Positions 1 to 64,000 of a stretch of DNA of 64,000 nucleotides are shown in pieces; positions within the stretch are counted from its first letter, which is position 1; each line of letters starts with the position of its first letter. Below the pieces are notes generated by a model, which was given only the letters and a program-made list of their open reading frames with translations, made no database searches and was not told the origin of the DNA. Origin of the DNA: Spongospora subterranea f. sp. subterranea (lineage: Eukaryota). Made by a program: the position numbers and the translations under genes. Where the stretch lies: the NCBI GenBank assembly GCA_049724395.1, contig JAUGWO010000091.1, positions 186,001 to 250,000 on the forward strand. Direction: 5' to 3'.

Positions 1-226
1 AAATTTACTGCCAAGAAGATGTCGGCGGCAAAATCAATATTCGACGGTGAAGTCTGTTGATTTCGAAACATGCTGACGTTCAAACGCTCAGAGAAACATC
101 TTTGTTGTAAGATGATAGTATAACAACGCAATTATATATATTATTAATACAGTACACATTTTGCTTATATGAATCTGCATCAGCTACAGAATTCGTAATA
201 CCAATATTTTTCTGAAATAGTGAAGG

Positions 227-3200
227 TTATTTTACGAGTGCGAAACCGAAGTCAGGACTGCTGTGTAACATAACGATTCGGACATCGGAAGGAACTTTGA
301 TCTCGATCAGACTTTGATCTTCTGAATTCGGTCGCCCCCATTGGTAGAGTTCCCCAGTATCTAAAAGTGCAAGGTTCTTGTCAAATCCAGCGGCTATTTT
401 CACTACTCGTTTCCCAATAAAATGGTCGATCGGCGAGGGAACTTCCGCGACTTCAATTCCTCCTACGACCGCTGGCAAACGAGCATTTTCGTTTCTCCAG
501 GAATAAACTGTGCCGCTGCCTACGGTTCCGTTAACACCATAGAACCTTATTTAACTGATCATACCTGATAGGACCAACGACGAATTGCCGCATGTACTGA
601 TGGCGACCGCTTTTTCGTTATTCGGCAGACCTACAGCCAATACTTCGGCAGAAGGCGAACTCATGTACAAGATGCGGCCAGAACTCTCTAATGCCAGAAA
701 CCTTTTCGAACCACCAGCGATGTCAACCACACCTGTTACTACAACAGGATCTTTTGCAATGCTTCTTTGAACAGGGACCGGGTTCGATGTAGACCAAGTC
801 CAGATCTGTCCCAGAGCATCCCGGGCGATATTAAGTGGGCCGAAACGGCAAACTTGAGCGGCATGGTTATTTGCCATCTCCATTGCATATGCACCAGTTG
901 TTTTGTTCCAGGACATGACATCGCCGTCGATAACCGCCAACGAGTCTACAAATAAATCTGTTAGCATATACCACATGCAACAGGGCCGTGTAGGACCAAA
1001 TACCTCCATTGGAATCAACATGGATGTCGGTAAGAGGGCATGAGTCGAACTGAACCATCAGCTGCCGGTCTTGAATACGAAGTAATTGCATGGATGCTGT
1101 CACCATTATTGAGTCTTCACCGGAAGCCAGGGCCCTTGCCATGAAACCGAAGTCATGTACGTCAGTGGGATCCCTCCATAAAATTGCCTTGAAAAATGAT
1201 TCGGAAGAAGAATCAGGCTTGTCGCAAGACTTAAATTCGGACATTAATGTAGAACTTGCTAGTTTCGTAAAGGTTTCAAGAATTTGTTGTCTTCGTTTGC
1301 GAGTTTGCTCTGGGTCCTGCACCGGTGCTAGTACAGTCTCCAACGATTCAACAATTGGCTTGGTCTCAACAGTCTTGACCTTTGTCTTTGATTTTGCCTG
1401 CTGTTCGACCTCTTTCGCCAAAGCGTTTGCTTTCTCTTGTTCAAGGGCCTTTTCTTTACGTCTCAAACAAGCAGTTTCCGAGTCGACGGCAATTTGTGAT
1501 CGTATTGACAAGAGCGGCATTGCCAGAGCTAAATTCGTTAGCTTCTTATGCACATGTTTGTACATCTCTGCATCGGGACTAGGTTTGATTTTCGACTCAG
1601 AAACCAATGTTTCTAAACGAAACCGGAATTCTTCGATATTAGGGTGTCCCAAACTCGATACTAGCTCCAATATTGAATACTGTCAAGTAAGTTAGAACAA
1701 GTTGCAGGGACTGGTAGTGGAATGCAGTACCAGAGACGCCACGTCGTAATCCCAAGCCAACGATAGCCGTATCCGCCGCGGTAGAGCCGAATACATATCA
1801 TTCGCCAAGTCGATAAACTTGGAGAATAAATCTGGAGAATACCATATACCGTGTCGACGGTTCCTTGTATAGAATTTGGCTGGACGTGTCTCAACTGGAA
1901 TTTCGGCTGAATGAACTGATTCGACAATATTCAAAATTAACGATCGCATTCGTAGTCGATGCTCTTCGCCTTGAACTGTTCTTCGATAAGATTTTGTTAA
2001 TGATATCAAGCACTGTTGAGGTGAGCGCTTAATGCCTCTTAGACGTACTGTCGGGAAACCCCCATTCGTCGGCCCAGGAAACATTGATAATGTAACCGAC
2101 TCTAGTGAAATGCCGACTTGATTTGGAACATATCTGTCCGCCACCAGTCAACTGGTGCTGAATAATTTGATGGTAAACCCTGAACTTTTTGTTACCTGAA
2201 GCAGATGGCCTTCTTCTCAGCAGGAAGCATGGTGAACTCGGTATCGCTCCACCAAAATACGCGAGTAGATTTTGATATCAAACTTTTGACGGGATCCGGT
2301 ACCGGATCGAAGCCCCATTGGCAATGAACCGCTGACGTTCCTGAATTATGGAGGTGCATTACCACATCTGCAGAGTCGTCACCAGCAGAAACATTGAACA
2401 GCATCAGAGAAGTGCTGGCCTCAACATTAACAATCAAGGGCACGACTGGCTTCTGATCTTCTACAACCGGATGAGACGTCGCGGTTTCATCTTGGATTTG
2501 TTCGACCACGTCGCTACCAGGGAGCGGAGGCCTGATACTATATTCAGGGAAGATGTGCCTAATAATCGATTCAAACTTGAAGCTGAACCGTACTCACAAA
2601 ACATAGACCTCAAATCAAACAAGTCTTGCCCAACGATTTCAAGAGCACTGGCATCCGAGATTTCGTGAGGATGAATCACAGCAATCCTTTTCCGCAATTC
2701 ATATCGCCTTTGCTGATATGCGGCAGAGGCACGCCAAGAACAGCTTGAATCGGTAGATGCTTTTTTTGATGGCCTCCGGATCGTTTCCATGATAGAGGGC
2801 TGCGAATTTTTGATTTCGCAAAAAAGACCAGAAAAAATGTTTCCAACTTGAACAAACGTTGTTGTTTCGCCACGCAAGGTCATCTTCCAGCACGAAGGCG
2901 ACGTCATTTTTTTCTCAAGGGGCGTGGCAGTATTCAAGAGTTGGAAGGCTTCCATTTTTTCCCGAAATTCATATCCCTTATCCATTGCTAACTCGTCAAC
3001 GCCTACATCAATGCGACGTGATATAATTTTTCTTGTCTTGTCCCATTGTTTGTTGGCCTTTTGCCACCTTTCCAGTATTCGACCTTCCCTAGTGGCTAAA
3101 AGTTGTTCCCCACATAGCCTATAGAGTAAAAAACGATACTTGTTTCATTTTTTTCCAGAAATTGCATTCAGACCGACATTGATGATAGGTATTGCTGTCG

Positions 3201-3581
3201 AAGATCTTCTTCCGCAGCTTTGGCGACTTCTATTTCTTTGAGATGAGCAAGATAAAGAGTTAACTGCGACACAGCGTCTTCGCGCTGTGGCCTGCCGTCC
3301 TTGTCAACAAGTAGTTCTGGATGTTGTGTCTTGTCCGGCTCGTCGCGAAACACTATGGTTTCCGGCAACGATTTAACCATAGTTAGATCTTGCGGCATAG
3401 TTACCGTTCCTCCCCTCTCTCCATGTAACTTCAACGTCTGTCCAGGTCGAATTCGCCTGGCTACCAGCACTTTCTTCGCTGATTCACCGCGGCTAGCAGG
3501 TTTCGCAGGAACGGCAACACGATGACGACGCACCAGTACTCTCCGTACTGATTTGGCTTTAGGCTCTCCCACCGCTTGCAT
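227..3581 (-). CDS. MYCBP-associated protein (MYCBPAP/AAT-1)-like protein with C-terminal RCC1-like repeats; about 7 exons
   Basis: ORF pieces 3168-3581, 2461-2985, 2192-2509, 1692-2144, 867-1670, 551-1021 and 227-478 join through short GT-AG introns; five junctions checked by hand are in frame. MYCBPAP-like motifs: REGRILERWQ..KQW, CWKMTLR..VGNIFSGLF, NSGTSAVHCQW, MLPAEKKAICFRY..GISLE..VRLRG. The C-terminus has RCC1-like repeats (VVDIAGG..LAL..SG; VVKIAAG..LALLDTGELYQWG). Confidence 0.7.
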
Positions 3582-4207
3582 TGATCAGTAGCGACAGGTC
3601 AACCGAAAGTCGTTGATCTCATTCTTCAATAATTGATTATCACAAATGAAATATTCGAGGTACAATAATATGATCAAGTGACAATCCCTACCGTTACATG
3701 ACTGGGTTTCCCACGTTAATTTCACGATACCAATGGGAGGATTAGTTTATGAAAACGATGAAACCTGATTGACTGGCAACGCGATAACAGAAGATATGAC
3801 ACCGACTGTACCAATGGTTGGCAATCGCCAAAGGAACCTTTGGTTTGAATTGTGTTTGCGATATTGGTGTTAACAATGCTTCCAGAGGTTTATCACTACT
3901 GGCTCTGATGGATACCATAGGGATTTGTCATTCTATGCTTGATCATGCCAAATAATGCAGCACAGTTTGTTGCATGTTGTTTTTTCAACGGCGCGTATGT
4001 CGTTGTTGTCGCAAGCACGACTGGGATTTTTAATTTTTTGACAGAGTTGCTCTGCGTACGGATGCAGAAAACTTTGTCGAACTGTACAGACGTCACCGCA
4101 AATTCCGTAACGGAGTTTGACGGGGTTTCTGACTGATTCATACAAGGGCATTCGTTCCAGGTTTCAAGACGAGTTTCTGTCGTGGCCTGGTCCAGCTTCG
4201 AGCTGCG

Positions 4208-5591
<1,384 letters not shown>

Positions 5592-5653
5592 ATTATTAAA
5601 TTACTGTCGAAATCACGTCTGTAAGGTATTTCTGATGTGAAAGTAATTGAAAT

Positions 5654-7008
5654 TTATACGGAAGGTTGGATGGCACTTTTCAAGCGTTGCTGTAATTCCT
5701 CAATGCCAGATAGAGTTATCACGAGCTTCTTGCGTTTTAAAATATCATAGACGTTAGCATTTTTCGTGTCCATCAAATGCAGATCGGGAAGGTTCTGTAT
5801 GGCCAATGTCGCGTTCCGATCCATCTACAGTTTTCATTTCGTAACAACGACAACATCCTAACGCTCAGGGACGTTACCTGGTTCCCATCAATGATTAAAG
5901 CATTGTAGAGATCGAATCGAGACTGGCACTCTCTAACACCCTTGGTCTTATGCGATTCGAGTTCTGAAACAATATTAAAGAATAGTTGAGATTCGCCTGG
6001 TGCAAACTCTTATTACTGGCTTCATCAATAACGATAAGATTTCCCTCCTGATATCGAGTCGAAAGGGCAATTTTAAGGGCTAATTGACGCACCTGAAATT
6101 GAATTAATGACATAAACAAGAATTTAGACGTCTTGATGAAGTTTACCTTCTTATTGAGGTCGAACGAGAAATCTCGTGGTACTTTGGCGTGAACGTGACC
6201 ACCACCACGATGTACGGGACTCCGAGTTGATCCTTGGCGAGCTCGTCCTGTACCTTTTTGAGCAAAAGGTTTTTTTCCTCCACCTCGAACCTAGGAACAA
6301 TTGCACAACGGCGTTTAACTCATCTGGAATAGCGATTTTGAAGGTTGCATGGTCGTACCTCTCCGCGGCCTTTAGTTTTGGAAGTTGACCAACCACGTTT
6401 GGCGGCAAGTTGCCAGCGTACCCTGCCAGCAATGAGCGATACATAAAAAATGGAGTAGATAAATGCTGATACATTCGCTGGAGAATATCACGACGAGGAG
6501 CGCGACCGAATAAATCCGATGGAAGCTTTACAATCGTCTTGGGCTTGTCCGCATTCAAACTAAACACCCAGGCTTCACATTCAGGAAGCGCTGAAACATA
6601 TACACTGATGAGGAATCTCAAAGGACCACAGAAACCAGTTCATTGAAGCAGCATATTCATGAAAACTTGCTCAAAAATAACGTCTTGGATATAGTATTAA
6701 ACAGAGAGTACAGCCTTTGAAATCAATGCCAATTTCATGAAAACCATCAAAATGGAATTAGAGGCCTCGTAGAAGACTGATATAACAGGAAATGCAGATT
6801 CATCGAGGAAACAGCGTTCATACATTCAAAACAGTTGTAAACGATGCACAAACAAAAAGAGTCAACTGAAGATTTTAGGCTCAAACACACGCAACCAATA
6901 CGAACCTTCAGGTTGCGCTTTTTTGATACTAGCGAAAGTTGCCAGGCATCGACTCCCGCCAGCGCAACCAAAGGCCCGTCCGGGTAACCACATTCCCAGG
7001 CCAATCAT
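5654..7008 (-). CDS. MRPL4: Mitochondrial large ribosomal subunit protein uL4m (multi-exon; 5' exon tentative)
   Basis: [69 protein letters not shown] is the bacterial-type L4 signature. The putative first exon looks like a transit peptide. Confidence 0.9.
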
Positions 7009-7416
7009 ATCTTCGCTGGATGACAAATACCCGCCGCAGTGCACATGATGACGGTGAGTTGTTGGCCAGGGCGCGGCCTTCATCATGACATGTCCTTGCC
7101 CTGACCACGGGGCTCCTGCAGAGTCCATCCAGCTCAGGTTCATCCCTGTTTATAGCCAAAGATCTGTCAGCCCATCACCGAATTTTCAGGGTGTATGTAT
7201 ATCTTTCAGGTCGTTTCTTTTATTTGCCTCGTGCAGATCTGCTCCCTGCTCCTTAAATGCAACAATGGATTATACTGTGCCGAAAACTGAAATTGTGGGC
7301 ATTATCAAGTTCTCAAAAGTGCGACTTAACTCGCTTCGTCCTGTTTGACGCTATACACGGTTTTGAAACCTTCAAATCTCAGTTTCTTAAGGATTGCTTA
7401 AAAAAACATCTCTGGT

Positions 7417-9114
7417 TTAATAAGGTCTTCTTGTTGACCGCTTCTTGCCATAATGTGGAGCGTGATACATTCGTGATGGGGGAGCCACCTCTTCTTCCTC
7501 TTCATCATCCTCAATATCGTCTGCGTCACCATATAACGATGGCATATGTTCCGGTTTCAAATCCTCAACACGGCGCCGTCGTGGTACTTTACTCCTAATC
7601 GGAGCCAGTGTAGTATTAGGGGATCCTCTCATAGGACCGGATGCCGTCTCGGCCGGGTCTTCTTCCTCGTCGCAAGCATCGTCTTCTTCTTCCACTATTA
7701 CTCTCCTCGCCTTACTTGCTCTCTTGGGTTTCCTTCTGTATGTTATAGGCTCTTCCTCTAATTCTTCGCTGCAGCTATCGTCCTCTTCTTCAGCTGGTGG
7801 CTGGCGAACACGTCTAGGTAAAGGAATCACCGCTGGACGAGAAAGCGATGTCCTCGGAAGTGGTGGGATTACTGAGTAATCTCGATTGACCTGATCAGGC
7901 GATGAATGACCGGGCATTGATGCCATAGGATAAGGGATCGACGTTGCGTTAGTCGCGTTATTCTCAGGGCGCGCTTGTACAGGAGCAGGTGCCACTGATC
8001 CAGCCTTCATCTCCTCTTGCTTTACAACTCCCTTTGGCGGGGTTCTATCAGGATTGGTCGTATTATGGATGGGGGCAACCTTAGGAAATTCGACATCGAT
8101 ATCTTTGGGAGTTGACGTCGCCGACGCAGGAGTGTAACTGACGTGGGAGACATTGGCGGTGGATTTAGGGATAGCAGCCGGTGCCGGTCGAATGGCAGAT
8201 GGGGTTAGATTATTTGATGGCAAGCTTGTCAGTGGCGACATTGTAGCTTGAAGCGCCTTGGGATAAGACGTGGGGGCCTTTGGCAACATTGCAGCTGCTG
8301 GAGTGGCCACTGGTGTTTTCGGCACTGCTGGAGTTGGCCCCGTCGACGCCTTTTGTCCCGTTGGCGATGCCGACATGGGATTCGCTGGCGCCTTGGGAAC
8401 CACAGGAACTGGGGTGGCCATTGGAGTTGCTGGCATTTTTGGCGCTGCTGGAGTGACCATCGGTGGCGTTGGCGCTTTTGGAACTGGTGTATACGTTCCC
8501 GCTGGTGGGGCTGTTACCTTAGGAGCCATTGGATCAGACGTTGGTGTCGCTGGTATCTTCGAAGAACTAGCTGCTGCAGCTGGATACTGTGGAGCGTGAT
8601 TTGTGGGGAGTTGTTGAACCGATGGCGATGGTGTATAAGAAGGTGTTGGTGTCTGAGGGATGGTCGCTGGAGGATTGGCCGGCGTGACCTGTGGTTTTGG
8701 AGCCATAGGCGTGGGCGTTGGTACCTGAGTTGTCCCAACTTTTGGCGCTGGAGTAATGGTCGGCGACGCCTTGGGTGCTGGAGGTACCCGAGTTTGTGCC
8801 AGAGGAGCCACCGGAACTCCATCAACCGCAACAGATACGACGGGGGGATTTGACAATGGCGCCTTCACTGCCTGTTTCATGGGTGGGGCTTTGGTCATTG
8901 GAGGAGCGGCAGTGAATAGAGGGGTTGGAGGAGGCGTCATTAGGACGATTGGGTTGGTAGGGATAGGCAAAGGAGTCGGAGGCTGCGTCATGGTCGGTTC
9001 TGGAGTCTCTTGTCCGTCAAAGTCCTCAGCCGGCTCAATTTGAATCGTGACCTCCTGGGCGTGAACGACCATCAATAATATTGATAGACCTAAGATGATT
9101 TTCGGCCATTGCAT
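7417..9114 (-). CDS. Secreted Pro/Thr/Ala-rich mucin-like protein with acidic/basic C-terminus, intronless, 565 aa
   Basis: Long open frame. N-terminal signal peptide MQWPKIILGLSILLMVVHA|QE, extended PT/PK/PA low-complexity tract, and C-terminal EEEDD tracts with basic clusters (RRKPKRASKARR). Confidence 0.85.
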   Translation of the reverse strand: MQWPKIILGLSILLMVVHAQEVTIQIEPAEDFDGQETPEPTMTQPPTPLPIPTNPIVLMTPPPTPLFTAAPPMTKAPPMKQAVKAPLSNPPVVSVAVDGVPVAPLAQTRVPPAPKASPTITPAPKVGTTQVPTPTPMAPKPQVTPANPPATIPQTPTPSYTPSPSVQQLPTNHAPQYPAAAASSSKIPATPTSDPMAPKVTAPPAGTYTPVPKAPTPPMVTPAAPKMPATPMATPVPVVPKAPANPMSASPTGQKASTGPTPAVPKTPVATPAAAMLPKAPTSYPKALQATMSPLTSLPSNNLTPSAIRPAPAAIPKSTANVSHVSYTPASATSTPKDIDVEFPKVAPIHNTTNPDRTPPKGVVKQEEMKAGSVAPAPVQARPENNATNATSIPYPMASMPGHSSPDQVNRDYSVIPPLPRTSLSRPAVIPLPRRVRQPPAEEEDDSCSEELEEEPITYRRKPKRASKARRVIVEEEDDACDEEEDPAETASGPMRGSPNTTLAPIRSKVPRRRRVEDLKPEHMPSLYGDADDIEDDEEEEEVAPPSRMYHAPHYGKKRSTRRPY

Positions 9115-9216
9115 TGGAAATTCGTAATATATTAGCTACAGAAATATATATGTCTGATTAATTTTCTAAAGATCACTTGACTCATCCTTAACATGCTTAA
9201 GGTTGACTCAAGATAT

Positions 9217-10505
9217 TTACACCATATTCGATAAAAGTTTTCTGTGTCGGTGAGATAAACGCTCCTCCGATGGCTGGACGGACGACGGCGACATGGCGGC
9301 CAATGCGGCTTGTCCACGAGCGTAATCGTCCCATTCATCACTTTCCGTGACGTCGGATTCCTTTAAGGGAGTTATGAGCAAGTACCGGTTGTCGGGCTGC
9401 TTCTCCAAAATCAAAATTTCACAATTTTCTAGATTTTGCATTCTCTGAGACTCAAAACTGAGAAACCATTCTACGATGCGGCGATAGGCGGTTACCTGGA
9501 ATTTTTCAAATGGCCAGTGCAAAAACCGCATTAGGAACAAACGACACTACGATACCCGTTATTGAGTTGAACATTCACAACTGGGATTTCTTACCGTTAT
9601 GCCATGGGAAACGAGGACAATATTTCGCGTAGGGTGCGACGAAAAATCACGACTAAACAAACATTTTAGACTAAATTTCTGCAAAGAATGACGGACGAAC
9701 AATAGAGATTCCAAGAAGTTCGACACTCTATCGAAAACATCTGCACCTGTACAATTGTTGAATTATCCTCACAATAGACTCGCCAAGAGCATACCAGATT
9801 CGCCAGCTGGTATTCCTATTTAATCATTGAATCAGCACAAGTCAAGGGTAAGAATAAACGGCGACCTACTATAGAAAAAATGGCCAAAACGTTTTCTGAG
9901 GAGCCTGAGCGTGTAGTTTGAATTAATTCATTGCGAATAGGAAAGCGAGAACTCTACCGGCATTCATTGACGAGTTGAAAATCTTGGAAATTTCCCTGCG
10001 CAAAATTGCGTCGATGAACGGATTGAAATTGTGGACACGCTGTATTTACCCAGTCTTGTTCACGAAGGCGTGGCTCATCGCGCCACGTGATTTTATCCTT
10101 GTCGAAGCTTTGCGATATAATCTGGAAAGTCTGGCGTGTGCGCTGGTAGGGGCTGACCCAAAATCGAGCATGTTCATTGCCAATCATCTGCCGAAGCTTC
10201 GCTCCAGCCTCAGCCGATTGCTTTTGGCCGTTCTCCTAGAAACACAACCATGAGCGGATCAACAATTAACAACACAACATTCAAAGCACCGATAAAGGAA
10301 TCGCGTGATCTGGAATAAAAGTGAACAGTTTCCTGTCAACATTTCCCTCGCTCTCTCCATGTCTGAGGAGATAGATTCGATATGGTTTTTTTTTCTCAAT
10401 ACTGTTGCTTCTAATTTTCCATGCGCACCATAGGTTGACGCAGAATCCTGCCACGAGCAGCGTCGGAATTAATGCATTGTCCTCAGTAATACCGAATAAC
10501 CCCAT
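9217..10505 (-). CDS. Histidine phosphatase / phosphoglycerate mutase family protein with N-terminal hydrophobic anchor (multi-exon)
   Basis: Motifs RIYLLRHGESEGN..PDHAIPLS, VSPYQRTRQT, DEPRLREQDW-GNFQ, AGESGADVFDRVSNFL, LVSHG and MRFLHW..F..NLENCE. Confidence 0.9.
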
Positions 10506-10799
10506 TTCAGACAAATGTGCCCAAGAGAATTTCGTGTTCAATTCTTTAGCAGCAAACAGTCAGTGGCGTTTGCCATTTACCCGGTCACACTCACAGGGTA
10601 CTTTGAGTGACTGGACTCTGACTGGTTTAAAAGCGATACCCACAGTAGTTGCGGATTGCCGCAGCACTTAGCACGGTCACGTTACTGTCACGTTGTTACA
10701 GCTTCCTACTGTGTAGCACTTCAACGCCACGATGAATTTAACAGTTGACAGACCGGTGTCATGCGTTATTGATACGTTTGACCAGTACTAGTCCAGTTT

Positions 10800-12610
10800 G
10801 TTTGTAATTGACCGTGACCTAAAGCGGCTTCGGAATTCAAGGCCATACCGTTGGGTAAATCCCCTGGCAACGAATCTCGCCTCAAATGTGGGATGACCGT
10901 TGTCCATCATTTTGGTAAAAACCCATTTTTCCTCGTATTGGCTTGAGTCCTTCGGGAATAGAGTCTACTACAGTGTCCATGTACCATTGTCCGAGTGCGC
11001 TTTCATCTTTGTGGCAGCGGCTTGCATCCAAAAGGCTGAATCTGGGCAATGCAAAGCGTCTTTGTAGGTATTGGGAAACATCCTATTGTGTTGTGGCATA
11101 ATTGCTGTACTGTTCGTTACTGAGCGTCAATGGACCCTGATCGTCAGTGGGTTCAGGTGGGCGCTGTCGCGGTAAAGATGATTCGTCAAACGTCATGTCG
11201 CGACAAACAAACATTTGTTTATCGTTATCGCGCATCACCCTTTGGAGTATTGGGAATATCCAACAAACATATCTGGTTCCGCAGTGGGATCGAGAGAGGT
11301 TTTCAATGATGAAGAATATGCGACGCATCTGAAGGTTCGCATATGTCGCACATCCGGTTTGATGTCGCACCATAGTTCATGAGGTGCCCTCCATTGGATC
11401 AATTTTGTTGGTAATCTGTTCTGTGTATAAACAGCATAGCACACGGCGAATATCCAGAATTCTGGTCGGAGACCGGCATCAAATAGGATCGTTCTCGCCA
11501 TGGTTATTATCGTCAGGTTTCGTCGTTCTGCTGTTCCGTTTTGTTGAGGGCTGTACGGTGCAGTACGCTGGCGTTTGATTCCTTAGTAGAAAATCACTAA
11601 CCGTCTTGTTGACGTATTCTCCTCCGTTGTCTGTTAACAGTATGCTCAAGCGTTCTTTGGTTCCTGACTTCCATCGACTAGGAATCGTTCAATAATTTTC
11701 TTGACTTCTTCGGGTGATTTGGATTGTTACCCAGCACCATTTCGAATAAAGGCAGTTGTATGTGATTATATTACTGTTATCCTTGACTCGTCGTTAGTAA
11801 GGATCCTTCAAATCAGACCTCAATATTTCGAATTTTCTTGTCGGTTTGGTTGTTCGTTCGTGTGGAAATGGCTGGCGTCGGGCCTAAAGTGCAACCACTA
11901 CATGGTGGTCGTTCGTCAATCAGTATATCTATGCCATCGCAGTGTTCGGGTAGTTTTCTCAATCTCTCGTCGCGTGTCCAAATTCTCTTGTGCACGTTTT
12001 GTAAGTTGATTTTCGCTCCCGATGTTGTTGAATGTGCTTCATATTCTTTGATTGGCTTCAAGTAGTAGCACTTCCCGTTAAAACGTGGAGATTCTGTTTG
12101 ATACTTATCTGGTACCCTTGGGTAGTTAGAGAGTTTGTGGCGAGCAAAGTTTCCATAATCTTTGGAACATGGACAGCGTCCGGTATTTGATATCGGTGGA
12201 GATCTCAACAACGTCAGCGTTCCTTTGCCTATTGCATGAAGGGTTCCACCATTACTTGCGGTAACTGGGGATGGCTTCTTTAATGTTTGATATTTGGTGA
12301 GAAGATGTTTGTCCAGGGTCATGCTACCATTTGCAACGCTGTCAACGATCATTGTGGTTTTTGTAATTCTGGGTGAGCAAACCAACACTGATCGATTTCG
12401 TGGTTTGTTATCTTGCATTTCGCACATGGTTTGTTTTTCTTTGGTTGTCCTTCCATCTTTTTGCCTCGATGTTTAGGATTTTATGTCTCAATCGTGATTC
12501 TCGTCGGCTGTTTCGTATCAATTCATCGATGAGTTGTTGTTCACTAGACAGTAGTAGGTTTGTCAGCCGGGGAATCGTTGTCACTTGGGCTGTTCTGCCG
12601 GCCGCCATGA
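10800..12610 (-). mobile_element. Degenerate Ty1/copia fragment (gag end, protease, integrase, start of RT)
   Basis: Gag end AAGRTAQVTTIPRLTNLLL; protease-like MIVDSVANGSM; integrase LTDNGGEYVN, QNGTAER and MARTILFDAGL..FWIFAV..AVYTQNRLPT; RT start ..RGKMGF. Many frameshifts and stops. Confidence 0.85.
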
Positions 12611-12619
12611 TCTGCCTGT

Positions 12620-14165
12620 ATGGTTCCGGTAATGATCGTTGACAGCGTTACAAATGGTAGCATGACCCAGGACAAACATCTTCTCACCAAATATCAAACA
12701 TCGAAGAGGCCATTCCCAGTTACCGCAAGTAATGGTGGAACCCTTCATGCAATAGGCAAAGGGACGCTGACGTTGTCGAGATCTCCATCAATATCAAATA
12801 CCGGACGTTGTCCATGTTCCAAAGCTTACGCGCCACAAACTCTCTAACTACTCAAGGGTATCAGATAAGTGTCAAACAGAATCTCCACGTTTTAACGGGA
12901 AGTGGGGAAATCGTACTGACTGCTTACAACCACAAGGCCTCTACTACTTGAAGCCAATCACAGAATATGAAGCACATTCAACAACATCGAGAGCGAAAAT
13001 CCATCAACTTACAAAATGCGCACAAGAGGTTTGGACACGCTTGCGATGAGAGATTGAAAAACTTACCCGAACATCGTGATGGCATAGACGTACTGATTGA
13101 CGAACGACCGCCATGTAGTGGTTTTGCTTTAGGCCAAGCCCGACGACACACGAACAGTACAGCAATTACCACACAACACAATCGGATGTTCCCAATCCCT
13201 ATAAACACGCTTTGCATTGCCCCGATTCAGCCTTTTAGAAGCAATCCGCTACCACAGAGATGAAAGCACACTCAGACAATGGTACATGGATACTATTAGA
13301 CTCTATTCCCGAAGGACACAGGCCAATACGAGGAAAAATGGTGTTTTACCAAAAATATGGACAACAATCCATCCGCATTTAAGTTGGAATTCGTTGCCAG
13401 GGGCTTTAACTAACGGTATGGCCTTGATTATACCGACTCATTCGTGTTAACTTACACATTTATGCGATTCATCGTGAGCCTTGCATCGAAACGCCAATGG
13501 CCACTATCACACAGGGACCTTCGAACGGCGTATTTAAACGCACAACGGCTGGAACCCATTTACATGACCCAGCCAGAGGGATTCGTTCATCCAGGGGCAG
13601 AGAACAAAGTTTGCATTTCTGAACAAAGCCCTATATGGATTTGAACAAGCAAGCCGTGCATGGCAAACAACCCTGTTTAAGACACTGAAAGACAGTCACT
13701 TACAACAGACCGCTTACGAGCCTGGTATATGGTATCGTACATCGGGACAATTGGTCACCATTTAGGAATTTATGTTGATGATTTACTGTTCACCGGAGAT
13801 GATAAAGTAAGATCGCAGAAAACAATCAAATTGTATATTCAACATACAGAATAAAGGACCTCGGAGAAGTAAAACCTTGGGAATCGAAATCCTACACCAA
13901 GACGCCAACTCAATCATAACTCAACGTACATACATCCAACAGCTCCTAGCACGCTTGCAAACCCAACTCATACCAGCGACAGGTTGTAAGATTACAGACG
14001 ACAACATCGTGCGAACACCTATCCCATTAGAAAAGCTTTAGGAGCACATGTTCGCGACACGACCAGATTTAGCTTACATCGTTAACAACCTGAGTCGATC
14101 CGTGTCGAAACCAACAACACAAGTCTGGAGGAACGTCCAACGTATATTTAAGAACTGAAGGAGCG
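12620..14165 (+). mobile_element. Degenerate Ty1/copia fragment, integrase deleted (protease, GAG-pre-integrase, RT); inverted relative to its left neighbour
   Basis: MIVDSVTNGSM; HKRFGHA..C; RT motifs DLRTAYLNA..IYMTQPEGF, KALYG and GIYVDDLL; TRPDLAY. Nucleotides 12632-12900 are a close reverse complement of ~12080-12353. Confidence 0.85.
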
Positions 14166-17100
14166 ACTAACTACGGGCTAATGTTCGGCAGGCCTGATCA
14201 GACAATCGCCTGTTATGCCGAGGATGTCTGCTAACATATGCTCGGCTGGACAATAGATAACATTGATCCGCCCTTCCTGTGTCTTCTCATGAATAAAGTG
14301 ATGCCGTATATCGTTATGTTTAATTCGCGACTTGTTGGAAGTGTTCTTCTCAAAGAAAATAGCACCTTGATTATCTTGATGTAGAGTCGCCTGTTTCTTG
14401 GTAATAATTCCAAGTTCATGTAATAAATCATGTAACCATACGGCTTCCTTCGTCGCATCAGAAGCTGCAATGTATTCGGCTTCTGTTGTGGGTAATGTGA
14501 CTGTGGCTTGTTTCTTGCTTTTCCAAGAAATGACGTTATGTCCAATCGAGATAATCCATCCAGTGGTCGACTTGCGATCGCATATGTCTCCAGCAAAATC
14601 GCTGTCAGCCCAACCTGTAATTTGGTGATCGCCTTGTGTGAAGGTTAGACCTAAATCTGGAGTTTCTTTCAAAGACTTGATTACTCGTTTAACGGCTTTC
14701 CATAACGATTTCGTGAGTTTGCTGAAATGTCGACTAATGTTGTTGATTGCGAATGCCAGGTCAGGTCTCGTCGCATTTGCTAAGTACGTAAGGCTTCCGA
14801 TTGCTTCACGAATTGGGTATTTGGTTATGGTAGCGTCGTCGTCTGGTGTGTAGATTTCCGACATCGGGGTTGGTGCTGGTTTGCAGTTATCTTGTCCGAA
14901 GTTGGAATATGATAGAGAGTGTGTAATCCATTTGTGTGAGGACGATCCCTTTGTCTATATATCTTGCTTGTAATCCGAGAAATCTTTGTAGTCACCTAAG
15001 TTCTTCATTTTGAAGTTGTGGCCCATAATAGTTGAGATGCTGTCGATCTCGGTCTTGTCGTTTCCTGTTAATATTAGATCATCGACGTATGTTCCGATTA
15101 TGGTTATTCCCTTGTTGTTCTTCTTGTACCATATACATGGTTCTTTCATGGATTGAATATATCCTTTGTTGCGGATCATGTCGAATAGTGGTGTCTGCCA
15201 AGCTCTACCAGCCTGTTTAAGCCATAGAGGGCTTTGTTAAGCATGCATACCTTGTGCTCGTCTCCATGCTTTATAAAGCCTTCCGGTTGTTCGATGTAGA
15301 TGGGGAGCAATAATGGTGCATTTAGGTAGGCTGCAGTAAAGTCTCGCTGGTATATCTTCCAGGTATTATTGACTGCAACACAGATGAGGATACGAACTGA
15401 TGTATGTACAAGTACCGAAGAATAGGTTCGTGATAGTCGATGCCATGTTGTTGAGAATATCCTTTCGCGACAAATCTAGCCTTGGCTGTAAGGTGATCGT
15501 TGATGTCCTTTTGCTTGGTAAAGATCCATCTTCCTTGAATCGCTTTCACGTGTCGCGACGGTCGACGAGTGTCCAAGTGTGATTATCCTTATGTGACTCC
15601 ATTTCTTTGTCTGCAGCAATTTGCCATTCATGTGCGCCTGGTCGCGTCATTGCTTCCGAGTAAGTTTTCGGATAGTCGGTCAAGGTGTGATGAATTTCGA
15701 ATCCGTGATCGTCGATGATGGTCAATGGATCGGATCCATCATTCATATCCATCGCCTCTTGCCGCAAATCCAGTATAGTGTCTTCGTCAAACTGCACGTC
15801 GCGTCTTACGATGACCGTAGCGGTGTTCGAAGGTCGAAGTATGTATCCCTTCTGGTATGGTGCATATCCTAAGAATTAGCATTTCAGTGACGTTGGTTGA
15901 AGTGCATCTCGCATAGTGGATTCAATGTGCGCATATGCTGTACATCCGAATGGTCTCAAGCGCTTGACATCGGGCTTGACGTTCATCCATAGTTCGTATG
16001 GGGTTGCCCATTCGATACGTCGAGTTGGTAGTCGATTCATGGTATAAGTTGAGTATTGGACTGCAAATGGCCAGTAACAGTAGTCAATTTTCGCCTCGAT
16101 CAGTGCACAGCGTGTCATGCTCATGATGGTTTGATTACGTCTTTCAGCTTGACCATTCTGTTAGGGCAGTGAGGCACGGTGCGTTGATGTTTGATGTTCT
16201 TTTGCAAAAGGAATGTGCTCATTAGTTGGTTGACATACTCTGATCCGTTGTCGGTTAATAAGGTAGTTAGGCGTTGTTTCGTCTCAGCTTCAGCATCATA
16301 ATAATGAACAGTTTCATCGCCTCTCAGCGCTCTTGTGCTTCAGAAACTTGACATCATGTCCAGGTTGAGTATAAGCCAGTTGAATGTAAAGTAGTATCTG
16401 TATCCTTCCTTGCTGGGAATCAGGAACGGTCCTTTAAGGTCAGAAGAAACAATTTCAACTGCCCTAGTTGGTTTTGTCCGACGTTCTTGCGGAAATGGTT
16501 GCTTCCGAGATTTCCCATGGGCACAGCTTTCGCAGAATTGTCGTTCTTGCGGTGTGATGTTGACGCCTTCGGTGGATTCTTGTAAATGCTTCAGTCTCTC
16601 ATTCGATGCGTGACCGAATCGTCGGTGCACTAGCTCCATGCTGATGGTTGCATCTCGAACGTCGTGATTTACAATGTAGTGGAGGTCGTTGTGCTTGTGC
16701 GGCCTAACGATAACCTTTCCACGTTGATTTTTGATACGAAGAGTGTCGTCAATGACTACGCTTAAACCTTGTTCGGTAAACGATTTTCGTTGCCAATAAA
16801 GTCTTGGTAATGCCAGGAACGAATAATACGTTGTCGATAACAATTAATGGTTTGCTTTGTATCGTCAGTGATCCTTGTCTGTATGCAGGTGACATCTCAC
16901 CGTTGCTGCAAGTGATCGTGATCGGTTCCAGTAGTGACCTGTAATTGTGAAGTAAGTTTAAATCATTAGTCATGCTGACGTTAGCGCCATTATCGATGAG
17001 ATATGCACTTTTGATGGAGAACGTTCTGGTGGAAGTACTGTGGAATCCTGTGAACTCCTGTTCCTTTTCGTAACACCGTGTGCAATACTTGCCGTTATTG

Positions 17101-17860
17101 TAGTTATTGCCTCTGTCGTTGTTGTTGTTATGTGACTTTTCCTTATGCCTCTTGGTTCGCTCGGTGTTAAGAGAGGTCTTTCGGCGTCGTTGATTCGAGG
17201 TCTGTTGTCAGGAGTAAATTCGGTAGTCTGGCGATCGATTTTACTTGAGATGCTCTGGCGGCTGCCTTGATTTGTTGGTATTGATCTGGCAATCCATCAA
17301 GAGCCTTGACGCATAGGGCTAGTTCGCCGACGTCGATGTTGTATACTCTCAAGTCATGGTATAGTTCTACCATTTTGTCCAGGTACCCTTTCATAATCTG
17401 ATTCGGTTGCTTCTGGTGGTGTATAAACTGGAGAAATAAGCTCGCTGTCTTGGCTTCCGCTGTTTGCGCGTAGACATCGTGTAGCGTTGTCCAAATCTCA
17501 TGTGCTGTCGTACATCTTGAGATCTGAACTGAGATTGCGACAGTCTCATGCTGATTTGAGCAGATGCGAGCTGGTCGTTGCGTTGCTCGATCGTGTTGCC
17601 GCGGGTTGGCGGGTAGTGTAAGAATGAGTCGATGCCCACTATTATGAACTGGGTCTCGGTCTTGCGATTCTTTCGGTGAATTCCGGGATTAGTTTTAGTC
17701 CCGAGTTGTGTTTTGAAAGATTGACTTCTTCTTTTAACCGGTGGGTGTATGGTGTTTCCATAGCATCGTTGGTTGTGTCTGGAGTGGTGTCCTCCTTTTG
17801 TATCTCTCGTCGTGTTTTCGTTGGTTGTTCTTCTTCCCCTCGCCATAGTATTCCGAGTCG

Positions 17861-17875
17861 GTGGGACTCTTAACC
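17861..17875 (-). other. Primer-binding site GGTTAAGAGTCCCAC, complementary to tRNA-Lys(CUU) nt 26-40
   Basis: Plus strand GTGGGACTCTTAACC versus tRNA-Lys gene GTGGGACTCTTAATC (25087-25101): 14 Watson-Crick pairs plus one G:U. It lies directly between the putative LTR and the gag ATG at 17846. Confidence 0.85.
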
Positions 17876-17988
17876 TATCGACAGGTTCACCGGTTATTTG
17901 TTCAATAGAAGAAGTGATTAGACTGTATTAGGGTAACACGTAACAATATCTAGGTCCGACTGCGACTAGAAGCGTGTAGTTGCTGATA
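17876..17988 (-). repeat. Putative 113-bp 5' LTR with TATC...GATA termini
   Basis: Abuts the PBS. The minus strand reads TATCAGCA...TGTCGATA, a 4-bp terminal inverted repeat. No second copy is available in the window, so the outer boundary is inferred. Confidence 0.6.
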
Positions 17989-18001
17989 ATTTAGTGCAGT
18001 T

Positions 18002-18074
18002 GCTTGTGTGGCCCAATGGTCAAGGCGCGTGCCTACGGAGCACGAGATTCCGAGTTCGAATCTCGGCACAGGCT
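18002..18074 (+). tRNA. tRNA-Arg(ACG)
   Basis: Cloverleaf GCTTGTG/CACAGGC, anticodon arm CGTGC-CTACGGA-GCACG, T-arm CCGAG-TTCGAAT-CTCGG, T-run downstream. Confidence 0.95.
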
Positions 18075-18352
18075 AAGATTTTTGCATTCCATCAATTTTG
18101 TCTGACTGGAAGAGGTGCGAGTTCTCTCCGGAAATCAGGGGTGTCCACGGCTACGGCTAGCTACCAGGCCGCTCTATCCGGCTGGCCGGCTAAGCGAAAT
18201 TTACTGGCCGGCTATTTTCACGAACTTGCGTTTTACCGTGCGACAGTGCGGCTTGGCCGCCTTGCTTGAGTCCTTAACGCCTCTCGCGCATCGTCCGGCG
18301 CGCCAACCCATGCTGATGAGGTTGATGAATTTTTTGAATGATTTAATGAAAA

Positions 18353-19240
18353 AGGGACATAAAGTTGAGTTACAGGACGGAGAGCAGGGACATAAAGTTG
18401 AGTTACAGGACGGAGAGCAGGGACATAAAGTTGTCGTTACAGGACGGAGCAGGGACATAAAGTTGAGTTACAGGACGGAGAGCAGGGACATAAAGTTGTC
18501 GTTACAGGACGGAGCAGGGTCATAAAGTTATCGTTACAGGACGGAGAGCAGGGACATAAAGTTGTCGTTACAGGACGGAGCAGGGTCATAAAGTTATCGT
18601 TACAGGACGGAGAGCAGGGACATAAAGTTGTCGTTACAGGACGGAGCAGGGACATAAAGTTATCGTTACAGGACGGAGAGCAGGGACATAAAGTTGTCGT
18701 TACAGGACGGAGCAGGGTCATAAAGTTATCGTTACAGGACGGAGAGCAGGGACATAAAGTTGTCGTTACAGGACGGAGCAGGGTCATAAAGTTATCGTTA
18801 CAGGACGGAGAGCAGGGACATAAAGTTGTCGTTACAGGACGGAGCAGGGACATAAAGTTATCGTTACAGGACGGAGAGCAGGGACATAAAGTTGTCGTTA
18901 CAGGACGGAGCAGGGTCATAAAGTTATCGTTACAGGACGGAGAGCAGGGACATAAAGTTGTCGTTACAGGACGGAGCAGGGTCATAAAGTTATCGTTACA
19001 GGACGGAGAGCAGGGACATAAAGTTGTCGTTACAGGACGGAGCAGGGTCATAAAGTTATCGTTACAGGACGGAGAGCAGGGACATAAAGTTGTCGTTACA
19101 GGACGGAGCAGGGACATAAAGTTATCGTTACAGGACGGAGAGCAGGGACATAAAGTTGTCGTTACAGGACGGAGCAGGGACATAAAGTTATCGTTACAGG
19201 ACGGAGAGCAGGGACATAAAGTTGTCGTTACAGGACGGAG
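18353..19240. repeat. Minisatellite: 33-bp starter units, then alternating 32- and 34-bp monomers (66-bp higher-order repeat, about 11-12 dimers)
   Basis: Monomers are agggacataaagttgtcgttacaggacggagc (32) and aggg[t/a]cataaagttatcgttacaggacggagagc (34). Confidence 0.97.
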
Positions 19241-19869
19241 AACACAGAGGGCTGTACAGAAGGCCAAACATAATTATTCGTGATACGGTATGATTCGAAT
19301 GGGATACGAAGTCGTTTGGCAACAAGCGGCGAAGCGGGATGATGGGTTCGAGAGATATATCCCAACGCTTTCCTACCGCTGACCAAACGTCTTGAAAATC
19401 AAGGAATGAGCTCTAAATGTTGAGGGCGCCATCGGGCAGACAATGGATCAAACTGGAGCCGAATGATGTCAGCGAATTTGACTAGCTCGTGAGGTAGGAC
19501 CGGCGGTACAGTCACGTTCACAAAGATCGCTGCGATTTTTTGCAGTAAGTTCAACACTGCAAACTGCAACGTTGCTGACAATTGGCGCCAAGGCCTCAGC
19601 GCCGACTGCATCCAGTGCCGTGATGACAAAGTTCCCAAGTCCTGGAGCACAGAATTGACATTCTGAACGGAACTTCAGTACAATCATTTCACTCAATAGT
19701 GGCATCGATAAGAACGCGGCCTGGTCATAAAGTTCAACAAAAATATAAGCAAATTTCAAATGGAAATATGACGACCGTCAAACAGCGATTCTTGTACCAA
19801 TCGTTCGCGTCATCAAGCTGGAGTGCATTTCAGACAACACGGTGGCTCAACACGTTACCAATATGAACT

Positions 19870-19942
19870 GCTTGTGTGGCCCAATGGTCAAGGCGCGTGC
19901 CTACGGAGCACGAGATTCCGAGTTCGAATCTCGGCACAGGCT
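19870..19942 (+). tRNA. tRNA-Arg(ACG)
   Basis: Identical to 18002-18074; followed by a T8 Pol III terminator. Confidence 0.95.
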
Positions 19943-20019
19943 GAATTTTTTTTCCAACTTGTCTCGAGTTGAGAAAAAATTGAAGTTGAACAATTGCAGC
20001 AGCGGCATTCAAAACATTT

Positions 20020-20092
20020 AGCCTGTACCGAGATTCGAACTCGGAATCTCGTGCTCCGTAGGCACGCGCCTTGACCATTGGGCCATACAAGC
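20020..20092 (-). tRNA. tRNA-Arg(ACG), A7-T66 variant
   Basis: Reverse complement of the same tRNA with a compensatory G7-C66 to A7-T66 acceptor-stem change. Confidence 0.95.
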
Positions 20093-20105
20093 CTTGATGT
20101 CGGTT

Positions 20106-20667
20106 TATTGACGTGTGTCACTAAACTATCGTCGAATCTTGAAGCTGTTGGACTCTTCACCAGCCAGGGCATCGCAAGTCGAGACGATCCCTAAATTAAC
20201 GAACCTCTTAATCTCAGTCGAAAGATGCCAAGATGGGAACGACCATCATGTCTTCGAGTTTCGACAACGCGAACTCAGAAATGAGATACCGGAAATAAGC
20301 ATTTGAGCAGTATTGCCCTGTCTCCTGGTTTTTGTGTTGATTCCGGTTTTCATTTCTGAGTTCGCGTTGTCGAAACTCGAAGGCATGGAAAATCACGGAA
20401 AAATCACTGTAACAAGACAATAACCAAGCACATCGATGTCAACCATCATTTTATTCGAGAAAAGGTTGATGAAGGCCGAATACTACTCACGTATTGTCCA
20501 ACGGCAGAAATGATCGCTGACGCATTCACAGAACCCTCAACGAAAGAGTGTTAATTCGCCACATGGCAAGCATTCTAAATCATCACGATTATTTAGCTCA
20601 GGGGCGTATTGACGTTAGTCACTAAGCTAAAGTTGACAAACTCACATTAATATTATCATTCTACCAC
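20106..20667 (+). mobile_element. Internally deleted copia element: 5' LTR start, gag end, RNase H end, PPT, 3' LTR start
   Basis: TATTGACGTGTGTCACTAAACTA at 20106 resembles TATTGACGTTAGTCACTAAGCTA at 20607, which follows a PPT-like CAGGGGCG. Also ARASQVETIPKLTNLLIS (gag) and KHIDVNHHFIREKVDEGRILLTYCPTAEMIADAFT (RNase H end). Confidence 0.8.
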
Positions 20668-21470
20668 TACATTTTGCATTTTGGGCAGTATTTGCCCTGT
20701 CTCCTTGGTTTGTGTGGATTCCGAGTTCGCGTTGTCGAATTCTGTACAACCCCATAAGAAAAGGTGTCGCGAATCAGTTCGCTCTGCCAACTCGAAGGCA
20801 TCATAGTCGTTTCCATCTTGGCAGATCTTTCGGCTGATATTAAGGTAGTGCTTTCGGGCAAAGTGCCAGTTCTCCGATACTAATTTTGCCCCGTTGAGTT
20901 CGAGATACAGACCGATTAGCTTGTCGAGGTACGATTTAATGGGTTCACTGGGGTTCTTTTTGATGTGCAGGAATTGGGCAAATATTTGCTGCCTTTAGTT
21001 CTGCTGTCTCATCGTATATCCCTTCAGGCGACTCCAGATTGCGCATGTTGATTCACATTGTGAGACTTGTTTGTACTGGGCTTGCGGGAGTAGCATGCAT
21101 ATCTGAGCAGCAAATAGTTTATCATTTTCTCAGTTCATGTCGCGATGTGAGGTCTGGCAGTTCGGTCAAGTAGGATTCAATTCCCATGATGGTGAATTGG
21201 GTTTCAAGTTTCCTTTCAAACTCTTCCCAGTTCGATCCGGTGAATTTGGGTATGAGTTTCAAACCCTAGTTGTATCTGGATAGATCGATTTCTTCGGTTA
21301 ATCCCTGTGTTCTGCTTTCCTCCAATATTGCCCTTTCCTGTCGGCTTATCGTTGATGTGACTTTGCTACCTTGAACGCGCGGCTGGACTGTCATTATTAG
21401 AGCTGGTGGGACTCTTTATTTAACGGAAACAAGAGAAATATACGGAGTAGTTAGTAATGGGTGATAATAC
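20667..21470 (-). mobile_element. Copia 5' remnant (LTR 3' part, degenerate Lys PBS, gag)
   Basis: PBS-like AAAGAGTCCCAC at ~21406-21417; gag PKFTGSNWEEFERKLETQFTIMGI..AAQICM; KYCPKC knuckle; stops present. Confidence 0.8.
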
Positions 21471-21479
21471 TTGACTCTT

Positions 21480-22620
21480 CTATTATCATCTATACTAACT
21501 ACTCCATATCTCTCTCCTAATTCCGGTATTATATAGACGACCTCAACATTCATTGTTTAGGAAACATGTCATAACCATTGCAGCACAATCACGTCAAATA
21601 GTGGGATAAGAGAAGGTGTTTCGTTCGTTAGATTACGAGTCCCATCTCCTCAAGAAGATCGCACAAGCACGACGAGAAAATGGATGGGACACCTCCCCCG
21701 AAGCGATCATCAGGCTCGAGTAACGAGACCTTAACGACCGCAAGTGACACGAGATGATGAATATTTGACAAACACATCCTATCAAGAAACGGAGAGTTAT
21801 TGATGACAGCATCTAAGATGTATGGCCTCTACTATTACAAGTGCACGATGGAAACACATTAGTGATGCATGAGAAGGGACGATTTCACTCTGAAGAGACT
21901 TGACATTCGATGAATCAAAAATATCAAGTCTAAAAGGCATGTCGACGAAACAGAACCTGATTCAATTGCAATCAATTGCGAGCTATACAACATGTTGAGC
22001 GCAGTGGCATACCCAAGGAAGTACAGCACAACTGACAACGACATTCGAAACGGCAATGAAGTCCTCAACATAATGGCGGCACTCAACCCGTGCCGAATGC
22101 AAGCACATCACGAGTACAACACTGGACAATAGTACACATTTAACGGGGCCGCAACATGATGAAAAGAAACTACAAAGAAAATTGTGAACAGAGCAGAAAA
22201 ATGAAAGTCACGATACGTCGCAAAGCCAGAAGGATTCGTTCAGCATAAGCGGAGAACAAAGTTTGCATTCTGAATACCTGACAAGAAACCCTGTTCAAGA
22301 CACTGAAAGACTGCCCCTTACAAACAGATGAATGAACCATGTATCTAGCATTACAACAAACTTCCACTATCATAATTGAAGTTTACGTTGATGATTTGAT
22401 AATAACCGGGACGATAATTCAACGATCACCGAAAAAAAGTCGATCAATTTAAAAACCAGAAATATTGGACAAGCAGAAACAAATCACACAAGGCGAACAA
22501 AAGCGAACACAGTCGCACTTCAATATTTGTCAGAAGAGCCTCATGCGCTTGGCAAGATCGTCTTTACGAAAGACAGAGACTATTTATATTGACACAGAGA
22601 CCTCTGAACCCAACGAGCAA
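21480..22620 (+). mobile_element. Highly degenerate copia remnant (LTR part, Lys PBS, scattered pol pieces)
   Basis: GATTACGAGTCCCA at 21631-21644 is 13/14 complementary to the tRNA-Lys anticodon arm. The segment at 22250-22410 resembles RT sequence at 13600-13800 and includes VYVDDLII. Confidence 0.7.
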
Positions 22621-22746
22621 CTAGTAAGATAATAAAAGGTGAGTGTTGGCAGAAATCCGCTATTAAGTCATCAAAATGAATGACTGTATCATCTAATGAT
22701 GTCTATAATCCTTTCATTATCGTCCACTCTGAGATATAAAGATGCG

Positions 22747-23165
22747 ATGGCAAGAAGGACCAGCACGAAACAATCGCTGTCAGCCGACGACAAACTGTCA
22801 ATTCAAAAGATAATCAAATCCATCTCGAAACAGCCCCCATATTTTGATCAGTCTCATGCGATAGTGCTTGGAATAACTCAAGAAGTCAACCTATCCCTAT
22901 CACATTACGACACTGGCATACCCATCCCTTAATTCAACGGATCGAATTGGGAAGAGGTCAGGAGGAAACTGGTAACTCGAATCACGATTATGGGAATGAA
23001 ACTTACAACACCTATCTTATCCCCCAAGAAAAGATCACGAAGTTCGAAGCGAAGCTAACTACAGCACAGATATTCATGCGCCTCACACAAGCGCAGTTGA
23101 AAACGCAGCATATTATGCACACTCCAGATTTTGGCACCGTCTGAAGGAATTCTACGACGAAACCA
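22747..23165 (+). mobile_element. Copia gag remnant
   Basis: MARRT.. start and, across frameshifts, FNGSNWEEVRRKLVTRITIMG..TAQIFMRL, homologous to the other gag copies. Confidence 0.7.
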
Positions 23166-23559
23166 CAGAATCTAAAGCATCAGACTTGTTCATTGATTCC
23201 GTGGGCGGCTAAGCGTAAGTCTTTTGAACGCAGCTTTATGATCCTACCGAAGTTCACAGAGCAGACTTTTGTGAGCGATACGCGTTGCAGTGCCACTCCC
23301 GCCCTGCTCAAACAATACTGGAGAAGATGATACTGTCATTACTCTAGTGATCGGACTGTTCAGTTCGATCAACAAACGTTTTTACGACTATATATTCGTT
23401 CTCCCTCTTCTCTCCGCTCTTCTTCCGTCCTTCTCACTCTTCTCTGTGCGCTTCTTCGTCCTTCTTCCCATCACTACAGCATATAGTTCCAGCATCTGAA
23501 ATGGTGCGGACGTGAACGCAATCTTCAATCGCTGAAAGGCGGCTTCGGCATCGGTGTTT

Positions 23560-23950
23560 TATGGGAAAGTTGGAGACTTTCGTATGAGTGCATCCAGAGG
23601 CAGGGCTAGTCGAGAAAAATCGGCTATGAACTCCCGGTAAAATTAGCAAAACACAGGAACGATTGAACTTGTTTAACCGTTTGAGGTTGGGGCCATTCTA
23701 ACATCGTCGCCACTCTATCAGAATCCATCGTCAGAGAGTTATGAGAGACGAAAAACCCTAGAAATTTAACGTCTGACAGGAGACTATCGAGCACATTCTT
23801 CTGTGGGCGCGTGGTCAGTGGCTATTGGACGCTACTCAGGTTGCTTCACATGGAAGAGACATTTCTCCATTTTCGCCAATAGTTTGAATGTGCGAAGTCG
23901 GTCCAGAAATGCGAACCTGCTCAATCCGTTCAGGTATGGAACGGGAGTTT
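23560..23950 (+). mobile_element. Possible 3' remnant of a non-LTR retrotransposon
   Basis: Degenerate LFNRLRLG(H) followed by QETIEHILL resembles the LINE ORF2 C-terminal RLRxGH...ETxEHxLxxC motif, but the cysteines are not intact. Confidence 0.3.
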
Positions 23951-23954
23951 CCTT

Positions 23955-24226
23955 GAATATTAAAAACACGCTGGTGCACTTGCTTTTGATCCAGTCAATT
24001 CTAGTGCATCGTTTTTTCAATCTGACAGGGGCAAAAACAGAAGATACCGCAATTGCATCACAACGAACACAGAGCGGAAGTTCAACTTGTGAAATATTGG
24101 AAACACGCTGGTGCACTTGCTTTTGATCCAGTCAATTCTAGTGGATCGTTTTTCAATCTGACAGGGGCAAAAACAGAAGATACCGCAATTGCATCACAAC
24201 GAACACGGAGCGGAAGTTCAACTTGT
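23955..24226. repeat. 136-bp tandem duplication abutting the 3' end of a tRNA-Arg gene
   Basis: 23955-24090 and 24091-24226 are near-identical (aaacacgctggtgcacttgc...ggaagttcaacttgt). Confidence 0.95.
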
Positions 24227-24299
24227 AGCCTGTACCGAGATTCGAACTCGGAATCTCGTGCTCCGTAGGCACGCGCCTTGACCATTGGGCCATACAAGC
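24227..24299 (-). tRNA. tRNA-Arg(ACG), A7-T66 variant
   Basis: Same sequence as 20020-20092. Confidence 0.95.
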
Positions 24300-25061
24300 T
24301 GATTGTTGATGCCAAAATAGCAAACAGCTCTGTCGACCGAGCGTCCATAACTCAGCACCTCACATCGCTTTTCACCCATGCGTTCCTGCAGTGAAAATTT
24401 TCATGACTCATGACAGGTATCATGGTCTCAATCTTGGGCTGTTAGCATCATCGCAACGCGGATTTGATACTGGTCAAAGATGCCGATGGGCGAGAGAAAT
24501 TGCGAAAATCGCTGAGAAAGCAGAGTGGCATCGAGAACACATGACAACTGTGCCCAAAAGAGCGGGGCAGACAATTTTCAGCAAATTCCACCATAAACAG
24601 TTGCACTTTGGGAAAATTCGAGCATTTAGATTATTGTCAATTATGGTCATCCAACGTTCAAGCGCTTACGCTCGACCGCGTGCTGAAACTTTAGTTCTTC
24701 ATGCGCTGCGATTCAGTTCATTGTCAAGTTAGGAATTGCGAATCTCGTTCTTGAGGACTGGACTCTTTATAAATTGCAACGAACATCTATCGTAGATGAC
24801 AGAACTTGTTCTGAATAACAGCTACCCGGGGAATCCAAATTTCGTGGAGCTCTTCTCTGTAGCAATCTTGATTTCGTAAATATGTCTATGATTATGGGGG
24901 GTTGGGAACCGTTATAGTGAGTTTCCTTCATCGCCTCAGCTCTGACAGAATCCATTGGAGCCGTTGGACGGTTTGAATCAAATAATTCATGAATGTCGTG
25001 CTGATGTAGTTTTGTCGTAATATGTTTTGTACCGAACTGGAACTGCATTGTCTAAACATCA

Positions 25062-25134
25062 GCCCGCGTAGCTCAATCGGTAGAGCGTGGGACTCTTAAT
25101 CCCAAGGCTGCGGGTTCGAGCCCCGCCGTAGGCT
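25062..25134 (+). tRNA. tRNA-Lys(CTT)
   Basis: GCCCGCG..GCTC-AATCGGTA-GAGC, TGGGA-CTCTTAA-TCCCA, GCGGG-TTCGAGC-CCCGC, CGTAGGC; T6 terminator; one C:A mismatch in the acceptor stem. Confidence 0.93.
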
Positions 25135-25811
25135 ATACTTTTTTCCTCAAGTTTTACGATAGTTTATTGTGTTAATACGTCCGAGTTCGAGCTTCAAAGA
25201 AATCGTTCACCTTGGTTCACAAATTGTTTCGATTTCTGATTTTTGCCTTTCGCCATCAATTGATAAGCTAAGAGACGTAGGGCATAGTCAGGAGATTACC
25301 ATCTTCTGTTCCGGGAGTTTAGATTTGCCCTATGTCAAAACTTTTGAGTATATGCCAGCGCCCAGAAAAAGCTCGAAGATGCGACATCCGCGCTGGATAG
25401 GCATGGCAAGAATTGAGTAATTGAAGGTGAAGGTCTTAGACCTGATCTTTGTAATAGATTTTCACGGGATATTCCTTCAGAAACGGAAGTTATGGTTTGA
25501 GCAAACGTACGATCTTATAAATCAGGGAATCAAACGTAAAAGCTGAAATTGCGGTCGACAAACAGAATCTTACCATTGATTGCGTTCGGCAAGTGCTCAA
25601 TTTGTGTAGCTACGATTAAAGGTTCCAGAAATGACGAGCAGGTGTCGGCCAGCAAAAGACATAAACGTTAGAAGACAAATAGGAAACAACGATGGCAGCC
25701 GACGAGAACTCTAATCTACTATAATCCATTGGTCCTACTTGAACAACAGGGCACCAAATTCACGAGCTTGCCTCGATATAATACATGGACAAATTTTGAT
25801 CAATGCTATAT

Positions 25812-27511
25812 TTAACAAGGCCAGATTCGAATCGATCGATCATATGAGCAAACGGCAAGTTCATGTGTAGACATGTTAACCGAAACATCCCTCTAGAGTT
25901 CATAATCAATAGGGATCTATGAACAAAAAAGCAAAAAATGGCGTACAGGTAGCTTGGCAAATCCGCCTAAACGAACTTGTACTTGCTCAGTTTTAAGATC
26001 CCAAACGACAACTGTATTATCTTGAGAAGTTGAATATATGCAGCTGTCGTTTGCCGAAAACGACGCCCTAGGGCAACTGTATTCATCCGATATCGCCCCA
26101 TAAAGTGAGATGACAGGGCCAGGACAAGCCCTGTCCAGCATTATTGAGCTAGAAACAGGATCAGTCACGTCAACAAATTCAGATGAAACAACCCGGTTTT
26201 CACCGGTTATGATCCGTTGAAGCAAAGCAAACATTGCTAAACTCATTGGTGTTTCCGGAGCACAGATCCAAAACATTGAAACTGCAGTGCTCATCTTGAT
26301 TTGTATTCATATTCACCGAGGACTCATGTTTGCACCCATCCTCCGCATCATAGTAATGTAGAAGATGGTCATCACGTAGTGCGACTGCCACCAATGTTCC
26401 GATCCAACATATGGATTCTGGGTTCGTCACGAAATGTATTCGGTGAACCTCCACCCTTTGAGATCCGTGTCAGCAATGATCACCAAATGGGGCAAACGTT
26501 TGTTCTTACCAAACATAAGGTCTTGCAGATTCCATTTGGCGATAAATAGCCAAAGAATGATCCGAAGACGCACTGGCCAATAGCTGTCCGTTCGGTGAAA
26601 AGCGGACACAATTTATCCTTTTATGTGGGTGTTGAGCCACTTCTGTGCTAGCCCCAGTTGATATATCCAACTAACATACCATATGACTTCCAAAAACGTG
26701 CACAAAACGATTGATACATACGAAATGGACAGATCCATTCATGCAGCCAACGGACAGAATATCGTATTGAGCTGGATTGAATTCTATGGTCAAAACAGGA
26801 CCAGAAACGAGCTGATCTATGATAATGGCCTGTGTAAAAAATTACATTTTCGATACAAGCAAAAGCTTCGTCCTTCACCGACCGCATTGTCGATATCTTT
26901 GACTTTAACGGTTCGACCGGCGGCCCCCGTAGCCAGAATCCTTCTATCTGGGTGTTTCGACCAGGAAATGCAAGTGATATTTGAATCATGGACATTTTCG
27001 ATCAAGGTAAATTTATCAACGGAAGGTAAACACAACGGAATATCAGATTCCAACTGGAAAAGAGTTTCTAACAATAACTAATCGGCGATGAAGATTAAAC
27101 ATTCTGACATACAATTTGCTTGAGAATTCTAGTTTGATTGGGGTCAACCGTAGGTTTGCATATCTGTCGCTCGTCGTAAAGCGTCATGGCATTGAGAAGA
27201 ACGTTGGCGTTCAATGGAGCTGGAGTGTCAGGATGGTTACTCCTGAAATTTAAATAAGATCGATACCCAAGACCGGTATCACAGCAATACAATTCATAAA
27301 GTAGTGTGTTTCGGGTCGAGGTGAACCCATGATCGTCGAGAAACTGTACGACGGCCGCGAGAGCGCTCGCGTGCGGATGCGCCTGGAAAAACGTCTGTGG
27401 ACGGCGCTCTAACACCATCCTCTCTTGGCAAGTTCGCAACGTGGCCAACGCATTGTCATGTTGGGACAGTAGGGGGTCATCATCAGGTGGGCAGAATCCT
27501 TTCGCCATCAT
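25812..27511 (-). CDS. LisH-motif / WD40-repeat protein (multi-exon)
   Basis: LisH-like AVVQFLDDHGFTSTRNTLLYE. WD repeats: VHDSNITCISWS..LATGAAGRTVKV, VSAFHRTDSYLASASSDHS, IYSTSQDNTVVVWD, CSYDRSIRIW. Confidence 0.8.
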
Positions 27512-27576
27512 TCGGATATATTTGCCGACTGCGCAACAAAGCACAAATTTTAATCGAAAATTTTGATGATGGATTT

Positions 27577-28106
27577 TTAATGCCCTTCGGATTCGAGGAG
27601 CTCTTCAATTTCCTCTTCCTCATTACAGGACACATTTGTGACCCCGGGGAGCATATCCATAAACTTGGGCAGGGTTTGAGCGAACAGGACCTTGTCCTGG
27701 TCGTTGGAGTTCAATGGCTTCCAGAAGATAAGATAGAGTTTTGACGCATTCCTTTTGTCGGCTGTTTTATATTCGTAATCGTAAACAACGTAGCGGCAGT
27801 TTGACCCTGGTAATTTGGCGATTAGACTTTCGTAATTCTCGTCCCTCGCCCCAATCTTCTCAACCTTTAAACAGATTTTCAGAACTGTACAATTAGTCAA
27901 AATTCAGACTTTTGTAACCACCTTAACAACAAGATCAGTGATTGTGAATATCAGATAACGATGCTGACGGCGAATTTTTAAGTCTTGGAAGATCTCAGCG
28001 AGATTATCAGCATAAGTTGCCTGTCAACATCATATCAACAACGAGTCGACATAAATCCGAAGGATTGCCCAAAGCATCTCAGTGAAAAAGCTTTTAAAGA
28101 TACCAT
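27577..28106 (-). CDS. Actin-depolymerising factor / cofilin
   Basis: ATG-only first exon (28104-28106), intron, then ATYADNLAEIFQDLKIRRQHRYLIFTI..YESLIAKLP..CRYVVYDYEY..SKLYLIFWKP. Confidence 0.9.
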
Positions 28107-28315
28107 TTTTTTCAAAGGATTGCGTCAAAGGCGCTGTCTATGCTGGCCAAATATTTGTTTGTTTTTCGAAATCCTTGGCAAAACAAGCCCAGGATTTGAT
28201 CATAATCATGTGTACACTCCAGCAGTCATCACATTCACCCACCACTCACCTGTGGCGCAGCCAGGCCCTGTTGGTACTAATGTCTCGTTTCTAGGGACAA
28301 AACGGGTGTCGCTCA

Positions 28316-30635
28316 TGTTTCACTGTATTTCTATGTTGTCTGTGTTGGAATATGTTGACCTGTGGTTCACTAATATTAAGTAAATTAGACAGACTTCAAT
28401 GATCAGTTCATTATCGCTTATTTGTTTTACTGTATTTCTATGTTGTCTGTGTTGAAATATGTTGACCTGTGGTTCACTAATATTAAGTAAATTAGACAGA
28501 CTTCAATGATCAGTTCATTATCGCTTATTTGTTTTACTGTATTTCTATGTTGTCTGTGTTGAAATATGTTGACCTGTGGTTCACTAATATTAAGTAAATT
28601 AGACAGACTTCAATGATCAGTTCATTATCGCTTATTTGTTTTACTGTATTTCTATGTTGTCTGTGTTGAAATATGTTGACCTGTGGTTCACTAATATTAA
28701 GTAAATTAGACAGACTTCAATGATCAGTTCATTATCGCTTATTTGTTTTACTGTATTTCTATGTTGTCTGTGTTGAAATATGTTGACCTGTGGTTCACTA
28801 ATATTAAGTAAATTAGACAGACTTCAATGATCAGTTCATTATCGCTTATTTGTTTTACTGTATTTCTATGTTGTCTGTGTTGAAATATGTTGACCTGTGG
28901 TTCACTAATATTAAGTAAATTAGACAGACTTCAATGATCAGTTCATTATCGCTTATTTGTTTTACTGTATTTCTATGTTGTCTGTGTTGAAATATGTTGA
29001 CCTGTGGTTCACTAATATTAAGTAAATTAGACAGACTTCAATGATCAGTTCATTATCGCTTATTTGTTTTACTGTATTTCTATGTTGTCTGTGTTGAAAT
29101 ATGTTGACCTGTGGTTCACTAATATTAAGTAAATTAGACAGACTTCAATGATCAGTTCATTATCGCTTATTTGTTTTACTGTATTTCTATGTTGTCTGTG
29201 TTGAAATATGTTGACCTGTGGTTCACTAATATTAAGTAAATTAGACAGACTTCAATGATCAGTTCATTATCGCTTATTTGTTTTACTGTATTTCTATGTT
29301 GTCTGTGTTGAAATATGTTGACCTGTGGTTCACTAATATTAAGTAAATTAGACAGACTTCAATGATCAGTTCATTATCGCTTATTTGTTTTACTGTATTT
29401 CTATGTTGTCTGTGTTGAAATATGTTGACCTGTGGTTCACTAATATTAAGTAAATTAGACAGACTTCAATGATCATTCCCCTATCGCTTATTTGTTTTAC
29501 TGTATTTCTATGTTGTCTGTGTTGAAATATGTTGACCTGTGGTTCACTAATATTAAGTAAATTAGACAGACTTCAATGATCATTCCCCTATCGCTTATTT
29601 GTTTTACTGTATTTCTATGTTGTCATGTTGACCTGTGGTTCACTAATATTAAGTAAATTAGACAGACTTCAATGATCATTCCCCTATCGCTTATTTGTTT
29701 TACTGTATTTCTATGTTGTCTGTGTTGAAATATGTTGACCTGTGGTTCACTAATATTAAGTAAATTAGACAGACTTCAATGATCATTCCCCTATCGCTTA
29801 TTTGTTTTACTGTATTTCTATGTTGTCTGTGTTGAAATATGTTGACCTGTGGTTCACTAATATTAAGTAAATTAGACAGACTTCAATGATCAGTTCATTA
29901 TCGCTTATTTGTTTTACTGTATTTCTATGTTGTCTGTGTTGAAATATGTTGACCTGTGGTTCACTAATATTAAGTAAATTAGACAGACTTCAATGATCAG
30001 TTCATTATCGCTTATTTGTTTTACTGTATTTCTATGTTGTCTGTGTTGAAATATGTTGACCTGTGGTTCACTAATATTAAGTAAATTAGACAGACTTCAA
30101 TGATCATTCCCCTATCGCTTATTTGTTTTACTGTATTTCTATGTTGTCTGTGTTGAAATATGTTGACCTGTGGTTCACTAATATTAAGTAAATTAGACAG
30201 ACTTCAATGATCAGTTCATTATCGCTTATTTGTTTTACTGTATTTCTATGTTGTCTGTGTTGAAATATGTTGACCTGTGGTTCACTAATATTAAGTAAAT
30301 TAGACAGACTTCAATGATCATTCCCCTATCGCTTATTTGTTTTACTGTATTTCTATGTTGTCTGTGTTGAAATATGTTGACCTGTGGTTCACTAATATTA
30401 AGTAAATTAGACAGACTTCAATGATCATTCCCCTATCGCTTATTTGTTTTACTGTATTTCTATGTTGTCAAATATGTTGACCTGTGGTTCACTAATATTA
30501 AGTAAATTAGACAGACTTCAATGATCATTCCCCTATCGCTTATTTGTTTTACTGTATTTCTATGTTGTCTGTGTTGAAATCTGTGAATCTGTGGTTCACT
30601 TAAGTAAATTAGACAGACTCTTATCGCTTATTTGA
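28316..30635. repeat. AT-rich 107-bp tandem satellite, about 22 copies, two sequence variants
   Basis: Period of 107 measured from tttg at 28421, 28528, 28635 and onward. Variants are gatcagttcattatcgc and gatcattcccctatcgc; two copies have short deletions (~29625 and ~30470). Confidence 0.98.
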
Positions 30636-30773
30636 TTCAGAATCATACTAAACAGACCCTTTGTCGGCATAGTTTCGTCAAGGTGGCCTCACTTCTTCGG
30701 TTTGCGTGAGATATCTTATTGTAGATCGTGGTTAGTTGATCGTGGTACATTCTCCCCCTGATTGGTCAACCAC

Positions 30774-33006
30774 ATGACGAGCACCTTGCCCAAGTCACGT
30801 CGCGCCAAGCGTGCGGCCACGTTGGAGACTTGGTACCGGATCTATGACAAAGCGTTGATCGTCACCAACCATGTGTCCACGACTCGTCGTACTGGCCGGT
30901 CCGCCTCCATCGTTGAACGGCTCTCCAATCCGGAAGCGCTTGGCCACGCTAGATTGACGTACCATTTCGACGGCGCCAAACTGAAGGAGGGACGCGCTAG
31001 CATCGCCGCCAAGAAAATAGGTTCGGAATTTAATGATTTTTGACAGATTCTACACACCTGATGGTACCGTTAGCTGATTTAATGGATGGTCCCTCATCAA
31101 TCTATGACTCGGTAAAACTATAATCTATTTTGGCAAAATGGTTTTTTTCGCATGACTTAGTTGGTCAACCTTTGACGAGCTTAATTGGGCTCTGAGAAGT
31201 TTTACCCATTTGATCGCTCAAAAGTACGGAATTTGTTTTATTAAAAATTTCTGCTGAACAGGTTCTTATTGAAGAACGTGGGTTTGTGTGTTGTCTCAGT
31301 CATTCGCGTACTACATTGTGGTCCAGATTGCTATTTATGCCTCCATACTGAGCATGGTCGCAAGAAGCGACATTAGCCAGACCGATCGCAAACTATGGTA
31401 AAGCACCCCATTCATCATTTTCACCAGATTTTGAACGATTTCTTTGATTCGATGATTGGATCGGATTTATTCAATTGATTCGATTTTCAAAATTATCGCA
31501 ATTCGTTAATGTCGTTTTCGTATCCGTATTGCGATGCCAAATCAATTCGGTTTGAATCAACACCGTTTTTGCAACAAAAATGGGTAGTGAATATGCTCAG
31601 GTATGTCGTTGACGCAGTGACAACTGCATTCTTCTTGATCGAATTCATCCTCCAATGGGTGTTCTTCCCATTTCCCTGTCAATTCTTCCAAAGTTTGGCG
31701 AATCTTTTTCGTCAAGGAATACGATTCTAATTATGGTTTGTAGATTTTCTGGTTATATCGAATTTGCTGGCCATCATGTCGTTTCCGTTCGATTACGCCG
31801 TTCCTAGTCCCTACTCGCCAGACATTATTCTTTGCATCTTGTCAATTTCAAAGGTGTTGCGTGTCGTGCGGATCCTTAAAACCTATCCTCCTAATAGCCC
31901 AATTCATGTAAGAACATTAGCTCCAATTAACAGGCTTTACGTTCAGTTTTGATGCTGAAAACCCGATTCAGATGATATCTGTTCTACCAAATCCGTCAAC
32001 TTGGACCAGGTTTCGTTTACTGTGATTTCTTCAGTTGTATTCGTTCTCTCTTTTAGTTCCAGAAGTGGCCCAAACCTGAAGACTAGATTTATTTTTATAC
32101 GGTGTCTGATTATTGCTGGATTGGCATAGATGGTAGTTCGCGTTGTGTCCAGTAGTATCCAGCCCTTCGCCATGGTCACTTTTATGATCGTGATTGTGGT
32201 GGTGTTCTATGCCTCTGCAGTCTATTTCACTGATAGCACCACTTCCGACCAAGTCTATATTGCTACGAGTAGCAAGTCTCGTATTCTAGGGTTCGAGAGC
32301 ATTCCAACCGGATTGTATTGGGCCGTCTCAACTGTTTGTACTGTCGGTTATGGTGATGTGGTTCCATATACGATGCCAGGGAAACTGATTGGAGGTCTGG
32401 CAGCTGGATCAGGGATATTAGTTCTGGCAATACCGGTAAGCCACTCGACAATGCTTTTACGAATGTCAATTGCCAACATCCCGCACGTTCGATTCTACGA
32501 TTTTCGCTACTTCTCAATTAGCTTTTGAGTGTTGCTTCGTCAAGTTGTCGATGATCAATAGGCTTACTGGTTGTCAGATATCAATAGTTGGCCAGAAGTT
32601 TTTGGAAGAAAACTCACGCTACCAAGCGAGTCAGGCGGCGGCCAAATCGGCGTCCATCGTGAAAATGGTCGGCGAAGCTGTGAATCAACTTGGTACCAAA
32701 CTCGAGCGTAAATACGGCATTACTGATGGGTTCCCTGGCAACAATCAAAGGTTCAACAATTGTATCATGCCGTGTTTCATCTGATGTTCGCATTGGTTTG
32801 TTGTTAGTCCTCAGACAGAGCCCACCAACTTCACGACGTTTCATAGTCAGGCCAACGATGAATATAGGGAACTGGAAGCTATCGTCTACCGTAGTTTTTC
32901 GCGGCGTGAATCGTCAGTGAAGGCGGCGCTTGCAGACGAAGGACAGACCGTTTTTGGGCAGTTCCAACATATACTACGGAACTTAATGGAAGGAACTCCC
33001 ATATAA
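30774..33006 (+). CDS. Voltage-gated (6TM) potassium channel (multi-exon; ends approximate)
   Basis: S4-like KVLRVVRILK, S5 FMIVIVVVFYASAVYF, pore FESIPTGLYWAVSTVCTVGYGDVVP, S6 GKLIGGLAAGSGILVLAIP. Confidence 0.9.
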
Positions 33007-33482
33007 TACTGCCTTCAATCATGCAATTTTTTTTAATAGATATCATCGCGTTCTTAGAAATAATTTGCACCATAAGGAACTTCCTGATAAATTGCTCCAT
33101 GAACCTACGGTTAAACTTCTCAATTTCCATTATCAACACGCTATGACGAATAGCAGGTCGCCTGGATTGTGAATGCCGGCGACAGCATCTATACGTCAAT
33201 CAAAAACAATTCCAATAGCAAACAGAATAATTGAGGAAATTTCGACAGCGAATACACCAAGGGGGAATACCCGCCCATCCTAATTTACTGTCTCTGGGTT
33301 CCCTGTCTTCCTTATAGCGCGCCTGCTTGTCATTGATCATGTATCGATCCGACTGTGTATCATGCCTCGTCACAGGGTCGAAAAGAAGCCAACTGATCAC
33401 TCATGAGTACCCGAGTGTCAATCGCATTCGTTAGAGGATCCGAGTTTTCCGAGCCCGCCGTCTATTTTGGCGCTACTACAGC

Positions 33483-34884
33483 ATGTCGACACCCACTCCA
33501 TCGAGACGATCCACTCGCCTCAGCATCGCACCGATTCCTTTCGAGGCGATCGAGCCGATGTCACCGGTCCCGCGAAAGTTAACGGCAAAGAAAAGCGTGA
33601 AAACCCTCTCGTCCTCTTCACCGTCGGTAACGAAGAAAGGGTCAACTAAATCTGTGTCGCTGTCAAAAGAGAAGAAAACGACCGCGACAAAGAAACGGTC
33701 CGCCGCAAAAACGTCATTGACCAAGAAGCGGAGGTCGACTGGGAAAAAGCGAGACTCGTCAGACGCTGAATCTGCAACAGAATTCTCGGGAGAGGTAATC
33801 AAAACCGACTTTTTCAATTGTACGAACTCCACCAATGCTATTAGTTCAGTTGTCAGAACTTTCTCGATCTCCCAAGAGACAGTCGTCGAAGTCGCCACGG
33901 CGCCAAACGCAAGATGCGTCTACTTCATCGTCGTTATCGTCAGATATGGAGGAAAAGGAAGGTGGTGTTCGCACGACATCTGAACTTCCGTTGATTGTGG
34001 ATGTGATATGGCTTACCCTCTTTAACGTCGCCGCCTTCGCCTTCGCGCTTGCAGCAATTCACCCCGAGAGAACGTTGGATCAATTATCAGAATGTGTTCA
34101 TACGGTTTGGCTGATAAGGCTGTTAATTTCCTTTCGATTTGCTTATGAGAAAACTAGGTGAAAGTGTTAAAGCTGGTTCTCCCAATGGGTGACAACTGGC
34201 AAATTTTCATGCGTTGTGCAGTCCTGTTTGCAATCGGAGCTGTTCCCGTTCGCAGGTGGTCCAGATATCATTTCTCGGAAACTCGTATCCCAAGCGATGT
34301 CATGATTGGTGCCGTCTATGGCGTCTTGAAACTAGCTCTTATCCAGTTCTTCATGTTCAAGGAAGGTGAAAACGAGCACCAGGCCGCAGTGTTGCATGCT
34401 TCTCTCGGGTTTGCCGTTCAGGAATTTATTCTTCACTTTTCATCGGTATCATTTTCAGGTAGGAATCTAAGCTATCGAAAGATGAACTTTGCTGACAACA
34501 TTACTCCTAGATAATTTGCAGCGGATTATTGAGATGCTTGGCAATTCCGTTATTTTGTTCATGTCTGAAGATGATGTCAGCCTCCAAGCAATGGCCTACA
34601 CTCTTACGACGCTCACGATGTCCAAGGTGCTGCGATGTTTTTTGGTGATTGCATCATCAAAAAAGGCGTATTTTGCGTTCAGGCGAACAGTAGCCATTGG
34701 GCATACTGTCCTATTGTCGATTGGTATTCCCTTTATATTGAGCTATCTCATCAAAAAGGCAAAGGAAAACGAGAACGACTCGGTGATCCAACCAACATTT
34801 TCGATGGTCTTAACCCCTATCATATGTACCACGGTACTACTTTCCTCCATTGTTTTGTCGCATTTGGATTTGCTGTTCAATTAA
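33483..34884 (+). CDS. Hypothetical multi-pass membrane protein with Lys/Ser-rich N-terminus
   Basis: Consecutive plus-strand ORFs separated by intron-sized gaps; basic low-complexity N-terminus followed by several hydrophobic segments; no family recognised. Confidence 0.6.
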
Positions 34885-34973
34885 AAAGCGCGTTGAAAAT
34901 CGTCATTGTAAGATTGTGTCGAATAAACAAAGATTTACAAAATCAAATAGACCAGTATTGTTGTGAAGCAACA

Positions 34974-35804
34974 TTATTGCTGTTTACATTCCCCATCTGC
35001 ACCAGGAGTTTCTTGCTGCGTATTCGTATCCAATTGCATCAATTCTTGCCTATATTGTAACCTGTCATGAGAAAGTTCTCGCATGGATATTGTAATACCT
35101 GTGCAATTCTTCACTTTCAATGAGCACAGGAGGTTTCTTGTAAATCAAAAGCAGAGTATTGTTCCCGTATTGCCAACTTAGACTACGAGAACTTAGCATG
35201 ATACCCAGGCGGTTGATTTCCGGAATGGCAATTCTCTTAAAGTATCTAGTTACATTCAGATGTCAAACGGGAGGATGCGTATGGAAAGAATCCATCACAC
35301 TTCTTATTGCTCGTTCTAACCACGATATCTTGCGCCGTGTTGTCTACAGACACATCGTATATGTATGCAGGATAGAATAAGTTTCGTATACGAAATTCAA
35401 TCGTATTGGGAGTGTCTTTTCGAGTCACAATCGGCTGATGGGTTCTCAACAAATTTGAATAACAATACGGTGTACGGTGATACCGAATTTGATGACTCTT
35501 TTAGGGTATCATTTGCGGCTGCTGCTCCTGACGATCCTGGATTACCCACCTCATACTTCCAATCTTGAATCGCACCCAGCATCGTCTTCCCGCGGCATTT
35601 CCTCACAACTAAGTCATCGGTTCTGAGATCATATTCTTCAACCTGCGTTCGACTTAAGTCAGCTCGGCACTATGAACGACGAGATATGCCCACCATCTCC
35701 GTTCCATCGTGAAAGGTCGTATGGATTTTTCGCCTGCCACCAGCGACAACCGTTGTACGGTGCGGTTTTGGAGCTTGCAGCTCCTCAGACGTTCTAATCG
35801 ACAT
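34974..35804 (-). CDS. DPCD: DPCD (deleted in primary ciliary dyskinesia) homolog
   Basis: GRRKIHTTFHDGTEMVEEYD..LVVRK.R..LG..WKYEVG..ESSNQPIVTRKDT..FRIRNLFYP..YDV..IVVRTSNKKYFKRI.IP..NNTLLLIYKKP..ECKQQ. Confidence 0.92.
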
Positions 35805-36679
35805 TCCTGGTTCAGCAAATCACCGATCAGACGATAATGTGAAAGGTGAAGTCAGAGGAACCCGATTATACAGACACCATCACGATACACTATGTAGCCA
35901 ACAGGCCACGCTCATATCAATCACTGAAGATCTCTGATCAAACTCACCATCATTGATATAGTCCATGACGATTAGGTCCTGGTAAAACGGCACCAGTGAT
36001 GGACGCAGGATCCGATGACAAACCGCCAAGAGATTGCCATAAAAAGGACCATCTGAGAAAAATCCAACCGAAAAATTGTTAAGTACACCAAAGGTGGTTT
36101 TTGAAAAGCAGTGCCGCTGTCATGTCAAGAATTCCCGCTCAGGTCCAAATGGCCTTGTTGGATTTGCGATTCGGCAAAGCGGTCAGACGATTTTTGCGGT
36201 TGCGGCAATTTGAAGCTTCTTTTAGCATCAGATTGGCGGAGAGTTGCGGTTCACTGACTCCGACTGTACATCGCTCGATCGCAATCGACTTGTCTACAGA
36301 TATGTTTTCCTGTGCTTTTCGAGGACTCCCGCTGCAAAACATGATTCAATGTATTTTGTCAAAAGGCAATAGTAGTTAAGTTGACGGCTTGCTAAAACCC
36401 CCTATCTCTGAATTTTAGCTATATATTACTTGAACGGCTGACCCGTCAACAATAAATTCTACGTCCAAGTTTCCGAAATGTTTTTTCCTCAAGTCATTGT
36501 TGCATAGGAGTTGGGGTTTCGTGAATTAGGTCGGCATTTCAGTGCAACACGCAAGGCCGCATTAGTGAGAACTTGGACACGCTTTGAAGGGCAGGCTCAG
36601 ATGTCCAAATGGCGATTCTGCAAAACTGCTGAAACTCAGGACAAGCGCAAAAATCTGCGATTTTCGCCCTCAGAAAATT

Positions 36680-37296
36680 ATGCGTCTGCGGGCATGCTGG
36701 TTGTACAGGCGGCTTCTGCGGGAAGGAGAGCGGTTTTTCGATCCAATAGGAAGCTGGTACATTAAGTGGCGAACGCGAGATCGCTTCGCTCGCTACCGAT
36801 CGGAGAAGAATCCGTCGAAAATCAACAAGTCGAAGCTCGTGTTGCGTTGTTCAATGGATTTTGACAAATGTGGTGATTAGGCATATTGGCGATGGTATGC
36901 AGTTGTGGCGCAAACTAAAGCGTGCCAATCGTGGCGATTATAAAGATGCACAAAGAGTGATAAACTTGGCTTATGGCGCCACAGGGAAGATTAAACATCT
37001 CAAAGAACGCGTCAGTTATCGGTTTGTCTTTGACGGGTTCTGTTGCATTCTCACATTATATACCTTAGTACAATGTATTAGCTGTATCTAGTCCACATCA
37101 AATCCCTGCTCTACATTCTTATCCTGCGCTTCTCCGTTTGATGCTGTTATGCGATCGGAAGGTGTTTCAGGAATCTTTGCGAGAATATATTCTGCCACTG
37201 CCTCGCCATCAGCGCCGATTATACGTCGATCTATTCGACAATAAATCGTGGACGACTCATCCAGAGCCGGAACATTTTAAAACTGAACTCGGTTGA
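36680..37296 (+). CDS. LYR-motif (Complex1_LYR-like) protein
   Basis: LYRRLLREGERF..YIK.RTRDRF..L.RAN.GD..RVINLAYG.TGK; two short introns. Confidence 0.7.
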
Positions 37297-37411
37297 TAAA
37301 GCGATATCGTTTTGATTCAACTATCACTGCCTTGGAGCTAAGAGCGAAACCGATTTGAGGAACATTTATGATCGCACACTGTATAGAGTAGACAATCTTA
37401 AAACTATTGGT

Positions 37412-40223
37412 TTAAATCTGTGGCAGTTTCTTCACTTCAGCAACAAGAAAATCGATTACGGAAGGGTCTAATAGAGTAGTAACATCTCCAAAACCCTGTG
37501 GGTTGAACTCTCGCGATGCTATTTTTCTCAGCAGTCTTCTCATGATTTTGCCACTGCGGGTTTTAGGTAAGGACGGGGTAATGACGACTTCATCGGGCCG
37601 TGCAAATGCTCCGATGAGGTCCCGAACGCTTGCTTGCAATTCCAGTATCAAGGCGGGGCTGGAAACGATATCCTCTTTGACCGTGACATATGCGAATAGG
37701 CATTCTCCTAAGCAAATCAGTTTTGTTGAACAAAAAATAATGAAAATAATTGAGAATATGACCTTTTATGTTGTGTGGTCTCCCAACCACAGCAGCTGTA
37801 AACGATTAAATACATACAAAGTCTCAAGTTCGACAGCTGAGCTGTTCTAACCTTCAGCAACAGATCTATGGGCTACAAGCGCGGATTCGACCTCGGCAGA
37901 ACCAATACGATGCCCCGATACGTTCACAACATCGTCGATACGACCGGTTATCCAATAATATCCATCGCCATCACGGATGCATCCGTCCCCAGTCAAATAA
38001 CTTCCTAGAAAGTTTTTAAAACTTCGCTGTTAAGGTTTAGGTTTCCATATCTTGATACCTGGATATGGCTGCATATAAACCGCCATATATCTGAACAAAC
38101 GGTTAACCAATGTACGAGCGTTGAAACGTGGATACCTGGCATGGTCTCCATGGATTGTCCTAGCCATTCCAGGCCATGGCTTATCAATAGTTAAGATGCC
38201 CGCTGACATTTCGTCCCTCAACAACAGCTCCAGACATCGCGTCGCGAATGCTCAGGTGTACTCCAAAAAACGGAAGAGAAGCGCTTCCTGGCTTCATTGG
38301 AGTAACACCCTATGACCATTCAGGTAATGCTTTATCGATTCTCGCCAACCCTTACAGCGATAGGTGACACCATTACGCCACCAGTCTCCGTTTGCCAATA
38401 TGTGTCTGACCAGCTTTAAGTGAATTGCGAGGTGGAATGTTTACGGTTTCTTACCCACTATTGTACATTCGCCTTTTCCAACATGGTTGAAGTACCACCG
38501 CCATGCTTCGGCTAAGAGCAATTTTAGATTAGCTGTCCCCAAGGTGCAAAAAAGATGTTACGATTTATAGGTTCTCCGACTGTTCCCAAAACACGGAGGC
38601 TGGAGAGATCGTACCCCGTAAATTGGTCTATTCCAAACCTCATCAGTGCGCGAATGGCCGTCCTGAATGATAAAACACTGTTGTCAATTCTCGTGAGGAT
38701 GGATTCGAAGAACATTATTTACGGAGAGGTGTAAAATATGTTGACTTTATGGCGTTGAATCAGATCCCAATACCGTGACGGGTTCGGGTAGAGCGGCGTG
38801 CTTTGAAACATTAAGGTTGTCGTTCCGTTGATTAGCGGTCCATAAACAATCTGTCCCAGATGAATAATCGTGAACATATGAAATTGACAGAACATTTGAA
38901 ATCTATTACGTAAGAATGCCCAGTAATCCATCCTAAAGATCCTTATCAGTTAAAAAAATCCAAATTATTGAGCAACAAGTCATACCAACGTCCGCAACGC
39001 AAGCATAGATGTCTGTTTCTTGCAACCCAAAGACGACTTTATGTGTGTAAGAAGACCATACAGAATATCCGGCGCTTGAATGAATAATTCCTGAATGTAA
39101 GTAATCAATGAATGCCAATCCTATGTTTTGAGGAACTTGTTGATACCTTTTGGTCTACCAGTAGAACCAGACGTGTATAGTATAAAAAGAGGGTCTTCGC
39201 TGTCCATTCTCTACATGTCATTAAGGCATCGCTCAAGGCTAGCACATAAACGCTGACTTCACATGGGCAATATGGCCTTTGTTTCTCCACCATTTCAGAA
39301 TAATCCAAAAATACGGGGCATTTCAGATCGATGGGTGTCGATTTATCTTGATTGAACACCAAGACATGCTCAACGCAATTGCAATTGGCAACTGCCTTCT
39401 CGACGATAGAAAGAAGCGCTGCCCGTTTTCCACCCCGCATAGATTCCGACGCTGTAATCACAACCTACCCGGCCGTTGATTTTATCAAATTTGACAACCT
39501 TGACAGCAAAAATACCTTGCATTTTGCATCTAAGATTCGCTCTTTGATCGCCTCGTGGGAAAATCCAGCAAAAACAACACTGTGAGGAGCACCTGACGAT
39601 CGTAATGAATCGGAAAAACTACAAAACGTGAAACTAGGTACCGATTCGGGCACACGCTAACATAGCAACGGCACTTTCAGGGCACATCGGCATGTAAATG
39701 CAGACGCAGTCTCCTTTTCTTACTCCTAAGCTCTTCAGACAGTTCGAAAGTCTGCAAACATCGTTGTATCTGGAAGAATAAATAATCTTCAAAGATACTG
39801 TAAAAAGCACCTACAGCTGCTGATAAGTTATATATCGAACATCGTTCAGCTCATCTCCTTGATAAATAATGGCATTCTTATTTGCCCGAGTCTCAAGATG
39901 GCGATCAACTGCATTATAACAAACATTAATTGTGCCATTGACAAACCAGGCTACATCCCCGTTCGTAAGTGACCCAGTCATAACATGAGTATAGGGGGTA
40001 AAAAACGTCACTTGCTCTGCTGCAACCTATCAATAATCATTCAATTGAATAGCAAGTTAAGATTAGTAAACAATAGTACTTCATTCCAGAACGCAACAGA
40101 GTCATTAATCGACCGATTATACTGTTTTTCGTATTCTTCAAGTGAAGATACAACGCCTTCAACCGACTTGATCGGAGGAGGGTAAGTGTCATTACTTGGC
40201 AACAACACACCGTCAATCGCCAT
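37412..40223 (-). CDS. ACS: Acetyl-CoA synthetase (multi-exon)
   Basis: [128 protein letters not shown]. Confidence 0.96.
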
Positions 40224-41433
40224 GATCAGAAAACGTTGGGCGACCGATTTAGTGATGTAAACCAATCAGATTGTGAAATATGCACAAGATTGGAGAAAAA
40301 TAATCAGATACAGTTAAGCAGGAGGCCGCAGTTCGTGTGATAAGTTACCTAATAAGGCTCCACCGGCCACGCCAGTTCCACGATTTTCAGAAACGCTACA
40401 AACCGGACGCATTTTTTCGTGTTACACCAGGCCCAAGAAATAACACGAAAACATTTGTGTATGCCAATTTCACACAGCGATACTTTTTATATGCCTGCGT
40501 GAGAACCTCCCTAGCGAGAAGGGAAACAGCAACGAAGTTTGAACTTCAATGACACTCGATGTGTTTCTTTCAGTTTTAGACAGCGCAAAAAGGGTGTGTT
40601 TTGGCTCTAAACCAGCCTGTTGTGTGTAACAAAGTGGTGTTCTACTGTACGGTGACATTGGAACAAATTTCGTTGCGCACAGACAGCTAAGATGTGCTGT
40701 ACCGGTGTACATACTCTCGTCGCAAAATTTTACGTTGATTTGCGCATGCCTCAGCGTTTTTTCAGGTGAATCTGATCCTGTTCACATGGTTAAGAATCCA
40801 TTGGATCCGGAAATTGTCAAGTTTGATTGGATGAAAACTTTTCTCCAACCTGTCATGTCGAAGATCAAAGCAAGAGAACGTAGTTTGTTTAGACAAGTTC
40901 TCAAGATAACGCGAAGATTACACAGCTCCACAAAATTCAGAAATCATGTTACACAGATTATATAAACAACACAATTTGAGGATTGAAGCTGGTGGATAAA
41001 AGCGATAATTGATAATCGATTTTTTCTCATATCAAGCCATATAACCCGACATCGTCCTTGGAAATATCCATGACCGTTTAACAAAAAATCTCGTAGAGTA
41101 GACGGTTCAATCATCTCGCGCGAATGCGGATAGCTTCATGTCAATATTCTCGAATTTTCTTTCCCGGAAAGTAGTACTCCTAAAATCAAGGCAATAGGGT
41201 CGCCAAATTTCTGTTGAACTGGCGTAGACAACGATTGACACACCGAGTGACGACTTTACTCACGGGCCTTCCAATCACTGCAAACCTCCGGGCTCCGGCT
41301 CCGTGGGGATCCTCCCTCCCCCCTCCCCCTCCCACTTAAAGGTCGTTACATCACGTTTAAACATTTGAACCAGTGAAATTCTTTGTTTTTGGCTTTGATC
41401 CGTACACCTTGAGTTCATTACTTATATCAAAAG

Positions 41434-44400
41434 ATGAATGGCAATGCGGCTGGCTATGATATATCGTCCATTGCGAATCAACCAAGTGACATAGTGCCCA
41501 ATACAATCAAACAGCGGCGTCCTGATTTGACCGTCGAGGTTCGGTTATCTACTATGATTAAAGTATTTCGTCACCTTGTGAACCAAATATCAGGATGTGG
41601 CCCTCGTTGCCCGTACTTTGAAAGCGTTTCATGACTGTGGAGGCAACATTCGGCGCACCAGAATGCAATCGTCTATGCATTCATTGCGATTTTCAGCTCG
41701 TGTTGCCTCATATTTTGGCGTTCCCTCTTGTCAGGAAAATTACACTATTGAGTCAGAGGACCTTGTTCCGGATTCTTTGGTTATTAGTGACGATATAAGG
41801 GTTATTTTCTTGTTTCTTACCAACCATCAACTTCTTGACTGATTTTCATTATTTCAGCTAATTTCAATATGTAACAATTCGTCAATAATGCTAATCAATC
41901 TCCTGTCCATAACTGTGTTGCCCGACTCCTTATATGGCTACCGCGTTATTCTCTGGTTTTGGCACGTCGAGGACACGTATTCATTGCTTCAGGCACCCTC
42001 ACCGTAGGACAGATTGAGTTCTTGATTGTGCTCATGCGGTATCTGACTTTAATTTCAAGAGGGGGACCGAAGCGGTGTATTGTTGTCGCCGGAACGTCTG
42101 AACTCATGCGCAAATTCGTTTCTTCCATCTATTCTTCTGCTTCCATTTACTTCGATGAGGGCGCTCTTAAATTGCAGTTCCCTGAAGCGGAATGGGTTTT
42201 TGACACTACGCGTCTATCCAGCATCAGTCGAACAGAAGCAAGGCATATCGTTATTTGTGAACTTCTACAGATGCCTGTCAACGGTACCAACACACTGGCT
42301 TAAGCATCTTAATTTAAAGTTTGAATTTCTCAATCAGAGGTGTTTTTGCAAAGACTTCGCCACGGTTTCGAAGAAATGTTCGATGCGAAGAAAACACTTA
42401 ACTTATGCAGTTGTATTGGGGACCAAAAATTGATCGCGTCATTGGCGTCCCATCAAATCCAAGCAATACTGTTTACTGTTTTATTTTCTCTTCGCTATTC
42501 TGCCGGAGTTCTCTTTCGTGCAGGTTCGATAAAGCTTATATATATATGTTTTCTCGTCCCCCGACGGTGATACGATTTCTTCAGTTCATGCATTCAGATT
42601 GCCATTATCGGATGGCACTGTGAGGTCTTTGATGAAGGTTCTGGATCCTTCCAAGATTGAGCATTTCGAACTAATCGATTGTTGTATTACTGCTACCGGA
42701 TTTTCACATATTTTATATCGCTTGGCAACATCACAAAATACCAGCGCTTTAAGGTCGATTATCTTAACCGGCAATCCGATCGGAGACCACGATATCGCTT
42801 CATTGATTCGAATATTACCTTCTATAAATCCGAATCTGGAAGTACTTAAAATTGGTTTCTTTCGCCCAATGTGACTAATGCTCCTAGCTGACATGGATTC
42901 AGGTAGTACTAACTCAGCAATGCAGTCGGCAGCTTCTCTTTCACAGATGCTCAGTCTTACTAAACTGCAAAGATTGGATATCTCTGGCATTTCATTGACT
43001 CGTGTCAGTGCCGAAGATATCGGATCCGGAATCCGACAGGCACTACATTTGCGGCATGTCTCATGCTGCCTTGCGGTGGACAATGTCCACATATTGATCA
43101 ACGCTTTAGCTGACGTTGCTCAGTATCGTTTGGAATCATTTGTTGCTGTGAGCACGGTTATCAACTCTAAAGGCATCGCATCCCTTGCAAGATTGCTTAA
43201 AACCACGTAATAGTTAGATTGTTTCCAAATGTTCTTAATTCAAGGATATTTCACAGGTTGTGTCTATCCAGTTTAATTATTTCTCAATGTGGATTGACCA
43301 GAAACCGCCTATCGACTCTTCTCGTTGCTCTTGCAGCTAACCCAAACAACTTTTCTCTTGTTCTAGATGTTTCAAAGAACAACCTTAAAGGCGGTGTTGC
43401 TTATTCTTTCGCGAGAGTCCAAGGTCGCTGTTTACGCATGTATCTGCAATTATCTTACAATCGATGTGCAGACGACTTGAACCAACCTTGCCATGGACTA
43501 TCAAATATTATCGGCTTGTTTCTTGGCAGTAATAACATAACAGGTTCAGATTTGAAAAGCACATGCTCAGTGCTCAAATTGATTCCTCGACTTTCGTTTG
43601 TTTCGTTCGACGGACCAGAAGTGTCTAATAGCCCAGTGTCTGTTTCAAGAAAATTGCATATGGATGTGTGATTGACTTGTTATCTTTAGAAACAGGGTAA
43701 CTGACGCCACTGCATTGTCCAGCTTTCTAGCCCAAAGTCCACAAATCAGCTGCCTATCAATGCGAGGCATTCTAGGCCCGAAAGGTGTTCGAGCGTTTTG
43801 CAAAGCATGCTTAATTCACACAAATCCTACAAGTTTGCAGACTATTGATGTCAGAAAGACCGTTGAGTGTTTTCCACTTGTAATCTGATGTACTCTAGAT
43901 TTCATCTAATGCCATGGACCTCAAGGCTTTCGTTGCATTCTGTGATTTTTTGCTAAGTACTTCTGCCTCGTCTCTGACCAATCTTATTCTTGATAACAAT
44001 CGAGCAACACCGGAATGCGTCATCGAGCTAAGGAATGCGCTCAAACGCAATAGCAAAGTTTGTTACGTGCAGATAAATCATGATTGCGCTGAAATAAGTA
44101 AAACTGCGAATATGGCATTGAAAAATGAATCGTTCTACGACGTCGTCCGTGATATTGAGGTAATTTGGTATGAGGCAGTGGGCATTGCTTTGACTCGATT
44201 TTTTTTCATCAGATGGTGACGGTAGCCAATAAGTGGAGATACAGAGAACGAGAGCAGGAAGTTCCAGTACCTTTGCATCTCTGTATTAAAAACATTATAA
44301 GTTTAAAGGATCCGTTTGCGAACATCAATTCGGTAATGTTTCAGCCTGAAGCCCCAAGTAAACGCTCGGTGTTTGGAATCGACCTGTTTCGTCTAGAATG

Positions 44401-45069
44401 GTAAGTTTGACTAGTGCCGTTTTCATGTCGTATTCAGGACGCTATCAATTTTCCTTGTTACAGCTCCATTGAGAAACATGTTTCTGGTCCTGTTCCCGTT
44501 GTACTACAGCTGATTAATAATACCCTGGAAACACTCGACGCTTATAAAACTGAAGGCATCTTTCGAATCGCACCTTCGAAATCTGAGCAAGAAACCGTAC
44601 GATCTTTTTTAGAACAAGCTGTCTATCCTAGATGCCAAGACGTGCATGCTGTTGCTGATGTTTGCAAACAATGGTACAATTTACGAGTTGTGGATTATGG
44701 TTTGTGTTATTTTAAACTACAGTTAGGTTGCGCGAACTTCCATCTCGGCTTTTCGACATTCTCTCTGTTGAGACCATCGTATCTGGGGCAACACCCGAAA
44801 TCGTTGGCGGCATTGTTTGGGCAATGCCGGAACCCTGGAGAAGTACAACTCGATTCTTGATGCACATGTGTGCTCGCGTTGCGTCATTTACAAATGAAAA
44901 CAAAATGACTCCAAAGGGATTGGCAATTATTCTATCTCCTAACATGATTTCCGATTCCAAACTGGAAATTGGACAAGCAATTGACATCTTCGCCTCAGTT
45001 AAGATATTTTTAGAAAACGCAATTCTTTTCGCATTAAGTGAGAATAAAGAGAATGCATTATCTTTTTAA
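41434..45069 (+). CDS. Leucine-rich-repeat plus C-terminal RhoGAP protein (multi-exon)
   Basis: Ribonuclease-inhibitor-like LRRs (LRSIILTGNPIGD, LQRLDISG, LDVSKNNL, LILDNNR). RhoGAP: SVFGIDL..VPVVL..TEGIFRI..DVHAVADVCKQWLRELP..NKMTPKGLAIILSPN. Confidence 0.85.
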
Positions 45070-45117
45070 TACCATACAATTTACAATATGATTATCAACA
45101 AATGTGCATAAGGAGTT

Positions 45118-46299
45118 TCAGTCTTCTTCAAGTGTCAAATCCAGTACCGAAAGCTCACCACTCAAATTGCACGAAGTAAGTTGGCTGGATGGTTCCGAAG
45201 CACTATCGTCATCAACAATTTCGGTGTTGTTATTTGGGTCGATAAGCGCGGCAAGAGATACACCGTCTCTCGCGTCCCTTGATCACTTTAGCATTGCTGA
45301 AAATCCGGATACTCACAACTACGTACATATTTCGCTTTGTGACAAAATCGGACCATTGCATGTCACATTCACACATTGGACACAACAATTGATCAGGAAG
45401 TAGGCGGGTTTCGCATTTCGCGTGTCGCCACAAGCAAACAATGTGGATGGGTGCAACGCAGTTGGGACAATGCCCTAGTCGCGACTGTTTAGCAGATTAG
45501 CACGATAAACATCATGGAAAATCAAAACCTACGGCGAGAGGCTTTGGAACGAAACAAATGCGGCATAAATCATTAGATTCTTCAACTACATCTAATGTTG
45601 CGCATACCGCAAATAAACTTTGACCAAAATCCGATAGTGGACCCTTTGAATTCGATATAGATTTCGGAATATTCAGTAACAAACCTGGACATTGCTCAAG
45701 ATACACTTCGCTAAGATTATGGAGATATCTTGACCACGATTAGTAAAACCTCAGTTGACACGGTTCAATAAACCATTGCACACCTGACATGTAGTTGAAA
45801 ATGCGACCATGGCGCTATTCTGAGCATTGTATGGAGCAAAGAAAACTTTCCAAAAAGAGAGGTGACACCAACAGCACCCGTAGACCCGTGTTTTTTCAAA
45901 ACTCTTCCATTCTTTCTAAGCAGGGATATGTATTCGTCATAAAGCGGTCGCAGTCGCAAACTCATCTTAGAATGCTGGAACAGCTCAGAGCCACTATTTG
46001 CACAATGCCAAGGAACATACCTGCCAGGCCCATTCGAACTGCAGAGCAGCGACTTGGGATGGAAACCCATGCACAAAACAGATCATCTCCCATGGCGCCA
46101 AAGATTTGGTATGACGGGCCCCGCCTTGAATCTCGCCATTATGTTGGCGTAAGCGTCGTGGGGGATTGGTTGTGAAACCGATATAGTGATTCCGAGGCAA
46201 TGACGGTCCGTCTGAAACATTCACCTGAGAAGTCGGGCACAGCAGATAGCAGGCATAATGTGGCGCCCGCGGAACCCATTCTTCCATCGTCATTCCCAC
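45118..46299 (-). CDS. SLX1: Structure-specific endonuclease subunit SLX1 (GIY-YIG plus RING/PHD-like finger)
   Basis: [54 protein letters not shown]-terminal CRIC..CPNC..H..C..CPMC..W. Confidence 0.95.
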
Positions 46300-46567
46300 A
46301 TAAGAAACGGTGGCAAACAGCTCACCGTTACTGGAATGGGAAAACGCCAGTCAGCGCCACAGAACGGTTCCGTTGTAGCGGGGCCTTTAATGACCGGAAT
46401 AATGCAGTGTTGCGATATTGTGTTCTGTGGTCCCCGCTAACCTGGGGTTGGGGTGTAGGTGTGACGGGATGTCATCAGGCAGGGGAAGCGCCAAACATCC
46501 AGCTGCAGCGGACTATTTGTCAGTTGTCACATTTCGTAATCGGGGCATTTCTCTCTTCGGGGACGAA

Positions 46568-47251
46568 ATGGCCAGCGAAATTGACATGGATGTTAGTGAG
46601 AGCGATCAGCCCATCGTGGGACGAACGCGGGCCGATAACAACTGCAAGTTTGAAATCCGCAGCTGGAACGCGGTAGCTTTGTGGTCTTGGGGTTCGATTG
46701 TTTCACCAACGATGGATCTGTGTTGTTGATTTATTTCCAGATATTGCCGTTGACAATTGCGCTATTTGCAGAAATCATGTAAGCAGTTTTCATTTCTTAG
46801 ATAAGAAGTTTTTTTGGAATGAATTGCTGTTTTGCGGGACGCATTGCTACAATCCGCTTTTGTTTTGTGGGTTAACTATTGTTTATCGATTATGTCTTAA
46901 TTACTGTTTCTTGGTAGGTGATGGATCTTTGCATTGAATGGTAAGATTGTTTGAATCTTACATTCGTCTTTCCCTAATTCACTGAGCACTTTCGTAGTCA
47001 GGCTCGTAATTCGGATGCAACTGAAGAATGTACCGTTGCTTGGGGAACGTGTAATCACACATTCCATTTCCATTGTAGAATGTTATTTTATTGCCCGATG
47101 ATATTTCTGACATATTTATAGGCATATCCCGGTGGCTCAAGACCAGAGAAGTTTGCCCGCTTGGTAAACGTCTCGGCATCCTAGTTTTTCACCAGCTTAT
47201 ACAATCCATGTAGATAATCGACCATGGGAGTTTTTGAAATACGGCCGTTGA
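46568..47251 (+). CDS. RBX1: RING-box protein RBX1/ROC1 (multi-exon)
   Basis: [78 protein letters not shown]. Confidence 0.97.
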
Positions 47252-48035
47252 TATCCAGATTCATTGCCTAATATATGATCCAGCGCATTAATAAATAAGC
47301 GAAACCGCATACAGAAAAATCAGTTCGGCAGTTCCTGTGATTTTAAGTTCTTTCGTCAAAATTGCTTTCTCAAAACTTCTTCATCGATCAATTTCAGGTT
47401 ATGCTTTCTGTTTGACTGCTTTTCTGACCGTTTTCGTTTGTAGATGAATACAGAGGTTTGGTCTTTGAGCATTGTATACTGGTCTGATTGGCGTAACAGC
47501 CGGCACTACCCTTGCTCTTTCATACATTACAACTTGAAACTTCACTTTGTTCATAAGCTCAACTGGTTTATCGATGCGCGAGTTTGCGAAAGCAAATGCC
47601 AAGTTTCCGTTTTGTATTCCTGCTCATTCAATAGACTGTAGTAAAAGTACCTTACAGTACCTTCAAAAATGCTCAACAGTGCAGAGTAAAACATAACGCA
47701 GCGCGAATTGTCAAATTTTCGTGATTTTCTCAGTCCCCTTTTAAAGCACTGAACAAGCTCTCGTGAACCTAGAGTTACAATGCCTTTTGGCGACGATTTT
47801 CGAAGTCGGAAACTCCGATGCGCTTAAACGGAAGGTCGGTTATTCCCTCAGAATTCCGAAAATTATGTCGAACTGTGCAGTCAGAGAAACACTCGAATTT
47901 GGGAGCATGGCTTTTTGCATTGATGTCTTTTTTGGATTTTGTCATCATTAAACAATTTGTTGGTAAATAAATACAGTGTGCAAGTTTGAATTTTGGATAC
48001 GGAGTTTATCGTTGTAATTCATTATTGATTTTGAT

Positions 48036-50619
48036 ATGTCGTCTGTGAGTGATATTGTCTTATCGTCGGCACCGCTCGACGAGAAGCTGGCAACTTTCAA
48101 GACTGTCATTGATGATGTTATCGTCAATGGAGCTTTTGAAATTATGGCGAATACCATTACGCTTTGTGAGTGATGCACAGGCTCCAACAGGTTATGTCGC
48201 ATCAGGACCTGAACCGTTGATGCAGTGTTGCATAAAGTCGGGGAAAGCAACCCGATAACACGACCCGCCATCTCATATATTGTGGATTCATTGGCAAACG
48301 TGACCGATGACCAGGAATTAGAGTAATCTATCGCCTCGATTCATATTTCACAAAGTCCAATTCTTTTTTCTTGAATTTCTTCTACTTCGACAAAGATTTG
48401 ATCTACCATCGGAATATTTTCATATTCTCGCTCAAAATTATTCGATTTTCGTGCATTTGAAGCGTGTTTTTCCACTTGAACCTCAATCAATTTACTCTTG
48501 GTGACACCGACTATGGTAAATTCTACAGTTTACTTCTGCGACAGTTTGCACTCATGTTTAAAAAGCAGTTGCTCATTATTCCGTGTTCTGTCAGGAAGCT
48601 GTGCGCACATACGCTTTCATTGATGAGGAATAAAATCATGTATTATGGGGATGACGTAAAACACATCTTGCTGTTGGCCGCCCGTCCATAGCCACGCTCA
48701 TGTTCCATTTAGTGTCTAACTCTATCGGTCCTACAGTCGGAGGTTCATCAAGCTAAAGAGGAGTATTCCCAAGCCGCAAAGGTAAATTCAGCGAAATCAT
48801 CAACCTTGTTTTTCAGTGAAGCTATTTTTTATTTCGGATTTCTGTTTTAATTTTACCTCTTCAATGCTTCATTTACCAGTACTGGGTGTGGTAAATGACG
48901 TGGCTCTCCTTGTACCAGATTCTAGCTGAAGTGGACCTTGATCACATTAGCGAGGTGGCTGCTCGTGCTAACCTTCTACTACGTATCACCGAGCTTTATT
49001 TAGCCGACGATGACTCTGTTGCAGCTTCACGCTATGTTTTACGCGCCCATCGCCTAATTGGACAATGCGCCAATAACACTGCTTTGCTTGTTCGCCATAA
49101 AGTAAGCTCTTGAACTGATCAATATTGTACTTGAAAAGTTGCCCGTTCGTTTTGACAATAAACGTTTCCTCGGTACAATGAAGTAATAACGCGCTCAAAG
49201 ATAAGCCGATACTCATGTTTTTGTTTTAGAGCAGCTATGCTCAAGTATTAGACGCCGAACGCAAATTTCAAGATGCCGCCCTGCGATATTTGTCATTGTC
49301 GCAGATGGATTGCCCAGATTTGATCAGTGATACTGATCAAGTAAGAAGACAGTTCCTTCGTTTTCACAATTCATTCAGTTCTTCACTCCTCTTTATATGA
49401 CTCAATTGTAACATCTCAACATTAATTTAATCTTCTTGCTCAACTTGACGCCGGTTTTTGAATTTTTGTTTTCATTTCTGTTAAACGTATTTTGATTCTT
49501 GTAATCACCTTCTACATGCATCTATAAATATCAATTCATGGTATAGGTTATTGCATTACAGCATGCGGCTACATGTGCAATATTGGCGGGGGCAGGTCAG
49601 AATGCGTTACGAGATTTTTCGATGTTATCGTTTATCTAGTCATACCCGTTGAACCATGTTTCCTTTGTTTGGTTTTCTAATAATCCAGATATTGTTGACT
49701 AATCGGCTATTTAATAATCAGGTCCATCTCGGTCCCGCGTTTTGGCGCTTCTGTATAACGACCCGCGAGCTCGTGCCCTGCCGAATTACGCCATGTTAGA
49801 GGCGATGCATTGCAACAAAATCATCGGCCCCGAGCAGCAGACGCAGTTCAGGGAGCTCTTGAAACCTCATCAGAATGCCGACCTGTGAGTTCTCAAAGCC
49901 ACTCTCTGTTTGCACTTCTCTCACCATCGACCTTCTGTTAGCGCTGGCGGATCAACCATTCTGCAGCGCGCCGTTCTAGAGCGTAATGGGAAACTTTCAC
50001 TCACCGTTGATTCTTTATAATTGAACAACTTGCTTTCATATTTTCAGTTCCTGAATGACTGTTCGTCTCGGATCCTCAATATGTCTTTTTTCCAGATAAC
50101 ATGCTGGCGGTATCGAAATTATACCAGAATATCTCTTTGGTAATGTCCCATTGTCTCGCTTAGATCCTGCGGCGTTAAATTGATCATATATGCTGTCAGT
50201 CGTCATTAGGTAAACGTCTTTCTATCTCATGTGAAGAAGCCGAGACTGTTGCTGCGCTAATGATCGAGCAAGGGCGCATGCATGGAATAATCGATCAAGT
50301 TGCTCAAAGTATAATTTTTCAAGACGGTGAGTATTGGCGTATTCGCCGCCATTTTTGGGATTGTTACCAAATGATTTCAATTTTTCCCTAAGGCTCCGAA
50401 TCCTACTTTCGATAGTGGGTCAACATTAAGTATTTGCATATTTGCATTTTCTATCATCTCCTTTTGTCGTAGCTCGCATTGCTCGTATTAATCATTGCAG
50501 TAGTTAATATCAAGTGCCCATTGGGATCATGGGATGACCAAATTCAGGCGTTTTGTTCATCCTTGAACTCTGTGGCAGACAATGTCGCTGATCAAATCGC
50601 AGTCGGTCGTGCTACATAA
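48036..50619 (+). CDS. COPS4: COP9 signalosome subunit 4 (multi-exon)
   Basis: ITELYLADDD.V.A..Y..RA; YAQVLDAERKFQDAA.RY; CAILAGAGPSRSRVLALLYND.R; LKPHQ.A..G.TILQRAVLEHNMLA.SKLYQNIS; PCI domain AE..AA.MIEQGRM.G.IDQ; WDDQIQ.FC. Confidence 0.93.
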
Positions 50620-51046
50620 CATCGTGGTTTCGCCGCGCTACTGTCATCGCTTCTATTTATTTCACCTTAAATAACTTATAAACTCTTTGTGCCCAGTTAT
50701 ACCCACTCGAAGATACTCTTGTGTTTGTTCAACGAGGTTGCCAACTCTCAGTCAGATCCCCGTCCATGGTCAATGTTCACCCAGACTACGGTAGACCCTG
50801 CAATCTTCGTTTCACAACCATATGTACTACATATACAAATGTTAGTCCAGACGAATGGTGATCTTCACCACACTTACCAACGGTTGTATCGTATCTCTAC
50901 TCTACCATTGACCATGCATTGATACTGTTCAATTTACCTGTGAAAGCAGTTGCAGCGTCTGTGTAGTCCGCCGTCATCACTGTTATTCGGCTCAAGTCGT
51001 CACGCTTTATAATAAATCATAATGCAATAATTGCGCTAGGAGTGTG

Positions 51047-52691
51047 ATGGCGGCGAATGGCGATAACAATAGGGATGAGGCAGCGGCCCAGGTGCGATTC
51101 CAGGTGCCTATCAAGCATATAGCCGACCTACGCGCCGACCTCTCCAAATTCCAGGCATCGCCTGCGTATCGGGAAGTAGTCGCCTTCTTAACGGCCCTGA
51201 ACGGCTCTGTTCGTTCATTGCCAATCTCATCGTGTCCGACGCCATCGCGTCATGCCATCGCTCTCACACAGATTCTAGACCAGTCCGTTACGACACCTTC
51301 CGCCATTACCACCATTACTTTCTAACATTGCATGGTTTCTTCCAAGCATCTTCCAATTCCTGTTAGTCTTTTCGCTTGTCGCTTTTTCAATTTGCATCGA
51401 AATTGATATCTGCATTTGCTCTCTTCACCTTTTTTTCCACAGGGTGTGAAAACTTCTCATTTTTCTGTGTTTCTGATGTGTTACTTCATCTCAATAATGC
51501 ACAATTCCACCAAGTAATCTGAATATGTTTTTTACTCTTTCGGATCTATCGAGGTTGCGCTGTTTAGTTATACATGATTCAGAATTGGGCAATGGATCGA
51601 CGAGATTCCTCCGTTAGCAAGCGCTCAACGTTATGGGAACAAAGCGTTCCGTTTATGGCTGGGGCGTCTTGAATCGGTAGATTAGACCAATTCTCTCAAT
51701 GGCCCGCCTGAACAGAGTATTAGGAAGCTCCGAATTTATTGAGATTGTTATTACCTGCCGATTTATTGGACGCTACTGTTGAGGTCGTCCCTTATTTCCT
51801 GGTCTCATTCGGCGATAAAACCAGAATCGACTATGGAACGGGGCATGAACTCAACTTCATAGCTTTCATTCTCTGCTTGGCGAAACTTGGTGTGTTCGGC
51901 CCAAATGATCTGCCTGTTATCGTTTTGCATGTATTTCACCATTATTTGAATCTCATGAGGAAACTTCAGACGGTGATTTATTGCATAATGCTCTATTCAA
52001 TAATCAGTGCTAATCATTCGCAAAGGTTTATTGGTTAGAACCCGCTGGATCAAAAGGTGTCTGGGGTCTCGATGACTACCAATTTCTGGCGTTTTACTGG
52101 GGAGCTTCTCAATTGATTGGTAAGACTATATCAGAAGTTTAATTTTAGAAAGGTGGAAACATTTTACAGGTTATCCCCTTCGGTTGACTTTCTTTATCTG
52201 TTTTCTTTTGCAAATCTGCCTGAACGTTTAATGTGTCAGGTTGCGAGAACGATGGCATCACGCCAAGTTCGATACACTCCCAGGCCATTGTTGATAAATG
52301 CGTTGACGATTACTTATATTTCAGCTGTATCCGTTTTATCACCAAGGTGTTGAACTGTTCCGGATCATGGTCCTCACAAGTTCATACATGTATTTCCATA
52401 GATGAAAAGAGGCAGATTTGAAGAATATGCTCCTCTGTTGAACGATATTTCGGCAGTCCCATTTTGGGAAAAGGTTAATTCAGGTAAATCGCAGTGATGA
52501 TACCCATGTTAATAAGTTTTGTGATGATTGTTTTTTCCGTATTCAGGCCTATTGCGCATGTATTATAAAGAAGTTTTAAACAAGTTTCCGGTCAGTTGAT
52601 CTGCCGACTCGTATAACAAATTCTGACCGTTGATTTTCAGGTCGTTCAACATTTCCTATTCGGCAGCATTTTGCGATATTCTTCTGAGTAA
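51047..52691 (+). CDS. PTPA: PP2A phosphotyrosyl phosphatase activator (PTPA/RRD)
   Basis: [87 protein letters not shown]. Confidence 0.96.
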
Positions 52692-53529
52692 TAAAATATC
52701 ATGTCAATTCAAACAGTGATCAAGGGGTAATTCTACCTTCGATAATTTCTTGATGCATATGTAGCAAAATAACAGGTACCGTACCGATGAGCTTCTGACG
52801 TTGAATAGGCTTCCTGGCAGGGATTTCAAGGCGAACGATATCTTAGATATGGTATTCTTGGTACTTGTTCCAACCCAAGAGTCGAATCAAGGGGGGACTC
52901 TACTCCTGATAATATTACGGACCCGAAAACATGCTATGAATACTTTGCGCACGAACTCATCCATCAATGATAGCGGTTGATCATTAACAAACAACAAAAA
53001 TCATTGAATTTCTTACCTTTAGGAGGCGTTGATAGTAGTGATCTTGAAGGAAATACTGTAATACTTTCGGGCCTGGACTCAATCTCTTACCCTCGCTGAT
53101 GCCTGTTATCAATTTCATTCAGAATCGCAATGCATTCAGAAAGTGCAGTGTTGCCGGGACACAATTTTCGGCGAGCGAAGTTTGCCTTGCGATAACATAG
53201 CGACGCAAGCGTTCACATCATCCACCCGCATTGTTAGTCAGGAAACTTAAAACGCGCTGAAATTTTGTCTTTGACCCAGGACAACGCCAGCGACGTGGCG
53301 AGATATTCCTATAGTAGCTGGTGGTTGACTGGCACAAATCACCAGGTTGCACCTAGAATCGAGTCATATTTGTTGAACGTTGAGAAAAAAAAAACACGAA
53401 AAATGCGGTCAACAGGCATTGACGCTGGATAATAATTCACCAACAAACCTGAGTGTACAATGGTGTAAAACCATAGCCACAGGCTCCGTGATCCTTTTTT
53501 TTCATCTGGTCCTTGAAAATATTGAAAAC

Positions 53530-54327
53530 ATGGGGTCGGACACGATTAGCTACGAAGGCACAACGTTGTATCCTAGTGACCTATGCCTCATTGATGCACC
53601 TGCATGGTTCAACGATAACCTTATTGGTGACTTCGTTTCGGGCATACGCTTCGGTAGGAGCTAAGACATTCATAGGTTTCGTCTATGATTGGTTCCAAAC
53701 TAAAACGTTCGCTGAGCCTCCGTACAAGTTTCTGTTTATTAATCCTGCGACGGCCTTCATAATAATGCACGAGAAAGGTTTGTCGGCGCGTATTTTTAAT
53801 GAGCTGTTTTTGATGAAAAACCTATTCAGATCCAGAAGATCTAATGAATGTTGTGCAATCATTGGAGCTAGATAAATACGAGATCGTGTTCATGCCGGTT
53901 AACAACAGCGACAACGTTCGAAGGGCTGGTGGCGGAAGCCACTGGAGCTTGTTGGTTTTACACAACACCAACAATGAGTTCGTTTATTTCGATTCGATGG
54001 GGTTATTCAACCGCTCCTACGCCCAAATAATCGTTGACCAAATTATCAACTGTCTGAGCCGAAATATAGCAATGGTTGATGGACAATGTCCTCAACAGGT
54101 ACATTCATCATCAATATTTGTGGTGCGCACACAATTACGTCGGGGTCTAGGCTAATTCTTACGACTGTGGAGTGTTCGTAATCGAGATGACAGACAGAAT
54201 AGCTAGCTCGTTGCGAAATGACGTGGAACTAAGCCAATTTGCGACAAGGATCACTCCAGAAGACATCGTCAGACGGCGCAATTATGTTCACGATATCATA
54301 AAACAAATTCAATCATCGCAATGCTAA
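53530..54327 (+). CDS. SENP8: NEDD8-specific protease (SENP8/DEN1/NEDP1)
   Basis: SY..TLYPSDL..WFNDNLIGF, FMPVNN..GGSHWSLLV..FDS, PQQANSYDCGVFV (Ulp1-family His/Asp/Cys triad in the short DEN1 architecture). Confidence 0.92.
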
Positions 54328-55228
54328 TTTAGTTTCAGTTTCGGTTCCCGACAAAGCGGTGTCAAAAGTAACAGTGCTAAACGAGACAGATTACGCTTTA
54401 CAATCAACATTTGTTTACATGGACGGTATTGTTTTAGAGCCAACATTTCTTGCGCCAAATTGTTGAATTGAACTGAGGCTGCTACCCATCCATAAATCTT
54501 TCGAAGGTTTGCACATTAGACCGTTGAGCATCAGTCCAAACTGTTGAGTTGCACAAACCGAAGGATGAAATTCTGCCTGAGCCATCTACTCGTTATTAAT
54601 TACCCGCTAATGTTTAGCGGAAATTGGGGTCGGATGTTTGATGAAGCTCGATTATTTCAAGTCAAGAAACTAGGTAGCCCGAACAACAGGAGATTCAAAA
54701 CGAAGCCATCTCCTGCCTTCAAATTCAATCTCACTGGGCATTAGGGATTTCCCAAAGCCCAAGATCAATTGAAGTCGTCGCCAATAGTTAGCCGTGAATT
54801 GGCCCGGGTTGCAACCTGCACATTTAGCGAACATTGATTAAATCCTGGAGAAAACTGAAGTTTCATCCAGAGCTCGGTAATGACAAAGGCGTCCCCGAAT
54901 ACTCCATAAGTGCTGTGGATGTCCACGAACCGTAAAACGCTCGCCGATTGTGGAGCTCAAGGTAGCGCATCGTCATCGTTAGATGAGCGGCAAATATTTG
55001 AGTGTACTACGGCCCCTTTCTCGATTGCAATGAGGCTCTTCCCCTTTCCAAACCGTCTAAACATCGCTGAAGTGCTTTCAATAATTGAAAAAGTGCCGTT
55101 CAAGCAAAAAACAGAGCAACATTTCTGATTCATAATCAGATTACAGTGTGGTTTATGATTAACAATTACCTGACGATATATAAATATATATTCTGATCCT
55201 GCTCGGTCTCATGTTTCAGCGCCGATTG

Positions 55229-55429
55229 TCATTGAGGCGGCTTTACACCTCGATCTTGAAGCGCCGTCTCTTTCTCCAGTTCGACGTTGAAGAATTCCCG
55301 GGTCCTGGTACGCATCTCGCTAACTGCATGAACCATTCCCTGGAGTCGATCTTGGTCGGAATCCTGGTAGGAGATGGTGGTCGTCATGATCTCGACGCCA
55401 TTGATCACAACTTGGCTCGTCACGGACAT
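55229..55429 (-). CDS. Small 66-aa protein, possible KEOPS subunit GON7-like
   Basis: Single ATG ORF in an otherwise empty interval. Two beta-like segments, then an amphipathic helix DRLQGMVHAVSEMRTRTREFF resembling my recollection of the GON7/C14orf142 helix. Confidence 0.4.
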   Translation of the reverse strand: MSVTSQVVINGVEIMTTTISYQDSDQDRLQGMVHAVSEMRTRTREFFNVELEKETALQDRGVKPPQ

Positions 55430-56299
55430 GTTACCGATGCCCGATACAGTACGACACTGACTGCCGACCGGCGCAAAAACCCATTACACCAACGGCCAAC
55501 GGGGCAAAATGTTGTAGGATATCACAACTATCAGCTTGGTTCCCTCGGCCTGTTCTTTTGACGTATAGTTCATTGACGATTGGTAGGACCATGTTTCACA
55601 CTTGCAAAGGGGCCTAATTGGTTAGGCCACCGTAGTCGTCGCTGTCGTTAACTATTTTTCAATGGCCGCCCGACTTCGAGTTATGCTCATCCAATAAGAC
55701 TTACCGCTTCTGATATTGTGGGCCTGAATCAACGATCAGGTCGTAGCGGATGGTCGAAGGGTGTGCGCCCAATTATGCGAATGGCGCACAGGGTTTACAT
55801 TTTCATTTCCTCATTTCTTGAAATACTCCAAGAACCAAAAACTAACTGGTCCGTTAGTTATGTAGATATTTATCAACAATGACGGTGGGTCCAGTCGCCG
55901 TATAGACGACAGTCGGGCAGATACCCGCTCTTCTATCTTCCTTCGAATGTCAATACATAATTGCATATGTCAATAAATTATTCCGCCAATTGCCCATGAA
56001 TAGCCCATGGTTCACGTCAAATAGGTCAATCCATCACTGTTCGTGACACCTCAAACATTACTGCCTGTTACTGCCCATCCTTGTGTTCAACAACAGTCAA
56101 GCCACTTGCTGTAGTGTACTAACACTGTACTAACGCAACCCCATCCGTTTTCCTGTGTGTTTGTTTTCACCGTGGTGAGTCCGTGGTGTATCACTGTCAT
56201 TTGTGGGGTGTTGACCGTTCCCACGTGCTGCTGTTCTGTGTCACATTCCAGAAGTGAGTCGAGGAGTGAAGAACCCTTTTTTTTTCATTGGTAGACCTG

Positions 56300-57622
56300 A
56301 TGTCCAGCGCTCCCAATAAGCGTTTCGCCCGCCTCGAAGCGAAAGTTGAGCTGTATATTGGTGAGGGCAAATTTTACGAAGCTGAACAAATGTAAGATGG
56401 TAAAACCGATTTTTTTCGGTGGTTGCTTCTGAGCTGTAGCTCTGATATCTGGTTTATTTCTTGTTTTGCGTACATTTCTATGCCATGATTCAAGCCATTA
56501 ATAATGGGAAATTAGTTCTCTGAACTCCTTCGAATCCAAATACACTTTTAGTTGTGCTCTTATATCTCTAGTAGTGACTTTCTGAATTTCAGATATTCAA
56601 CAATATGTTCACGTTTGTCTTCCGACAAGCTTTTTTCAGAAGCATCTGACGTCGCTTACCAAGGCGCTCAGCGACTTTTAACCACAGGAACGGGCAATGC
56701 TGGTGCCAAACTCTCTATGTCCTTCATCAACATTTTGACAATTGGAAAGGTCCCCATGACAGCAGAGATTATTGGTAAACATTTCCAAATGTCTCTATTC
56801 ATGTTCTCAAGAAAATTTCAGATAAGATCGTAGATGTGTTTCGATCCTTTCCTGGGGCTAATTGCGTTTCCAAGGTGGGCTTCATGAAAGCTGCCATTAA
56901 GTACAGTATATTTGTTGGAAATTCTTGAACATAATATTAATGATCCGAACAGATGGTCTTATCAGTTTGATACTTCCGGCGGCGATCCAACGTTGCATCG
57001 AGAGTTGGCTCTGCACTTCCGCTCTGTTGGCGCTTTTGGCGATGCCAATTTACATTTGCTTAGAGCGAAAGACTGTGATTTGCATTATGAGTTGCTATCT
57101 GAATGGAGCCATCATGTGTACAAAAGCGAGCAGGATTTGCTCATCGCCAGAACCGTTATTCAGTTAGTAAACCGCTCTCGTTTCCTTCCTTTCTATTTAC
57201 TATACTGAATTCCATAGGTATTTGTGTCTGGAAGACGTCTCTGGGGCTCTTCGTATCTTAGATCTTGCCCGTGCAGGGGATATAACACCTCTCCTCAAAA
57301 CTCCACTAATGAGTTTTACCAAATTCCGTAATGCCCCGTCAACATCTTTTTGCATGCTAATTTTTTTTAGTAGTTGAATCGGTTCGACGGAACTCCACAG
57401 GGCTTTTTCAGATGCTGCGATCGAAATATGCGTTATCATTGAAAAGAGATTCTGCCTTTGAAACCGTAAGCTTCTAATAGTAATGTTCAAATTTGGTAAC
57501 TGAAGCAGTTATCAATTTAGTATATGGATCAGATTGGTGAAAAAATTTTCAATATTCAATCAGGAAACAGAGGGGGGCTTTTCTCGGATTTATTCTCCAA
57601 TTTAATTGACAGCCCAGCTTAA
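56300..57622 (+). CDS. GET4: Golgi-to-ER traffic protein 4 (GET4/TRC35)
   Basis: GKFYEAEQMY.T..R; GA..LL..G..L; FMKAAI.WS..GDPTLH; ANLHLL; DLLIARTVIQYLCL; TPLMSF; YMDQIGEKFF.I. Confidence 0.9.
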
Positions 57623-58552
57623 CGTGTCAACTCTTTGTAACCACATCACGTAATCGCAGGGACGATTGGCTTTAATATACATATTCACAAATCTAACTCT
57701 AATACTATTCGGAACAGTTTTCATATCGCTTTAGCAAGCAGTTATCGATTGTGGTAATTCGTTTTCCGATGGTTCCAGCTGTAACCCGCAGAATGGAGAA
57801 TCCAATATTAAGGATACTGATTGTACAGAAATTAAAAAAAGAACTATGTGAAATTTTCAGGTGCTGCTAACAGAAATCGGGCCACAATTAACCGTGAAGG
57901 CTCCGGTATCTGGCGGACGATGTCGATATGCGTTTATATCATCAAGCGCATCTGGAATGCAAACCGAACGTGTGAATGCCTAAATATCCTACAGCAGCGA
58001 TGGCTGGCAAACTCTGACAATGTCCTGAGTTTCTTCGCATGCATATATCCGATACCAATTTGGCGATACATGAACTTGCTGCAAAGACGCAATGGCAACG
58101 TCTTGCAAGCTATTATGGGAACACCAGCACCGACGAAGTTGTTGAAACTTAGGGTGACGACGATGATTTTGCGAGAAATTCATTTTCCAAATTCGTAGTA
58201 AATCCGATAAACCCCCTGTAATTTTGTCCCGCTATCTGATATAGGTATGTCTGAACCCCCTCGACCAGTCCCGGTCCCATCCCACTGTCATCCTCTGGAC
58301 AGTGCCCGTAACCCCCCTCGACCGGCACCAAAGGGGACGTCACTATCAATCTCTCCCTGGCAACGGCCCATCGCCCCTTTCCCTGATATTGTATCCGCTA
58401 CAACTCCATCGTTTTCCCCACTGGGATAAAGTCCGAGGAAATTAGTCCGCAATCTGATCGCCATCTTTGTATATTGTTCTTTCAAGTGAACGACCTTCCC
58501 AAGCAAAGCCAAAATCGTCTGGGCCCGGGCATGAATAAAGCTCCCATCCGCA

Positions 58553-60334
58553 ATGCGGACTGAACTGCCGACATTGGAGCAGTTTTTAGTGACGGCTGGT
58601 GGCTCCACGTCCTGGGCCGACGCTGTAGATGAGCCCGAATATTACGCCGAAGATGAGATCGTTGGAGATGCTGTTGATTCCGAGCCGGAGCGCGCTCCGT
58701 TGCGTCGTAGCATGCAGACGTCTCCGCCGTTTGTTGCAGAGTGCCACAATCTGAGTTTCAAATGTAAACCTGATGATCTGGTTCGCTTTTTTGCCCCCAG
58801 CGAGATTGTCAACATCGAGATGCCTCAGGCATTTAATCGGCCTAAAGGGTTCGCGTATGTGGAGTTTGCCGACGTCGCTGGCCTTGATGCAGCCCTGAAT
58901 CGTTCAGGACAACAGCACCTTGGTCGCGTCGTTAGCATTGAAGTTTATCGGCAGCAATCTCGCCCTCCTGTCCGGTCTCATTCATCGAATGGGCCGTTGT
59001 CCCGACCGCCCTTTCATTCTCGTGGACCGGCGCCGTCCCAGGCACCTCCCGCTGAGCGGCCTAAGCTTAATTTATTGAAGCGCCAGGTAGAACCTGAGGC
59101 AGTTGCCGTCGGTATTAAGGCGTCGGCTTCGGCCTCCCAGCTTTTTGGAGGAGGTCGTACACGTGAAGAAATTCTCAAAGAAAAAGAGCAGATAGCGGAA
59201 GCAGAGAAGGCTCGCGCATTGGCGTCGCCTAAGAAATCAGAAGAAATCCGGGAAGAGCGGCGCCATGTTCCGGTTGTACAAGGTCCTCTAAGGTCCCCAC
59301 CCGCGAAATTCTCTCGACCAGTTCATGAAGTTGAGAACAAAGGCAACGACCAAAGGCGTCCGAATGTTGAAGTGTCGGAGAGTTCCAGACCGATTAACCC
59401 ATGGGGAGCTCAAGACCGCGGTTCCGACAAAGATTCGGATGCTGCCGGAGCGAGCAAATCGGCAATTCACACCCAAGGACGACCCAATCTAGAACCGGTG
59501 ACATCGAATACTTCCAGATCAAATAGACCATGGGGTCAGCAAGAGACTCGCCCTACTTCCGTTCGTTCCAATGAGGATAAAGGTTCCGACCCGTCAAGGC
59601 AGAATAGTAGGCCTTCGAACGAGCATCAAAACCGCGACAACAATTCGCGCGGGAATCGAGACCATGAATCATCATCTGGGAACTCCCGACCGATTAAGCA
59701 ATGGACAACACAGCAGGGCCATCATGGTCATTCCCGACACAATCACGATGAAGATCCTAGGAGAAATCATAACGGGAAGCCAGGCAACAGTAATGATCAC
59801 TCAAAACCGCTTTCCAAACCTGTTCGTGGCCCCAGGAATTTACATTGGGAGCCTAGACAACCTGCTGAACAGAAATCCGCTCAAACGTCTACTGACCAGC
59901 ATCCGTCGGAAACGCCCAAGGATGACGAACCGAATCGTGCTTTAGTTCAGGTTCAGAGCCTTAGTATTCCGTCAACGCCGGTATCGCAGCCAGAACAAAA
60001 ATCGCCGTCTCCAAGAGCAGCGCCGTCGCGGAAACCGTCCTCATCACCGAAGAAGACGCAAGACGTAGTGGAATCACCGACGAAGTCTGCAAACACACCT
60101 CGTTCTGTCGAAGATCAACCATCAGGTGATCCGTCAGGTTTTGAAACGAGTCGTCGTGGTAAAGGTCGCCGCCCTAAGCGATCGACGATTCCTACACGTT
60201 CAGCTACACCGACAGTTGAATCGAACCGTGGTCGACGTCCTTTCTCCCCCACCGAGTTCAACTTACCGCCGTCCTCAGTGTCATTCTCCACCAACCCGTA
60301 CGCTGGTTTAGCTACGTCTGACGACGATGAATAA
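58553..60334 (+). CDS. RRM protein, eIF4B/eIF4H-like, with long disordered C-terminus (intronless, 593 aa)
   Basis: SWADAVD; PPFVA..NLSF; RNP1 KGFAYVEF; ERPKLNLLKR; LFGGGRTREE, a motif set typical of eIF4B/4H. Confidence 0.8.
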   Translation: MRTELPTLEQFLVTAGGSTSWADAVDEPEYYAEDEIVGDAVDSEPERAPLRRSMQTSPPFVAECHNLSFKCKPDDLVRFFAPSEIVNIEMPQAFNRPKGFAYVEFADVAGLDAALNRSGQQHLGRVVSIEVYRQQSRPPVRSHSSNGPLSRPPFHSRGPAPSQAPPAERPKLNLLKRQVEPEAVAVGIKASASASQLFGGGRTREEILKEKEQIAEAEKARALASPKKSEEIREERRHVPVVQGPLRSPPAKFSRPVHEVENKGNDQRRPNVEVSESSRPINPWGAQDRGSDKDSDAAGASKSAIHTQGRPNLEPVTSNTSRSNRPWGQQETRPTSVRSNEDKGSDPSRQNSRPSNEHQNRDNNSRGNRDHESSSGNSRPIKQWTTQQGHHGHSRHNHDEDPRRNHNGKPGNSNDHSKPLSKPVRGPRNLHWEPRQPAEQKSAQTSTDQHPSETPKDDEPNRALVQVQSLSIPSTPVSQPEQKSPSPRAAPSRKPSSSPKKTQDVVESPTKSANTPRSVEDQPSGDPSGFETSRRGKGRRPKRSTIPTRSATPTVESNRGRRPFSPTEFNLPPSSVSFSTNPYAGLATSDDDE

Positions 60335-60488
60335 CGACTCCAACGTCAATAATTTTCCCAATACAATTATACAGATTTGTTGCTTTAACTTCCCCACTGT
60401 CATTATCGGCGCTTTTTCAACTACAGCGTCTTCCTGATATTTCCACAATTGGGTTTACCCGACCATGAATTCTGAATGTTGTTGTATA

Positions 60489-62960
60489 TTACAGATTAGT
60501 ATAACTTGGACCGCCACCTCCTTCAGGGACAGTCCAACGGATGAATCGTCCTGGCGTCTTGATGTCGCACGTCTTGCAATGTACGCAATTGGCGGCATTG
60601 ATCTGCAGTTTACGTCCTTCGGCCCCGGCATCGACATACTCATACACTTTCGCCGGGCAGAAGTATTGCTCTGGACCACCATAGACTTTCAGACTTTCCT
60701 CGACGGGAAAAGAACTCTTTTTTCCTTCGCGAAACCGAAGATGACCCTAAAATCAAACATGTCAGATAGATAATCGTCATTCTCAAATGTAACAAACAGA
60801 ACAGGTTCAATTGGAAACACCACGGAAAACGCAGCCGAAGCGGGATTGTAATACCGGCTGATCTTCTTCGTGACGAACACCGCTACGCTGGAGATTGGTC
60901 AACAGATCGAAACTGATTCGGTTGTCGGGGCGGAAATTGCCGGAGGGTGGAGAATACGATTCGGCAGGCCGAGTACGATCCGCATCCCAGGATTTGTTGT
61001 GAAATGTCCATGGCTCTCGGCCCTTCAACATCAAAAGCTCCAATCCGCTGTACATCATACCACCTGTATTGGAGAATCAACAATCGAACGTTCAATTGAG
61101 TGGTGTTCTGTAGATTCGACGACGAAAATGTGCGCATTGCCGCTACAGCTCAACTTGAAAGAAAACAAGAAAACAGGAATTATAAAATGGGGTAATTTTG
61201 TGCAGAGGCGAGTTACCTAACGTTCCCCCGAACTTTTTAAACGCTGGTTTAGCATTGCGAACAGCTTTGAGTTCGGACCAGATCCATGATGATTTGATCA
61301 TGTCTTCATAATCTGAGACTTCCGCTCCCTGAACGTTGTCGGTGGATTTTAGTTTGTCAGCGATCGCATCGGCGGCGACCATGCCGGATTTCATGGCCGT
61401 ATGCGTGCCCTTGATGCGAGGGACATTGAGAAAACCTGCAGCACAGCCTACCAGCAACGCGCCTGGAACCGTCAGCTTGGGGATTGCCTGAAAGCCGCCT
61501 GTGGATATGACCCGTGCGCCATAACCAATAGGGACCCCATTCTTCAGCATTGGACTGATGGACGAATGATGTTTGAATTCCTACGATTCACTAGGGTGAA
61601 TAGGTGAGCGGTCCTGGTAAAAAAAATGGGGACAGAACTAGCCGACCAGGCGTCTCTTGAAAGTCGATCAACTTTTTCAAACAGTATGACAAACGTTGAT
61701 TCGTAAAACATTGAAAACATACTTATTGTTTACAAACTCAGTGCATTACAGAAATGAATTGGAGAAACTGACTTGAAAGAGATTGTAGGGATGTGTATAT
61801 GGGTTCTGATAGTCCAGACCGACGACGAAACCGATCGATAACAGGTTCGGGTCAAAGTGATAGGCGAACGAGCCACCGTAAATCGCGTTGGGCAACGGCC
61901 ATCCCAATGTATGCAGAACCGAGCCAGGTTGGTGAACGCTGGGATCGATTTCCCAAAGCTATGACAGAAAGTTGGTAAACAAGGAAACAGGTCGTAAACT
62001 TCAGGAAACATCTCGGTACGATATCGATAACAATAAGATGTTTTCGGTCACTAATTAACGAAAACACGGAAAAGAATGGGATATTACTTCCTTCAACCCA
62101 ATAGAATACGATTGAGGGTCGCAATTGGCGCGAAGATCGAACCGATCGATAACTTGTTCAGTTAACGAGCCACACGCGCCTTCAGCGAATATTGTCTGAG
62201 ATGCGCGTAGCTCCATCCCGGGCTGATAATTATCTACAATGGAATCAGTTCCTAATTACCCCAAATTATACCCCAAACGACCTTTATGTTTTCCGTCTTT
62301 CCCGATTCCGAAATCACGGGTGACTACGCCGGCAACAGCGCCTTTATCATCATAAATTACATCGCTGGCTGCGAAACCGGGATAAACATCAACACCGCTA
62401 ATCGACAGCAAAAGAGTCAATATCGCCGCCAGCAGAGACACAATTGGCCCGTGTTACCATTCCATGGCTTTATCGCCAAGCCATTGTACAAGTCGCCCCA
62501 GGCTGATCACGTAATTCCCAGCGTTATGCAACGCTGGCGGTATGGGAACAGGTATCGACCATGAACTATTCGGTAAATACCTGAACCGATCTTTGGTCAC
62601 TTCCGTCTGTAATGGCGCCTGTACATCATTTGATCATCAGCGGACGCCCCCGATGGCCAAAACAAAAACCACGATCGGTTTGAAGTTAAATAACGTGTTT
62701 GATACCTGAGTTGAGCGCCAATCCGGCAATAATTCATTGAGAGCCCGAGGATCAAACACATTGCCGGATAGAATATGGGACCCGAGTTCACCACTCTTCT
62801 CAATCACACAGACGTTGAGGTCGGCGCGGCGCTGTTTGAGGCGAATGGCGGCCGAGAGACCAGCCGGGCCGGCGCCCACAATCAGGACATCAACGGCGAT
62901 GGAATCGCGGGCGATGCTGGTCAGGCATCGTCTCCAGGTTCTCCTGGCCAACACCATCAT
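60489..62960 (-). CDS. ETFDH: Electron transfer flavoprotein-ubiquinone oxidoreductase (multi-exon)
   Basis: [112 protein letters not shown] (4Fe-4S cluster). Confidence 0.97.
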
Positions 62961-63433
62961 GATCGTTAAGTGCGCCGTCCCTTTCTTAACAATATGACCA
63001 GGGGGATAATAGCGCCACCTCCACCCCCAATATCCAATCGGGTCAATACATTATTATCCTGGTCACTATCAATTACCCCCTTTTTTCCATTTTCACGAAT
63101 TTTCCTCAATTTATTTCAGATTGACGTGAAATTCGTGTGTGAATTATTGTCGCTGGTCCTATGGGCCATTCATATCTGGATGATGACCATGAAGAGGGGG
63201 TTCATTGTGATCACATCTCGTGTTTGGATATGGTATTAACTTGATGGGGTTCTGCCTGGTTCCATGGGGTTCAACAGATCAACAGGGAAACAGGACCCGA
63301 TCTGGATTGTTTTCGGGCGGATTCGCCGTCCCGTTATCTGGATGGATCTGGAATACGTCGATCTGGATCGGCCCGTTGGACAGGGACAAATAGGCCAAAC
63401 CGCCCCAACCAGCATTAATAACTCGACTGGACC

Positions 63434-64000
63434 ATGAATTGGTTAACGGGAACGGTGTCGCCCTGGGCGATACTGCTGCTGACCATAATCCTGCTCGGGA
63501 GCGGATCGGGTCAGACCTCACTCGGATCGGGGTCGTTCACCACCACCGATGGGTCATATTCGGCCAACTGGACCATGATCGACGCCAACACCATCGCGTT
63601 CACGATTAGCGCCATGACGAGTGGATGGGTCTCCATTGGCTGGTCGGTTAACCCACGAGGTATACCGGGGTCGTACACTCGTTGTCCCACAGCACATTGA
63701 TCGTAAATCTGATCGATATCACACATTGTATCATATCTGTTCGGCGATGGGAATTTTTTTTGAATTTTTGCGTTTATTGAAGTGGATCTTGGGCCGTTAT
63801 AAACATATGGGTTTAGATTCATGGAATGGATTGGTAAATGGGTATTCCATTCAGGTCACCTAAACACAGCGGCCGTTGTTGCCTGGGTTGGCAACGATGG
63901 CGCCACAACCATCATCGACGGGTTCTCGGCCACATCGCGTCGCACTCCGACCCCGGCCAACTTTATCGACAGTGTCGGGGTGACCGGGACCCAGTCCAAC
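63434..64000 (+). CDS. Secreted or membrane DOMON-domain protein, 5' part (runs off the window)
   Basis: Signal peptide, then YSANW..IAFTISA.TSGWVSIGWS; after an intron, AVVAWV..G..IIDGFS. Confidence 0.75.

What the first reader, a model, noticed from the sequence alone, without database searches (positions are those of the whole stretch)
17876..20130. Copia LTR retrotransposons inserted exactly 13 bp upstream of tRNA genes (Ty3-like Pol III targeting in a Ty1/copia lineage)
Seen: the near-complete copia element's LTR begins (minus strand TATC) at 17988 and tRNA-Arg starts at 18002, a 13-bp gap. A second element with a different LTR sequence begins TATTGACG at 20106 and the minus-strand tRNA-Arg starts at 20092, again a 13-bp gap. 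The second boundary is independently anchored by the same TATTGACG motif after the PPT at 20607. In both cases the 5' LTR faces the tRNA 5' end, in divergent orientation, and the two 13-bp spacers are unrelated in sequence, so they are not one duplicated event. Established: position-specific insertion near the Pol III start site is known for gypsy-type Ty3 and Dictyostelium DGLT-A, whereas copia-type Ty1 uses a broad nucleosome-phased upstream window. Inference: this is a copia family that convergently evolved precise TFIIIB/Pol III-tethered integration, a safe-harbour strategy in a gene-dense genome.
Basis: partly seen in the sequence, partly recalled or inferred. Interest (0 to 1): 0.9.

Follow-up and report, generated by a model that had tools for sequence, protein, structure and literature searches.

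The report
Copia retrotransposons parked beside tRNA genes
Two different copia-type jumping genes in the potato powdery-scab protist each begin 13 bases in front of a tRNA gene, and a relative from unrelated DNA likely begins 12 bases in front of another tRNA gene, so this family likely aims at the tRNA start site with a precision that the papers I could search describe only for other retrotransposon groups.

Summary
Observation confirmed. Both 13-bp gaps are exact. Both elements are decayed Ty1/copia copies of different families, 5' LTR head-to-head with tRNA-Arg(ACG); a gag remnant fixes the second element's orientation. A window protein is identical to a Spongospora subterranea protein. Independent support: of 73 matches to the element's primer-binding motif, 3 were copia; the only one in the same clade (L022, gag 54% identical) has a tRNA-Ala gene 12 bp from its inferred LTR start, same orientation. 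45 unrelated copia loci held no tRNA (weak control). The clade is well supported and has an unusually short integrase tail, so Ty1's tether is unlikely. Limits: three sites only, no target-site duplication testable, element 1's and L022's outer LTR ends are inferred, 3 of 5 window tRNAs are empty, no genome-wide test, tethering untested. Nine paper searches found no position-specific copia. This scan noted tRNA-adjacent LTR elements in fungi before, none of this clade. Verdict: likely Ty3/DGLT-A-like targeting in a copia clade; new variant of a known kind.

The parts
17876..17988 (-). 5' LTR of element 1, 113 bp, TATC...GATA ends
   Evidence: inner end fixed by the PBS; outer end inferred from the 4-bp terminal inverted repeat and clade LTR starts
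17861..17875 (-). primer-binding site complementary to positions 26-40 (anticodon arm) of tRNA-Lys(CTT)
   Evidence: 14 of 15 exact, 15 of 15 with one G-U pair, against the window's tRNA-Lys
14220..17794 (-). decayed gag-pol of element 1 in the order gag, protease, integrase, SH3, RT, RNase H; several stops and frameshifts; 3' LTR missing
   Evidence: Pfam PF14223, PF22936, PF13976, PF25597, PF07727; tblastn
17989..18001 (.). 13-bp spacer, site 1
18002..18074 (+). tRNA-Arg(ACG), target of element 1
20020..20092 (-). tRNA-Arg(ACG), target of element 2
20093..20105 (.). 13-bp spacer, site 2
20106..20156 (+). start of the 5' LTR of element 2 (TATTGACG...), cut short by a deletion into gag
   Evidence: 23 of 30 match to the LTR start at 20607
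20157..20225 (+). gag C-terminal remnant of element 2
   Evidence: tblastn E 0.002 and shuffle test
20396..20548 (+). RNase H end of element 2
20595..20606 (+). polypurine-tract-like stretch
   Evidence: sequence
20607..20675 (+). start of a 3' LTR (TATTGACG...), truncated; right end approximate
20680..21420 (-). element 3: PBS remnant (21420 down) and decayed gag; its LTR (21421 up) has no tRNA next to it
21631..22413 (+). element 4: PBS remnant and RT fragments
22644..23203 (+). LTR-like stretch behind a purine tract (inferred), then a further gag remnant
12635..14155 (+). older copia piece (protease to RT/RNase H) abutting element 1
10815..12635 (-). older copia piece (gag end to RT start)
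19870..19942 (+). tRNA-Arg(ACG) without an LTR upstream
24227..24299 (-). tRNA-Arg(ACG) without an LTR upstream
25062..25134 (+). tRNA-Lys(CTT): the likely primer species; no LTR upstream

Best explanation
These are decayed copies of two families of one Ty1/copia clade whose LTR ends lie 13 bases in front of tRNA genes, and whose integration complex likely docks on the RNA polymerase III initiation machinery and would cut the DNA at about the tRNA transcription start site. Shown: copia domain order, an anticodon-arm tRNA-Lys primer site, two 13-bp gaps in the window, head-to-head orientation, and a clade relative head-to-head with a different tRNA. Inferred: the 12-bp gap in the relative (LTR start read from the clade's LTR-start pattern); priming by a 5' half of tRNA-Lys; repeated insertion at the same tRNA genes pushing older copies outward, giving the two heaps of copia debris on the upstream sides of the two tRNAs. 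Untested: the tether. TFIIIB or TFIIIC is likely, by analogy with Ty3 and DGLT-A at the same distance; Ty1's route (a long integrase tail binding Pol III subunit AC40, insertion on nucleosomes) is less likely because the tail is nearly absent here.
For: Gaps 13 and 13. L022: tRNA-Ala(CGC) 44-117 (-), LTR from 130, PBS 15 of 15, gag 54% identical to element 1 and 64% to P0128; it is the only clade member among 73 motif matches, so 1 of 1 testable relatives is next to a tRNA. The two out-of-clade copia matches (L040, L060) and 45 further out-of-clade copia loci (196,812 bases) hold no tRNA. All copia homology found in the 64 kb lies in 10815-17794 and 20157-23203, upstream of the two tRNAs. Clade of 18 of 91 tree rows at 100/99 support. 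12 of 19 clade proteins end in Cys straight after the purine-tract codons, and P0132 reads EGAYQ there, which fits LTR starts of the forms TGT-stop and TAT-CAR seen at L022 and 17988 (inference from protein to DNA). Stretch between SH3 and RT: 34-44 aa in 4 of 4 clade polyproteins, 66-295 aa in 48 of 48 others measured. [quoted passage not shown]
Against: Three sites only; two were picked because they matched. No target-site duplication can be checked (both window elements have lost their far end). Element 1's outer end has a rival at 17948, where an inner stretch resembles the element 2 start (2 of 300 shuffles as high); that would make the gap 53 bp. L022's LTR does not align significantly to element 1's (65 of 300 shuffles as high), its start is inferred, and its contig leaves gag homology at 869 and may be chimeric there. 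3 of 5 tRNA genes in the window are empty, and the 5' ends of elements 3, 4 and the 22644 piece have no tRNA next to them. The 45-locus control is weak, since many of these contigs end inside the element.
Confidence: 0.72

Rival explanations
1. The clade prefers Pol III gene upstream regions broadly, as Ty1 does (up to about 1 kb), and 12-13 bp is only the closest of several allowed positions.
For: Copia debris extends 3-7 kb upstream of both tRNAs, on both strands, with LTR ends not next to a tRNA. Ty1, Ty2 and Ty4 use a 1-kb window (PMC5911963 Table 1, passage).
Against: All three tRNA-proximal ends fall within 1 base of each other; Ty1 inserts on nucleosomes with a periodic profile and needs integrase residues 578-635 (PMC7459421, passages), whereas this clade has a 34-44 aa tail.
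Confidence: 0.16
2. Chance: a repeat-rich genome, a tRNA cluster inside a copia heap, and LTR ends chosen to fit.
For: The species is listed with 27.4% repeats (PMC13746701, passage); 355, 176 and 81 contigs of three runs lay on element 1, most under 99% alike, so the family is multi-copy; two of the three outer LTR ends are inferred.
Against: P about 1e-5 to 2e-4 for the window pair. L022 was found blind to tRNAs and has one, in the predicted orientation, within its 257 bases upstream of the PBS, against 0 tRNAs in 196,812 bases of other copia loci. The 20106 end is anchored by the 20607 copy.
Confidence: 0.07
3. Selection, not targeting: elements inserted anywhere upstream, and later deletions trimmed the gap until they met the shortest flank that the tRNA gene tolerates.
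For: Both window elements carry large deletions and inversions.
Against: Deletions would have to stop exactly at the LTR's first base three times; the TATC and TATTGACG termini are intact.
Confidence: 0.05

Closest known systems
DGLT-A of Dictyostelium discoideum (Ty3/gypsy)
   Same: [quoted passage not shown]
   Different: Gypsy order RT-RH-IN; here IN precedes RT. DGLT-A inserts in either orientation (PMC5911963) and binds TFIIIC Tfc4 through RNase H and an integrase N-terminal extension; untested here. Host is an amoebozoan, here a rhizarian.
Ty3 of Saccharomyces cerevisiae, Tj1, beta/Tca8 and the Yarrowia elements (Ty3/gypsy)
   Same: Insertion at the Pol III start site, about 15 bp before the mature tRNA (PMC5006619, PMC5911963 Table 1, passages).
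   Different: Other superfamily; tethered by integrase-TFIIIB contact, which is untested here; gap here 12-13 bp.
Ty1, Ty2, Ty4 of S. cerevisiae (Ty1/copia)
   Same: Copia domain order; association with tRNA gene upstream regions.
   Different: 1-kb window with nucleosome-phased sites and a targeting motif in integrase residues 578-635 (PMC7459421, passages); here a near-fixed distance and a 34-44 aa stretch between SH3 and RT. No Ty1 sequence was in my tree.
FunCo1 fungal copia clade, Ty5 and Drosophila copia (anticodon-arm priming)
   Same: FunCo1 has a PBS ATTAAGAGTCT complementary to an inner part of tRNA-Lys (PMC5445492, passage); anticodon-loop priming is known for Ty5 and copia (PMC10886601, passage). 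The PBS here is of that kind.
   Different: No tRNA-gene targeting is mentioned in the passages I read; membership of FunCo1 not tested (no labelled FunCo1 sequence available).

Membership tests
Ty1/copia (Pseudoviridae) | domain order gag-protease-integrase-RT-RNase H | tested here: met
Ty1/copia (Pseudoviridae) | copia-type gag and RT profiles (PF14223, PF07727) | tested here: met
   both above the curated cut-offs
Ty1/copia (Pseudoviridae) | PBS behind the 5' LTR, purine tract before the 3' LTR | tested here: met
   PBS in element 1, purine tract in element 2; no single copy has both
Ty1/copia (Pseudoviridae) | paired LTRs with a target-site duplication | tested here: inconclusive
   element 1 has no 3' LTR; element 2's 3' LTR is truncated
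Ty3/gypsy (Metaviridae) | integrase after RT-RNase H | tested here: not met
Position-specific tRNA-upstream targeters (Ty3/DGLT-A behaviour) | several independent copies at a similar distance from tRNA genes (criterion of PMC5006619) | tested here: met
   13, 13 and 12 bp; three elements, two isoacceptors, two sources; minimal sample
Position-specific tRNA-upstream targeters (Ty3/DGLT-A behaviour) | most genomic copies in the narrow window | not testable with these tools
   no genome held; flanks of other copies not obtained
Position-specific tRNA-upstream targeters (Ty3/DGLT-A behaviour) | element protein binds TFIIIB or TFIIIC | not testable with these tools
Ty1-type Pol III targeting | long integrase C-terminal region bearing the AC40-binding motif | tested here: not met
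   by length only: 34-44 aa between SH3 and RT in 4 of 4 clade proteins; no motif search with Ty1 itself
FunCo1 clade | RT/RNase H grouping with FunCo1 references | not tested
   no labelled references; the tree holds mostly unnamed hits

The most novel reading that the evidence does not exclude
A whole Ty1/copia clade of plasmodiophorid protists has evolved Ty3-grade, base-precise and U3-first integration at Pol III start sites, the first in the copia superfamily and the first tRNA targeting in Rhizaria, using a tether outside the integrase tail (candidates: the clade-specific basic residues between zinc finger and catalytic core, or the short DP(L) linker motif).
Probability: 0.5. Interest if true: 0.85.

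Novelty: new variant of a known kind. Interest (0 to 1): 0.72.

Why it matters
In the review table I read, every LTR element with a narrow tRNA-upstream window is Ty3/gypsy and every copia element uses a broad one (PMC5911963 Table 1). A copia clade at 12-13 bp would be a further independent invention of start-site targeting, in a third eukaryotic supergroup, by an integrase that lacks the long tail Ty1 uses. It would make testable whether the same DNA position is reached through TFIIIB, TFIIIC or something new, and intact natural polyproteins of the clade exist (P0125, P0128, P0130). A compact, position-specific integrase is also of interest as a safe-harbour insertion tool.

Tried and rejected
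No whole genome is held, so no genome-wide mapping. Laying contigs of three runs on 13400-18320 showed a multi-copy family but listed only 18 of 224 loose ends, none at an LTR end; flanks of other copies stayed out of reach. Viral contigs: 3 motif matches, none copia; two protein scans found no relative. Prokaryote genome contigs: 45 copia-bearing contigs, none in the clade (44 of 45 score better on out-of-clade proteins, the other is a near tie at 38% identity). 70 of 73 motif matches showed no copia sequence in tblastn of all 73 or in Pfam on 100 downstream frames. Rejected reading 1: that 20106 is the 3' end of an inverted LTR with a PBS at 20161 and that the 20607 LTR runs to about 20843 (my notes 1 and 2); one search showed 20157-20225 is gag on the + strand and 20680-20850 is the gag tail of element 3. 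Rejected reading 2: a lost tRNA between elements 3 and 4; Rfam to E 5 found none. No LTR-like match within 400 bases upstream of the three other tRNAs. ESM Atlas gave only eIF4B/RRM for the host protein. No structure or complex was predicted: no host TFIIIB/TFIIIC sequence was at hand. The Spongospora draft-genome paper PMC6443038 is not held.

Full report
Host. No genome is held. The single-exon protein at 58553-60334 is 100% identical over 593 aa to P0249, which its sources label Spongospora subterranea, a plasmodiophorid (Rhizaria). A table in PMC13746701 (passage) lists 31.5 Mb and 27.4% repeats for the species.

Observation. Rfam and ARAGORN find five tRNA genes: Arg(ACG) at 18002-18074 (+), 19870-19942 (+), 20020-20092 (-), 24227-24299 (-) and Lys(CTT) at 25062-25134 (+).

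Site 1. The minus strand from 17988 gives a 113-bp LTR with TATC...GATA ends, then a primer-binding site complementary to positions 26-40 of the window's tRNA-Lys (14 of 15, 15 with G-U), then gag, protease, integrase, SH3, RT and RNase H in copia order, broken by stops and frameshifts. The 3' LTR is gone: RNase H abuts another copia piece on the opposite strand near 14200. The outer LTR end is therefore inferred. For 17988: the terminal inverted repeat; a length near those of L022 (128 bp) and L060 (134 bp); and clade proteins whose last codons run through the purine tract into the LTR, with P0132 reading EGAYQ, which fits a TAT-CAR start. Against: an inner stretch at 17948 resembles the element 2 start (2 of 300 shuffles as high). 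One contig of run X3 spans 17900-18140 without a difference.

Site 2. TATTGACG at 20106 matches the LTR start at 20607 (23 of 30; 0 of 300 shuffles), which follows an RNase H end and a purine tract. Elements 1 and 2 differ in LTR and in the shared gag stretch: two families, two events. No target-site duplication can be tested at either site.

Surroundings. All copia homology that tblastn found in the 64 kb lies in 10815-17794 and 20157-23203, on the upstream sides of these two tRNAs, in at least seven pieces on both strands. This fits repeated insertion at the same targets (inference), but also general heaping of repeats. Three tRNAs have no LTR within 400 bases, and no tRNA remnant lies beside the other 5' ends.

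Independent test. I scanned viral and metagenome contigs for the LTR-end plus PBS motif: 3 and 70 matches. 3 of 73 were copia. L022 carries a gag 54% identical to element 1's over 67 aa and 64% to P0128 over 147 aa, a 15 of 15 PBS, and a tRNA-Ala(CGC) gene at 44-117 on the opposite strand (Rfam 61 bits; 8 of the 73 loci were given to Rfam, all 73 to ARAGORN). Its LTR most likely starts at TGTTAA (130): 12 of 19 clade proteins end in Cys-stop at that point (several are near-copies). That gives a 12-bp gap, head-to-head. Caveats: the start is inferred, the LTR does not align significantly to element 1's (65 of 300 shuffles), the search could only show 5' LTRs, and the 1,062-nt contig leaves gag homology at 869 and may be chimeric there. 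The other two copia matches lie outside the clade: L040 has no tRNA in 260 bases before its PBS, L060 is a head-to-tail junction. 45 out-of-clade copia contigs (196,812 bases) hold no tRNA, a weak control.

Clade. Homologue searches gave relatives at about 50-61% identity, none named to an organism, including intact polyproteins P0125, P0128, P0130. In a tree of the window's RT/RNase H stretch with the top 90 of 213 adequately covering hits (of 246 proteins), 18 rows form a group at 100/99 support (midpoint root, no labelled references). The catalytic D, D and E motifs of integrase are present (alignment). The stretch between the SH3 fold and RT is 34-44 aa in 4 of 4 clade proteins and 66-295 aa (median 101.5) in 48 others; 52 of 70 long proteins could be measured. 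It holds a DP(L) motif. Clade-only residues, several basic, lie between the zinc finger and the start of the catalytic core (P0125 positions 539-622, 6 clade rows against 66); these are leads only.

Chance. With 8 LTR ends (my estimate) and 5 tRNA genes, two or more ends in a 7-base zone have P about 1e-5 over the window and 2e-4 over the 14-kb cluster (post hoc). L022 was not selected for a tRNA.

Mechanism. Shown: copia anatomy, half-tRNA-type PBS, LTR ends at 13, 13 and about 12 bp. Inferred: the integration complex is positioned by the Pol III initiation complex and joins the cDNA near the start site; the start site lies about 10-12 bp before the mature tRNA in the systems reviewed (PMC5911963, PMC5006619, passages). 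Ty3 does this through TFIIIB, DGLT-A probably through TFIIIC Tfc4 (PMC6101501, passages). Ty1 uses integrase residues 578-635, AC40 and nucleosomes (PMC7459421, passages); the short tail here argues against that route by length alone. Confidence 0.72; rivals: broad Ty1-like window 0.16, chance 0.07, trimming by deletion 0.05.

Literature. I read search listings and matched passages only, no whole texts or supplements: PMC5911963, PMC5006619, PMC6101501, PMC7175516, PMC10886601, PMC5445492, PMC6823432, bioRxiv 10.64898/2026.10.14.759018 (71), PMC13746701, PMC7459421. Nine searches showed no position-specific tRNA-targeting copia and no tRNA targeting in plasmodiophorids. Repbase reports, most subscription papers and both Spongospora genome papers were out of reach, so an earlier mention is possible. 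The tRNA-Lys anticodon-arm PBS is already known (FunCo1, PMC5445492). Earlier notes of this scan describe LTR elements 16 and 23 bp before tRNA genes in fungi (e1-8067551, e1-9576397, unchecked); none matched this clade or place.

Verdict. The feature is real and likely a copia clade with Ty3/DGLT-A-like targeting: it works like Ty3 or DGLT-A but is not a gypsy element. New variant of a known kind; interest 0.72.

Noticed in passing
window 18353-19240: Tandem array of a 66-bp unit (two related halves of about 33 bp), 13.5 copies, 98% matches, between the first two tRNA-Arg genes.
   Followed up: no
window 28316-30619: AT-rich tandem array of a 107-bp unit, 21.7 copies, 96% matches; possibly a satellite.
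   Followed up: no
window 19870-20092: Two tRNA-Arg(ACG) genes tail to tail, 77 bp apart; the four Arg genes fall into two identical pairs (18002/19870 and 20092/24299), suggesting local duplication.
   Followed up: partly
window 10837-13427, 20247-20387, 21421-21528: Copia pieces in inverted pairs and short fold-backs (75-94% complementary arms), suggesting inversions within the heaps.
   Followed up: partly
L060:515-760; window 22622-22760: Head-to-tail copia junctions: RNase H end or purine tract, one LTR, then PBS and/or gag, i.e. tandem elements sharing one LTR.
   Followed up: partly
L040 (minus strand): A distant, 60% GC copia with zinc knuckle uses the same tRNA-Lys anticodon-arm PBS but has no tRNA in the 260 bases held upstream.
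   Followed up: partly
L074-L118: 45 contigs of prokaryote genome assemblies encode copia polyproteins, most likely eukaryotic contamination of those bins.
   Followed up: no
window 23956-24226: 136-bp tandem duplication right downstream of tRNA-Arg 24227-24299.
   Followed up: no
window 7417-9114 (-): 565-aa proline/threonine-rich protein with a hydrophobic N-terminus, perhaps secreted.
   Followed up: no
window near 14221: Runs X1 and X2 each hold a contig that continues differently at 14221, the junction between element 1 and the older opposite-strand piece; X2 also has a contig spanning the window's form.
   Followed up: no
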